Part shown: piece by piece, positions 1 to 64,000 of the stretch
Layout of the letters: every line of letters starts with the position of its first letter
Numbering within the stretch: position 1 is the stretch's first letter
Source: Octopus vulgaris
Lineage: Eukaryota
NCBI GenBank assembly: GCA_951406725.2
Contig: OX597815.1
Coordinates: 63,488,001-63,552,000, forward strand
Reading direction: 5' to 3'
DNA length: 64,000 nt
Notes under the pieces: model-generated
Seen by the model: only the letters and a program-made list of their open reading frames with translations
Database searches by the model: none
What the model was told of the DNA's origin: nothing
Made by a program: the position numbers and the translations under genes

Positions 1-339
1 GTTTTTAAATACCGTAGAAATATAAATGAGGTTGAATTGTTTGGGAATAAGGTTAAAAAGTTAATGGTGCATGTGGAAAAACAAGGTTAAAGTAGTAAAG
101 GGTTGGTTAATTGCTTGGGGAGAAACATGGTGAACGTTTGAGAGAATATAGAATGATCTCAGGTTTACAGCCGAGCAAGGAATTGTAAGGAGTTTTAGCT
201 TAAGGTGAGGTTATATCACTGTTTAGCAGTTTTTGAGTTGATTGTCATTCATTGTCGTGTGTAACGTCACTTCCACTTCCATAGGTATGGACTTCCGCCT
301 GTTGATCGCTAATGATCTCTTAGCATTCTTTTCTTTTCT

Positions 340-480
340 ACTATAGGCACAAGGCCCAAAGTTTTGGGGGAGGGAACCAGTCGATTAGATCGGCCCCAGT
401 GCACAACTAGTACTTATTTATCGACCCCGAAAGGATAAAATGCAAAGTCGACCTCAGCGGAATTTGAACTCAGAACGTAA
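340..480 (-). mobile_element. SINE family B fragment (tRNA-like head GAGTTCAAATTC)
   Basis: Reverse complement of the repeat at 61292-61659 (ctgagttcaaattccgccgaggtcgactttgc...cctttcggggtcgataaa). Confidence 0.7.
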
Positions 481-1076
481 ACAATGATCTTTTAGTATTT
501 TGGCAGCAATGGGTTTGCATGTAAGTGTGGCTTTCATTAATTTCTTTGCAACGCGTGGAGTTGTGTTACCTTATACTTAGAACAATTTTATGATGATATA
601 TTTGTTTTACCAATTTTAAATGTTTGTAGACGTTAAGCGTATATGTTAATGTTGTTTATTCTATAATTTCAGTGTCGTTTAAGTTGTTACCAAATAACAG
701 GAACACTATGTCGTTTAATTAGTCCTGGATTATTCAGCCCCTTTGTAGTTGGGACGTTTAACTTATGCCTTAATCTGTTTCAGTATGGTAGTTTTTGCCA
801 TGCCTATATTATTTTATATTATATATTTTATACATAATATTCTTGTAATTCAATTCTATTTTTATTTCAATTTATTTTACTTTCATTTTACTTTTAATTA
901 GTAATTTATTCAGTTAATTTATTTTATAAACTGAACATATAAATTTAATAGATATTGATCTATGCTTGTATTTTTCCCTGTACATCGTTTGAAAACGTTG
1001 ATTGAAGGGTGTAATGTTCCGCTAGTTTATATTTCATGCTTTTGGTGTGGTTTCATGTTTCATATATTCTTTTGTT

Positions 1077-1472
1077 CTTTTACTTGTTTTAGTCATTAGA
1101 TTGCGGCCATACTGGAGCACCGCATTGAAGGGTTTTTTAGCAGAATAAATCGACACCCCAGCACTTATTTCTTAAGCTTGGTACTTATTTCATCGGTCTC
1201 TTTTGCCGAACCCCTAGGTTACATGGACGTAAACACACCAGCATCAGTTGTCAAACGGTGTGGGGGATAAATGCATACACACACACACACATATATATGC
1301 ATATACACGACGGGATTCTTTCAGTTTCCATCAACCAAATCAACTCATAAGGCTTTGATCGGCCCGAGGCTATAGTAGAAGACACTTGCCCAAGGTTCCC
1401 CGCAGTGGAACGGAACGTGAAACCATGTGGTTGGGAAGCAAGCCTATTACCACACAGCCACGCCTGCGCCTA
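1077..1472 (-). mobile_element. SINE family A (tRNA-derived, ~400 bp)
   Basis: Diverged reverse complement of 29528-29953; A-box-like TGGCTGTGTGG, internal microsatellite, gactaaaacaagtaaaag tail. Confidence 0.85.
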
Positions 1473-1599
1473 TGATATGATATAAATTCAGGAAAAACAT
1501 ATCAAGTATATAGTGAGAATTTACAAAAAAAAAGAAAAAAAAAAAGACGAATACGTGCGTAAATAGCAAACAGGTATATTAGTTTAACAATCGGTTAGT

Positions 1600-1635
1600 C
1601 TTTTACGTTTCGAGCCTACGCTCTTCGACAGAAAG
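1600..1635 (-). ncRNA. Minimal hammerhead-like motif, variant core (Penelope pLTR-type)
   Basis: Minus strand CTTT-CTGTCGA-A-GAGC-gtag-GCTC-GAAAC-GTA-AAAG: stems I and II pair, palindromic ACGT stem III, core CUGUCGA instead of CUGANGA. Confidence 0.5.
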
Positions 1636-1896
1636 GTACTCAGAAATAAACTGGGAGAGAAAATAGAAAAAGGTTTAGTAGCTAGCAATCTATCATGGAG
1701 AATCTAGTAGTCTATGATCATTATGTAATTTATGTGTTTTAAATTCTGGGTTTACTGTTCTTTGTGTTGGTCTATCATGTTAGGTATTGGTTATTGAATA
1801 AGTTTTAAAACTCAATAAGTTTAGTTCTATTTTGTACTCTAATTTAAGAATCTCAATTTCTTTAAAGATATTGTTTTGTGACAACTATTTAATATT

Positions 1897-2037
1897 AGTT
1901 TCAAATTTGGCACAAGGCCAGCAATTTCAGGGGGAGTGGGTAAGTCGATTAGATCGATCCCAGTGCTCAACTGGAACTTATCGACTCCGAAAGGATGAAA
2001 AACAAAGTCGACTGCGGCGGAATTTGAACTCAGAACT
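1897..2037 (-). mobile_element. SINE family B fragment
   Basis: aaagtcgactgcggcggaatttgaactcagaac matches family B reverse complement. Confidence 0.7.
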
Positions 2038-2919
2038 ATAAGTTGATAATAATTCATTTAGTTTAATGTTGTTCCTTGTAGTAATAAACAGATGTTGATG
2101 TAATAGACATACTAACCTAATACCGCGTTTCTCCTGTTTCCTAGCGATTCCCAGGCAACGTTTGTATTTTTAACGCTGGTGAAACCACCGTACTGAATGC
2201 AACTGCCCAGGTGTGGAAACTATCCCTGATATCCGTTAGGCAGGTAAAGATGAGAATGCATCATTGATATGCTTGTTGTTTGTGAACTTTTTTTATATCT
2301 TAAGATCTCGTTATTCTGAGTTGTCTTCCATTCCTGTAAAGTGGAAAGTATTCGTGAATACGTGATTTGTAGAATTTACTTCTACAAATTGGTTGATTTA
2401 CTTCATAGTTAAATTTTATTAGGCTTAGATAGTGTTTAGATAATAGTCTAGCTTTGGGAGGCTCTGAGGTATATATATATATATATATATATATGTTGTG
2501 CAAGAGGTTGAAATCTTGTCCACACATAGAACAGATGCAACAATCAGACAAATTACGGAAGCTACACACATAATAGAAGATAAACCTAGCCTGAATAGGA
2601 AACTGGAATGGAACACTAGCACACACCACAACTATGACAGAAGAGGATCCCTATAAACTGGTTACAATATAAACAAAACCGAAAACATAATAAATAAAAT
2701 ACACAGATAAATAAACAAATAGAAATAAATAACTATATAGGTTTTTTATCATTTTCTTTTTAATTAAAAACATTTTTTTTTAATGTTTTATTATTATTAT
2801 TATCATTATTATTATTATTATTATTATTTTTATTATTTTTATTGTTATTATTATTATTACTAGTATTGTTGTTATACATACATACATACATACAAGCATA
2901 CGTAATAATAATAATAATG

Positions 2920-3007
<88 letters not shown>

Positions 3008-3243
3008 GTGGATGTAAACATGAACAAAATAAAAAATAAGAATAAACAAAAACAAATTACACGAGCGTATATAAACAGAAAATACAAATATTACAGGCAT
3101 CCCCACACACACACATACACACTACTAAACATAGACACACATAGAGATACACGCATGCGCAAATGAAGACACATACAATAGAATTACAAAATGGCTGACG
3201 GTTAGTAAGGAGATACACAAATAAGAAAGAAGAAAGCAAAGGA

Positions 3244-3283
3244 CCACTGATGCGGTCACAGGAGTGTGACGAAAGAACTCTGG
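3244..3283 (+). ncRNA. Degenerate hammerhead-like motif
   Basis: CCA-CTGATGC-G-GTCAC-aggagt-GTGAC-GAAA-gaac-TC-TGG; stems I and II pair, A9 replaced by C. Confidence 0.4.
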
Positions 3284-3404
3284 CCGAAATAAAATTAAGA
3301 TTAATGTAAAAAATAAATAGCACTGAAGCAAAGTAACACCAAATATATAGTGCGATTGTTTTTATTGCCTAAACTGGCAAAATGACCATTCCGAAATACA
3401 ACAC

Positions 3405-3438
<34 letters not shown>

Positions 3439-3649
3439 TGTATGTATGTATGTATGTACACGTGCTCGCTAATATTGAACAGTGAGAATGTGCACTCAAA
3501 ACTCATTGGTGATTAAATATTCTTTATTTGTTAACCCACGAATAAAGTGTGTGTGTGTGTGTGTTTGTGTGTGTAAAAACCTCAGATTAGATATTATGGA
3601 ATAACTGAATGCTCTTGAAAGGTTTTAGGGTAACAACTATAACCGTGTA

Positions 3650-3800
3650 CATTAATTACATTATTTACATTTGACGGATATTTGTCCTCATTTTGTTTGT
3701 AGTTAACACAGCGTTTCGGCTGACATACACTCCAGCCTTCATCAGATGTCTTGGGGAAATTTCGAACCTGGGTTCTCATTCCTAAGGTATTTTTCGATGT
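3650..3800 (-). mobile_element. Penelope-like pLTR fragment with hammerhead motif (left arm of inverted pair with 11566-11725)
   Basis: Reverse complement of 11566-11725; minus strand ACAT-CTGATGA-A-GGCTG...CAGCC-GAAAC-gct-GTGT at 3706-3749. Confidence 0.6.
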
Positions 3801-3807
3801 TGCTGTT

Positions 3808-3810
3808 GTA

Positions 3811-3867
<57 letters not shown>

Positions 3868-3924
3868 GTTGTTGTTGTTGTTGTTGTTGTTGATGTTGAT
3901 GTTGTTGTTATTATTATTATTATT
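3808..3924. repeat. (ATT)n/(GTT)n microsatellite
   Basis: Direct inspection. Confidence 0.95.
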
Positions 3925-10488
<6,564 letters not shown>

Positions 10489-11391
10489 CATGGCTTTTGA
10501 TCTTAACTGATTGGAAGTGTTATCATGTACATTGTTTTGTCTTGGTATTAAAGATGGGCTACAGCAAATATTCTGCTCAATACCACAGATTTGCTTGTCA
10601 GTTGTTTGACCTTAACCAGTTGAGCATGTCCCTTAGTGGCTGACGATATGTGCATCTCTGATCACGAGCAGAAGTAGTGGGGGAGCATCATAGCCATGTG
10701 TTGAGAGGGATTCTTTGGGGTTTGAATAATTCACCTCTGGAAACATGGGTGGTTCTTTCAACATCCTTAAACAACCCTTTGAGCGGGATGGGCTACTCAG
10801 CCTGAAGAAAATTCTAACTGGGCCCCACCTGCAAGGTCATGTGCTGTTTATCTTGATATGAGATCACCATGTCGCGCACATGTGGTTGTGATCATGGCTT
10901 CTGATCTTAACTGATTGGAAGTGTTATCATGTACATTGTGTTGTCTTGGTATAAAAGATGGAGTACAGCAAATATTCTGCTTAATACCACAGATTTGGGA
11001 TAAGGTCAGTTGTTTGACCTTAACCAGTTGAGCATGTTCCTAAGTGGCTGACCACGAGCAGAATTAGTGGGGGAGCATGATAGCCACGTGTTGAGAGGAA
11101 TTCTCTGGGGTTTGAATAATTCACCTCTGGAAACATGGGTGTTTCGTTCAACATCCTTAAACAATCCATATTCTGGGCGGAATGGGCTACTCGACCAGAA
11201 AAAAATTCTAACTGGGCCCCACCTGCAAGGCCATATACTGTTTATCTTGATATGAGATCACCATGTCGCGCACATATGGTTGTGATGCATGTGCCTAGTG
11301 TACCCTTATCAGACAGGTAGTCATGATGTGTATACTGGACATCGTATATTTTACCCGTGTCACTTTGATGGCATGCACTGCTCTCTCACTC
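10489..11391 (+). mobile_element. Non-coding (AAT)n-tailed retroposon with internal ~400-bp tandem duplication
   Basis: 10489-10892 is repeated at 10893-11286; ends ...cactgctctctcactc-AATAAT; inverted copy at 61675-61966. Confidence 0.7.
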
Positions 11392-11421
11392 AATAATAAT
11401 AATGATAATAACAACAACAAC

Positions 11422-11725
<304 letters not shown>

Positions 11726-12430
11726 TTCCTCATCACTTAAATATAGATCTGTATTAAGTATAACAGTGGTTGGAAAATAGCAGGTGGTGAATCATAGATT
11801 AATGTAAATAAATTGTACATAAGAACATATTTGTATGTATAAAAAAGATGGCAGTCATATTTAAATTTTCTGAATATGCATCTGTTTGAAGTATGAATCA
11901 GCCATTTGAAGGCCAATTAATGGATTTGTCTACAGTTAGAAAGCATCCCTTTTTATTTAATCCATAGAAGTCTTGAAGTATAATAATTTCTTTCTTAAGA
12001 AGAGTTTGCTGCTAAAATTTGAAAGAAAACTGACATGAATTGACAAGCCAAAACATTCACCAAGGCATTTTATGTTACCAATCCAATTTCTTTTAGAAAC
12101 TGTATATACTTGGTAAGACTTGTGGAAAACCTTCTACCAGATTTTTTTCAATGTATGATTAAAATTACACACATATATAGAAACATACAAAGGCATTTTC
12201 AAATATATCCACATATATACAAACACATTTACATGCTTACTTATAGAAGGTGTATAAACCTAATCGATATACCAAACAACCTATAAGTTAAAAATCTCAG
12301 TACTTGGTCGACCTATCATGCTGATATCTTTATTGTGTAACTGATTTTGTTGCAGAATGTGATTTACTGTAAAGCATGATGAGATGCACTAAATGATTAC
12401 CAAATAACATTGTAGTTGTTCTTTTTATTG

Positions 12431-12557
12431 TTATTGCAGGCTTCTCGCGAAGATGATGGGTGGCGGTAATCTTCCAAGGGGAGATTTTTTTGCTTTTTCT
12501 TTATTTGTTGGTCTTGGAGGAAGAGACAGCATCGCTAGCATTCGCAAGCCCTTGAAC
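12431..12557 (-). other. Possible terminal exon (FKGLRMLAMLSLPPRPTNKEKAKKSPLGRLPPPIIFARSLQ*)
   Basis: Pyrimidine-rich acceptor ttctcttcttattAG, open frame to TAA, AATAAA immediately after; no recognised homology. Confidence 0.25.
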
Positions 12558-13121
12558 CTAATAAGAAGAGAAGTTGAACCCAACGTGATAAGAAGTGGGG
12601 TGAGTAAGTTGGGACTGTCTGAATTTGGGTGGTTGAGACTAGCCTGCTCAAATAGTAGCGTTATAGGCCGTTATAGTACGGCAGAAATGTAAAGAGAGGA
12701 CACAGCAGGCCTATAGGTTAGTAGGTGTTTTATAGCTGTCGTTTTTTAGACCATAGGAATGTTCTAATCAAGCAAATTGGTAATCACAAGTGTTTCATAT
12801 TTGACCATCTTTTTTTCTAAAGTTACTGTCTCTGTGGTCACCCATCGTTTTTTTTTCTTTTTTCTTAAGTCAGCAAGATATCATATAAAAGTGATTCGGC
12901 TGCTCCCTCTGTGAGTGTAAAATTTCGCCATTTGTAGGAGAGGATGCCAATAAGGAGCGCAACCACAATAGCCAGCTGTGATTTTTTATTTTACCAAAAT
13001 CAAAGGCCGATCTCAAAGCGCTGAACCTTATCAAGGAGATGACAGAGGACCGAGATATGTGGTGCATTTCTCTATTAGAGAAGACCCGTTCACCACATAA
13101 GAATTGAGATTCTAAAACCAA

Positions 13122-13400
13122 CGTGCCACGTAAAAAAGTATTTGTGTTATGCTGCTGCCACGTAAAAAGCACTGGTGGTAGTGTCACTCAAAAAGCACTG
13201 GTGGTAGTGTCACTCAAAAAGTACTGGTGCTGGTTGCCACGAAAAATGCACCCACTACACTCTGTGGAGTGGTTGGCGTTAAGAACATCATTTAGCTATA
13301 GAAACCAAGGCAAAATAGTCTAAAGAACCTGGTGTGATCCCTGGCCTTACCAGTCCAGCCCATGCCAGTATGGAAAAGAGACATTAAATGTTGTTGTTGA
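13122..13400 (+). mobile_element. SINE-like repeat with internal ~26-bp tandem units
   Basis: (aaaaagcactggtggtagtgtcactc)x2-3, then ccagcccatgccagtatggaaaa...aaatg(ttg)n tail. Confidence 0.5.
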
Positions 13401-14589
13401 TAAGGAAGGTTTAGAAATGAATGCAAACACATCATCATTTTTCCAGAATGGTATGAAAGTACGATTTTACCACAAATATATTCCTGAATCGTTGTTCCTA
13501 AAGTATTGCCGTATTAACGGATTTACTGAACCAACAAAGAGATCAATTAATAATAATTTAGCAATTACTCTCTGACAACCTAATTCCTTCTGCATTTATC
13601 ATGTATCGAGGCAGCAGCACCAAATGTACAGCAATGGTGTAGTAAACAACATCAACAATAGCAACATGCTGCTGCGGGAAATAGAGTCGTAACTCTGCTT
13701 ATTTACAGGGATGGCGTAAGAATTGGTAAGTTAAATCTTTGTTTGTAGAAGTTAGGAGAGGAAAGGCGTTTGTGACTTCTATTCTTCCTGTAAGACTGAT
13801 GGTATTGATAAGTGTTGATTCTGAACACTTATAACATGGTATCTGAAGAAAAGAAAATTAACAGAGAGAGGTGTATGGAGAGAATTCTAGAAGATTAAAG
13901 TTCCAAGGTAGAAATTTGGACGAAATACTTCAGAATCTGAGAAGCGAGACAAGATGAGAGTGAAGGGGAAATATAAAGAGAAACATGTTTAGTTGGTGAA
14001 AGGGAATAGAAGTAGAAAGATGAGTATATTTGGGTCGTACTTTGTGTGTGTGTGTGTTTGTACAGCATTGCTCTGAAATTTGAACTCCCGGAATATCATT
14101 GAGTTCTTTGTATGCCGAAATACATTCGTTATATCTACAAATTATATAAACACTTAGTGAAACCACAGATTAATCAATGGAATAATTGTCCCAGTTTCAG
14201 CGACTGTATTTGAAGCACTCCCTGCCCTTATTGTCTTGGTGCCATTTTTTGTCAATGTAGCTTTCTTCGGCAGTAAACTTTACCTTTTCCTCTCTTTATA
14301 AACTTTAAACGAGAGTGATCACTTGCAATGTCTTCCTCCATACTTTCGACGTTCATATTCAGTCTTTATTTCTCTCCTGCCGACACCTTTCAAGCGATGA
14401 TAGCTGTCAAACTAGTGTTTCTTGCTAGATGCCTGTTCCCAATACGGCGGATCTTTCGACAGTATTGTACGTAGCCCAATCAACGGAGATGTCTTTTCGA
14501 GCAGAGTGAAGACGCTGAATATCTGGGCGTGAGAAGAACATCATTGATTGTGACTCGCTCAGTCTACTTCATGTCGAGGCTGTGCCACC

Positions 14590-14897
14590 GTGGAGGCACA
14601 TTGCCTTGCGGTTGGAGCAGCGGAATCGCGGTCGAGGGGTCGCGGGTTCGAATCTCAGACCGGGTGATGTGTGTGTTTATGAGCGAAATACCTAAGCTCC
14701 ACGAGGCTCCGGCAGAAGGTAATGGCGAACTTCTGCTGACTCTTTCGCCACAATTTTCTCTCACTCTTTCTTCCTGCATCTTGCAGCTCACCTGCGACGG
14801 ACCGACGTCCTGTGTAGGTGGGGAACCTGTACGTCAAGGAAACCGGGAAACCGGCCCTTATGAGCCATGCATGGCCCGAGAAGGAAGAAACAACAAA
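14590..14897 (+). mobile_element. tRNA-derived SINE (family C)
   Basis: B-box GGTTCGAATC near 14645, GC-rich head, short (aac) tail. Confidence 0.55.
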
Positions 14898-15815
14898 GAA
14901 ACATGTGCCACCGGGTATGAAAAAGGAAGGTGTTGAGGCACCTCCTATATCTGAAGTAGAATCTCCAATTTACGCTGCTGTAAATCTGCTAAGGACACAG
15001 AATCTGTTGACTGCTGACTTGATATGAATCAGCCACTTCTTTTTAGACCAGATATTCTTAGACAACCCAGAGAGAGTTGTGGCGGCTCTTTTAGATAGTT
15101 CTGTTGATATTAAAATTTAGAGAGAGGATATACATGTTGAAGGATACACATATATACACATAGATATATATGCACACACACATGCATATGTATTCATATA
15201 TAAACCATTCCGATGTGCGTGCACAAATATATACATACACATACATACATGCATATATAATAATACATTTGCATGCCCACGTACGTACACACAAAAGCAT
15301 ATATCTAAACATACATAAATCATTGATACGCACGCAGATACACACACAAACATACACACATACACACACATACATACACACACACGTACACACACGTACA
15401 CACACACACACATATATATATATAATTATATTTAGATGTGCACGAACACACACACAAATATATATACACACACTCACACAGACACACACACACACACACA
15501 TATATATACACACATATATAAACACATTTAGATGTACGCGAACACACACACTACAAGCATGCATCTATATATTACACGCATTTAGATGAACATATAAACA
15601 TTCAGGCAGACGCATAGATATGCATATTTAAACACGTTCATATACACATAGCCACACACGTAAATGTATATGTGTGTATGTCTGTGTGTGTGTGCGTATA
15701 CATGTGCGCGTACACGCGTGTGTGTATAGACACACACATATATAAGAACATTTATTTACACATTTACAACACATACAAACATACATGTGCACGTAAGTGT
15801 GTGTGTGTATATGTG

Positions 15816-15854
<39 letters not shown>

Positions 15855-16019
15855 GCGTGTGCGTTGTGTCTCTGTCTGCATTTAGAATCTGTTTAAATAA
15901 TTTATCGCTCAAGAGTGAGTTTTATTTAATTAGCGCGTCTCGTTAGCTACGCCCAGAGTGGTTAAATTCTTCTAGCAGACACGGTGCCATGCTGCCATAA
16001 TGCCAACGTCCTTACAAAC

Positions 16020-16670
16020 GCACCACCGACGTACACTGCCATTAATTGCCGCCGCCGCCACCACCACCACCACCGTCGCCACCACTACAACTGCCGCCAC
16101 CCCCAGCACCATCGCTATTGCCACAACCAACAACAACAACTGTGCAAGTATATATAATAGCTGCGTCCACAACACGTCACTACCACCACCACCACCACCA
16201 CTACCACCACTACCCCCCACTACCACCACTACCCCCCACTACCACCACTACCCCCCCCACTAAGCATACTACAAAACTACCACCGCTGTCGCCTCTAGTA
16301 CAAAAACCACTGTCTTTACCAATACCACCGCCATCACCACCGTCACCGCCATCATTAAGAATACTAACAAACCACTACTGCCGTTTCAAACCACACCACC
16401 ACCACCACAGCCTCTACCGACACCACTATTATCACCAGTACCATCGCCATCACCATTGCCACTGCCACCACAACCAGCACCATCACAGTCTGTGCCAATA
16501 CCACTACCTCATCGACAGTCATCATCTCTACATTACACCACACTCCCACCACCACTGCAATCACCATTAGCATTACATCAACAACAATCACCACCACAAC
16601 CATTAACATTAAGTACTACCTTCACTTCTACCACTGCCCTCACCATCATCACCACCACTACCACCAGTAC
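16020..16670. repeat. Degenerate (CCA/CAC)n low-complexity tract
   Basis: Direct inspection; source of the poly-P/T/H ORFs. Confidence 0.85.
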
Positions 16671-17149
16671 TGTCAACAAGGAAGTGTCTTCGTGGTCAGT
16701 TAACTTGCTAGAAATAGCAGTCAGTCTTCCTGAAATCACAGTATTGTCTTCGAAATCGACCCGTTGTATAGCGCTCTCCTGAGTTACTTGTAGATGGGAT
16801 AGAGACAGGATGGTCACGGCTGAAATTCTGTTGGTAAGGAGTCTGCTGACCTGGAGCTAAACACCAACGAACAATAACAATAAGAACAACATTTTCATTG
16901 GAACAGCCGTCCTACCCGCTAGACCTTAGTTTAAGTCACATGACTCGTGGACATCGACATCTATTGGAAAGCTAATTCACCTCCAGGCTATTCTACATGG
17001 CACTGCGAGAGCCAACCCTGAGACAGTGTATAATTTCTGCTTCTTGCACAAGTTCACAGACATACGTCACACGGGTATTACCAACAAGCATGAATATCTC
17101 CGACCAACTGGAGAGAAAACACAGTGGCAGATTGATCTGATCGATGAAG

Positions 17150-18260
17150 GCATTAGCTTGTGAGTTTTAGCTGTCTTTGCTTCATTCTCTGGCTGAGAAG
17201 AGGTAAAGATCCATAAGTGACATGCTTGCTATATGCTTGGCATAAGAGATGATAAAGGCTTCCGCAGAAGTCGATTGATTGTGCTGTCTGATGATTGGTG
17301 TTTGGCTGCCATAAAAGACTAACCATCAGAGTCATAGAGCAGAACAGATTCTATTGTAGCACGAAACAGGCGTTGTGTTAGGTCGTATGATAGTTGTGAA
17401 GCTTTCCAAATTTTCTATAGCCTGTCGGATGCTAACCTTTTAATCGCTTTATAAATGTTAGCATCTGTACTGATAGAGTGTGTACGGCAGCCGAGGTAGC
17501 AGAAATGGGCAACTGATTTAATGGGTATTTTCACCGATGAATTATTTGTCTTTGTCATCGACCGATTTATTGAAAGGCCAGCTTCAATGGCAGCCGATTC
17601 CAGGTTTGTGAGAAGAGTTTGAGTATTTATGATTGTATGTGAGGCGAGTGTGATGTCATCTGCGAAGTCGAGGTCAGTGAGGTACGATGCTGGATGATGT
17701 AAACCTCGGTGAGGATGGGGAGTTATGCCTACCTCAAATGCCATAGCATCTATACTAGAGCATGCATTGGCTAGGAAACGAATTAAGGTGGCGCCTAGGG
17801 GACCTCCTGTATTGCCTACGAATGTGTCGGTGTGTCCGCCAGGGTGCATAGGAAATTTGTGCACTCTGCATTGATAAAGCTGAGAGCCTTTAAAACTTCA
17901 GATAGAAAGAATCTAAAACATTCGCTCTTGGTGGACTGAGTCAAAAGCTTTGGTGAAATCCACAAAGTCGGCGCACAAAGTGCTATCTTTCTCTGCTGAA
18001 TTGAATTCAATGAGTCAGTGAAGAGTTAAAATAGATTCAAGGATGGAGCAGCCTTTGCGAAAGCTATTTTGGTTTGATCTGAGCATGATACGGTCGAAGA
18101 GTCCGGCTGAGAATAACATCATTATTATAATAACATCAATACGTGCCGTATTCTGACAGATCTTTATGCGGAACAGGAATGATGTGTCTCAGCTTGTATT
18201 CCAATGGAGCTTGACAGGTGATGTAAGGAGAATTTAGAATAGAACTTCTACATGTTAGAT
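17150..18260 (-). mobile_element. Decayed LINE reverse transcriptase remnant (RTE-like)
   Basis: YLTDLDFADDITL, GLSIN..KT, FCYLG, and FVDFTKAFDSV in a neighbouring frame. Confidence 0.75.
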
Positions 18261-19365
18261 ATAGCAGCCAAATGCGTCTTTAACTACTGTGTTAAGAAGG
18301 ACTCGTTACAGAGTGTAACTCCTGACATACAAAAAAGTGGGTTGGTCATGGCTGGGAATACTTTGATCGTGTGACTGCTTGCCTGAGAAGGCCTAGGGCT
18401 AAACAAACATAATACTAACAAAATCCCCCAACGTCATCGTTATCATGTCTACAATAGGGAGTTCAACTTACTAAAAATAGCAACCTTCGCGTCACACCCT
18501 GCTAGCTTAAAAGAGCAAAGATACATTGCATATGATAGTTTTAGGTACAGGGTGCTTGGGGTGGAGAGAAAGGCGTTGGTCACGAGTGGGACGCCTATAA
18601 TTAACTGCCAATACTATTACTAATTTCAGCGGCTTTAATCTACTAGAAACAGCAGCTAAATTTTTCTCCAATTCAATTCTACAATCATTATAGAATGAAG
18701 GATGTGTGAATAACATAGTCCTAGATAGACTACAGACACTTATGGATTGTCTTTGAAAATAGGTCGACTTTTTCAGTTTTGACCTGACGCTACACAACAA
18801 CGGCAACCATCACCAGCACACATGGCGGCGACAATAATAAGCGTGGTGGTGGTGGTGGTGATATGGGGATGATAGGGATGGTGATGGTAGTGAAATGATG
18901 ATGGTGATACTGCGATGGAGGGAGTCCAGGGAATGATAATGATGATGATGATAGCGATGTTGATGATGATGATGATGATGATAGCAATAATGATAAAGGC
19001 GACGACTATGATTATGATCATTACAAGGATGTTGATGGGGATGGGAGGAGGAGGAGAAGGGGAATAAGAAAAACGAGGAGGAGGTGGAGGAGGAGGAGAT
19101 GAAGACGAAGACGATGATGATAGGGTGGAGGAGGAAGCAGATAAATTTACGCGATTGTAGAGAGAGAGTGAGAAGTGTCAGTTTCGGTAAACGCACCCGA
19201 TCCACAGCAGATCTATAACTCGAGCCCTAACCTAATCCTGGAGGCTACAAAATTAATTAATAACTTTGTGAGTAATTTATTAATTAGTAGTCTGCTAAAA
19301 TAGTTGATATCTTGATCATTACTCTCTGAGATCTTGTCTTACAGTAGCTTTATTATTATTATTAC

Positions 19366-19438
<73 letters not shown>

Positions 19439-19987
19439 ATTATTATTATTGAGTGTGAGAGCAAGGCTTATAATTATTGTTATTATTATCATTGTTGTTG
19501 CTGTTGTTATGTCCTTGGGCAAGACTCATTACTATATACTTGCCTTAACGTTTCATATTTAATTATAAAATCTATTATGGCTCTTTTTGTCATGTCAAGT
19601 CCTCGGTTCACTCGAACCAGCATTCGGGTCTTGATCTTGTCTTCGAACTACTTCACATATTGTAGAAAATATCTTTAGGAACTCCATGAAATATTGTTGT
19701 TATCCATTTCTTCGTCTTACATTATGAAACCCCTAACCATATGTGGAGAAAACATTCTGTTAATTTTCAGAAAAATAATAAAACCATTACCGTCACTCGC
19801 GAGCGAGTGTAACTCAGTAATGTGTCCCATGCTTTAGGTAATTGTTTTAGGTATCTATGTAGTCCCGAGCAGATATAGACACCCTCGTAAGCCTCTCACC
19901 CTTGACCTTGTAGAATATGGAGGATAAGACAGCTGGTGAGAGAGGCAGGGCTGTACCAGCAGTTGTAGCAGGGTGATAAAAATACGA

Positions 19988-20127
19988 GTTTCTAACATAG
20001 GCACAAGATCTGAAATTTAGTGGGATTGAGGTTAATTATTACGATCACAGGACTTGAGTAACAATTTATTTTATCGTCTCTCGGAAGATCAGAGGTGCAG
20101 TTGACCATGGCAAAATTTGAACTCTGA
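19988..20127 (-). mobile_element. SINE family B fragment (old)
   Basis: Diverged match ending aaatttgaactctgaa. Confidence 0.5.
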
Positions 20128-20189
20128 AAGTAAACTACCTCTAACGCTTCTATCAATATACGAAGCAAAAATTATGAAAGGAAATATTA

Positions 20190-20224
<35 letters not shown>

Positions 20225-20870
20225 ATAATGCTACTAATAGTTTCATGCTTGCAAAAAGAAAGGTGGTTTGAAAAGAATTACTTCGATTATGTTAGGCAAA
20301 TTCAAGAGACGCAATGCAAACCACTTGTCTTCTTTCCGGTACTTCGATAAAAGTAATGCAACTAAGTTGGCTAGCCCCGTTTGGAATTTAAAGAGCAGCT
20401 TATAAACCACATAAAATTAAGTGGAGAATAGTGGAGAAACCCAAGACATATGTTAATGGATCTAAGAAATGCAACTTACGCGTAGCAGAAATATCTCATA
20501 TTCTTCTTCGATCCAACAATTCCAACACACTGCTTAATTCGGGATCTTAAATTTTTAGCAGGTGTAGACACATGGACAGGTTTCTTTTATCGAACTGGAG
20601 GGGACCAACCGCTCCGGATTGAGTTGCAATCTCACAGACTTTGGCATATTTTCTGTTATTTTTTTAAAAAACCATTTGTATTTAATGATCTTTCTGTAAT
20701 CAAGGAGGATGAGAATCTTAGTTATCTAGACTTCGTTTCTTTTTTAGTCGTTCCATTTTTTGCACCAACATTCTTCACGGATTTTTCCAAGTTTGTTCCT
20801 TATTTTCTTACTGTCCATCGTCGTTGTTTTCAAAATATATATAACTCATAAACAGAGCGTTAAAGATTAC

Positions 20871-21019
20871 TTGAAGGCATGGCCTTTTTTTATAAATATG
20901 CCTGTTCAAGTCTTGTAATAGCATGAAGCTATTTGTAGCTCTTTTGGTTGTGTATTTAGATTGATATTTATCTCTCACTGAATGGAGTATTTCTTTTGCT
21001 GATTCTACCTCTATTGGAT
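20871..21019 (-). other. Possible 149-nt internal exon (PIEVESAKEILHSVRDKYQSKY...RPCLQ)
   Basis: AG|ATCC...CAA|GTAAT boundaries, open in one frame, unique sequence. Confidence 0.25.
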
Positions 21020-21037
21020 CTTTAAACAATACATACA

Positions 21038-21463
21038 TACTCTTTTACTCTTTACTCTTTTACTCTTTTACTTGTTTCAGTCATTTGACTGCGGCCATGC
21101 TGGAGCACCGCCTTTAGTCGAGCAAATTGACCCCAGGACTTATTCTTTGTAAGCCCAGTACTTATTCTATCGGTCTCTTTTGCCGAACCGCTGACGGGGA
21201 CGTAAACACACCAGCATCGGTTGTCAAGCAATGCTAGGGGGACAAACACAGACACACAAACATATACACACACACTTATATATATATATACATATATACG
21301 ACAGGCTTCTTTCAGTTTCCGTCTACCAAATCCACTCACAAGGCATTGGTCGGCCCGGGGCTATAGCAGAAAACACTTGCCCAAGGTGCCACGCAGTGGG
21401 ACTGAACCCGGAACCATGTGGTTGGTAAACAAGCTACTTACCACACAGCCACTCCTGCGCCTA
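21038..21463 (-). mobile_element. SINE family A, young copy
   Basis: Near-identical reverse complement of 29528-29953 with (gtaaaaga)n tail. Confidence 0.9.
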
Positions 21464-21586
21464 TGTACATTATATATATATATATAATTTAATAAAAGCA
21501 CAACAAGCAGAAATATTACAAAAACATAACAAACAAAACATTCGCAGCTTATTCCTCATCATTCAACGTCCAAAAGATCATTACTA

Positions 21587-21744
21587 TAGGCGAAGGCGTG
21601 GTTGTATGGTAAGAAACTTGCTTCCCATGCACATGGTTCCCGGTTCAGTTTCAATGCTTGGCACCTTGGGCCGACCGAAGGACTTGTGAGTGGATTTGGT
21701 AGATTGAAATTGAATGAAGCCCGTCATGTGTGTGTGTGTGTATG

Positions 21745-21841
<97 letters not shown>

Positions 21842-22023
21842 CTGTTTGTCTCCTCATCACTGCAACTGATGTTGTTATGTTTATATCCCCGTAACTTAGC
21901 GTTCGAAACAAGAAACTATTACCATAAGTACTAGGCTTTAAAAAAAAAAGTCCTGAAGTCGATTTGTTTGACGAAGACCCTTCAAAGCGGTGCCCCAGCA
22001 TGGCCGCAGTCAACGAATAAAAG
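21587..22023 (+). mobile_element. SINE family A, diverged copy with expanded (GT)n
   Basis: ggcaccttggg...gtgccccagcatggccgcagtc. Confidence 0.75.
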
Positions 22024-22788
22024 ATAATATACATATTTGTATATAGCTGCGTGTGTATGTGTGTTTCAGTGATGAAAGCCATTGAAACTAGTCAAAATTT
22101 ATTAAATACAATGACTACCCCAAGAAGTGTTGTTCAGTTGACTTACTCTACTGCGCAGCCAAGCCTTCTCCATGTACAAGTCAAATAATGCATATAGTCA
22201 AAAATGGTAACAAAGATCGTTGTCTGAATTCCTCCTGGTGTTATCCAGTAATTTCCTACCAGTAAAAAGTATTGACATTCAATAATTCACTTTTCATAAC
22301 AACGCACCACCAGGTCTAGGAATTGAAACCACAATCTCGCGAACACCCTAACTACTAGGCCATGTGTCCTCATATATTTAATTTTTATTGGTGCAAAACA
22401 AAACCGAACGTTAAATTTGAACTGTATTCGAACTTGAAGCCTGTATTCCAACAGTGAAAACTGTTCGGGTATTTCTTGTCTCAGCTAACAACAAAGAACA
22501 GAGTAAAATATTTCGCTGGGTGGAAGAAGGAGAAAGACGGTGGTAGGGTCCATAAAACGTGAATAGTACAGAAAACAACGTTCTGTGTACATATATGTGT
22601 GTATACATACATAACCAAGCATGTAAGCATTACATATGTATATGAGTGTGTATATCTATATAAAATTACGTACCCACTCAACCAGATTCGTGTACATGCA
22701 TAAACAAATAACAAACGCAATGAAACATATAAATAATTACGTAATATATAATACATGCACACATACATACATACATATATACATATAC

Positions 22789-22824
<36 letters not shown>

Positions 22825-22903
22825 ACACATATATATGCATACATATATTCGTACATATTTACTGCACCTAGATTTGAGAGTTCTTTTGTAATAATGCAAT
22901 AGC

Positions 22904-22937
<34 letters not shown>

Positions 22938-22974
22938 TTAATAATAATAATAATAATAACAATAATAATAATGA

Positions 22975-23049
<75 letters not shown>

Positions 23050-23529
23050 CATCATCATCATCATCGTCATCATCATCATTATTATTGATGTGATTATTGG
23101 TAGTTTTATTCTAACGATATTAATCTTTCGTTTACGTAACATATTAATCATATTAACAGGTTTTCATCACAATGAGTAAGTTTAATTAGATTTGAGAATG
23201 AGGTAGAGGAAGAAGTAGTGGAGTAATTAAGTGAGCACCACCAATATAACGATTTGAGAGGAAACGAATTTCATCAACGTCGTTATTGGCACCGATATTG
23301 GTGTTGGTGTTGATGATGATGATGGCATACATACATGCGTGAGTGTATATACATACACATACTAATATATCTGTGTGTGTGTATAACACTTATATATAGG
23401 TAGGTAAGTATGTATATGTATATCTGCATGTCTATGCTTGTGTGTGTGTGTATGTGTATTCGTGGATGTGTGTGCGTAATAACGAAACTTAAAAGCAACA
23501 ACTCTAGGATTAAACGTCTAAAAATAGAA

Positions 23530-23569
<40 letters not shown>

Positions 23570-23621
23570 CTCTACTAAATGCATTGAGTACGTTTTCCTT
23601 TCGTTTTCAAATATAATCAAT

Positions 23622-23652
<31 letters not shown>

Positions 23653-23727
23653 CATACATACTTGCATATATATATATATGCACATATATATGCATGCATA
23701 CATATGTATATATATATACATATATTA

Positions 23728-25078
23728 ATAAATAAAATAAAACATGCATATATATAAGCATATATGTACGTACCTACTTCTACATGTACATATACACATA
23801 TATGAGTACAGGACACCAAAAGGACGTCGAACACAATGAGAAACGAAAACATAGACACAAACCAAAGGAACTGGACATTTTTTTTAAACAACAAAAAATA
23901 GAGTACAGGACAATTAACACAAAGAAAAAACCCTTCTTCAGTCGCTATGGTTTCATCTACTCTACGTTTCGAAGGATAAAAGCGAGACGTATCTTCGACA
24001 AGAAACTTTCCTTCCTGCGAAAAGCAAATCAATTAAAATTCTGAGATCTTTTCGCAGAGGAGTAAAAATGATAACAAAACCAGGACAGTAACGACAGTAC
24101 AAATTATAAACAGTAAAAGACAGGACAAGGAAAAACAAGATAAGAAGGGCTGTTAACGCCGAACGAAAAAAAGTATTGCGAACGCGGAATTTTTTATGAA
24201 CGACGAGCAGAGCAAAAAGAATGTCGTCCATTACCTTGAGAGGGCCAGGCCAGAAAGACAGCGGTGGAAGTCTCGTCGCGGGTGAACGACGGGAAGGGGG
24301 AGGAGGAGCAAGAGAAAGGGAGAGAAGAAGGGGAATGGCTGCGAGGAAACCATGAAGAATGGAGAGGGGGAGAGAGAGAGTAAAGAATGAGAGAGAGGAA
24401 GAGACAAGTTAAGTAGAGAAAAAGGAAATCAAAGGATGAAGGCTGAGAAAGGGATGGCACAGAAAGGTTAAGAGTGCGCGTCAAAGTTAATATCAAGAAC
24501 AAAACTTGATATAAAGAACAATCTTACTTAAGGGGGTGCGTGCGTTTCGTCATATAATATATTTATAAATAAAATAAAACATGCATATATATAAACATAT
24601 ATGTACGTACCTACCTCTACATGTACATATACATGCATATATGAGTACAGGACACCAAAAGGACGTCGAACACAATGAGAAACGAAAACATAGACACAAA
24701 CCAAAGGAACTGGACATTTTTTAAAAACAACAAAAAAATAGAGTACAGGACAATTAACACAAAGAAAAAACCCTTCTTCAGTCGCTATGGTTTCATCTAT
24801 TCTACGTTTCGAAGGATAAAGGCGAGACGTATCTTCGACAAGAAACTTTCCTTCCTGCGAAAAGCAAATCAATTAAAATTCTGAGATCTTTTCGCAGAGG
24901 GGTAAAAAATAGTAACAAAAACAGGACAGTAACGACAGTACAAATTATAAACAGTAAAAGACAGGACAAGAAAAAACAAGATAAGAAGGGCTGTTAACGC
25001 CGAACGAAAAAAAGTATTGCGAACGCGGAATTTTTTATGAACGACGAGCGGAGCAAAAAGAATGTCGTCCATTACCTT
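23728..25078 (-). mobile_element. Partial tandem (~840-bp period) Penelope pLTR-like repeat with variant hammerhead motifs
   Basis: 23728-24237 nearly identical to 24565-25078; minus strand TTC-TTGTCGA-A-GA...TC-GAAAC-GTA-GAG at 23960-24004 and ~24800-24844; third copy at 35741-36125. Confidence 0.6.
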
Positions 25079-25115
25079 ATATGTGTGTGCATATATATGT
25101 ATCTATAAATATATA

Positions 25116-25163
<48 letters not shown>

Positions 25164-25264
25164 TAGTAATAAATAGTATTACACTAAAAGAAAGAGTAAA
25201 TGAGACCTCAATATTATGTAAATAGAGGAATTTATATGTATGCGACAATTACTCAGTTGCCATT

Positions 25265-25323
25265 ATAAAACTTCGAGTTTCGGATGTCGGGGCGGAAATC
25301 TGCTCTGGCATCTCGTCAGTTAT
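25265..25323 (-). ncRNA. Hammerhead-like motif (type I, slightly decayed)
   Basis: ATAA-CTGACGA-GATG...CATC-C-GAAAC-tcgaa-GTT-TTAT; canonical core, near-palindromic stem III. Confidence 0.55.
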
Positions 25324-25762
25324 TAAGACAAACAAAAATGCTATGAAAATGACCGTTAAACAAAGGGAAATTACTATGAAGATGACCGTTATTAAGACAA
25401 GCAAAAGAAATATTAGAATGACAGTTAAATAAAGGGAAAAAAACCGAAAGTGAAAGTTAAAAAACTCATAGAAATCGTGTATGTGCGCATATACATACAT
25501 ACACATGCGCGCACGCACACCATCGTACATGAGCATATAAGCATATGCTCACTCACACTCGCGTGAAACACATGCATGCTTACCCACACACAACGCATAC
25601 ACACAGCCATACGCGCACAATTATGTTCATATACACGTCATTATACGCACATGCGCAAACATGTAGGGGGAAAGGTAATATACAGAAAAATATGTAAAAA
25701 TATATAAAGCAATAAAAATATTTTAAAATATATATAAAAATATGTAAATATATATATATCTA

Positions 25763-26495
25763 CTAGCTTAAGGTGACCCGCTCTACGCGCGGGTGAGGTT
25801 GTGGTTGTTACTTTCTGTTTCTTCCTTTCTGTTTCTTATCACCACATTCTCCCTCTTTGTTTCTCTATCCTTTCTCATTTTCCCACTCTCTTACTCTTCC
25901 TTTCTCTTGGACTTTCCCTCACTTTCTCTTTCTCTTTATCTTTCTCTATCTATCTCTCTGCCATTTATAAAAAAATTAGATTTCCGCGTTTAAATTACAA
26001 ATCCACTTCCAATTTACCATGTTGAAAATTTGATTGAAATCGGGCAAAAGGTGTCCGATCTAGACCACCAAGTGTCCCCAAAAATCAATAAAATCCCAGT
26101 TTTCACACCAAAGCAACCACTGTAGCGACACAAAACGTCTCCCAATCAATTTTCCCCCTCAGGTTACCCCCTCCTGTAAATTTGAATCCCCTTCCAGCCC
26201 CATTTAGACCCCTTTTTACATAAAAATCCAATCTGCGTCTACGTTCGCCTTCTTCATTTTATAGATAGGATTAGATGCCAATCGCGTCAATCTGGAGGGG
26301 TTTAGAGCCCCCTTGAATCTTCTCACCATAGCAACCGCATCTTTCCAGATGGTGAGTTTTAACCTACTCAACTCATCACGCCTTCTATGCCTGTGTCAAT
26401 TTTCAGCTCGATCTGACCACTGGTGTGGCTGCCAACCTCTGACGTAGCAAAACGTGCACACAATTTTGACCCAAAGCCTCTTTTATATATATATA
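25763..26495 (-). mobile_element. Non-autonomous Helitron
   Basis: 3' CTAG at 25763-25766 with subterminal hairpin acccgc...gcgggt; other end in (TA)n. Confidence 0.65.
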
Positions 26496-26499
26496 TATT

Positions 26500-27035
26500 G
26501 ATAGCAGAGAAACCCAGTCTTGTACGGGATTAAAAAAAATTATCATTGTTTTATTTGTTTCGGTATTATAACTCAATTTCATTCGGGTCTACGTGGGCCA
26601 CACTTTAAAGATTCTAGGGAATTTTTCCCTAGAGGCCACACCTTTCAATTGAGCAAACTCAAAGCTACCATGCAAGCTCGCCAGGACTTTTAACATAGGT
26701 GTGCAAATTTTCAACTGAATCCTACCATATTTACTAACACTTTCGCCTGTATAACTACTTTTGAGACAACGTCTGCCCTTTTCACAAATATGGAGTAGAC
26801 CTACAGAGATACCGACCTTACTTGGGATTAAAATGGCATAGTTTTTCGTTGTTTTACTTGTTTGGTTAATATAAGCCGATTTCATTCGGGTGTAATCGGG
26901 CCACATTTCAAAAGATGAGGAATTTTGTCCTAGAGGTCACGCCTTTCATTTGAGTAAAAAAATAGTTGCCATGCAAACTCGCCAGAACTTTTAACATAGG
27001 TGTGCATATTTTCAGCTCAACCGACCACATAATGC

Positions 27036-27079
<44 letters not shown>

Positions 27080-27800
27080 GTGTGCATTATGTGTGCATTA
27101 TGTGGTCGGTTGAGCTGAAAATATGCACACCTATGTTAAAAGTTCTGGCGAGTTTGCATGGCAACTATTTTTTTACTCAAATGAAAGGCGTGACCTCTAG
27201 GACAAAATTCCTCATCTTTTGAAATATATATATATATATAAATATATAAATACAGATATATACACTTTGTATATATAAACATTATATATACATATTTATA
27301 TATAGATACACACACATACGCACATATGAATTAACCCAATAAATATCTGATTCATAATATTTGTTCTCCTGATTGTGTGGTGGTGGTGGCGATAATAAAA
27401 CTCTCTATGAATGCAGATAGACGTACAGAGAGAGAAAGAGGGGTAGGGAGGCGGTGAGGGAAAGAGTGACATCACTGACGAAGGCGGCGGGGAAAGATAG
27501 TAGTATCTGTCAAACATCCTTATAGGGAGAAAGTGATGGGAAGGGAGGAAACAGAGAGAGACAAAGGAAGACATGCAGATAAGAGAATGAGAGGAGACTT
27601 GTCCAAGCGTGCGTTTTTTGCCCTAGTAACCACACCTTTTAAGATAGGGATTTCTAACCTAGCCCACTCACATCCTCACCTCATTTTACATGTCCCTGTA
27701 AATTTTGGAATCAATCTGACGGGATCTGGTGCCCTTTAACCCGTTCCAATGCCAAAACCAGACAAACAAACTTTTCGCATTTCAGATTTATACATATTGA
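26500..27800 (-). mobile_element. Helitron-related repeat with ~300-bp diverged tandem duplication and an internal palindrome
   Basis: 26500-26800 similar to 26800-27040; cagacaaacaaac...ttatacatattgat end near 27760-27800 resembles other Helitron 5' ends here. Confidence 0.5.
26905..27225. repeat. 134-bp-arm inverted repeat centred on (TA)n
   Basis: 26905-27038 is the reverse complement of 27092-27225. Confidence 0.9.
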
Positions 27801-27849
27801 TATAAATATAGAGAGATAAAATGTTTATACGTGGACACAATATAAAAAG

Positions 27850-28211
27850 CAGGTTGTATCTGAGATCTTGGCGGGAGGCCAAAAACGTAACAAATATTTA
27901 GCCATATGTCGGCGTGATCCATAAAGTTCAGTTCTTGAATTTAGACATGTAGCGGGGTCTAAGCTGCTTTTCCAGATGAGTTATCTTTCCATATCACAAA
28001 GACCGCACTTTCCACCGCCGTTGGTGTAAGACTTACACTTGGCTAAGATCTTCCACTGGATGTTGTAATTGATACCTTTTTCTTTTAAGGTCCATAAATG
28101 ACAGGATAATTTGGTTGTTTTTCTTTTTCCCCAGTGTCTGAAGCTCAAGGTGTGATTGTTGAACCTGGCTTTAAGATTACCCTCTCTGAGATCCACATAT
28201 TTCTTTGTCAC
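27850..28211 (-). mobile_element. Penelope-like element GIY-YIG endonuclease remnant
   Basis: YVDLREGNLKARFNNHTLSFR...TKLSCHLWTLKEKGINYNIQWKILAKCKSY...CGLCDMER resembles the PLE YIG..F K.R.NNH..SF / C.LC..EK C-terminus. Confidence 0.75.
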
Positions 28212-28544
28212 ATATTAATCGAAAGACATCTGTTGTTATGTCCTGTTAATATTTTTATTGTATTCGTGTAACATTGACCGTTTTTACCCGTCATTTTTGT
28301 ATACATTCGTTGCTTTCTTCCAAGGAATCTAATGCTTTTAGCTTAGTTTTCCCTTGGGGCTGACCAGATTGGAGCAATTTCAAGTATAATCAGCCGAAAT
28401 TGCGAAGATAATCTGGAACTTGACTGAAGAAAGAAAACTTCGAATGACCCATCCTTGTTTTCTTTGTATCGTCTATCTGGATGTTTTGTTGTCCCATTTT
28501 TGTATCACCTAACTGTCCGAATGTTTTGCGTTCTTGTCCCATTT

Positions 28545-28574
<30 letters not shown>

Positions 28575-28578
<4 letters not shown>

Positions 28579-29330
28579 TCATTCCATAAGTTCTGTCCGA
28601 ATTTTGAATAAAGAAAACACGTGATCAAATGTTATATTTAATTGAAATTTAATCATCGATGTACTTTCCCTGATTATCTATGACTTCCTTCCATCTATTT
28701 ACAAGCTTTTAATCACATCAATGTAAAACTCTTTTGGTTTCAAAGCTAAGAACTCTGAAATGTCAGTTTCGACCTCCTCCTAGCTTGCGAAAGTTATGTT
28801 CCCCAAATGATTCTGTAAACTACGAAACAAATGGTAGTCTGAAGGAACAAGGTTGGGAGAATACGATGGATGGAGAATTTTTTCCCAGCCAAGCTCTTCG
28901 ATCGTCTGTGATGTGATCTTTGCAGTGTGGGGTCGCGCATTGTCCTAATGAAACATCACACCTTTTCGATTCACTAAAGCGGGTCTTTTTTTCTTCAAAG
29001 CTTCGTTGAAACGCTCTAATTGCTGACTGTAGACTTGAGCATTGATTGTTGCATTAGGTGGTAACAATTCAAAGCGAATTACTCCTTTGCAATCTCACCA
29101 GATGAAGAGAAGAACCTTTCTCCACGAAGTTCGCTTTTCGGTTTTGGTTGAGATTTTTCCCTTTTACTAAGCTGCTATTTACGACGTTTAACATTTCGAT
29201 AGAAGATCCATTTTTCGTCACCAGTCACAAGTCTATCCAAAAAGGGTGAAATGAGTTTGCGAGAATGGAGTGAAGAGCAGATGTCAACTCGGTATTTGCG
29301 GTTGCTTTCGAACAGATTCTCTTTAGCCAC
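28575..29330 (-). mobile_element. Mariner transposase remnant
   Basis: Minus strand encodes FH*DNARPHTA near 28920-28955; terminus abuts (TA)n. Confidence 0.7.
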
Positions 29331-29527
29331 ATATTATACGTATATATATAACAGTATATTTAAATTTCACTGTAGTTTGTATGACGTCAAATGATACACT
29401 GCTGAAATAATTATGAATATCTTTTACTACCAAAGACATCAAGGAAGAACTTTCCTTCAAGAAAAAATTTCATATTAGATACCTTTAATTTTTTAGTCCA
29501 TAAGAACATGTTAGAAATAAATTCACT

Positions 29528-29953
29528 TAGGCGCAGGAGTGGCTGTGTGGTAAGTAGCTTGTTTACCAGCCACATGGTTCCGGGTTCAGTCCCACTGCGT
29601 GGCACCTTGGGCAAGTGTCTTCTACTATAGCCTCAGGCTGACCAAAGCCTTGTGAGTGGATTATTTGGTAGACGGAAACTGAAAGAAGCCCGTCGTATAT
29701 ATGTAAATATATATATATATGTATGTGTGTGTGTTTGTGTGTCTGTGTTTGTCCCCCTAGCATTGCTTGACAACCGATGCTGGTGTGTTTCTGTCCCCGT
29801 CACTTAGCGGTTCGGCAAAAGAGACCGATAGAATAAGTACTGGGCTTACAAAGAATGAGTCCCGGGGTCGAGTTGCTCGATTAAAAAGGCGGTGCTCCAG
29901 CATGGCCGCAGTCAAATGACTGAAACAAGTAAAAGAGTAAAGAGAGTAAAGAG
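29528..29953 (+). mobile_element. SINE family A, young full-length copy
   Basis: A box TGGCTGTGTGG, B-box-like GGTTCAGTCC, CORE-like ggcaccttgggcaagtgtct, tail gactgaaacaa(gtaaa(a)ga)n. Confidence 0.9.
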
Positions 29954-30034
29954 TTATCTTAATTTTTTAATCCTCGCTTCTTCGTGCTCTTATAGACATA
30001 CGTAAATGTAAGTACGGAGCTAAGTAACAACATT

Positions 30035-30370
30035 AGTACTTGATTGGTACTATATATCGACCTCGTAAGGAGAAAAGATGAAGTTCACACCAGCGGCCTT
30101 TGAACTCAGAAAGTAAAGAGCTAGAAGAAATTACGCTAGACATTTTGTCCGATGCGCTAATGATCCAGCCGTTTCACCACTTTAAATATTAATTCTTTGA
30201 AATTATAGAACAAAGCCAGCAAGTGTAGCAGAATGGGGTTTATCGATTATATCGACACCAATACACAAAGGGTACTTTATTTTATCGACCCCAAAAGAAC
30301 GAGAATTGATTTCAGAATTTAAAAAACCGGAAGAAATACTGCAAGGTATTCTTTACCAACATTCTAACGA
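30035..30370 (-). mobile_element. SINE family B fragments (old)
   Basis: tttgaactcagaa and tttatcgacccc motifs. Confidence 0.5.
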
Positions 30371-30991
30371 TTCTCTCATAATATAATGAAATACATACCA
30401 ATCATCTGTAATACTTTTATTCTCAGTGAGGAACTAGAACGAATAATCTATAGGACTAAGGAAATAATTTAAATCAGATCAGGATACGACAATTAGGATT
30501 TTGGTTTATTTTAATTTTATTAATATATGTTGCTTTTGTGTCAATTTTTCATTTCTTTCTGGGACACACATGAACAAATGACGCCAGCTTAATTCTATTA
30601 AGGACAAGATTTTGACAGTCTGTATATTTCCCATGTGTGAGGGGGGAGTTAATATTAATGAAGCTCTCGTCAAAGGATTTCCCCGAATTTCGAAGTGAAA
30701 AACTCAAGGCAATATTTTGAGAGGGAGGCATGATGACCAAGAGGCCAGGTATCTGTAAGTATGTATGTATGTATGTATGTATGTATGTATGTATGTATGT
30801 ATGTATGTATATATATATGCATACATATACGTACTTACATATATATGTGCATACAAATATAATGTGCATACATATATATATATGTACATACGTATATATG
30901 TACATATATATAGATATATATAATATATATAAATATATACATAGATATATAAATATATACATATATATATATGCATACACATATATACACA

Positions 30992-31051
<60 letters not shown>

Positions 31052-31392
31052 TATACATATATATATGTATAGAGTAAGGGAGAGAGGGGGCAATATCAAC
31101 GCGTATGGAACTGTCTCACCTTTGATTGACCTTATTACTCCAGTGCCACCACCAATACCATCGCTACCACCACGACTTGCATCACCACCATTATCAGTAT
31201 TATCACCCTAACACCACCATCACCACCAGAGACTATCTAGTCCAGTGTTCTTGAAGGTGGGGTGTGGGAATTCAGAAACGAACGTAAGTAGCAAGGGAAT
31301 AAAGTTGGCAATAAAATCTTTATTAAAACCACTATTCGATATATACTATATATATGATGTGCTATAGATATGCATGTGTGTGTGTGCGTATG

Positions 31393-31556
31393 TAAGCGCA
31401 GGAGTGGCTGTGTGGTAAGTAGCTTGCGTACCAGCCGCATGGCTCCCGGTTCAGTCCCACTGCGTGGCACCTTGGGCAAGTATCTTCTACTACAGCTTCG
31501 GGCCGACCAAAGCCTTGTGAGTGGATTTGGTAGACGGAAACTGAAAGAAGCACATC

Positions 31557-31560
<4 letters not shown>
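31393..31560 (+). mobile_element. SINE family A 5' half
   Basis: Matches head of 29528 copy; ends in (TA)n. Confidence 0.85.
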
Positions 31561-31594
<34 letters not shown>

Positions 31595-32141
31595 GCATCC
31601 TCTTCCAAGTAAGTTTTATCTTAATAATTCTCTATACGATCCTTTTACTCTTTCGTTTTCCTCTCTTTTTCTCTCTCTTATTCTTTTACCTCCTCTTCTC
31701 CCACTATTCTATCCTATTACTCCTCCTCCCATGCTCACATAGTTCCCACATGACCATCGGCCAACTTTCTTTCTCTCCGTTGTAGCTGGAACAAGGAAGA
31801 CTTGTTTTTATTTGTCTCCTGTCCTAGCTTGATTTACGCGTTCGCCATCAAAACCACGTTTAGGCTTAGCAGCCCTTCCTGTTTGTGTTACCTATTTTGA
31901 CTCTCCACAAAATCTCAAATTTCAATTGATTTGCTTGTTTTATCGAAAATATATTTAGTTGTTAAATGCTCGAAATATGAGACAAGTAAAACAGCCAACA
32001 ACTAATGAAGGGTCGTTCTTTATGTTGTTTGTTTCATTGTCCATTTATGTCTTTCGTTGTTCGAAAGAATAGTTCATGTTCCATGTACTCGAGCTTCGTA
32101 CTTTTTTGCTGTACACGTTTCATGACGTCCTGCACCCACAT

Positions 32142-32185
<44 letters not shown>

Positions 32186-32223
32186 GTATAGATGTAAGTA
32201 TGTACATATACAAATGTATATAC

Positions 32224-32341
<118 letters not shown>

Positions 32342-33345
32342 ATATAATATAATATAATATAATATAATATAATATAAATATATATAAAACCATTGCCCCA
32401 ATGATATTGGCAAAATTCACTCAGGGCTTAGTCTCCATGCCATCCGTTCTCTACAAAAACCATGCTTGCCTCATATTACAACACTAAGACCAAACTAATT
32501 TACCGCTACTGGCTCTGCTCTCTTTAGCATTTACAGATATTCCACCCACCCGAATATATCTCTGCAAACAATAACTCTTGATTTGAATGGGCTATGGTGA
32601 CCAAAGAATGACTATAAGATGAACATCATTAAATGTCTTTTCCTGGTGGGCCTATTAAAGCTAGTCATTGCCTGGGCTGGGCTGGAACTTTTCAAAGTAT
32701 AAACGCGGAGGTGTGTGTTGATAGACAAATGGGGCGAATTTCACTATTCTACCTATATAAAAAGAGGAAAAAACTTGCACACTTTGGCTTTGGTAAGGAT
32801 TCAATGGTACTAGACGTGCTAGCGTCGAGCTGAAAATTGGCAGGGATACTAAATGCGTGGTGAGGATGCGACCTGCGATGGTTAACATTCGCAAGCTATA
32901 AAGATGTGGTTGCTATGGCAAAAAGAGTGATTTTTTAAATATTTCAGCATTCAGAAATAGATACGTTGTAAGGAGAACAACTCAGTAGTTTCAATGATAA
33001 CATTTACAAGTAACGACTGTACATAAATATCAAAATTACTTATTTGTTGCGAAATAATATGTGCGTGTGCATGCGTGTGTGTGTGCGTGAGTGTGTGCAT
33101 GTGCGTGTGTGTGTGTGTGTATGTGTGTGTGTTTGTGTGTGTGTGTGCATGCATACGAGCGCGAGAGTTGCCTGTTACTTCAATCGAACTCAAAAAAGTA
33201 GTTAAAAAAGCAATTAATAATTTTAAGAATAAATTCACGTAACCCGATAGTATAAAGGGTAGCAAAGCATGATAAAAGATAATAAGAGTAGAAATTAATA
33301 TTATTTTTAGCATATAAGGGATCCACTGAGTGGTCTCTCCTTTTG

Positions 33346-33673
33346 TCTATATATATAAAGCTGAAGTTGTCTGTGTGTAGCAGATTTGGTGGGCTTCAAC
33401 TAACACTATCTCCTCCGAGACCCTGCGACGCAAGTTAACCAAAATTGAAAGTATGATAGAAGACGGCTTGCTCTTCATTCCGTAGAAGATAAAATTCAAA
33501 TCGGACTATATTAAGACGAAAAATTATTTACATCAAAAAGGTGCTTTTTCTCTATGAAAATCACTATTTTTTACAATTTTTTGACTGCAGTATCGCCATT
33601 TAATTTTCAAAAATTCCGATTCTAAAGGGTCGAAAAGAAAACAAACCCGAGCAACGCCGGGCAATACTGCTAG
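33346..33673 (+). mobile_element. Non-autonomous Helitron
   Basis: 5' TCTATATATATAAAG, 3' hairpin CCCG-agcaacgc-CGGG then CTAG|T; second copy at 53109-53480. Confidence 0.8.
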
Positions 33674-33832
33674 TTCTCTATAAACTGAAAGAATGGAACA
33701 TCTTTAATCGATTTTTGAATTTAGTTGGCTCTCATCAGAGGTACCTATCTTTCTTAACCAATCTCTCCACCTCTCTCTCTCGTATATATATATATATATA
33801 TATATATATAAGTAGCTAGCTAGCTAGCCTGC

Positions 33833-33876
<44 letters not shown>

Positions 33877-34069
33877 CAGATAGATACATACATACATACA
33901 TACATACATACATACATACATACATACATACAAAGATACATACATACATATATACATACATACATACATGAATATAAACACACTCATACACATAAAAGCA
34001 CAGCGTTACACGAAAGCGCTGTGTGACCTAAAATGTTGTACCACGCTCTCCTTAGTTGGTTTAGATATA

Positions 34070-34133
<64 letters not shown>

Positions 34134-34680
34134 TATGTGTGTGTGTATTTGACTCTATTTTGCAAGGTCAAATTCATCCAAGATTCAACTGGGACTCCCA
34201 GATGCAATTAGAACATCAATATATCCTTACAAATTCACCGATGTCTTAAGACCTACTGCCATTGCTCTCCATAGGGAAAATACCAAATAAGTGTAAAACA
34301 AGAGCTACAACAGGAAAAAAACCCCAACAAAAATAAGAACCACAACAGCTGCTGATGGTAGTAGTGGTGATAGTGATGATAGTGCTACTGCTGCTGCTGA
34401 GGCCCAAGAAAGGAAGCACGAGAAACAAAATATACACGTGTACAAATGATGGAAAAGGAGATGAAATTGATATCAAAACTATCGAATCAGTAAAACATTG
34501 ATGAAGACGGAGAGGATGATGTGTATAGCATGCACACGTACATACACGAACACACACATACGCCCGCGCGCACACACATACACACATATACACATACACA
34601 TGTACATATTTGTGTGTGTGCCTATGTTTGTGTGTGTATATATGTGTGTGTGGGGGTACATATATATACACGTATATGTT

Positions 34681-35064
34681 TATCAAGTAATATTTGTAGC
34701 CACTTCAACATGGCTGTCTGTTCAAACGGACTCTACTGCGATTTTTTTAACTCCAAGAGGACATCTCCATTTAACGATACAGAGCTACATCTGATAAATT
34801 GCGAACAGGGGAGCGAACCTCTACCACCTTACAAATACACCGATGTCTTAAGATGTACTACCATTGCTCTTCATGGGGAAAATATCAAATAAATGTAAAA
34901 CAAGAGCTACAACAGGGTGGTAGGGGTTCGCTCCCCAGCTCACAATTTATCTGATGCAGCTCTGCATCGGTAACCAGTTAGAGATGTCCTCTTGGGGTTA
35001 AAAATCGCAGTGGAGTCCGTTCGAACGGGCAGTCATGTTGAGGTGCTTACGAATATTACTTGAT
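34681..35064. mobile_element. Fold-back/MITE with ~148-bp imperfect terminal inverted repeats
   Basis: 34681-34828 is an imperfect reverse complement of 34915-35064; ~90-bp spacer also present at 34225-34314. Confidence 0.7.
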
Positions 35065-35613
35065 AGTACAACTACTATGTTAATCTCTTAGAGAGATTTT
35101 AGAACTTGCATCTTTGCTTATATATGTTTATATATATATATATGCATATACGCATAAATCAATGCATACGTATATGCATACATACATATGATATTTTGCG
35201 TCTTTGACTGAAAAGGAAAACTTTGTTGTCTAATTTCCTGTTCGTTTAGTTTTCATCTACTTCCCGTTTACTCTGCTTTCGTCTAACTTTTCTCCTTAGA
35301 TTCTTTCTGTTCAACTCTTGATACATCCATGTAGCGCAATGCGCATCGTTTGTTTTCTTAACATATATGTGCGCGCGAGTGCGTATGTTTCGTATAACAA
35401 TCAAATAACGGAGAGTGGAAAGACCATATTTTCCATAAAAGTGCTCTTTAAGATATCTAAGATATAGTTTCCATTTATGAACTTACATGGAGTAATCTAT
35501 TTTTAGAATACGGAATTAATGCATAGCACTTTAGTGTGATGTTTGAAATTCATCTATATTTTACCTGTTAGATAAGAGCGAAAGTTTGAAATTTCAAAGT
35601 GTTATATACCTAC

Positions 35614-36125
<512 letters not shown>

Positions 36126-36149
36126 ATATATATATATATACATTCTACG

Positions 36150-36500
36150 TGGGGAAGGTGTAATAATATCTTCAGAGTGGTGATTAAGACGTGTTTTGCG
36201 AAAACGGCATTCCATGCAGCCTTTTCACATAGTTGTTCAAATTTTGTGTCTAACTTCTGTGTCGGTGGAGGAGAATATCTTCAATCTAAAGTAGCGGTTG
36301 ACATTTTTTTCAATTTTAGATTCCAGATGAATTTGGAGAGTGGTGTCGTTGTTTTTATTCTGATTATGAACGGTACAGAAATGCTATCTATATCATATTT
36401 GGAAAGAATTAGCAGTAAGACCTGTGTATGAGGTAGATAAGTTGTTTGCTTCTAGCGTAGCTTTAAGTTATAGGCAGTTACTTGGATTTAGGCAGTCACA
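36150..36500 (-). mobile_element. Penelope-like GIY-YIG remnant
   Basis: Minus-strand translation with shifts: ATLEANNLSTSYTGLTANSF...H...NDTTLSKFIWNLK. Confidence 0.55.
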
Positions 36501-37119
36501 GATGAGTGCCAAAATGAGTTTAATTTAGTTTGGTTAAAGTTTTAATTTAGTTTGGTTAAAGTTTATGCTTTAAGCTTAATTTTTATGCGGTGAAACATGG
36601 TATTTCATTAATCTGTTTATCGAAAATGTTATAGTACTTATGTTGTGAGGGCAGATGCTTGCTCATGAACTACAATATTTTGCTACAATTGCAGTCGCAT
36701 AAAGATTGAACGGTGAATTATACCATATGTATATGTTCCCTTACTGGTTCTATGTCAGTTGTGGTTTCATATGCATTGTATTTTATTCTAAAAGTCACCA
36801 CTGATAAATAGGTCATTGATATAACTATAAAAGTTATTGAAAATGTGTTCATTTTATGAGAGGTTGGTTCATCCAAAGGAAAAGTTTTGAACTAAATCTT
36901 ATGGATATGGTTGGAGCACTTATATATCTAATGTAAGGTTTCATTTGGTTTTCTTTATGGAGAATATAGTGAGCAATTGCAATTACAGTTAAAGTTACAT
37001 GCAGAAAACTTTTAATATTGGAATCTGCAATATTTCGGAACCCTGTATCCATAGCTTTTGCCAGAAATTCAGTTTCTGTACTAAAACTGTCATTTTTGTA
37101 GAGTGCTCCTCTAATACAA

Positions 37120-37380
37120 GAAGCTTTATGAAAATCTACCCAAAGTGACTGAGAATATCCAGTAGAGAAGAATGAAAATTGCTGGTCATTGCATCAGGCA
37201 CCTAGAAGAACATGTATGTCAACTTATACACTCGGTAGAAGGAAGAATCAACAGTGGAAGAAAAGGTCTAATTTATGTAGGCAACTTGCTTCAGAAGAGT
37301 AGAATGGCAAATGTTGATGGATTAAGAATATGCATGATGGATGGTGTGCTCACATGAAATCAGTGAAGCGTCCGAGAAGA
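37120..37380 (+). mobile_element. RTE-like LINE C-terminal remnant
   Basis: RMKIAGHCIRH motif (cf. RLxxAGHCxR). Confidence 0.55.
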
Positions 37381-37689
37381 TGGCCAAACTAAAATAATTA
37401 AAACAGATTTTATTTTTGTCAAAACTCCTGAGCCTGTGTTAACAGAATGTTACAGCATTGTTTATGCACAAGATTTAGTCATAGTTTACGTTTTCTTTAT
37501 CAAGAAAAGAAAAAAAGGAAACAAATATAAAAGATTGTTAGATAAACGTTGATTTCAATAGGGCAACATGGTGATCGAACAAAGGTATGTACAAAAGTGG
37601 TTTGTAGCCAAACTAGTGGGGGTTCACAGGGGTAAAATGAGATAAGGATGGGATAGTGAGTGATAATACTTGCAGAGTACAGGATTGCA

Positions 37690-38030
37690 TTTTTCTGTAG
37701 GTTAACAATGCTACTCTAATATTTTTGGTCCTTTGGGTAGCATTTTGTGTTTTGTGCTAAGTACACCAATTACCAAAGGAATAATGCTCATTCTATTCTT
37801 CCACAATCTTTTCATCCCTCGAACCAGATCCTGATATTTCTCAGTTTTTTCAATTTCTTTAGTATTGACTAAGTTATCATAGAGAGTTACAAAATCTATG
37901 ATATTACGGTTTGCTTATTTTGTTTTGTAATCATATCTGGTCTTCATTCTCCAATATATGGCCATTCTTAATGGAAATATCCCATAAAATTCTATAATTC
38001 TTCTTCATGTTTACAGCTTCTGACTTGTGC
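37690..38030 (-). mobile_element. R4/Dong-type RLE domain remnant
   Basis: Minus strand ILWDI..RPDM..IIDFVTLYDNLVNTKEIEKTEKYQDL..RLW..IIPLVIGVL, parallel to 7180-7430. Confidence 0.65.
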
Positions 38031-38144
38031 TCGTGTCACTTCTCTGCAACTTTGAATCCACCTCCCATCTCATTCTTTTACCGACACAGTCATATCTACG
38101 TTTACTTCTTTACTATTGATGTTATTATTAATATTAGCACACCG

Positions 38145-38320
38145 GACAAAATGCTTAGCGGCATTTCTTCCAATTTGAAGTTCATCAAATTCAGTCGAGG
38201 TCGTCTTTGCTTTTCATCATTTTGTGATTTATGAAAATAAAATACCGGTTCAGTACCGCTTTCATTGTAATCGACTATACCCTCCTACACAAATTTCAGG
38301 CTTTTTGTCCATAGCAGAAA
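38145..38320 (+). mobile_element. SINE family B (old)
   Basis: ttagcacaccggacaaaatgcttagcggcatttc...caaattcagtcgaggtcg. Confidence 0.6.
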
Positions 38321-38530
38321 ATATTATCTTATAATAATTCTGCTTGTCATTGTGTTACTTAGTCCGTTTGTTCAGTAACGTTTTCACGTGACTAGAGAAA
38401 AAGTGGGAGAAAGAAAATAGGGAGAGAGAAACGTCCATGGCATGACATAGAGGGAATGCACTTGTAACGCTTTCACGTGATTAGAGAATTAGCAGATGAG
38501 CGACAAGATGTATGTATATGTATATATCTA

Positions 38531-38615
<85 letters not shown>

Positions 38616-39355
38616 ATGTAAATATAAATATATGTATATATTTTATAGAAGAGGAGACAGATTGCTCTAAATGTGGAGTAGATAGCCGACAACTGATGAA
38701 GTGTCGTTCTTTATGTTACTTGTCTCGTTTTCCATTTGTTTCTCTCGTTGTTTGCATACCCAAATTTGTCTTCGTATTTCATGTTGTTTACGACTTGTGA
38801 CGTCCTGTAGCCATATATGCATATATATACATAGATATATATATATATGTATGTATATATGCATATATATATATATAGATAGATAGCTGTATTTGTGCAT
38901 CTTCGTATCTGTGTAAAAACTTACACACACATCTATATACATACATACATATATAGACAGTTTGTGCCATTTATTCCATGGGCTCCTCGTGAGCGTTTGT
39001 CGAAAAGCTTGCTGTGCATTTTGTTGGAGAATTAAGTTCCTGGATTTTCCTGAAGGGAAGGCTGCAAAATGGACTCCTTATTCAATCCGAATTATGGACT
39101 TTGCAGCCTTTGAAACATATGTAGAAAATAATAAAAAGAAATTTTGTTAAATCTTCGTTCAGCTCCATTTCTTCCTACACTAAATATATATATATATATA
39201 TATATATATAACTATAATTATAACTATAATTATATATAAATTATTATCTTTGTATGGTATTTTTCCCATGCTGGCCACTTGATAATATCGATATTATCCA
39301 TATTTATATATATATATATATATATAAATATATACATATATATATATATATGTAT

Positions 39356-39746
39356 ATTTTACTCTTTTTACTTGTTTCAGTCATTTGACTGCGGCCATGC
39401 TCGAGCACCGCCTTTAATCGAGCAACTCGACACCGGGACTTATTCTTTTGTAAGCCTACTTCTTATTCCATCGGTCTCTTTTGCCGAACCGCTAAGTAAC
39501 GGGGACATAAACACACCAGCATCAGTTGTCAAGCAATGCTAGGGGGACAAACACAGACACACAAACACACACACGCATATATATATACATATATACGACG
39601 GGCTTCTTTCAGTTTCCGTCTACCAAATCCACTCACAAGGCTTTGGTCGGCCCGAGGCTATAGTAGAAGACACTTGCCCAAGTGGGACTGAACCCGGAAC
39701 CATGTGGTTGGTAAACTAGCTCCTTACCACACAGCCACTCCTGCGC

Positions 39747-39748
<2 letters not shown>
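39356..39748 (-). mobile_element. SINE family A
   Basis: Reverse complement of 29528 copy with a small internal deletion. Confidence 0.9.
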
Positions 39749-39782
<34 letters not shown>

Positions 39783-39827
39783 CATAATGTTATGGAGCAG
39801 TTACTGTCTATATCTCGTTTAGAGAAT

Positions 39828-39863
<36 letters not shown>

Positions 39864-40117
39864 CGGTCTTCTTTCAGTTTCCCTCTGCCAAATCACTTGA
39901 CAACCAATGGTGTGGTGTTTATGTGCCCATAAATTAGCGGTTCGGCAAAAGAGACCAATAGAATAAGTACTAGGCTAACAAAATATAAGTCTTGGGTTTG
40001 ATTTTTTCGAGTAAAATCGTTTAAGCATAGCCGCAGTCAAATGACTGAACTGTGTAGAAGAGTAAAACAGTATACATACATGCATTCATGCATATATGTA
40101 TGTATGTATATATGCAT

Positions 40118-40485
40118 TGGTTTCGAATTTTGGCACCAAGCCAGCAATTTAGGGTGAGATGTAAGTCGATTACACTGACTCCTGTAATCGACTGGTACTT
40201 ATTTTATCGTCTCCGAAATGATGAAAGACGAAGTCGATCTGACGGAATTTGAACTCAGAATGTAAAGCAGGACAAGACGCCGTTAAGCATTCTACCCAGC
40301 GTGCTACCGATTCTTTTGCACACTAAGGGAGGGGGCCATTCGACTATATCGACCCCAGTACGCAACTGGCACTTTATTTATAGATCCCGAAAGGATGAAA
40401 TGAAAAGTCGACCTCGGCGGAATTGGAGCTCAGAATATAAAGACAGACGAAATACTGGCGTGCTAACAATGCTGCCAGCTCACTG
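40118..40485 (-). mobile_element. Two tandem SINE family B copies
   Basis: aagtcg...ggaatt(t/g)ga(a/g)ctcagaa present twice. Confidence 0.65.
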
Positions 40486-40654
40486 CCTTGCATACACGTA
40501 CATATTGAATATACGTTTATAGCGGCATGTATGGAAATGCGTGTGTACACAACCCACACACGTATCGAATATACATTTTTATGTATGTCAGTACAAATCC
40601 ATATGTACATATGTGTGTGTGTGTTTGTGTGTGTGTGTAAGGGTATAGATTTAC

Positions 40655-40697
<43 letters not shown>

Positions 40698-41899
40698 TGT
40701 ATGCATGTATTTATAATCATGCATATTTATACGTATGTGTGTTCTTGTGTGTGTATTTGTGTGTGTATTTGTGTGTGTGTGTGTGTGTGTGAGTGTGTGT
40801 GTGTGTGTGTAGGCTCAACAGTAGAGAACAGTTGATGCCACGTTTTTCTTAATGCTTAACAATAAAACTTCATTCACCCTCAACTTTATCGTCAAAATAT
40901 GGCGGTGTGACATCGAATAAGGACTCGTCTTCACATCTCACTAACCCTAAATGTAGAATCGATATTACAGGCAGCAGCAGCAAAAACGACACAACAACAA
41001 CAACAAAAGCAATAACAATAACAATAACAACAACAACATTAACAACAGCGGCAATAAAAACAATAAAAAGAACAAGTGAAAATAAAAAGAAGAATAACGA
41101 CCAGAACAGCTGCAACAAAAAAATACAATAAAAAAAAGGCCGACATAAACAATAATAGTCAGAAAAATATATAAAAAAATATCAATAAAAAACCTGGTAA
41201 TACGATAAACAAGATCGATAAACAAGGTTGAGCGAAAAATAAAAGAACAAAAGACAGAAAATGAGGGAAGAGGTGGTGGGGAATAGCAGAGGAAGGATAT
41301 ATCAGAGAGGTGGTGGTGGAGAAGAGGAGGAAGAAAGATTATGGAGGATTTAGGGGAAGAGGAAGGGGGGAAGATTTAACGATTTCTGTTCGTCTTTGTC
41401 GACTTTAGGAAGGCTTCATCACCATCACCACCATCATCATAATAATCTTCATCATTAACAGCAGCAGCAGCAGTATTATCATCATCCTTTTTACTAACAT
41501 CATTATCGTCGTTGCTGTTTTCATGATAATCATCATGATCGTCATCATCACCATCACCACAACCAGCATCATCATTATCATCATTACCATCACTACTACC
41601 ATCATTATCGTCGTTGTCGTCTTCGTTATTCTTGCCTCAGTACCCGTGATCGTCATCGTAATGGGTTTTTTTGGGGGGTATTCTTTAATTGACTGTCCTA
41701 CAAACCCACCCACCCAACCTACCAACCATCCATTTCTGCCATTCATTGCAGCAATCGGTTTCTTCCAAGACATGGCCGTTTGTGGAAGAACAACCTGACT
41801 TCCAATATTTACTTTGCTTCTATATTTTCTAAGTATTTTAGATCCCCATCCGTATGGAATTAGTAATTTAAAGATCCAGGGGCAACAACAACAACAACG

Positions 41900-41972
<73 letters not shown>

Positions 41973-41973
41973 T

Positions 41974-42069
<96 letters not shown>

Positions 42070-42473
42070 CATATGAAGTTAGCAATTTAGAGATCCAAGG
42101 GCAACAACAACAACAATAATAATCGCTTTGTTTACAATGTATTGCTGGCAAGAGTGAACCCTAGCTATCACTCTAGGGTCCGGGTGCTCGCGACTGAGGA
42201 TATGCTCGAAACTAAGTCAATCTCGCGATCCTGTTGTCTGTTAGAGGATTGTAAGGGTTCGCTCCCCTTGCTAGCAAAATATACTGTATATAAAGTGTCC
42301 AGAATTGCACCGATAACCAGCCGGCGGACGATCTGCCTGGGGTTGAACAGTCCTAACATGGAACAGTCACTTTGATGTGGCGATTGACTTTATTTGTTAG
42401 TATAGTTACAACTCTGATCTATTTTGAGATCTTACATCTGGCTATTTTGCTTATAAATACATACAAACATATA

Positions 42474-42575
<102 letters not shown>

Positions 42576-42589
42576 CAGACATATATATA

Positions 42590-42620
<31 letters not shown>

Positions 42621-42623
42621 CTG

Positions 42624-42701
<78 letters not shown>

Positions 42702-42826
42702 TATATACATATGTATATACATATGTATATATATATCTATGTATATATATATATACACACACACACACACATATATATATGTATATATATATGTATGTAT
42801 AAGGATGAAAAGGAACACACGAGCTG

Positions 42827-43449
42827 ATATATATGAAAAAACAAGTCAAGATAGAAAATGCTAAAATAATTTTATAAAGAACATTTCAGTACCGGTTTCA
42901 GTCATTTGAGACCTTTTCAACTGTAACGATTAAATAATTAAATTTAGAAAAATTAAAAGAAAAGTTTTTTTAAAAGAATATTTGTATAGAGGACTTGCAG
43001 TCGGCAGGTGGATGTCTCCGGGACCGTTCGGCAGGATGCCCGAGACGTCAGCCTAAGACGCCGTCAGCCCGGCGGGTGGCCGCCGCCTTCACGCCACTTT
43101 GCTTTCTCCGTTACAGCGGTGGTGCCCCAGCATGGCCGCGGCCTTCGGGCTAAAACATTTTAAAGGATTTTTAAGGATTTTATAGTGTGCAAATATAAGT
43201 GGCATTTTCCTTGTTTCTGCTTTTCTCTGTCGAACCCACAAGTGTAAACAAGAGACAGAGAAAGGCAGAAACAAGGAAAATACCACTTATATTTGAACAC
43301 TATACAAATATTCTTTTAAAAAACTTTTCTTTTAATTTTTCTAAATTTAATTATTTAATCGTTACAGTTGAAAAGGTCTCAAATGACTGAAACCAGTACT
43401 GAAATGTTCTTTATAAAACTGTTTTAGCATTTTCTATCTTGACTTGTTT

Positions 43450-43460
<11 letters not shown>
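42827..43460. mobile_element. Outward-facing fold-back insertion with hammerhead-like motifs, flanked by (TA)n
   Basis: 42827-42989 plus 43186-43231 is the reverse complement of 43254-43460; CAG-TTGAAAA-GGTC..GACT-GAAAC-(cg/ca)-GTA-CTG at 42887-42923 (-) and 43365-43401 (+). Confidence 0.7.
42990..43180 (+). mobile_element. 191-bp GC-rich 5'-truncated retroposon 3' end with TATAG target duplication
   Basis: TATAG at 42985-42989 and 43181-43185; ggtgccccagcatggccgc motif and (aaggatttt)n tail. Confidence 0.7.
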
Positions 43461-43509
<49 letters not shown>

Positions 43510-44499
43510 TTATCAATTTGTTTTGCAAGATTCCTGATGTGAAATCGTGTGTTCAAAAAGATATTGTTGTATTTCGGGATGGTCATTTTATTTATGTATT
43601 TATTTATTTATTTATTTTGCAAAATAAACAGACATGCTACATATTTTTTCTTCACTCGTTTATTATTGTTCTTATTTTATTATTTTAACTCAAAGTCCAT
43701 TGTCCTGAAATCTTTCGTCACACGTCTGTGACCTCTTCAGCAACACTTTTCGTTTTTGCGTGTGTTTTTGCTCCACTACTCTATTCTGTTATTCTAAGAT
43801 GTGCATCGGTTTGTTCGCTTGTGTTTGTGTGTATGTGTGTGTGTCGTGTGTGCGTGTGTGCGTGTGTGTGTATGTGTGTGAGTGTATGCTTCTGTGTGTG
43901 TTATAGTCTTTATCAAAAGTGTGGCCTTCCCCTCAGCCCCATCCTCTCACCCCGTTGTGTTGCTGTTGATCCTAAAACCCGAAAAAAATATAGTTTAGTT
44001 TCTTTATTTCTTTGTGTATGTGTGTTCGCCCATGATATTGCCATGATGGTAGCTGTTGTTATTGCCATCGTTGGCACTGCCGCTGCTACAGACCGTGTTA
44101 GTTACGTTGTTGACATCGTTATGGCCGCCCATGAAGTTTCATTTGTGCGTTTATGTGTGTGTATGGGTTCGCTCCGTATGTATCCATGTCCTCTATATAA
44201 TTTTGTTTATTTATATTTATCTATCTGTGTCTTACATTTATCACAGGTATGTGGCAGATATATTTATATATTTATTTATCGATTTATATATTTTTATTTA
44301 CTTTTTTTATATCTATCTCTGTTTCTCATAAGTGTCACAGATAAGTGCATATATATGTCTATTATGTGTGTATTACTCTGTATGTTTCTGTGTATTATTT
44401 ACTTTTGTTTTTCTTTTTTCCCTTTGCCCTCTCTCTTCACGTCCCTACTGTCTTTAGTCATGTGGGATGGTATGTCATATTTTCTATTAACCTCGGTCA

Positions 44500-44795
44500 G
44501 TCTACTGCTTGTAGCTTGAGTCAGTTTTATGTGTCGATAGTACTTTAACCTCTTAGCATCAATCCAGCCTCCATGTTCTGCGTGAGAATGTTTGTAGAGC
44601 ACTGACGAGCTTTTCCCTTCTTTTAGCTCTCGCCAATGCTCATTTATACGTTCTCCTATGTTGCGTGCAGTCACTTCTATGTAGGTAGTTGTCATGTTTC
44701 TGCATCGTCCCTCAGTACATCGTAAGCTAAACACTACATTCCTAACCTTACAGTTAACCTGTGGGTTCAACCTATATACAACACATATTGATTCG
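44500..44795 (-). mobile_element. Penelope-like GIY-YIG endonuclease remnant
   Basis: CKVRNVVFSLRCTEGRCRNMTTTYIEVTARNIGERINEH...SVLYKHSHAEH resembles PLE C..KNVVY..C..C..YIGET.R.L..R..EH. Confidence 0.75.
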
Positions 44796-44796
44796 A

Positions 44797-44843
<47 letters not shown>

Positions 44844-44958
44844 ATAGAGGGCATTATTACACATAAATGCCTCACACTAGGAGGGACAAAGTCATTACTA
44901 CCAAAATTATACTAATCATACCCAAATGCAGTTTTTCAAAGCAAGACATTTAAAAAAT

Positions 44959-45027
44959 GAATTTAGTTCTGTATCACCGTGATTTCACATTCAACTTACG
45001 TCTAATGATCGTCAGCAGAACTGATTC
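44959..45027 (-). ncRNA. Type I hammerhead ribozyme
   Basis: Reverse complement identical to 51279-51347. Confidence 0.8.
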
Positions 45028-45438
45028 TGAACACATCATAAATAAACTACCAACCTTACGTAGCGAAGACGAACAGACAACTGCTCACTCCGGCCAAGCA
45101 CATGGAATGTTTATAAATCATATATCCGGTAAATGGCGGGCTTTTTACGAACTGCATGTCGGGTAATGAAAAGTATTTCGGAATAAGTTTAACAATTAAG
45201 GATAATCTCTTAATAAGGGATCTTAACAAGAAATTATCGGGTAGCTAGCGTGAAAACCTCATAAAAGAAAAGAATCCGAAAATAATTTTTTTCTTTTGAA
45301 CAAATTAATTATATCTATATTGTATAGAGGGCATTATTACACATAAATGCCTCACACTAGGAGGGACAAAGTCATTACTACCAAAATTATACTAATCATA
45401 CCCAAATGCAGTTTTTCAAAGCAAGACATTTAAAAAAT

Positions 45439-45507
45439 GAATTTAGTTCTGTATCACCGTGATTTCACATTCAACTTACGTCTAATGATCGTCAGCAGAA
45501 CTGATTC
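45439..45507 (-). ncRNA. Type I hammerhead ribozyme
   Basis: Reverse complement identical to 51279-51347. Confidence 0.8.
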
Positions 45508-45658
45508 TGAACACATCATAAATAAACTACCAACCTTACGTAGCGAAGACGAACAGACAACTGCTCACTCCGGCCAAGCACATGGAATGTTTATAAATCA
45601 TATATCCGGTAAATGGCGGGCTTTTTACGAACTGCATGTCGGGTAATGAAAAGTATTT

Positions 45659-45955
45659 GTGAGGCATTTATGTGTAATAATGCCCTCTATACAATATAGA
45701 TATAATTAATTTGTTCAAAAGAAAAAAATTATTTTCGGATTCTTTTCTTTTATGAGGTTTTCACGCTAGCTACCCGATAATTTCTTGTTAAGATCCCTTA
45801 TTAAGAGATTATCCTTAATTGTTAAACTTATTCCGAAATACTTTTCATTACCCGACATGCAGTTCGTAAAAAGCCCGCCATTTACCGGATATATGATTTA
45901 TAAACATTCCATGTGCTTGGCCGGAGTGAGCAGTTGTCTGTTCGTCTTCGCTACG
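45659..45955 (+). repeat. Right arm of 480-bp repeat, part upstream of LINE insertion
   Basis: Inverted relative to left arm; matches 51431-51728 apart from a 1-nt indel. Confidence 0.95.
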
Positions 45956-46229
45956 ATGTTACTTTGTTTGTTAGATGTTGCTTTTTCATCGATGCACTGA
46001 ACTTTGAACGACTGAATACGAGTGCCTGCTTGGTTGGTAAATTGCTGTTGCTTTGTTAATCACTGTTGTTTTGGTGTCTTTTCAATAAGACTGTTAGTGG
46101 CCTTCGTGCGAGGGCTGCGTACTTGGTTCCCCCCCCCCCGCGGGGGAATTATTGTGTGTCATCGTGTGTGAAACACATCCAAAAAAAAAAAAAAAAAAAT
46201 ATTTTTCTACAAACGGCTGCAAAGCCAGA

Positions 46230-47585
46230 ATGTCGTCGGAAGGCGGTGAATGCCAACTGGAAAAAAAACTCGAAATGGAGTCCCCCATTTCTTGTTCACC
46301 AATCTCAGGTGATGAAAGCTCTCAAGCCTCAGGTGAAGAAAGCTCACCGGCGGTGACGCCGGAAAAAGAATCGGCGGTAACGCCAGGAAAAAAGGCCCCA
46401 GCGAAGAAGTTCGCAGAAGTTGTGGGGCGTAAACAAAAAAATATAAATATAGACAATCTAGAAAAATACGAAGCCCTGCTAAAAAAAGAAGGAAATGAGA
46501 TAGCAATAAAAAAAGATGTTGAAAAAAAGGAAGAGATTGAAAAGAAAAGGATTATTTATAAGACATACAGCACGACAACAAAAAGTATACAAAAAGTGGA
46601 AGAGAGTAAAATAGAGGAGTGCCTGAAGGCAATTAGAAAGGATGTCACCTACATAAACAGAGGAAGACGCTTCGGAACGGTAGAAGTGAGGTTCAGGACC
46701 GAAGAAATAGCAAAGAGGCTATCTACCGAACCACAAAAAGCAGGAAACATAGTCCTTCTACCCTTGTACAAAGGAAGAAGGACTTCGAAAATAGTCATGA
46801 GGAATATTCCCCCAGAGGCGGACGCCACATGCCTGGTGGCGGCAGTGATGCTGGGCCTGAAGGAAAAAATCAATATCCTACAAGCTACAGTGGAGGAGGA
46901 GGGTTTTTGGCAGGGCCAGATCATCACAATGGCAATACAAGCGGAGGCCCAGACACTGGAGGAAATACCAGAGGTGCTGAGGCTCGATGAGGAGGAGAGA
47001 GTATTGGTATTTGTAGAAGGAAGAAAGCCGAGGTGCTTCGGCTGCGGGAAAAAGGGACACGTAAGAGCGGAGTGTCAACCTACACCGCAGGTAGAAGCAC
47101 CGTCGGAAAAAGAAGAAGCTGAGAAGGAAAAGAAAACAGAAGAAACCAAAGAGGTAGAAAAAGCATCGAGTGGTGCGGAAAAAGAAAAAGAAAACGAAAA
47201 AGAGGAGGGGTGGTCTAAAGTTACCAAAAAAAAACGGAAAACAGAAACCACCCCTCAAGAAGAAGAAAACCAGAAAAAAAGAAAAGAAGTTACTACTTCA
47301 TTTATGGCCATTAAGGCTACCAACAACAGACTAGTCAATGTGTTGGCAGCCATGGCCAATGTGGAAAGAGTAAGGAGAACAAAAGACTGTATCGTGTACA
47401 AAATAGGCCGGAAGGACTACAGGAGGATAAAATCCGAATTCTTCCACGACGTGGGCCCTCTGAGACTGGACATGTCTCCATATCTATACGAGGGCCTGCG
47501 TCGGACTCCCCCACGAGCCAAGGAAAAAAATAAAAGCGAAGAAGAACAAGGCGAACCAGTCGAACAAGCCAAACTACTGATATAA
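46230..47585 (+). CDS. LINE ORF1 Gag-like protein with zinc knuckle (451 aa)
   Basis: CFGCGKKGHVRAEC CCHC knuckle preceded by VFVEGRKPR, RRM-like segment, W.KV..KKRK basic motif; first in-frame ATG at 46230. Confidence 0.9.
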   Translation: MSSEGGECQLEKKLEMESPISCSPISGDESSQASGEESSPAVTPEKESAVTPGKKAPAKKFAEVVGRKQKNINIDNLEKYEALLKKEGNEIAIKKDVEKKEEIEKKRIIYKTYSTTTKSIQKVEESKIEECLKAIRKDVTYINRGRRFGTVEVRFRTEEIAKRLSTEPQKAGNIVLLPLYKGRRTSKIVMRNIPPEADATCLVAAVMLGLKEKINILQATVEEEGFWQGQIITMAIQAEAQTLEEIPEVLRLDEEERVLVFVEGRKPRCFGCGKKGHVRAECQPTPQVEAPSEKEEAEKEKKTEETKEVEKASSGAEKEKENEKEEGWSKVTKKKRKTETTPQEEENQKKRKEVTTSFMAIKATNNRLVNVLAAMANVERVRRTKDCIVYKIGRKDYRRIKSEFFHDVGPLRLDMSPYLYEGLRRTPPRAKEKNKSEEEQGEPVEQAKLLI

Positions 47586-47593
47586 GGTAAGTG

Positions 47594-50500
47594 ATGGACT
47601 ACATTTATGTTGGTTGTTTAAATGTGCGCGGCCTGGGATCAAGCGGGAAGCAAGGTCGCTTCCTTAATGATATCAGGTCGCGCAATTTGGATGTTATTGT
47701 TGCTACAGAAACCCGGTTAAAGGGGCCAAGAGGTCTACTCCCACTGTTTGACGGCTACGAGAGTTTTTTCTCTCCGGCCAGTCCTACAGGCGGGGGTGGG
47801 GTGTTGGTCCTATTAAAAAGAAACCGGGTTTTTGAGAAAAAGTTAATTTTTTCAGACCCAGAAGGTAGGCTGGTCGTCATGGATTTGACGTTCAGTAACG
47901 GTAAAGTTATCAGACTGGTTGCAATTTACGCACCCAACAGTAAAAAAGGGCAAAGTGATTATTTTCGTGATCTAGAAAACTTTCTCGGTACTTCGCATTC
48001 ATTAGTTGTGCTAGGAGACTTTAACACAATTTGCAAAGCGGATGTAGATTGTGTTGGCTCGAATGCAGATAGAAAAGGTAACTCATGCTTCCTGGAACTG
48101 CTAAGCCGCTTTGAGCTAGCAGATCCTTATAGGTTGGAATTTCCGAACGCTCCATTGTGGACATGGTCAAACAGCGACGGATCTTCCAGGTCATACATAG
48201 ATAGAATTCTAATTAGAAAGGTAGACAGTAAAATAGCTAAGTGTCCACAGTTTTACCCGATCAGCTACAGTGATCATAAAATGGTCACTTGTAAGCTTGA
48301 CATAGATAAGGTTAGAAATAGAGGATCCGGTTACTGGAAACTTAATACGTCCCTTTTGGCGATTAAGGAGTACAGAGACCGGATTAGGACCATAATTCAG
48401 AGGGCGCTGTCTGGTGCCATCATTAATAACAAATGGTGGTACGCCCTCAAACGAGCCATCAAGTTTGAGTCTATTAGATATAGCATAGGAGTAGTGTCTA
48501 GAGAGGCTAGAAGGGAAACTACTCTAGTTAAGGAATTAGAGGAAGCCATGAAAACTGGCTCTGCGGCTCAGGTGGCGTCCAAGAGACTGGTGTTAAACCA
48601 GCACCTCGAGGCCAAACACATGGGCTGCATTGTCAGGGCCAGAATCCGTCATATGGGATGTGAAGGAATCAACGCCGTGAGATGGGCCCGAGTGGTGGAA
48701 GCCCGGAATGGCAACGATGCCACGATTCGATCTTTGAAGAACCAACAAGGTGAGTTGATAGACGAACCCGAGGAGATGTGTGAGGCCTTTCAGGAGCACT
48801 TCGCTCAGCTTTTCGGTGAGTGCGGCGGGCTGGATAGGAGGAGGGCCTTTACGGACCTACTCGACGGGCTGCCGCGCTTATCGGGGCGAGATGCGGAGGG
48901 CTGTGAAGGGCCAATCACGCCTGAGGAGGTGGTGGAGGCAATGGCGGACTGCGGCGCGGGCAAGGCGCCGGGTTTGGATGGTCTACCCTACGAGTTATAT
49001 AAGAGTATGCCAGACTTGTTCGGGCACCTACTGGCGGAGGTCTATGCGAACTGGCAGCAGAACGGGCTTATACCCAGATCTGTGCGCCGGGGAGTGGTGA
49101 CTCTCGTCAGAAAGGACCCGAGCAAGGGGGAGTGCATTGATAATTTCAGGCCCATCACTCTGCTAAACACAGAGTTGAAGATTTTGGCCAAAGTGTTATC
49201 GAAAAGATTGGCGCGTGTCGCGGATGGTCTGATCGGAGAGGCACAGACATGTGCCGTTCCGGGCAGATCCATTCAGGATAATCTCCATCTAATGCGGTAC
49301 ACTATAGAGGGGTTTAATAAAGATTCTGGCAAGGGTGGGGTACTGGTCCATTTAGACCAATCTAAAGCCTTTGATAGGGTCGACCATCGTTACCTGGTAT
49401 CTGCCCTGGCACAGTTCGGGCTGAGCCTTGGCTTCCTCAGGTGGATTATCCAAATTTACGACAACATCGACTCGGTAGTTCGGGTGAACGGCTTCTTGTC
49501 GAAGCCGTTCAAAATCAAACGCTCGGTTCTTCAAGGGTGTCCGCTCTCCCCGCTTTTGTATGTGATGGCTCTTGAGCCATTACTGCGAAAACTGAGCGGC
49601 ATCCCGAGACAGCCAGGTAATGGAAAATCAGTGTCAGCGTACGCGGACGACATCACCATCATCGTGACCGAAATGGACCACCTATGTAAAGTAGGCAAGG
49701 CCATAGAGGTTTACGAGACGGTGACAGGAGCAAAAGTTAATCGCGAAAAGTCAGTCGGCTTGCAACTAGGCACCTGGAGAGGCAAGTCGATGCCTCCTGA
49801 CAGCGTCGTGGGACGTTGGACGGAGGGTCCGATTAAACTGCTAGGGGTCTGGTTCGGTCCAGACCTCCAAATAGAGAAGAATTGGGGCGAGGTAACGAGC
49901 AAGGTGGCTGCAGTAGCCAAGACCTGGTCTTGGCGGTGGCTATCCTTGAAAGGGAGGGCGGAGGTGGCCAATGTGTTTATCGCATCGGTTATCACCTACC
50001 GCCTTTCCGTCGTTCCTTGCCCCGATTCGTGGTTGACCAAGTTGGAAAGACAGCTCTTCTACTTCTTGTGGAAGGGTAGGAAACCACTTGTGAAACGCTC
50101 TACTTGCTGTCAACAACCGTTAAAGGGTGGGCTAGGGATGCCTTGGCTGATGATGCGCAGACATGCGCTGAGGTTAAGACATCTGTGGCTCTACCTGGAT
50201 GGTGAACGGGTGTGGTCTCCGTTAGCAAAACTGATGTTTCCCAAGTTCACTAGTTTCGGTGGACGGGAAACCTGGCCGAATCGTAGATCGAAACTTGGTA
50301 CATGGCATACGGAGTGTCGCAAGGCTCTCCTGCTATTCCGTCGCTCGGGCAACGCCTGCGGTGGGGGTTCCACCACATTCTTCTATAGAGGGTTGGTAGA
50401 GGCGAAATGTGAAGACACCTTGGGGGAAACCCTGGGTCTCGACGATAATCAGCTGGCCAGTCTGTTCCGACGTACGTTCGAGCCGAAGACACTGGACAAC

Positions 50501-50992
50501 TTCCAGAAGTCTCTGGCATGGCAATGCTACAGAGGAGCTCTACCTGTTCGGGATAAACTCGCAAGGCATGGTGGCCAAGACAGTCCGATGTGTCCAAGAT
50601 GCGGGCGGGATAGGGAAACCGTCCTGCACGCTATTGTTCATTGTTCGGTCGTGTCTGAGGTGTGGGTTTATGCCGAACAGCTGTTGTCAAGCACACGAAG
50701 AGTACAGCTGTCGACTGAGTGTATTAAAAAAATTGACCCACCAGATTTCCTCGCGAAAGAAGGTAAGAATTGTTTTCTCGTTGTGGTTGCAATTGCGAAA
50801 GAGGTGATATGGAAGACGAGAATGAAAGGTATACGGTCAGGTAAGTTCATATCCGGCCCTGGGTTGATGAATTACTTCATCTACCACCTGAAAAGGAAGA
50901 TAGGGCTGGAGAGAAAATGCCTGACTAAAAGAGTGTATGAAGAACGATGGAAGGATGTAGCACGGAAGTTGAGAATGGATGACACCACATAA
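47594..50992 (+). CDS. LINE ORF2: APE endonuclease, reverse transcriptase, C-terminal zinc finger (1132 aa)
   Basis: LNVRGL, IYAPN, LGDFN, YIDRIL, SDH (APE); YWKLN; PGLDG, FRPITLLN, LDQSKAFDRV, QGCPLSP, YADD (RT); CPRC..ETVLHAIVHC. Confidence 0.96.
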   Translation: MDYIYVGCLNVRGLGSSGKQGRFLNDIRSRNLDVIVATETRLKGPRGLLPLFDGYESFFSPASPTGGGGVLVLLKRNRVFEKKLIFSDPEGRLVVMDLTFSNGKVIRLVAIYAPNSKKGQSDYFRDLENFLGTSHSLVVLGDFNTICKADVDCVGSNADRKGNSCFLELLSRFELADPYRLEFPNAPLWTWSNSDGSSRSYIDRILIRKVDSKIAKCPQFYPISYSDHKMVTCKLDIDKVRNRGSGYWKLNTSLLAIKEYRDRIRTIIQRALSGAIINNKWWYALKRAIKFESIRYSIGVVSREARRETTLVKELEEAMKTGSAAQVASKRLVLNQHLEAKHMGCIVRARIRHMGCEGINAVRWARVVEARNGNDATIRSLKNQQGELIDEPEEMCEAFQEHFAQLFGECGGLDRRRAFTDLLDGLPRLSGRDAEGCEGPITPEEVVEAMADCGAGKAPGLDGLPYELYKSMPDLFGHLLAEVYANWQQNGLIPRSVRRGVVTLVRKDPSKGECIDNFRPITLLNTELKILAKVLSKRLARVADGLIGEAQTCAVPGRSIQDNLHLMRYTIEGFNKDSGKGGVLVHLDQSKAFDRVDHRYLVSALAQFGLSLGFLRWIIQIYDNIDSVVRVNGFLSKPFKIKRSVLQGCPLSPLLYVMALEPLLRKLSGIPRQPGNGKSVSAYADDITIIVTEMDHLCKVGKAIEVYETVTGAKVNREKSVGLQLGTWRGKSMPPDSVVGRWTEGPIKLLGVWFGPDLQIEKNWGEVTSKVAAVAKTWSWRWLSLKGRAEVANVFIASVITYRLSVVPCPDSWLTKLERQLFYFLWKGRKPLVKRSTCCQQPLKGGLGMPWLMMRRHALRLRHLWLYLDGERVWSPLAKLMFPKFTSFGGRETWPNRRSKLGTWHTECRKALLLFRRSGNACGGGSTTFFYRGLVEAKCEDTLGETLGLDDNQLASLFRRTFEPKTLDNFQKSLAWQCYRGALPVRDKLARHGGQDSPMCPRCGRDRETVLHAIVHCSVVSEVWVYAEQLLSSTRRVQLSTECIKKIDPPDFLAKEGKNCFLVVVAIAKEVIWKTRMKGIRSGKFISGPGLMNYFIYHLKRKIGLERKCLTKRVYEERWKDVARKLRMDDTT

Positions 50993-51278
50993 ATGTAAAT
51001 CAGAACGAAACCAAAAGTATCAGTGGTGAGGCGGGGCTCGTGGGGTCCGAGCTGAACCCGCCCCCACTCCACCTGTAATGTCTTCCGGTCTGTTTTTTCA
51101 TTCGATTTTATAATTTTTGCATTTTTGTGAATTTTTTGAATTTTTAATCTCATCCTTTTTGTAACCCCATCCGAGAATCTGACCCCACATCAGGTTGTAT
51201 TGTCCCCTCCTTGTTGGCCCCTTGTGGGTAATAATAAAACAGCTACGTAAGGTTGGTAGTTTATTTATGATGTGTTCA

Positions 51279-51347
51279 GAATCAGTTCTGCTGACGATCA
51301 TTAGACGTAAGTTGAATGTGAAATCACGGTGATACAGAACTAAATTC
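51279..51347 (+). ncRNA. Type I hammerhead ribozyme
   Basis: Stem I AGTTCTG/CAGAACT (extended GAAT/ATTC), core CTGACGA 51291-51297, stem II CATT-A-GAC-GTAA-GTT-G-AATG with GNRA loop, GAAA 51320-51323, stem III ATCAC-G-GTGAT, cleavage triplet AUA (after 51334); atypical U-U at base of stem II. Confidence 0.82.
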
Positions 51348-51759
51348 ATTTTTTAAATGTCTTGCTTTGAAAAACTGCATTTGGGTATGATTAGTATAAT
51401 TTTGGTAGTAATGACTTTGTCCCTCCTAGTGTGAGGCATTTATGTGTAATAATGCCCTCTATACAATATAGATATAATTAATTTGTTCAAAAGAAAAAAA
51501 TTATTTTCGGATTCTTTTCTTTTATGAGGTTTTCACGCTAGCTACCCGATAATTTCTTGTTAAGATCCCTTATTAAGAGATTATCCTTAATTGTTAAACT
51601 TATTCCGAAATACTTTTCATTACCCGACATGCAGTTCGTAAAAAGCCCGCCATTTACCGGATATATGATTTATAAACATTCCATGTGCTTGGCCGGAGGT
51701 GAGCAGTTGTCTGTTCGTCTTCGCTACGTAAGGTTGGTAGTTTATTTATGATGTGTTCA

Positions 51760-51828
51760 GAATCAGTTCTGCTGACGATCATTAGACGTAAGTTGAATGT
51801 GAAATCACGGTGATACAGAACTAAATTC
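51760..51828 (+). ncRNA. Type I hammerhead ribozyme
   Basis: Identical to 51279-51347. Confidence 0.8.
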
Positions 51829-52199
51829 ATTTTTTAAATGTCTTGCTTTGAAAAACTGCATTTGGGTATGATTAGTATAATTTTGGTAGTAATGACTTTG
51901 TCCCTCCTAGTGTGAGGCATTTATGTGTAATAATGCCCTCTATACAATATAGATATAATTAATTTGTTCAAAAGAAAAAAATTATTTTCGGATTCTTTTC
52001 TTTTATGAGGTTTTCACGCTAGCTACCCGATAATTTCTTGTTAAGATCCCTTATTAAGAGATTATCCTTAATTGTTAAACTTATATATATATATATATAT
52101 ACATGCTCGAATCAAGTGGTCCTGGTCCATTTTGGACATTACTCTGATTATGCCAGCTTTCGAAGAATCTTTGGTGTTATGGGCGTGTTCATTGACCTC

Positions 52200-52935
52200 T
52201 CTTTCAACAATGCTCCACATGTAATAGTCTAATGGATTGAGACCTGTGTAATTAGGACATCAAATGTTATGTGATCATGAAAATTTCCAGCATGTTTGAT
52301 AGTGCAGAGTCTTACTGAGACACATGTGATCTTCCATTGCATACACTGCTTATATAGGGCTTAACAATTACTTCCAGAACCTCAATGTAGGCAGCAGAGT
52401 TAAGTCTAAGGCCTTGTAGAAAGAAGTAAGGATGCACCACATGTCCTTTATTACTGACAATCCCTAAAACCATTATAGTTGCAACAAATTTTGGATGCAT
52501 AACACTTGGAACTTCAGAAGGGTCTGCCCATAACCATTTAGCATTTCTTCTGTTAACTCTTTGATCTTGGTCAAAGTTCTTCTCGTTTGAGAAAAAACTA
52601 AATCAAATCTTCTGCTTGATTTTTCAGTTTGTTTAAGACCCTTTTAGATCTGATGTAGTGATTTATTTTCTTTCGTTTTTCTGACAAATTGACCTTTCCT
52701 CATCATATGACTTATATTTTTATATCTGATGTCTTCGTGGACAACATTTCTGACTGTTCCTTCTGACACATGGAGATCTGTTGCAATTGACCTCGTGGAC
52801 ATTTCTGGGATTCTAATCAAGGGTCTGTTGAACTTACTGGCTAAATTCAGGTGCTCTGATGATTTCAGAGCATTTAGAATGTTTTTTATACTTTGATATT
52901 GGTGATAATCCACTCACAGCTCTTTGGGACATATG
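52200..52935 (-). mobile_element. Tc1/mariner (maT/DD37D-like) transposase remnant
   Basis: HPKFVATIMVLGIVSNKGHVVHPYFFLQGLRLNSAAYIEVLEVIVKPYI and HTH-like SIATDLHVSEGTVRNVVHEDI. Confidence 0.75.
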
Positions 52936-52980
52936 TATATATATATGTATGTGTATATATATGCATATATATATATGTTT

Positions 52981-53045
<65 letters not shown>

Positions 53046-53108
53046 GTATGTATGAATATATATGTATGTATATATATATATATGTATGTATATATATATA
53101 TATGTATA

Positions 53109-53480
53109 CTAACAGTATCGCCTGGCGTTGCTCGGGTTTGTTTCGACCCGCTGGAATTGGAATTTTTGAAAAGTAAAAATTTTGTTATTCTCTTCAAGTG
53201 ACCATTTTCTGGTTGAAATACACCGAAAAGTGGCGACACAGCAGTGAAAAAATCGTAAAAAATAGGGATTTTCATAGAAAAAAGCACCTTTTTGATATAA
53301 ATACTTTTTGGTGTTAACATGGTCCGATTTGAATTTTATCTTCTACGGAAGGAAGAGCAACCCTTCTTCTATCATACTCTCAATTTTGGTCAACTTGCGC
53401 CGCAGGGTCTCGGAGGAGATAATGTTAGTTGAAGGTTACCAAACCTGGCGCACACAGACAACTTCAGCTTTATATAGAGA
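53109..53480 (-). mobile_element. Non-autonomous Helitron (same family as 33346-33673)
   Basis: Reverse complement match including both termini. Confidence 0.8.
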
Positions 53481-53647
53481 TAACACACACACATTAATAC
53501 ACATACATACACACACACACGCACGCACACACACACACACACACACACATGTATGTATGTATGGATGTATGTATATATGTACATCTGTCCACTTCTTGCC
53601 ATATTTTTATCCTTCACCTCCTACACCCCCACACACACACACACACA

Positions 53648-53710
<63 letters not shown>

Positions 53711-54070
53711 TCTTAGCTTACAATTTCTTTCCTTCAACAATTGAGAACTGAAGTACGCTCGCAAATTAATACTACCAAAACTTAGCGACAGAAAGTAAAT
53801 TAAAAACCAATTTTAATTTATAAAATATAGAATGGAATGTACTTCGAAAAATCATAGGTAAATTCCAATTGAAGAAATTCTATATTGTACAATTGTATTA
53901 AAAACAAACTATGTGGGAGGCAGAGAAAATCTGCCTTTTATCATTAGAGATATATATGTGTGTATATATGTATATATATGTAGATATATATATATGTATC
54001 TATGTATATATGCATGTATGTATATGTATATATATATATGTATGTATATATATATATATATGTATGTATG

Positions 54071-54104
<34 letters not shown>

Positions 54105-54617
54105 TGTATGTATATATTTGCATGTATGTATGTATTTATAAATGCATATATGCAAATTTGTATAAAGAGAGTCAACATGAAGGAGTACGTTCAGACAGCT
54201 ATTTCATAAACACTGCACGTTTCGATACAACATAGATCCACATATACACAGGATTTAAATTGAGCAATGGTTTACTTGTATAATGGGATCCAGCTGTATC
54301 TCCTCAGGGGATATATAATCGCTGTCCCTGTAAGTAAATCTTTGACTTTGATGCTAACACATCCAACTAATTTTTACACATTTTAATTTTTCACACAGGC
54401 TGAATGCCTTAGCCTAGACTTCGAATGCTATCGGCTATTTGGTAATTCTATGGGTGAACGAGCTATATATATATATATATATATGTGTGTGTATATATAT
54501 ATGTGTGTGTGTGTGTCTGTGTGTGTGTATCTGTGTATCTGTGTATATATATAAGAGTATATATATGTGTGTATATATATATGTATATATATATGTGTGT
54601 GTATATGAATATGTATG

Positions 54618-54677
<60 letters not shown>

Positions 54678-54697
54678 TGTATGTATAGCTGTATATA

Positions 54698-54926
54698 TAG
54701 TGTTGTCCAAAAGTCACCTGACAGTAAATCCAAGCCATTTAATTCCAAGATTTTTTATGCTTAACAGCTGAATGAATTTAATTAAAGCATCTTAATATGA
54801 AACGTCACGATAATTGTGGAAACGGAAATCCTTGAGCGACTCATTTTTCTATTCGAGTTAATACAGAATTACAGATAGTATTTATGGAATTTTGATTTAT
54901 TTTTGGGTGACTTTTGGCCAGCCCTG
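54698..54926. mobile_element. MITE, Tc1/mariner-type TIRs
   Basis: tagtgttgtccaaaagtcacc ... ggtgacttttggccagccctg imperfect TIRs in TA-rich context. Confidence 0.6.
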
Positions 54927-55514
54927 TTTATATATGCATACATATCTTATATATTTATATATGATGTATATATTTATAGAAGAATGTATATACACTTTTT
55001 ATAAGTGTATATGTTCTGTATGTTTATATATACATTGGGTAAATGTGTGTGTGTGTGTCGTCGTTGTCGTAGTCACTGTCATCACTACTGGCTGCTGATT
55101 TGTTCAATCGTACGTTCAAATCACACTTCAAATCACTGGATTTTGTGAAAAACATCCATATGCAAAAATAATATTTTTTAACTGGCTATCATACCGGAAG
55201 TCTTCGAAGAATTTGAAAGGCTGCCATTACAAACGCCCGACAATTTTACAAGCTTTCTTTTCAGGCAATTTTTTTCTTTTTTTCATTTGTGTATAAAATA
55301 ACTCAACTGGAACGTTGCCGTTAATTCTGGTATCAATATGTCACACGGTGGTAAGTATTTTCCAGAATTTTACAAGACTCGGATGGCAAACCTGCTTCTT
55401 CAAACGCTATTATTCCATTGTATTAATCTCGTAATGTCTTTATCTTCAAGTTAAAAGAATCAATATGTACTAACTAAATCCAGTTCATTTTTGAAATCTT
55501 TATCCGAGGAAGGA

Positions 55515-55685
55515 ATAAGTCGATTACATTGACTTCCAGTTTCCAACTGGTACTTATTTTATAGACCCCAGAATGATGAAAGGCAAAGTCAACCTCGACA
55601 GAATTTGAACTAAAAACGTAAAGACGGACGAAATGTTGCTAAGCACTTTGCCTGGCGTGCTAAAGATTCGGCCAGCTCGCCGCCT
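55515..55685 (-). mobile_element. SINE family B
   Basis: Ends gccagctcgccgcc, the reverse complement of the family head. Confidence 0.75.
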
Positions 55686-55749
55686 TAAGGATATTATTAA
55701 TACATATTTGTGATAGGACATAAAATTTTGCATATGGGCCTTAAGAGTT

Positions 55750-58700
55750 AAGTAAAGAAATAATACAAGATGGCGAAAGAGATCAAGAAGTCCAAGCTCC
55801 AAGAGAAACGCCATATGTAGGTATCATGCAAAATTTAGAGACAAATCGTTCAAATGTATTAAGCCATGTGCATTCGATTTCCAAAACAGAAAAAAAGAAA
55901 AATTCGGGAAACTTCTCAACCACCGATTAGATGCGACTAAATCAGTGGATAACATCATTAAACATCGCGTGTTTTTTGTCTACGATCTGAACTCGAAAGA
56001 AAGGTTTTTAGTTGATACAGGAGCAGCTTGTTCAATTTGGCCTGTAAAGCTTTTAAAACAAAAACAAAAACCTGTTTATTTGACTCTTCAAACAGTTAAT
56101 CAATCTGAAATCCAAACATTTGGAGAGATTAGTTTAACTCTAAATGTAAATTTAAGAAGAGAGTATAAGTGGATCTTCATAGTAGCAGATTTGCCATACC
56201 CAATATTAGGAGCAGATTTTCTGGCACACTATCATTTAATGGTAGATGTAAAACAAAAACTGATAGACAAAGAAACTTCATTAAAAATTCAAGGAATGAG
56301 ATGCAGAAAAGCCACAGTTAGTCCATTGTATTTCATGGCGTCCTCAGAAAATCGTTATCACTGGATTTTGAAGGATTATCCGAATATCACGAAATAGTTA
56401 ACTCTAAATACCAAGTGTGTGCATTCGGTAAAACATCACATCGTCACACAAGGACCACCAAGTTTTTCTAAGCCGAGAAGATTATCTCCTGAAAAATTGA
56501 AGGTTGCTAAGGCCGAATTTCGTCATATGTTGGATCTCGGTATAATTCGTCCTTCCAGTAGTAGTTGGTCAACACCGTTAGTTATGGTAAAGAAGAATCT
56601 CATTGATTGGCGTCCTTGTGGTGATTTTAGGCAACTTAATTCAAAAACAAAAGCAGATAAATACCCAATTCCACACATTATGGATTTTGCAACTTCTTTG
56701 AGTGGTTGTACTATTTTTTTCAAAAATTGATTTAGTTAGAGCATACAATCAAATTCCTGTTGCAGAGAAAGATATACCGAAGACAGCGATTACCACTCCA
56801 TTCGGGTTATTTGAATTCCTTCGCATGCCTTTCGGATTGAGGAACGCAGCAAATACTTTTTCAAAGTAACAAGAAATTTACCTTTCGTATTTGCTTATAT
56901 AGATGATATTCTCATTGCTAGTCCATCAGAAGAAGCACATGAAGACCATTTAAAACAATTTTTCAAGAGGTTGACGAAATACGGCATTGTGATAAATCCA
57001 TCGAAGTGTATTTTTGGTGAACCCACTATATCTTCTCTGGGCCATCTTATTGATAAAGATGGAATTCAACTATTACCGGAAAAAGTGAAAGCTATTAAAA
57101 AATTTTCTGTACCGAAGACTTTAAGGAAGCTCAGAGAAATTTTAGGGATAGTAAATTTTTACAGAAAATTTATTCCTAAAGTCACTGAAATCCTATATCC
57201 CTTAACTGAGCTGTTGAAAAATAGAAGGAAGAAAAATGAATCCATAACTTTAAAAGAGAATGAATTACAAGCTTTTAAAAAAATAAAAGATAAACTATAC
57301 GAAGCAACACTTTTAAACCATCAGGTTCCTGAAGCAGAATTATCATTGATAGTTGATGCTTCTGATGTTGGAATCGGTGGCGTTCTACAGCAATTTCATT
57401 GTAATTCCTGGCAACCATTAGCTTTCTTTTCAAAAAAATTCAAGGCACCAGAAACGAAATACAGTGTTTTCGGCAGAGAACTGTTAGCAGCTTATTTGTC
57501 AATTAAACACTTCAGACATCTTATTGAAGGTAGGTCATTTACTTTATTTACTGACCATAAACCGTTAACATATCCATTAAAAAGTTCTTCGGAGAAATAT
57601 TCTCGTAGAGAAATAAGACACCTTGATTTTATTTCACAATTTACTGTGGATATACATTATATCAAGGGTGTTGAAATTTCAGCTGCAGATGCACTTTCTT
57701 GAATGATGCATTAAATTCACTAAACACTATAAATTTGGAAGAAATGTCTAAGGATCAAGTTGCGGATAAAGAATTTTCTTTATATAAAAATTCCAATTCA
57801 ACTTCTTTAAAATTTAAATTGTTGCCGATTCATTCGTGTAATTCACATATTTGATGTGATATTTCTACAGGTTTTTCGAGACCATTTGTGCCTGAAAAGC
57901 ATTGAAAATTTGTTTTTTTCTACCTTACATAATTTATCTATGGTATAGAAGCTTCATTGAAATTAATATCAAGTCGTTTTGTTGGACCTGGTATGCATAA
58001 AGATATTCGTTCCTGTGTCAAATCATGTATGCAGTGTCAAAAATCAAAAGTACATCGTCATATCAAAGCACCATTAGGTACATTTGCAAATCCAGATGCG
58101 AGATTCCAACATATCCACATTGATATAGTTGGACTCTTAACTCCATGTGAGGATAATATATATTTGTTGACGGGTATAGATCGCTTTTCGCGATGGCCGG
58201 AGGCTTATCCGATCAAGGACGTATCTTGAGTAACTATAGCAAAAACCTTATTTACCAATTGGATGTCGAGATTCGGCATACCAAACACAGTGACAACAGA
58301 TCGTGGTAGACAATTTGAGTCTAGCCTTTTTGCAGAATTGTTGGGGATTAATAGAATTCGTACAATTTCATATCACCCACAATCTAATGGCATGATAGAA
58401 AGTTTTCATAGGCAGTTGAAATCTTCATTAAGAACTTATTCTGATTCTAACAGTTGGTTAGAAGCCTTACCAGTGGTATTGTTAGGAATTAGAAGTGCTG
58501 TTAAAGAAAATTTACAATATTTACTCCTAGGCGTAGGAGTGGCTGTGTGGTAAGTAGCTTGTTTACCAACCACATGGTTCCGGGTTCAGTCCCACTGCGT
58601 GGCACCTTGGGCAAGTGTCTTCTACTATAGCCTCAGGCCGACCAAAGCCTTGTGAGTGGATTTGGTAGACGGAAACTGAAAGAAGCCCGTCGTATATATG

Positions 58701-59465
58701 TATATATATATGCGTGTGTGTGTCTGTGTTTGTCCCCTAGCATTGCTTGACAACCGGTACTGGTGTGTTTATGTCCCCGTTACTTAGCGTTTCGGCAAAA
58801 GAGACCAATAGAATAAGTACTGGGCTTACAAGAAAATAAGTCCTGGGGTCGAGTTGCTCGAATAAAGGTGTTGCTCCAGCATGGCCGCAGTCAAATGACT
58901 GAAACAAGTAAAAGAGTAAAAAAATATTCTCCTGCTGAACTCTTGTACGGAACAACATTAACTCTACCTGGTCAAATGTTCGAAGAAACCAATTCTTTTA
59001 ATGGAGATGTTAATGATTATGTAACTCGTCTCAAAAGATTTCTTACTGATATTCCTTCTTTTACAAGAAGATTGCAACATGTTAAAACTTTTGTTTCTTC
59101 TGATATAAATTCTTGGACACATGTATTTGTACGTAACGATGCTGCTCATAATTCACTGAAATATAAATACACTGGACCTTTTAAAGTTTTGTCAATTAGA
59201 GATAAAACCATGACTTTGGATAGGCATGGAAAGAAAGAGATTGTCAGTTTAGACAAAAAAAGAGTATAAAATGCTTATTTCAACCAATATTCATGTCATG
59301 AGAATGAAGATGTGAGCAATACCTATTGACATAGTTTGAAACAAAGTGATATTCAAAGCAGCAAATCTAATGTTAATGGAAACACTCAAAAGTCAATTTT
59401 GAAATCACCTACCCAAGTGAAAAAGACTAGAAGTGGAAGAATTGTATATTTTCCAAAAAAAACTT
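55750..59465 (+). mobile_element. Decayed Gypsy LTR retrotransposon internal region, CsRn1-like
   Basis: Gag CX2HX9CX3C motif CRYHAKFRDKSFKCIKPC (55816-55869), protease [24 protein letters not shown], RNase H VDASD/TDHKPL, integrase HIDIVG/TTDRGRQF/YHPQSNG, TRSGR tail; many stops; LTRs not seen. Confidence 0.9.
58528..58921 (+). mobile_element. SINE family A inserted in Gypsy integrase
   Basis: Interrupts ENLQ|YSPAEL; imperfect TSD aatatt(ta)ctcct / aatattctcct. Confidence 0.9.
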
Positions 59466-59589
59466 TCTCAGTTTGTTTGAGGATTTTCAAAATATTTTTT
59501 ATATATTCCTGGATTATATATGAAAAAAATTTTCCAGCGAACTCAAATGAACTGTATATGAACATTATAATTGTAAAGCCGTATTGCCA

Positions 59590-59712
59590 GCTGAGTGGAC
59601 TTGAGCAACGTGAAATGAAGTGTTTTGCTCAAGAACACAACGCATCGCTCAGTCCAAGAATCGAAAGCACAATCTAACGATCATAAGTCCAACACACTAA
59701 CCACTAAGCCAC
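59590..59712 (-). mobile_element. tRNA-derived SINE head
   Basis: Minus strand gtggcttagtggttag (A box) ... ttcgattc (B-box-like). Confidence 0.55.
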
Positions 59713-59719
59713 TCGCTTC

Positions 59720-59975
59720 CACGCCCCATGTAGACCTTCATTTCATCGCCTTCCACATCAATTGAGCCTTGTGCTACATTTTCGGTTGACATGTATTTTG
59801 TTCTCAAGCAGGTTCATTCCAAAGCCGAGCTATATCTCGAGCTCTGTTAGCATAATCTGCGACTGATCAGTAGTTTCGACGATGAATACAGTGCCATCTG
59901 CGAATCGGAGGCGCGAAGGATAGTTGCCATTGATGTTCGCACCACTTATCCAGTCAATGTCTTTGATGACCATTT
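59720..59975 (-). mobile_element. RTE-like RT remnant
   Basis: [31 protein letters not shown]. Confidence 0.65.
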
Positions 59976-60058
<83 letters not shown>

Positions 60059-60570
60059 GTGCGCGCACGCACACACACACGCACACACGCGCACACACAC
60101 ACACACACACACATATACATACATATATATATATATATATTCGACTAAATTTCCTCAAGGTGTACCCCCAGCATGGCTGCAGTCTAATAATTGACACAAA
60201 TAACAGAAGAAAAGAGAAGAAAAAAGATGCATGCATACATACATCTTATATACATATATGTATATCTATATATCCATTTGTATACATGCACTTATGTATG
60301 AAGGTATGTATGTACGTACGTGTGCATGTGTGTATGTATATATTTACACGTATGTATACTGTATGCTTGTATGCATGTGTATATGTATGTATGTATGTAT
60401 GTGTATATGTATGTATGCATGCAAATTCCAGACCGCTAGTTGGATGTTATCAATCACATTTTTTTCTCTAAGTTTTGTGTCTTTAAATAAGTTATGTAGC
60501 AGCAGCAACAACAACAATAGCCACAGAACAATATCGAAAGCAATAATAACAATAAACAACAACAATAATG

Positions 60571-60655
<85 letters not shown>

Positions 60656-61291
60656 TAATAATATGAAAAATAATACCAAAAACGTAAGCAACGACAATAT
60701 CAAAAACAATGGCAACAACACTAAACGATAGAAATGAAATTACAGCCAACGTAACAACAATAACAACAATAAAAACAACATCAACTCCACCTAAAAACAA
60801 TAATAGCAACTGCATTTGTAGCAACAACAATAACAATGTCAACGACGAAAAGAACATAAGCAATAACATAAAGAAAAAAACGAAAATAAAATAGAAGAAA
60901 GAAAAAAATAATAATAGACAATAAATGTGAAAAACTATAGAAAGAAAAAAGAAAGAAAAAGCAAAATAAAGAGAGATCTATCGATCTGTGTTCGAGGTCA
61001 GAACTTCGGAAATATTGATTGATAATTGGGTTAGCATTTCAAAAGGAAAACGATGTGCTGATGATGATGATGATGACCATGATGGTGATCATGATGATAA
61101 TCATGACGATGGTGGTGGTGGTGGTGGTGGTGGTGGTGGTGGTGGAGAAGGTGCCGGAGAGGATGATGATAAAGCGAAGGTAGAGTTGGATGGTTTTGAT
61201 GGTGGTGGTAGTGCTGATAGTGGTTGCTAGTGGAGGCGGCAATGTAGATAATGATTATGACAACAATGATGATGATGGTGATGATGATGAA

Positions 61292-61659
61292 GGCGGCAAG
61301 CTGGCAGAAACGTTAGCACGCCGGGCGGAATTCTTAGCACTATTTCGTCTGCCGCTACGTTCTGAGTTCAAATTCCGCCGAGGTCGACTTTGCCTTTTAT
61401 CCTTTCGATGTCGATTATATAAGTACCAGTTATCAATAGACTTGATCCGTTTGTCTGTCCTTGTTTGTTCCCTCTGTGTGTAGTCCCTTGTGAGCAGTAA
61501 AGAAATAGGTATTTCGCCCGTCGCTACGTTCTAGGTTCAAATTTCTCCGAGCTCGACTTCGCCTTTCATCGATAAAATAAGTACCTGTTGAACACTGGGT
61601 TGATGTAATCAACTCGTACCCCCCTCCAAACTGCTGCTCTTGTGGTAAAATTTGAAACT
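61292..61659 (+). mobile_element. SINE family B (dimer-like)
   Basis: ggcggcaagctggcagaaacgttagc...GAGTTCAAATTC; head segment repeated at 61508-61570. Confidence 0.8.
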
Positions 61660-61674
61660 ATTACTATTATTATT

Positions 61675-61966
61675 GAATGAGAGCAGTGCATGCCGTCAAA
61701 ATGATACTGGGATACAAATATACGAAGCCCAATATACCCATAATGACTACCCGTCTGATAAGAGTACACCAGACACATGCATCAAGATAAACAGTGCATG
61801 ACCTTGCAGGAGTGGCCCAGTTAGAATTTTCTTCAAGTCATGTAGACCATACCGCTCAAAAGGTCCCTGAAAACGGTTTGTTTAAGGATGTTGAACGAAA
61901 CACCCATGTTTCTAGAAGTGAATTATTCAAACCTTAAAGAATTCTTCTGAACATATGGCTATGATG
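61675..61966 (-). mobile_element. Copy of (AAT)n-tailed retroposon of 10489-11391
   Basis: Reverse complement match, ending in aataatag. Confidence 0.7.
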
Positions 61967-62420
61967 CGATCGACTTACCCTCTCCCCGCAAATTCCAGGC
62001 CTTGTGCCTAAAGCACAAAGGAGTATTATTAATATTGTTGTTGTAATAACTGTTTCAAATTTTAGATCAAAGGTAGCAATTTTATACGGCAGAGATTAGT
62101 CTATATCATCAACCCCAGTACATGACTAGTACTTTATTTCATTGACCTCTCCTGCCCTCTCCACTAAAGGATGAAAAGCAAAGTTGACTTTAGCGTTGTT
62201 TGAACTCGGAACGTGAAAATTCTGGACAAAGAGCGTAAAGCTTCAACAATTCTGTCAATCCACCACGACCACCACTCCAGCACCAATACCAACAGCATCG
62301 CTACTACTTTTGCTGCTGCTGCTGCTGAAGTTGAGTATGATAGACATATACTTGTAGCTAAAGAAACAACTATATGTTTATGTATGTTGTTACGCTACCC
62401 ATCAGTATTGCAATCACAAT

Positions 62421-62860
62421 CTTTTATCTTTTATCCTTTAATTGTTTCAGTCATTTAACTGCGACCATGCTAGAGTACCGCCTGGGAGGATTTTACTCGA
62501 AGAAATCGATCCCAGGACTTATTTTTTAAAGCCTGGTACTTATTCTATCGGTCTCTTTTTACCGAACCGTAAAATATGCAGACGTAAACACACCAGCACC
62601 GGTTGTCAAGTAGTTGTGGGGGACAAACACTGACATAAACACACACACACGAATACATGCACACACACACACACAAATATATATATACATATATATATAT
62701 AGGACAGGCTTCTTTCAGTTTCCGTCTATCTAATCCACTCACAAGACTTAGGTCGGTCCGAGGCTATAATAGAAGATACTCAACCAAGGTACCACAAAGT
62801 GGGACTGAACCTAGAACCATGTGGTTGGGAAGCAAGTTTCGTACAACACAGCCACACATG
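62421..62860 (-). mobile_element. SINE family A (diverged)
   Basis: Reverse complement match to family A. Confidence 0.8.
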
Positions 62861-63658
62861 CAGAGATTTTCCACGAAAACTTTTCATTGCTACAGTGTAT
62901 CCTAAATTTTGGAACACTGCGTGACAAGCTTTTGTCAGATCGATTCCTTCCATTACGTGTGAAGGGTGAGGCTCATGTATTTATACGCGCATGCTTGTCT
63001 TTGTTCTTATGTTTCCACTCTCCATCAATATTCTGATAAAGGAAAATACTTGAAACGTCTTTACTAACTTCTCTGAGCGTCAAATAAATAATATCTGCAT
63101 GCATGTATGTATGTATGCACACACATATGTATGTACCAAAAGAATGTGTTATAATGCTATTCCACTACCATACCAATAATGCAACATACGTCCATCATCA
63201 GCTGCCCCACCGATATCATTATGGTTTCGACACCTGGGTAGTACCATTCAATCGGGCGGTCAACAGTAATAAAATAAGTTTGGGAACAAACAAACAAACC
63301 TAAGGAACCATAACTTTCAAACACATTTACCCATTATACAACCGTATCGTTAAATATATTCCATAAGTAACTTACAACCCCGTCTAAATACGTAACTAAA
63401 CAGCGACAACTCTATTAAGTCATAAAAAATTATATTCCCTACCGTATGTTAAACAAACTATCATCTTGTTAGTGTTGCTGAAATTGCAAGGAGCCTTAGA
63501 TCTAGATTAGAAACTGGGCCTTTCTACATTTAGAAGAAATCGGGAAACAAAGCCAAATAGTAACATACATACGTACACTCATACGTAAACATATACATAC
63601 ATAGACATCTGGGCACACATACAAGAACATATGTGTCCGTAGGGGATAAAGATCACAC

Positions 63659-63695
<37 letters not shown>

Positions 63696-63875
63696 AACAC
63701 GCGTGCGCAAACACACACATATATATTAAATTAAAATAGTCATCTATATAACATATTCAATATACACATACGCTTGATAGGCCAGCTACTGCATTATTCA
63801 TACTAATGTAATATCTCTTAAGGCCGTGTTATGTTAAAAACACTATTCCTATAAAAAGATGAAAATTAGCCCCAC

Positions 63876-63975
63876 CTGCGGCAAGTTGAAGGCCAGGTAC
63901 ATTTTAGCCTTTTGGGGTTTCCTCAATGACGTGTAATCGCAGCCATCTTTAACGAGAAATTTTCGCTTCCGATTT
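63876..63975 (-). promoter_or_regulatory. Possible promoter-proximal first exon of a minus-strand transcript
   Basis: AAGATGGC (YY1-like) 63941-63948, TGACGT, CTTCCG motifs, ATG at 63902 (MYLAFNLPQ) and donor CAG|GTGGG. Confidence 0.3.
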
Positions 63976-64000
63976 GGGAAACAGTGAATAAAATTTTCAC

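What the first reader, a model, noticed from the sequence alone, without database searches (positions are those of the whole stretch)
44836..52084. 480-bp tandem repeat with a type I hammerhead ribozyme in each unit: candidate retrozyme / circular-RNA element
Seen: an essentially identical 480-bp non-coding unit (one 1-nt indel noticed). It carries four copies of AGTTCTG-CTGACGA-T-CATTAGAC-GTAA-GTTGAATG-T-GAAA-TCACGGTGA-TA-CAGAACT, i.e. both conserved hammerhead boxes, three stems, a GNRA loop and an AUA cleavage triplet. Established: tandem repeats with one type I hammerhead per unit are known from newt, schistosome and cave-cricket satellites and metazoan non-LTR retrozymes, where multimeric transcripts self-cleave to monomers and circles and Penelope RT is the suspected mobiliser. 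Inference: this is a young, possibly undescribed family of that kind producing a ~480-nt monomer or circRNA. Caveat: stem II is closed by U-U rather than the usual G-C.
Basis: partly seen in the sequence, partly recalled or inferred. Interest (0 to 1): 0.92.

Follow-up and report, generated by a model that had tools for sequence, protein, structure and literature searches.

The report
Two-armed hammerhead retrozyme carrying a LINE
This is one copy of a young family of small jumping RNAs with a self-cutting ribozyme motif; it is built as two back-to-back arms, exactly like the Penelope retrotransposons of the same genome, which points to the enzyme that probably copies such RNAs, and this copy was later split by an unrelated LINE.

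Summary
The four hammerheads are real, but they are not a four-copy tandem array. The region is one two-armed insertion in (TA)n: an inverted arm of 1.7 units and a forward arm split by an intact 5.3-kb LINE with a 6-bp target duplication. The 480-nt unit is a young, dispersed, non-coding family; its hammerhead stems covary across three related families, and the monomer folds far better than shuffles (z −5.8). Arms end at two fixed points, 133 (B) and 266 (A) nt after the cleavage site. Of 31 two-armed elements, 27 pair A with B and none pairs A+A or B+B; both arms always share one haplotype. A young autonomous Penelope-like element here (1312-aa RT plus GIY-YIG) has the same target, two fixed ends, similar end motifs and 17 of 17 A+B pairs. 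Best reading: a non-LTR retrozyme moved in trans by a Penelope-type enzyme that primes both cut DNA ends at two RNA sites. Cleavage, expression, circularity and the identity of the enzyme are untested. Seven LINE-tail junctions fall within 21 nt of the unit.

The parts
44799..44840 (.). (TA)n target, left side
   Evidence: overlaps the arm end by microhomology
44830..45658 (-). Inverted arm, 1.7 units (unit positions 274-480, 1-480, 1-142); outer end is fixed end B (about 44839, unit position 133)
44965..45022 (-). Type I hammerhead motif; predicted cut between 44972 and 44971
45445..45502 (-). Type I hammerhead motif; predicted cut between 45452 and 45451
45658..45955 (+). Forward arm, inner piece (unit positions 96-394); 45658 is the head-to-head junction of the two arms
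45950..45955 (+). LINE target-site duplication, 5' copy (6 bp)
45956..51241 (+). Full-length two-ORF LINE (APE endonuclease type) inserted in the unit
46230..47585 (+). LINE ORF1, 451 aa, weak zinc-knuckle match (E 0.07, below cut-off)
47594..50992 (+). LINE ORF2, 1132 aa: endonuclease, reverse transcriptase, zf-RVT
51242..51247 (+). LINE target-site duplication, 3' copy (6 bp)
51242..52084 (+). Forward arm, outer piece, 1.75 units; outer end is fixed end A (about 52081, unit position 266)
51284..51341 (+). Type I hammerhead motif; predicted cut after 51334
51765..51822 (+). Type I hammerhead motif; predicted cut after 51815
52082..52101 (.). (TA)10 target, right side

Best explanation
The 480-nt unit is a non-autonomous, non-LTR retrozyme. 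Arrays are transcribed; the hammerhead, probably as a dimer through its palindromic stem III, can cut out a compact 480-nt monomer that may be ligated to a circle (inferred). A Penelope-type RT/GIY-YIG protein, acting in trans, cuts both strands of a (TA)n tract and extends each DNA end from a different internal site on the same RNA template, B at 133 nt and A at 266 nt past the cleavage point (inferred from the ends). Each cDNA runs a variable distance, usually through the cleavage point and often through several units, and the two are joined head to head. The window holds one such two-armed insertion, later split by a full-length LINE. Shown: architecture, fixed ends, A+B pairing, shared haplotype, target, conserved fold. 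Inferred, with my odds: hammerhead cleaves (0.75); both arms come from one RNA molecule (0.6); template is a circle rather than an uncut multimer (0.5); the 1312-aa element found here, or a close relative, is the mobiliser (0.6).
For: Family: 217 matches from 40 of 1608 candidates, on many chromosomes; 349 end-A/TA junctions. Of 56 elements, 31 are two-armed: 27 A+B, 0 A+A, 0 B+B, 4 with one odd end; of 25 single arms 17 end at A, 7 at B, 1 elsewhere. 75 of 82 A or B ends run into TA repeats (counted by hand). Both arms agree at 316 of 316 diagnostic sites and in 25 of 25 loci, against 66% and 129 of 804 for random pairs; 3 of 8 loci with whole units on both arms share a variant found nowhere else. 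26 of 29 A arms and 25 of 29 B arms cross the cleavage point; inner ends are not enriched there, 8 of 87 against 5.4 expected. Autonomous element: 1312-aa frame with weak RT and GIY-YIG matches, 3095 copies of its hammerhead-like motif, two fixed ends 56 nt apart in (TA)n, 17 of 17 outward pairs A+B; its first end lies 125 nt past the cleavage point, the unit's 133; short motifs at both ends match. Hammerhead: 93% of cells paired, 7 of 15 pairs changed on both sides in 7 sequences of 3 families; stem III duplex -11.9 against -0.2 kcal/mol as a hairpin. Monomer fold z -5.8, sister -6.1, opposite strand -3.8. In print: Penelope insertions have an inverted copy, a tail at one end and a (TA)n bias (PMC8557442, passages); a Penelope protein cuts and extends both strands from two internal RNA sites (PMC11167929, main text).
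Against: No direct evidence of cleavage, transcription or circles. Rfam does not call the motif. The unit and the candidate element's pLTR do not align (score 39.5, shuffles 44.1): the link rests on architecture and motifs of about 7-10 nt, and other Penelope families were not surveyed. The tail is 133 nt against 56 in the candidate and 30-40 in print. In vitro the anole protein used the same start sites on both strands (PMC11167929), which does not predict strict A+B pairing. End B lies in a TA-like stretch, so base pairing could set it. Variants shared between non-adjacent units (L037, L041, L045, L058) show turnover after insertion, so array length does not prove rolling-circle copying. In L212 one pass of an arm lacks a 1.7-kb insert that the next pass has, which a single monomer circle cannot give unless the insert came later. 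Middle stem II changes (positions 448, 461) are not compensated. One of 9 predicted frog retrozyme dimers cleaved in vitro (bioRxiv 10.64898/2026.07.22.740005).
Confidence: 0.82

Rival explanations
1. The unit is a detached pLTR of a Penelope-like element. It is copied as short truncated Penelope insertions from linear, uncut transcripts; arrays grow afterwards by unequal exchange. The hammerhead need not cut and no circle is needed.
For: Model proposed for vertebrate retrozymes (bioRxiv 10.64898/2026.07.22.740005, discussion). Hammerhead cleavage was dispensable for insertion in vitro (PMC11167929). Shared variants in non-adjacent units. Mixed passes in L212. The autonomous element also has overlapping arms.
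Against: No coding parent found: none of 83 loci has a Penelope frame joined to a unit (four nearby hits are neighbours across TA tracts or further off). Three families keep a 480-500-nt period, compensatory stems and a compact fold over the whole unit, which argues for selection on the monomer RNA. Even arms shorter than two units cross the cleavage point.
Confidence: 0.3
2. L1-type twin priming: only end A is an enzyme-defined start; end B is where the second (TA)n overhang happens to base-pair with the most TA-like stretch of the RNA.
For: End B falls in a TA-like stretch in all three families and in the autonomous element. This predicts A+B pairs and a shared haplotype.
Against: Classical twin priming (recalled) gives arms that do not overlap; here both arms cross the cleavage point in 20 of 27 A+B elements. 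Seven single-arm elements end at B.
Confidence: 0.25
3. The LINE inside the window, or its family, is the mobiliser of the unit.
For: It is intact and young, and its family is repeatedly found in the unit.
Against: LINE copies end in their own tail and make target duplications of about 6-18 bp; retrozyme arms have no such tail, end at A or B in (TA)n and are two-armed. The LINE sits between duplicated target bases inside a continuous unit.
Confidence: 0.04
4. A DNA-level element or satellite (foldback or MITE-like) with a chance or dead hammerhead-like motif.
For: Long inverted ends; TA flanks; Rfam finds nothing.
Against: The two ends differ (A against B), arm lengths vary from 88 to 5909 nt with a variable central junction, and 25 of 56 elements have one arm; stems covary; the fold is better on the ribozyme strand.
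Confidence: 0.03

Closest known systems
Metazoan non-LTR retrozymes (coral, mussel, axolotl; Cervera and de la Peña 2020, PMC7229834; vertebrate survey, bioRxiv 10.64898/2026.07.22.740005)
   Same: Non-coding tandem units, one type I hammerhead each, low GC (34%), compact predicted fold, dispersed arrays, Penelope-like elements in the same genome.
   Different: Unit of 480 nt against 150-450 (inside the 51-972 range of the 2026 survey). Inverted two-armed insertions, two fixed start sites and a (TA)n target were not in the parts I read; both papers leave the mobilisation mechanism open.
Endonuclease-bearing Penelope-like elements with a cysteine motif before GIY-YIG (Neptune/Nematis type; Craig et al. 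2021, PMC8557442)
   Same: Partial tandems, inverted 5'-truncated copy, tail at one end only, (TA)n target, hammerhead near the ends.
   Different: The unit codes for nothing and does not align to the local element's pLTR; its tail is 133 nt, not 30-40.
Poseidon element of the green anole in vitro (Frangieh et al. 2024, PMC11167929)
   Same: Two internal RT start sites downstream of the hammerhead; both target strands cut and extended; AT-rich target.
   Different: In vitro both strands used the same sites; here two-armed insertions use one of each (27 of 27 and 17 of 17).
Tx1-clade LINEs that prefer other repeats, such as Tx1-Mar in a Mariner (Kojima 2015, PMC4494074)
   Same: An APE-type LINE found repeatedly at one spot of another mobile element, in one orientation.
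   Different: Only 4 of the 30 closest copies (13%) are in the unit, under that paper's 20% rule; clade not established; the target is a retrozyme.

Membership tests
Non-LTR retrozyme | Type I hammerhead in every tandem unit | tested here: met
   motif and covariation only, Rfam does not call it
Non-LTR retrozyme | Short non-coding tandem unit of low GC | tested here: met
   480 nt, 34% GC, longest ATG frame 33/69 codons, arrays of up to 12 units; 30 nt above the 150-450 range of PMC7229834
Non-LTR retrozyme | Dispersed copies, no LTRs or internal coding region | tested here: met
   primer-binding site and polypurine tract were not searched for
Non-LTR retrozyme | Highly self-paired monomer | tested here: met
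   Predicted only: z -5.8 linear, -5.6 circular; 20 of 113 consensus pairs with a double change
Non-LTR retrozyme | Expressed as linear and circular monomer RNA | tested here: inconclusive
   Only contigs of runs not on record as RNA were available
Non-LTR retrozyme | Self-cleavage in vitro | not testable with these tools
   Needs transcription assay
Type I hammerhead | Conserved core, NUH triplet, three stems | tested here: met
   Core intact, AUA triplet; among 98 units only N7 varies in more than one locus within the core; stems covary
Type I hammerhead | Standard pair at 10.1-11.1 | tested here: not met
   U-U here; G-U, A-U, G-C in relatives; U-U is a known natural variant (PMC3088659)
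Penelope-like element (autonomous) | One frame with RT and GIY-YIG endonuclease | tested here: not met
   Unit is non-coding; met by the separate 1312-aa element, with Pfam scores below cut-off and Atlas neighbours of that kind
Penelope-type insertion signature | Inverted truncated copy, tail at one end, microsatellite target | tested here: met
   tail 133 nt
Tx1 clade (the inner LINE) | RT phylogeny within Tx1 | not tested
   No named Tx1 references in hand; 82 homologues almost all unnamed. Domain order fits L1/Tx1 (assignment recalled)
Tx1 clade (the inner LINE) | Target specificity, over 20% of flanks in one repeat | tested here: not met
   4 of 30 closest 3' ends join the unit; 7 junctions against 24297 tails genome-wide

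The most novel reading that the evidence does not exclude
A Penelope-type enzyme dimer loads on a single 480-nt ribozyme circle with its two active sites fixed at two RNA positions 133 nt apart, primes one from each cut end of a TA tract, and both roll round the circle to give a two-armed insertion. That would be a genomic record of how animal retrozymes move and of why Penelope insertions carry a tail at one end only. On top of this, two LINE families home to a 21-nt spot just upstream of the hammerhead and can then be carried as cargo: a parasite of a parasite of a retrotransposon.
Probability: 0.33. Interest if true: 0.82.

Novelty: new variant of a known kind. Interest (0 to 1): 0.62.

Why it matters
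Which enzyme moves animal hammerhead retrozymes has been a guess since 2020, based on co-occurrence and pLTR likeness; how Penelope elements make their tail and inverted arm is also open. This family gives nucleotide-level predictions for both: two start sites (133 and 266), a (TA)n target, one start site per strand, and a young intact candidate enzyme from the same genome. A 480-nt RNA, one protein and a TA oligo suffice for the test. If it holds, it also defines a small RNA signal that a Penelope enzyme accepts in trans.

Tried and rejected
Four-copy tandem array: rejected. Rfam: no hammerhead call on the four copies. Free folding of 86 nt round the motif did not give the hammerhead (z +0.7); for the 58-nt motif the hammerhead fold scores -9.1 against -10.3 for the best fold. 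Expression: no RNA holder listed (19 of 24 rows hold the unit, 9 studies, 4 organism labels, none on record as RNA). Four of these runs were laid as contigs: all cover the unit and show the joint that goes back one unit, and one contig is 510 nt long and closes on itself, but tandem DNA gives the same and no silent control was laid, so I draw nothing from it. Unit as pLTR of the 1312-aa element: no alignment above shuffles. Linear cut monomer as template: inner ends are not enriched at the cleavage point. One origin for all LINEs found in units: trees give two sister pairs, window with L136 and L137 with L138, with mosaic 5' parts. LINE clade: Atlas, homologue and Pfam searches gave no clade name. 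No solved relative of the Penelope protein. One search used a mis-registered structure string and is void; one search replaces it. The paper on dimeric Penelope hammerheads that I recalled was not held. Earlier findings of the scan: none. Only one control window was run for the LINE hotspot.
Full report
What is in the window. Unit positions count from the predicted cleavage point. The span 44830-52084 lies between a (TA)21 and a (TA)10 tract. From the left: an arm on the minus strand of 829 nt (positions 274-480, 1-480, 1-142), a head-to-head junction at 45658, then a plus-strand arm that starts at position 96, is broken at 394 by a 5286-nt LINE, resumes at 389 and runs through one full unit to 269. 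The LINE has a 451-aa ORF1 and a 1132-aa ORF2 with endonuclease, RT and zf-RVT domains and a 6-bp target duplication. So there are four hammerhead motifs, two per strand, and no four-copy array. The genome has 2.8 billion bases in 227 contigs; an octopus is my guess from recall and was not tested.

The hammerhead. The core is intact, with an AUA triplet, a 7-bp stem I and a palindromic stem III that is worth -0.2 kcal/mol as a hairpin and -11.9 between two molecules, the pattern described for hammerheads that work as dimers (PMC4209133 and PMC3088659, passages). Rfam does not call it. A pattern with U at 10.1 and 11.1 has 347 matches in the genome and one with any other base at 10.1 has 524, against 0 for the reversed patterns. 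These reveal a sister family with a 480-nt unit and a third with about 500 nt, both alignable along the unit. In 7 sequences from the three families 93% of cells pair and 7 of 15 pairs change on both sides, 5 of them in stem I, which was not in the search patterns (the sequences are related, so the shuffle count is not a probability, and core and stem III were imposed by the patterns). Position 10.1-11.1 is U-U, G-U, A-U or G-C among relatives, and natural U-U is in print. Among 98 whole units picked by DNA search, the only core position that varies in more than one locus is N7; the loop change keeps GNRA; two changes in the middle of stem II are not compensated. The monomer folds at z -5.8, -5.6 as a circle, the sister at -6.1 and the opposite strand at -3.8. 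Activity is untested.

The family and its ends. The unit gave 217 matches from 40 of 1608 candidates. I examined 56 elements: the window, 38 loci chosen from the 150 listed rows (one holds two elements), 15 of the 30 loci that were new and of this family, and L138. This set leans to young, long copies. Outer ends fall at two places, A (266) and B (133); the class limits, 256-280 and 130-148, were set after seeing the data. Of 31 two-armed elements 27 are A+B, none A+A or B+B, and 4 have one odd end; 27 of 27 has a chance of 7e-9 under independent choice. Of 25 single arms 17 end at A, 7 at B and 1 elsewhere. 75 of 82 A or B ends run into TA repeats (hand count), and 349 A/TA junctions exist genome-wide. 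The central junction varies. The two arms agree at 316 of 316 diagnostic sites and in 25 of 25 loci, against 66% and 129 of 804 for random pairs. Three of the 8 loci with whole units on both arms share a variant seen nowhere else. Most arms cross the cleavage point (26 of 29 A, 25 of 29 B), and inner ends are not enriched there (8 of 87, 5.4 expected), so the template was not a cut linear monomer. The sister family has matching ends, even round an arm with 31 hammerheads.

The candidate enzyme. A search with the GIY-YIG remnant beside the element found a very young family with a 1312-aa frame (L123, L124). It has weak RT and GIY-YIG Pfam matches below cut-off (none for the whole frame), Atlas neighbours with Penelope-type domains and a CX4CxxC motif before the nuclease, which PMC8557442 (passage) ties to Neptune/Nematis elements and tentatively to (TA)n targets. 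Its hammerhead-like motif has 3095 copies. It inserts in (TA)n with two fixed ends 56 nt apart, and in all 17 of 36 locus rows where an outward-facing pair was called the pair is A+B. Its first end lies 125 nt past the cleavage point, the unit's 133. Both B ends finish in ACAAT and both A ends in TTAAAC. Against this, the unit does not align to its pLTR, the motifs are short and AT-rich, and I did not survey other Penelope families.

How it most likely works. Known: Penelope insertions carry an inverted truncated copy and a tail often at one end (PMC8557442); a purified Penelope protein, predicted to be a dimer, cuts and extends both target strands from two internal RNA sites, with no difference between strands and no need for ribozyme cleavage (PMC11167929, main text); retrozymes are expressed as monomers and circles and Penelope elements are the suspected mobilisers (PMC7229834, sections 14 and 17). 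Inference: the protein binds the unit RNA, cuts a TA tract, and starts one cDNA at A and the other at B; both run on through the cleavage point and are joined head to head. Whether the template is a circle or an uncut multimer is open. Variants shared by non-adjacent units show that arrays also turn over after insertion, as the 2026 survey proposes (abstract to discussion), and L212 has one pass with and one without an insert.

The LINE. Four of the 30 closest 3' ends join the unit, the only four genome-wide for that pattern. With a second LINE family there are 7 tail junctions at positions 368-388, all in the ribozyme orientation, at 6 loci (one further match looks like chance). At least four events look independent by junction, family and unit haplotype. 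With 24297 tails and 350 units 0.035 are expected, or about 0.16 with 1600 units (by hand); one control window gave 0. Three of the 4 copies with this 5' end start at unit position 394, with duplications of 6, 17 and about 26 bp. L137 and L212 share a 1.7-kb ORF1-only LINE, 99.3% identical, at the same site, each in an arm that ends at B: either cargo of the Penelope enzyme or repeated homing. This is a hotspot, not the LINE's main target: most of the other close copies join the LINE's own 5' region or unrelated DNA. The LINE is a passenger, not the mobiliser.

Novelty. The class is known. Searches for retrozyme, hammerhead and Penelope, hammerhead and octopus, retrozyme and cephalopod, Penelope with inverted, tail or twin priming and retrozyme with a target-specific LINE (no paper) showed no report of this family, of two-armed retrozyme insertions with fixed start sites, or of LINEs homing to a retrozyme; apart from the seven papers named I saw listings only, subscription journals and repeat databases were not searched, and no supplements were read. 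Opposed hammerhead pairs 100-700 bp apart were noted for Penelope remnants. Interest 0.62.

Noticed in passing
L123 (G000:C1:59391500-59401499), pLTR; pattern: The young autonomous Penelope-like family has C in place of the conserved A9 of the hammerhead core in 96 of the first 100 listed copies (A in 3, T in 1), while an older relative in the window has A. The active family may have a weakened ribozyme.
   Followed up: partly
window 43500-44794, minus strand: Older Penelope-like remnant beside the left end: GIY-YIG piece 56% identical to the young family, a hammerhead-like motif at 43713-43740 and an end in (TA)n at about 43500.
   Followed up: partly
window 44788-44800 and 52103-52115: A 13-bp sequence flanks the whole element in inverted orientation just outside the two TA tracts. 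On the right it is part of a broken frame that looks like a mariner transposase end (recalled; no Pfam match). Probably left by the older insertion.
   Followed up: partly
G000:C1:64639653-64655252 (L213, L214): Sister 480-nt family, 524 pattern matches with family 3 variants included; one arm has 31 hammerheads in a row and still shows the B and A ends.
   Followed up: partly
L178, L162, L143, L158: A third, older family with a unit of about 500 nt and a long stem II, same stem III palindrome.
   Followed up: partly
L137/L192 and L212: A 1.7-kb LINE derivative with ORF1 only, from a second family, sits at unit positions 368-385 at two loci; a 34-nt tail of it sits at the same spot in L049.
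   Followed up: partly
L197, L199, L200, L206, L210 and rows: The window's LINE family forms head-to-tail arrays with a period of about 5.3 kb, each tail joined to the 5' region of the next copy.
   Followed up: partly
window 3714-3745 (-) and 11623-11654 (+): Two related hammerhead-like motifs in opposite orientation on either side of a decayed RT-like region and a 2.8-kb (AAT)n tract.
   Followed up: no
L056 7073-7313; L031 3175-3400: Foreign or scrambled sequence at the central junction of two-armed elements, a possible trace of the joining step.
   Followed up: no
unit positions 268-278 and the PLE just before end B: An 11-nt word is shared by the unit (just after end A) and the autonomous element (just before end B), and most of it is kept in the sister families; a possible protein-binding signal.
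   Followed up: no
window 43183-43302: A near-perfect long hairpin (inverted repeat) that draws spurious microRNA matches.
   Followed up: no

What the first reader, a model, noticed from the sequence alone, without database searches (positions are those of the whole stretch)
44799..52101. Array geometry suggests twin-primed, rolling-circle reverse transcription into (TA)n
Seen: two arms diverge from a junction at 45658/45659, with the hammerhead sense pointing outward in both. They span ~1.7 and ~2.4 units (LINE excluded), start and stop at unrelated registers of the unit, and both outer ends merge into (TA)n through short TA-rich microhomology (tatat|tgtatag and aaacttat|atata). Inference: both strands of a cut (TA)n primed cDNA on a circular or multimeric RNA, so this is one retro-insertion rather than a satellite grown by unequal crossover.
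Basis: partly seen in the sequence, partly recalled or inferred. Interest (0 to 1): 0.75.

Follow-up and report, generated by a model that had tools for sequence, protein, structure and literature searches.

The report
Retrozyme pasted by Penelope two-site priming
This is one young copy of a non-coding 480-base jumping repeat with a predicted self-cutting RNA motif; its back-to-back arms end at two fixed points, almost always one of each, as in a Penelope-like retrotransposon of the same genome, which likely copies such RNA into both strands of a cut TA repeat.

Summary
The geometry is real: two diverging arms (1.71 and 2.36 units of a 480-bp type I hammerhead repeat), a junction at 45658/45659, (TA)n at both ends, and a later L1/Tx1-type LINE inside. 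One claim is wrong: the outer ends are not random registers. They are family-fixed, site A (unit 356) and site B (unit 223). Of 25 divergent insertions in 38 loci, 22 pair A with B, 3 have one odd end, and none pairs A-A or B-B. Only the inner 5' ends vary. A young autonomous Penelope-like element (PLE) in this genome shows the same rule (17 of 17 scorable) and similar end motifs. Arms and units of a locus share private variants (up to 13 of 13 units), which favours one retro-insertion over a crossover-grown satellite. Two-site priming is likely; fold-back priming may explain some junctions; a circular template is only modestly favoured. Junction and empty allele could not be confirmed in public contigs; expression and cleavage are untested. 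Retrozymes and PLE inverted/tail ends are known, and this scan noted the same pattern earlier in other repeat families of this genome.

The parts
44799..44840 (.). Left (AT)21 tract; its last 5 nt are shared with the unit's B end
44836..45658 (-). Left arm, 1.71 units; variable 5' end at unit 361, fixed 3' end B at unit 223 (…ATACAATAT|TA repeat)
45658..45659 (.). Head-to-head (5'-to-5') inversion junction with 1-nt microhomology
45659..45955 (+). Right arm, part before the LINE (unit 184-480)
45956..51242 (+). Later insertion: full-length two-ORF L1/Tx1-type LINE (ORF1 about 46209-47585, weak zinc-knuckle hit; ORF2 about 47594-50992 with AP endonuclease, RT, zf-RVT); 5-bp target duplication CTACG at 45951-45955 and 51243-51247
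   Evidence: the Tx1 label is recalled, not tested by a tree
51243..52084 (+). Right arm, part after the LINE; fixed 3' end A at unit 356 (…GTTAAACTTAT|TA repeat)
51285..51340 (+). Type I hammerhead motif (unit 38-93), predicted cut after unit 87 (51334); U-U at the first pair of stem II
51766..51821 (+). Second hammerhead copy of the right arm
45446..45501 (-). Hammerhead copy, left arm, inner
44966..45021 (-). Hammerhead copy, left arm, outer
51548..51584 (+). Stable RNA hairpin just upstream of site A, within the 133-nt B-to-A 'tail' (one copy given)
   Evidence: -16.5 kcal/mol, z -4.9, 0 of 200 shuffles as good
52082..52101 (.). Right (TA)10 tract; first 3 nt shared with the A end
44788..44800 (+). 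13-nt inverted copy of 52103-52115, joined to an older PLE endonuclease remnant (about 44054-44790, minus strand) through TTG microhomology
52100..52907 (-). Right flank: truncated transposase remnant of an old dispersed family (mariner type by recalled motifs); intact relatives have no (TA)n at this point

Best explanation
This is a single insertion of a non-coding hammerhead retrozyme, likely made in trans by a Penelope-like RT/GIY-YIG protein that would nick both strands of a TA repeat and prime cDNA at two fixed internal sites of one RNA species, one strand at site A (unit 356) and the other at site B (unit 223). Each cDNA would run a variable distance through a circular or uncleaved multimeric RNA, and the two 3' ends would be joined by microhomology or a template jump, giving a head-to-head array. 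An L1/Tx1-type LINE inserted later. Shown: geometry, fixed ends, A+B pairing, shared haplotype of the arms, the same rule in an autonomous PLE. Inferred: the enzyme and which PLE family, order of steps, circular template (about 0.55), ribozyme activity.
For: Fixed, paired ends: of 38 insertions picked by unit similarity alone, 25 are divergent (22 A+B, 3 with one odd end, 0 A-A or B-B) and 13 are single-armed (10 A, 2 B, 1 other). Pattern lists for contigs C1-C8 (60 A, 98 B): 23 of 23 divergent neighbours are A+B (overlaps the first set). 62 of 63 outer ends run into TA. Autonomous PLE (1312-aa ORF, RT plus C-terminal GIY-YIG with a CX4CxxC linker, copies mostly 98-100% alike): 17 of 17 scorable head-to-head insertions of 20 fetched pair its two ends, with motifs TTAAACGTA and ACAATAT against TTAAACTTA and ACAATAT here, and ribozyme-to-B distance 127 against 136 nt. 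One template per locus: substitutions per site 0.0024 within an arm, 0.0039 between arms, 0.0142 between loci; 8 locus-private variants fixed in all covering units, 6 of them on both arms. 8 of 41 A+B loci cannot come from fold-back of one cDNA (one of the 8 is ambiguous). Junction microhomology averages 2.8 nt against 0.75 expected (30 junctions without insert). In vitro a PLE protein cuts and extends both strands and starts at two internal sites that bound the tail (PMC11167929). For a circle: 0 of 154 passes through the ribozyme cut site carry an indel; 5' ends of 54 long arms are uniform round the unit (KS p 0.59).
Against: 17 of 41 A+B loci have both 5' ends within 15 nt of each other (2.6 expected), which fits fold-back self-priming at least as well. 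The retrozyme shows no alignment to that PLE's terminal repeat beyond the end motifs (z about 0), so the partner is not identified. 8 private variants are carried by some but not all units of a locus, which a monomeric circle does not predict. In PMC11167929 both strands used the same start sites without a stated preference, and uncleaved RNA was the main template. The window's two flanks are not collinear (PLE remnant on the left, transposase remnant on the right), so a simple intact (TA)n target is not shown here. Loci were the best-scoring ones, biased to young and long copies.
Confidence: 0.7

Rival explanations
1. Fold-back (self-priming): one target strand primes one cDNA at A or B; its 3' end folds back and copies itself, and the copy is joined to the other target strand at the other site.
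For: 17 of 41 loci have near-tied 5' ends (p 2e-10); 33 of 41, the window included, are geometrically compatible; palindromic junctions led to a self-priming proposal for PLEs (PMC3846280, passages).
Against: 8 of 41 loci are incompatible. It does not explain why copying back never stops at the site it started from (0 A-A or B-B in 25). Both sites are RT start sites in vitro for another PLE.
Confidence: 0.2
2. Same two-site priming, but the template is only a linear, uncleaved read-through transcript of an existing array (or cleaved monomers chained by template jumps); no RNA circle is used. This rivals the template step only.
For: Hammerhead cleavage is dispensable and uncleaved RNA is the main substrate in vitro. 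This subfamily has a U-U pair at the base of stem II, which may weaken cleavage. Partly shared variants inside arrays. In loci shorter than one unit, 5' ends pile up just 3' of the cut site (12 of 33 at 85-150 against 2 at 22-84), a sign of some linear cleaved templates.
Against: Private variants fixed across all units and both arms (13 of 13 in L054) need a monomer bottleneck followed by re-multimerisation; template jumps at cleaved ends would be expected to leave scars (0 of 154).
Confidence: 0.4
3. A satellite grown in place by unequal crossover or slippage, later inverted by DNA recombination.
For: Proposed in general for retrozyme arrays (bioRxiv 10.64898/2026.07.22.740005, Discussion); long homogeneous arrays exist (L054); partial variants could reflect some later exchange.
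Against: Hundreds of dispersed loci (131 and 222 exact end matches) with the same two ends, TA flanks, variable 5' truncation and strict pairing; many inverted loci are shorter than one unit.
Confidence: 0.05
4. The junction or the array is an assembly artefact.
For: No listed public contig bridges the junction; one other locus (L120) looks like a consensus mosaic.
Against: Junction positions differ at each of 44 two-arm loci, carry microhomology and locus-private variants, and the same form recurs in the autonomous PLE.
Confidence: 0.03

Closest known systems
Metazoan non-LTR retrozymes (Cervera and de la Pena 2020, PMC7229834: abstract, passages and Discussion read; Li, Clavereau and Pollet 2026, bioRxiv 10.64898/2026.07.22.740005: parts 1-3 of 5 read)
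   Same: Non-coding, low-GC (34%) tandem unit with one type I hammerhead per unit; dispersed mono- to multimers; PLEs proposed as the mobiliser and circles as templates.
   Different: Unit 480 bp, slightly above the 150-450 bp of the 2020 paper and inside the 51-972 bp of the 2026 preprint. In what I read, neither describes fixed paired ends, inverted arms or (TA)n targets ('inverted' occurs 0 times in the 2020 main text). Supplements were not seen and may bear on this.
Endonuclease-bearing PLE insertions (Craig et al. 2021, PMC8557442; Arkhipova et al. 2013, PMC3846280; passages read)
   Same: 5' truncation, partial tandems, an inverted 5'-truncated copy, a tail at one end only, (TA)n bias for clades with the cysteine linker; non-autonomous multicopy Chlamys elements exist.
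   Different: No ORF; tail 133 nt instead of 30-40 (56 nt in the local PLE); no similarity to an autonomous element beyond the end motifs; the strict one-A-one-B count is not given in the passages read.
Poseidon_Ac in vitro TPRT (Frangieh et al. 2024, PMC11167929, parts 1-2 of 4 read)
   Same: Both strands nicked and extended; two internal start sites downstream of the hammerhead that bound the tail; AT-rich targets; predicted dimer.
   Different: There the start sites are not homologous to the cut DNA and no strand-site pairing was reported; here 3-5 nt of TA microhomology and obligate A+B pairing.
L1 twin priming (recalled, no paper read)
   Same: Two target strands prime on RNA, giving an inversion joined by microhomology.
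   Different: In L1 the two pieces abut on one RNA and the second site is variable; here both sites are fixed and the arms overlap freely (2 of 41 abut).

Membership tests
Metazoan non-LTR retrozyme | Type I hammerhead in each tandem unit | tested here: met
   Core CUGANGA/GAAA/UH kept with position 7 free; 96% of cells paired, 5 of 17 pairs with compensatory change across 13 hand-picked variants. Rfam at gathering score found 0 and the MFE fold does not give the motif.
Metazoan non-LTR retrozyme | Short low-GC non-coding tandem unit, no LTR structure | tested here: met
   480 bp, GC 0.34, longest Met-ORF 69 aa; PBS and PPT were not searched for
Metazoan non-LTR retrozyme | Dispersed multicopy insertions | tested here: met
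   207 matches from 40 of 1631 candidates; 131 and 222 exact end matches
Metazoan non-LTR retrozyme | Self-cleavage and expression as linear and circular RNA | not testable with these tools
   No RNA holder on record; contigs cannot show ends or circles
Non-autonomous PLE-mobilised element | Head-to-head inverted, 5'-truncated arms with a tail at one end | tested here: met
Non-autonomous PLE-mobilised element | Microsatellite (TA)n target | tested here: met
   62 of 63 outer ends; in 1 locus (L047) the flanks are collinear halves of a repeat whose relatives carry a TA-rich tract there
Non-autonomous PLE-mobilised element | 3' similarity to an autonomous PLE terminal repeat | tested here: inconclusive
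   End motifs and spacing match one young PLE family; no wider homology; other PLE families were not surveyed
Autonomous PLE | RT plus GIY-YIG ORF | tested here: not met
   No such ORF in the unit; PLE ORF matches near family loci are separate insertions
L1-type twin-primed inversion | Non-inverted piece starts at the second priming site | tested here: not met
   2 of 41

The most novel reading that the evidence does not exclude
A PLE protein dimer engages one retrozyme RNA circle at two fixed sites, one per target strand, and both enzymes roll round it until they stall or collide, one jumping onto the other's cDNA end. This would explain in one step the obligate A+B pairing, the tail, the tied 5' ends and the uniform arrays, and would make animal ribozyme satellites direct rolling-circle products recognised by a few bases and RNA shape rather than by homology to the PLE.
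Probability: 0.35. Interest if true: 0.75.

Novelty: new member of a known kind. Interest (0 to 1): 0.5.

Why it matters
Two open questions meet here: what mobilises animal retrozymes, and how PLE inverted and tailed insertions form (named as unresolved in PMC8557442 and the 2026 preprint). This family gives a counted footprint (one A and one B end per inversion, one haplotype per locus) and a candidate intact enzyme in the same genome with matching end motifs, so both questions can be tested with a 480-nt RNA, a TA target and one protein. The element class itself is known, and the scan has noted the same footprint in other families of this genome.

Tried and rejected
Rfam at gathering score: no match. 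Single-sequence folds of the hammerhead and of site B: not better than shuffles. First pair count used misnumbered helices II and III; only helix I was valid; redone. Search for an autonomous parent with a homologous terminal repeat: none among 32 PLE loci or beside 92 family loci; not exhaustive. L120 looked like a PLE-retrozyme intermediate but is a single-copy fine mosaic, probably a consensus artefact; not used as evidence. Pile-up of 5' ends at the ribozyme cut site in long arms: absent (3 of 54). Junction in public runs: no bridging piece listed. Empty allele: no cover at 44798-44812 and the loose ends belong to paralogues, so no conclusion. No RNA holder listed. Flank collinearity as an empty-site proxy worked for 1 of 75 loci. 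The PLE protein had no Pfam or PDB match and its 10 homologues bear no useful names, so 'Neptune-type' rests on the linker motif only. Rows left out of the end counts: L050 (cut by LINE and gap), L035b (old fragment), L120, L121, L134 (mosaic or divergent). Seven paper searches found no report of strict A+B pairing or of retrozyme insertion footprints; subscription papers and supplements were not seen.

Full report
Anatomy. The region holds a 480-bp unit (GC 0.34, no ORF above 69 aa) in two diverging arms. With unit position 1 at window 51248, the left arm (minus strand, 44836-45658) runs from unit 361 to 223 and the right arm from 183 to 356, interrupted by a two-ORF LINE (45956-51242; RT, AP endonuclease and zf-RVT hits) with a 5-bp target duplication. 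The arms are 1.71 and 2.36 units and 99.7-100% identical. The junction has 1 nt of overlap. Both outer ends run into TA tracts and share 5 and 3 nt with them.

Ribozyme. Rfam gives no match at gathering score and the lowest-energy fold misses the motif. Across 13 hand-picked variants from three subfamilies the core is kept with only position 7 free, 96% of cells pair and 5 of 17 pairs change on both sides (relatedness inflates this). It is a type I hammerhead by structure; activity is untested, and this subfamily has a U-U pair at the base of stem II.

The outer ends are fixed. In 38 insertions chosen by unit similarity (37 fetched plus the window), 25 are divergent: 22 have one arm ending at A (349-365) and one at B (221-230), 3 have one odd end, none is A-A or B-B; 13 are single arms (10 A, 2 B, 1 other). 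In 37 further loci chosen by end pattern: 19 A+B, 2 A plus other, 8 single A, 8 single B. Exact end patterns occur 131 (A) and 222 (B) times; on C1-C8, 23 of 23 divergent neighbours are A+B and one same-strand B-B pair exists (this set overlaps the others). 62 of 63 outer ends enter TA. Inner 5' ends of long arms are uniform round the unit.

A candidate enzyme. The GIY-YIG remnant in the left flank led to a young autonomous PLE (period 4598 bp, 1312-aa ORF, RT then a CX4CxxC linker and GIY-YIG). Of 20 loci fetched, 17 could be scored and all 17 pair its two ends, 56 nt apart. Its end motifs (TTAAACGTA; ACAATAT) resemble the retrozyme's (TTAAACTTA; ACAATAT), and a variant hammerhead-like motif lies 127 nt before B against 136 here. 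Beyond this there is no homology, and other PLE families were not surveyed, so it is a candidate and not the proven partner. A second subfamily, 79% identical, keeps both ends at the same positions.

One template per locus. Substitutions per site are 0.0024 within arms, 0.0039 between arms of a locus and 0.0142 between loci; 8 private variants are fixed in all covering units, 6 on both arms, one in 13 of 13 units; 8 other private variants are in only some units. This fits a single event from one RNA haplotype. The window's own haplotype is common (27% of other loci are as close), so here this test is weak.

Two primers or fold-back. 8 of 41 A+B loci have arms that each extend beyond the other's span, which fold-back cannot give (one ambiguous); but 17 of 41 have tied 5' ends against 2.6 expected. 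Ties fit fold-back, a shared RNA end, or two enzymes meeting on one template. The absence of same-site pairs and the in vitro result that a PLE extends both strands from two internal sites (PMC11167929) favour two-site priming. It is not L1-type twin priming (2 of 41 abut). Junctions carry excess microhomology (mean 2.8 against 0.75 nt in 30 without insert; 14 of 44 have inserted bases).

Circle or linear multimer. For a circle: variants fixed across whole arrays, no scar in 154 passes through the cut site, no 5' pile-up there in long arms. For linear templates: short loci show a step at the cut site (12 against 2 of 33; the region is also palindromic), partly shared variants, and uncleaved RNA as the in vitro template. 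I put the circle at about 0.55 for long arrays, with cleaved linear monomers likely behind many short inserts.

The target here is not simple. The right flank is a transposase remnant cut where intact relatives have no TA tract; the left flank is an older PLE remnant followed by a 13-nt inverted copy of the right flank. Either an older repair event left a hairpin with a TA loop that was then targeted, or this insertion deleted DNA. Public contigs did not decide this or confirm the junction.

Known and new. The element is a new member of the metazoan non-LTR retrozymes (PMC7229834; 2026 preprint), and its geometry is the known PLE inverted-plus-tail form (PMC8557442; PMC3846280). PLE mobilisation of retrozymes has been proposed from co-occurrence and terminal-repeat homology. 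In seven searches I found no count of obligate A+B pairing and no insertion-footprint evidence for retrozymes; supplements were not seen. Earlier notes of this scan report the same footprint for 355-, 360-, 490-, 495- and 596-bp units in this genome (unchecked notes; no sequence look-alike for this unit). Verdict: real, mechanistically informative, known kind; interest 0.5.

Noticed in passing
window 45956-51242; L192/L050, L197, L198, L049: The LINE prefers this retrozyme: 4 of its 25 best 3' ends lie in the unit at positions 455-476, two at the identical site (476), and L049 holds a 32-nt LINE 3' piece at about the same place; many other copies sit in tandem with LINE 5' ends.
   Followed up: partly
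L120:5000-5405 (G000:C1:13338500-13338905): Single-copy fine mosaic that switches every 5-25 nt between the PLE terminal repeat and the retrozyme, hammerheads in register, with a PLE A end on the left and a retrozyme B end on the right; probably a consensus artefact of two alleles, but a true template-switch product is not excluded.
   Followed up: partly
L080:2278-6213 minus: Young, abundant autonomous PLE with an Asn-rich insert, no Pfam match, and a hammerhead-like motif with C in place of A9.
   Followed up: partly
L166-L180: Second retrozyme subfamily (about 79% identical, 3888 first-look candidates) with a canonical G-C at the base of stem II and the same A and B ends.
   Followed up: partly
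window 44788-44800 and 52103-52115: Perfect 13-bp inverted repeat outside the two TA tracts; native to the right flank and copied into the left.
   Followed up: partly
L036 (G000:C16:47864733-47868337): Two independent A+B insertions of different haplotypes about 630 bp apart in one TA-rich stretch; L140 and L059 lie next to copies of the autonomous PLE.
   Followed up: no
window 2503-3407 and 7639-10487: A further 5'-truncated copy related to the autonomous PLE (73-86%), and a 2.85-kb (AAT)n tract.
   Followed up: no

Follow-up and report, generated by a model that had tools for sequence, protein, structure and literature searches.

A Tx1-type LINE shortly behind the inferred start site of a retrozyme-type repeat in Octopus vulgaris: possible use of borrowed promoters

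The window analysed here is a 64,000-nt stretch of Octopus vulgaris contig OX597815.1. A full-length L1/Tx1-type LINE occupies 45956–51241 on its forward strand, recognised from its open reading frames, its domain matches, and comparison of its flanks. ORF1 (46230–47585) encodes 451 amino acids with one putative CCHC knuckle, and ORF2 (47594–50992) encodes 1132 amino acids with an APE endonuclease, a reverse transcriptase (RT), and a C-terminal zf-RVT domain. Both forward-strand frames are open along their whole length, as an earlier note on this DNA had stated. All three ORF2 domains score over the Pfam cut-offs, and the best PDB matches of the endonuclease are L1 endonuclease structures (E = 1.8e-11). 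The zf-CCHC match of ORF1 is weak (E = 0.07, under the Pfam cut-off); in the Atlas, ORF1 matches CCHC clusters (0.91–0.92), with ZCCHC3-like clusters (0.88–0.89) as weak look-alikes. The ORF1 proteins of Tx1-clade elements carry RNA-binding domains together with a CCHC knuckle. The LINE is placed in the Tx1 clade of the L1 group by architecture, not by phylogeny. The set of APE, RT, and zf-RVT domains also occurs in L1 and is thus not specific to Tx1, and the 82 homologues of the LINE include no named Tx1 reference. The forward-strand 3′ UTR (50993–51241) closes with a short tail that is not poly(A). One 17-mer from this UTR is common to other repeats, and its 25,085 exact genomic copies led us to drop it as a counter of LINE copies. 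In the 5′ UTR, a forward-strand stretch (45985–46027) resembles, in a comparison by eye, the leader of a second repeat described below as target B. This similarity is likely the trace of an earlier address.

The LINE interrupts an array of a short tandem repeat, whose insertion is bounded by (TA)n microsatellites on the left (44799–44840) and on the right (52082–52101). Self-comparison divides the array into an inverted part on the minus strand (44830–45658), in which two start-site regions are uninterrupted and two hammerhead-like motifs occur, and a forward part that the LINE splits. A partial forward unit 5′ of the LINE (45658–45955) consists of 298 bases identical to the inverted copy and carries the likely promoter. 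Downstream of the LINE, one whole unit and one of 362 bp follow in the forward orientation (51242–52084). Units within the window are 480–481 bp long and 99.6–100% identical. Motif comparison places a forward type I hammerhead-like motif at 51285–51340, with a predicted cut after 51334, and a second copy at 51766–51821. The LINE is co-oriented with the hammerhead and ends 93 nt short of the predicted cut, in agreement with the earlier description. A clean GCTACG duplication had also been claimed. Copies of this hexamer do stand on both sides of the LINE, at 45950–45955 and at 51242–51247, where the right copy opens the downstream units. However, they may not originate in a true staggered cut because the leader of the LINE RNA can supply the left copy, which spans +25 to +30 from the inferred start site on the forward strand and whose last G, by junction comparison, may be the first base of the LINE.

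The repeat is a small component of a 2.8-Gb genome that contains many microsatellites. A 23-mer of the repeat has 226 exact genomic copies, about 0.004% of the genome, and the first 100 of these matches fall into 47 loci. These loci are short tandem or combined tandem and inverted arrays, mostly ended by (TA)n. The layout of a partial tandem, an inverted 5′-truncated copy, and a microsatellite target is seen in the window and in many of the 47 loci, and would class the repeat as Penelope-type. Similarly, tandem units that each bear a type I hammerhead core, with predicted self-cleavage, make the array retrozyme-type. Among 107 copies of the motif (one locus counted twice), the core, stem I, and stem III are nearly invariant. 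Position 7 is the free position of the hammerhead core, and its mixture of C (57), G (40), and T (10) in these copies is as expected for such a position; the remaining core positions change in single or double copies only. The first stem II pair of the motif is U-U, and the usual pair in hammerheads is G-C. At -7.5 kcal/mol, the hammerhead fold is less stable than the minimum-energy fold (-9.5 kcal/mol), and free folding of 51240–51400 (z = 0.27) does not contain it. Rfam found no hammerhead and no other credible family in the window, in the region at E ≤ 10, or in 12 flank loci. The hammerhead is likely incidental, and its greatest effect would be to trim read-through RNA 93 nt beyond the LINE; among the LINE copies examined, none ends at the cut site.

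The position of the LINE within the repeat is best described relative to an inferred transcription start. A forward-strand TATAAA (45899–45904), which we take to be a TATA box by predicted function, lies 27 nt before this start. The leaders of copies elsewhere place the start at 45926 (+1), and 45926–45955 would then form a repeat-derived forward 5′ leader of the LINE RNA. A genome-wide pattern, in which a Tx1-type tail stands shortly before a repeat probe and which covers that part of the unit only, gave seven matches. Their 3′ junctions lie at +3 (three times, with an ORF1-only tail), +9 (C20, a 44-nt tail fragment only), +14 (C25), and +25 (the window and C3:181M), and they come from the LINE and from an ORF1-only relative. 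In the survey of the 47 loci (from the first 100 matches), a Tx1-type insertion is present in four, always within +3 to +30, and absent from the stretches read in the other 43. All Tx1-type insertions seen in the repeat are co-oriented with the hammerhead. The events are few: two full-length LINEs lie within the repeat, in addition to the truncated C3:181M copy. The 5′ junction is identical in all three full-length LINEs linked to the repeat, with an apparent duplication of 6 bp in the window and of 18 bp at C25. Four copies have the 5′ end of the window LINE, and three of them come after repeat sequence; the fourth is in an array of target B type.

The earlier note had left targeting and chance as alternatives and had advised that the flanks of LINE 3′ ends be tabulated. 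A search with the last 202 nt of the LINE, in which 40 of 781 candidates were scored, returned 30 loci, and the 3′ flanks of 30 of 41 matches were read, sorted by eye, and, for arrays, checked on longer stretches. The hammerhead repeat follows four of these 3′ ends, the target B leader five, the 5′ end of another Tx1 element eleven, and other sequence ten. Two of those ten have one common flank, and several show ordinary duplications of 15–19 bp. The 5′ flanks, read for 30 of 40 near-full-length copies, are a Tx1 tail in 19, the target B TATA in five (six with one variant), the repeat TATA in two, the repeat leader alone in one, and other sequence in two. Both tabulations indicate that the LINE family lacks specificity for the ribozyme repeat. 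Only two genomic sites show the junction of the window copy, with the LINE after an intact repeat context. Nonetheless, the association is far above chance, since four of 30 close 3′ ends lie beside a repeat with 226 23-mer copies that makes up about 0.004% of the genome. Under uniform insertion, and with the 226 units as a lower bound, at least two of 30 in the repeat would be expected with P of about 6.5e-7, which rules out chance insertion. The specific target proposed in the earlier note (ttcgctacg/taagg) is not supported: 26 of the 30 3′ ends have other flanks, in part the outcome that the note had named as refuting it, the 3′ junctions within the repeat span about 22 nt, and the main address of the family is an unrelated promoter. 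Strict specificity of the Keno or R2 type means one target and one 3′ junction in most copies; two targets and dispersed copies were found here. The data thus do not support the ribozyme repeat as a strict sequence-specific target.

Target B is a second, unrelated TATA-bearing repeat with 122 copies, in which Rfam matched nothing. A Tx1 tail stands just 5′ of the leader in 12 of 30 sampled target B copies, and five LINE arrays or single copies traced to their 5′ end (C22, C24, C8, and two on C27) begin directly behind the target B TATA. Copies at the two unrelated start sites are 97–100% alike in ORF2. The residues that separate three repeat-linked from 11 B-type copies number zero in the endonuclease, four in ORF1, and one in the rest of ORF2. 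Over the endonuclease region, the window copy and a dispersed copy on C24 do not differ. In the part of ORF2 past the endonuclease, both groups diverge from the window copy by 0.03–0.05 at synonymous sites; in ORF1 the value is 0.04–0.05 within the repeat-linked group and 0.17–0.34 to the B-type copies. Support for the repeat-linked ORF1 group is only 74/92. Because ORF1 varies widely among the B-type copies themselves, the target cannot be predicted from its divergence alone, and the leader and ORF1 travel together in three copies, so that their roles are not separable. The target-B-like 5′ UTR stretch and the fourth copy in a B-type array suggest that B is the older address. The window copy likely represents a small branch that moved from target B to the start of the retrozyme-type repeat. 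An snRNA-type promoter was considered for both targets and rejected, no element being common with U2 or U6 upstream DNA. The 100 nt upstream of either target gave no local match above shuffles against 25 U2 upstream regions (lowest p = 0.11), and U6 upstream DNA, compared by eye at 8 of 12 loci, has at most a TATA-like stretch in common with the targets.

Copies outside the window point to RNAs that start inside the repeat. An ORF1-only dimer on C14, at an unrelated site, carries 19 nt of repeat inside a 16-bp duplication, and the first of these bases is the equivalent of 45926. A full-length LINE at C3:23.59M is preceded by 24–25 nt of repeat, and no repeat unit lies in the 7 kb upstream of it. 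In the C25 array, the duplicated stretch has a private A in the inverted uninterrupted copy and in the downstream copy, an allele found in one of 86 uninterrupted regions, whereas the copy at the LINE 5′ junction has the common allele C, unlike both local copies. Read together, the C14, C3:23.59M, and C25 copies suggest leader capture. Against that reading, the left duplicate at C25 also differs at a second position, where it does not carry the common allele. The earlier proposal that the LINE exploits transcription of the repeat gains indirect backing from these leaders, which are consistent with it. An ORF1-only copy that is 96% identical (L093) stands in a B-type context without a repeat leader. 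Leader-bearing copies also occur at off-target sites (C14, C3:23.59M, and C15). The C15 dimer is found again on C10 at 99% identity, together with 1 kb of its 3′ flank, and neither target promoter was seen upstream of the C15 dimer. The C15/C10 copy suggests either transcription without a target promoter or copying at the DNA level.

The reading that we prefer, with a probability of roughly 0.62, is that this LINE family squats behind the promoters of multicopy repeats and that a captured leader, as in R2, fixes the 5′ junction. Near-identical relatives with a practically unchanged endonuclease stand behind an unrelated promoter, and thus the family likely borrows the promoters of other elements. 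In the proposed sequence of steps, the promoter of the host repeat would transcribe the LINE, and the LINE RNA would start with about 25–30 nt of repeat. The ribonucleoprotein would have a general affinity for open promoters, with protein tethering of the TRE5-A kind as the leading candidate, and would nick loosely, a few bases beyond the start site. After reverse transcription, the leader cDNA would anneal to the same target sequence, as proposed for R2. Such annealing would fix the 5′ junction and favour promoters that match the leader, and landing behind a new promoter would provide a new leader and a new preferred address. The ten of 30 3′ ends at unrelated sites count against promoter squatting. 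A bolder version holds that an APE-type LINE reprograms its own target through its RNA, the captured first 20–30 transcribed bases guiding the next insertion to the same promoter, so that a shift from one repeat to the ribozyme repeat would have left the endonuclease unchanged; we offer it tentatively and regard it as unlikely.

The rival that survives best combines a founder effect with passive carriage. In this account, the LINE landed once, and the other repeat-linked copies came from Penelope-type mobilisation or read-through, with no preference in nicking. The truncated C3:181M copy fits it well, having the same junction as the window LINE and being its sister, at 99.4%, in a 3′ tree of 27 rows (L021, on a long branch, was mis-extracted, and L002, L003, and L008 were excluded as too short). 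C3:181M may be a co-mobilised copy or a descendant of the insertion in the window. The C3:23.59M copy, a composite ending where the repeat usually does, at (TA)n, and two ORF1-only insertions at +3 (C3 and C7), which look like copies of one event, also speak for passive carriage. However, a single landing sits poorly with four distinct 3′ junctions in two element families and with repeat-linked LINE 3′ ends that fall in two separate clades. Three uninterrupted start regions remain in the window array, the tail-only insertion on C20 arose without a full-length leader cDNA, and target B shows the same arrangement at its start site. We consider the founder account rather improbable.

Lower still in probability is an RNA-guided first nick, in which pairing of the captured leader to the template strand of an open promoter would direct the endonuclease. 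Every nick does fall within the span of the leader (+3 to +25), the insertions seen are all co-oriented, the target follows the leader in two families while the endonuclease is unchanged, and even the 5′-truncated C20 tail is on target. Yet general promoter affinity with second-strand annealing explains the same data, and leader-bearing copies also occur at unrelated sites. We know of no precedent for RNA-guided nicking by APE-type LINEs, which also weighs against it. Recognition of ttcgctacg/taagg by the endonuclease is very improbable. The 5′ junction repeated in three copies and the 3′ junction repeated in two would suit such recognition, and by eye a loose G-N-T-A-Y opens many flanks, but most 3′ ends lie elsewhere, 3′ junctions within the repeat vary, the dispersed C24 copy has the same endonuclease region, and no obvious junction sequence is common to both targets. 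That the hammerhead makes a LINE RNA 3′ end whose 93 nt of target homology prime insertion into the repeat is close to negligible in probability: co-orientation and the 93-nt distance suit it, but not one of the 30 3′ ends that were read has repeat sequence attached that stops at the cut site, and the family thrives at target B, which has no Rfam match.

Promoter squatting with leader capture, the preferred reading, bears on the question of how target preferences arise and change in APE-type LINEs. Among copies that are 97–100% alike in ORF2, only the 5′ leader and ORF1 correlate clearly with the target, and the family may change its address by acquiring the first few transcribed bases of host elements. 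The pair of targets offers natural material for swap experiments, with an intact young copy at hand. A recent repeat annotation of the octopus includes active L1-Tx1 and Penelope families, and the words "hammerhead", "retrozyme", and "target" are absent from its main text (PMC13282606). No account of Tx1 insertion into retrozymes was found in the literature searched, a body that did not extend to Repbase or most subscription papers. The feature is real and non-random, belongs with the target-preferring Tx1-type LINEs, and adds retrozyme-type repeats to the list of Tx1 targets.

The host array resembles non-LTR retrozymes and Penelope pLTRs in its short tandem units, type I hammerhead, low GC, lack of an ORF, inverted 5′-truncated part, and (TA)n targets (PMC7229834; bioRxiv 10.64898/2026.07.22.740005; PMC8557442). 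It differs from the retrozymes quoted there, with units of about 300 bp, in its 481-bp unit and in a stem II that opens with U-U. Several Tx1 families prefer other transposons, as described for Xenopus Tx1 in Tx1D, for the crocodilian Tx1-Mar, Tx1-8_Crp, Tx1-4_AMi, and Tx1-9_AMi, and for SINEU, for which transcription from flanking target DNA has been suggested (PMC4494074). The octopus LINE has in common with these elements a two-ORF APE architecture, a preference rather than strict specificity, a mobile repeat as target, tandem insertions, and a non-autonomous partner at the same target (PMC4494074). Unlike them, as they are described in that source, its targets are a Penelope-type repeat with a hammerhead and a second repeat with a TATA motif, its position follows the inferred start site, and its target switches among copies with near-identical ORF2.

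In R2 elements whose RNA retains 9–36 nt of upstream 28S sequence, uniform 5′ junctions are explained by cDNA annealing (PMC3774820). These R2 elements and the octopus LINE are alike in co-transcription with the target (inferred here), a target-derived leader, uniform 5′ junctions, and an occasional duplicated leader with substitutions of its own (PMC3774820). However, R2 differs in its restriction-like endonuclease, in a 3′ junction that is fixed, and in the HDV-like ribozyme by which its leader is set (PMC3774820), whereas in the octopus LINE the position of the 3′ junction varies and the start of transcription likely determines the leader. Dictyostelium TRE5-A, like the octopus element, is an L1-like APE LINE positioned relative to a promoter, and its ORF1 protein binds TFIIIB subunits, the proposed tether (PMC5911963). 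TRE5 elements insert in the opposite orientation to Pol III genes, 40–54 bp upstream of them (PMC5911963), whereas the octopus LINE lies downstream of the inferred start and is co-oriented with its host repeat.

Both targets of the LINE, the ribozyme repeat and target B (a second, unrelated TATA-bearing multicopy repeat), are also used by a 1.7-kb non-autonomous Tx1-type element whose sole ORF is ORF1 (loci L089-L093, including G000 C3:23.598M, C7:128.249M, C14:53.076M, and C8:37.48M; G000 is the searched genome). This ORF1-only element carries the leader of the ribozyme repeat, the stretch that follows its inferred start site.

Target B gave 122 matches in G000 and was sampled at loci L119-L148. 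The repeat is at least 2.1 kb long, has CCAAT-, octamer-, and TATA-like motifs and a short leader, and also contains an oppositely oriented mariner with an internal deletion. In target B copies that lack a LINE, the start site is often occupied by short inserts that vary. In the ribozyme repeat, one unit has an additional G at the inferred start site (window 51698-51699), and small changes occur at the same position in a few further loci. The 3' ends of this repeat lie mostly at unit positions ~235 and ~362 (L031-L060, L149-L177), each a TA-like stretch that continues as (TA)n. Just beyond both (TA)n ends of the window array are the arms of a 12-bp inverted repeat (44788-44799 and 52103-52114).

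Full-length LINE copies are 97-100% identical in ORF2, with identity dropping to 80-95% in the 5' UTR and ORF1, a sequence pattern that suggests that their 5' halves have been exchanged by recombination. A LINE dimer with 1 kb of 3' flank is shared at 99% identity between C15:65.74M and C10:43.62M of G000 and stands head to head with another array; this recurrence is likely a 3' transduction.

Judged by eye, an apparent LINE tail lies immediately upstream of two of the 25 U2 genes (L245 and L252). Elsewhere in the window, near a 2.8-kb (AAT)n array (7639-10487), are RT fragments of a different LINE (4209-6183), presumably R4/Dong- or RTE-like.
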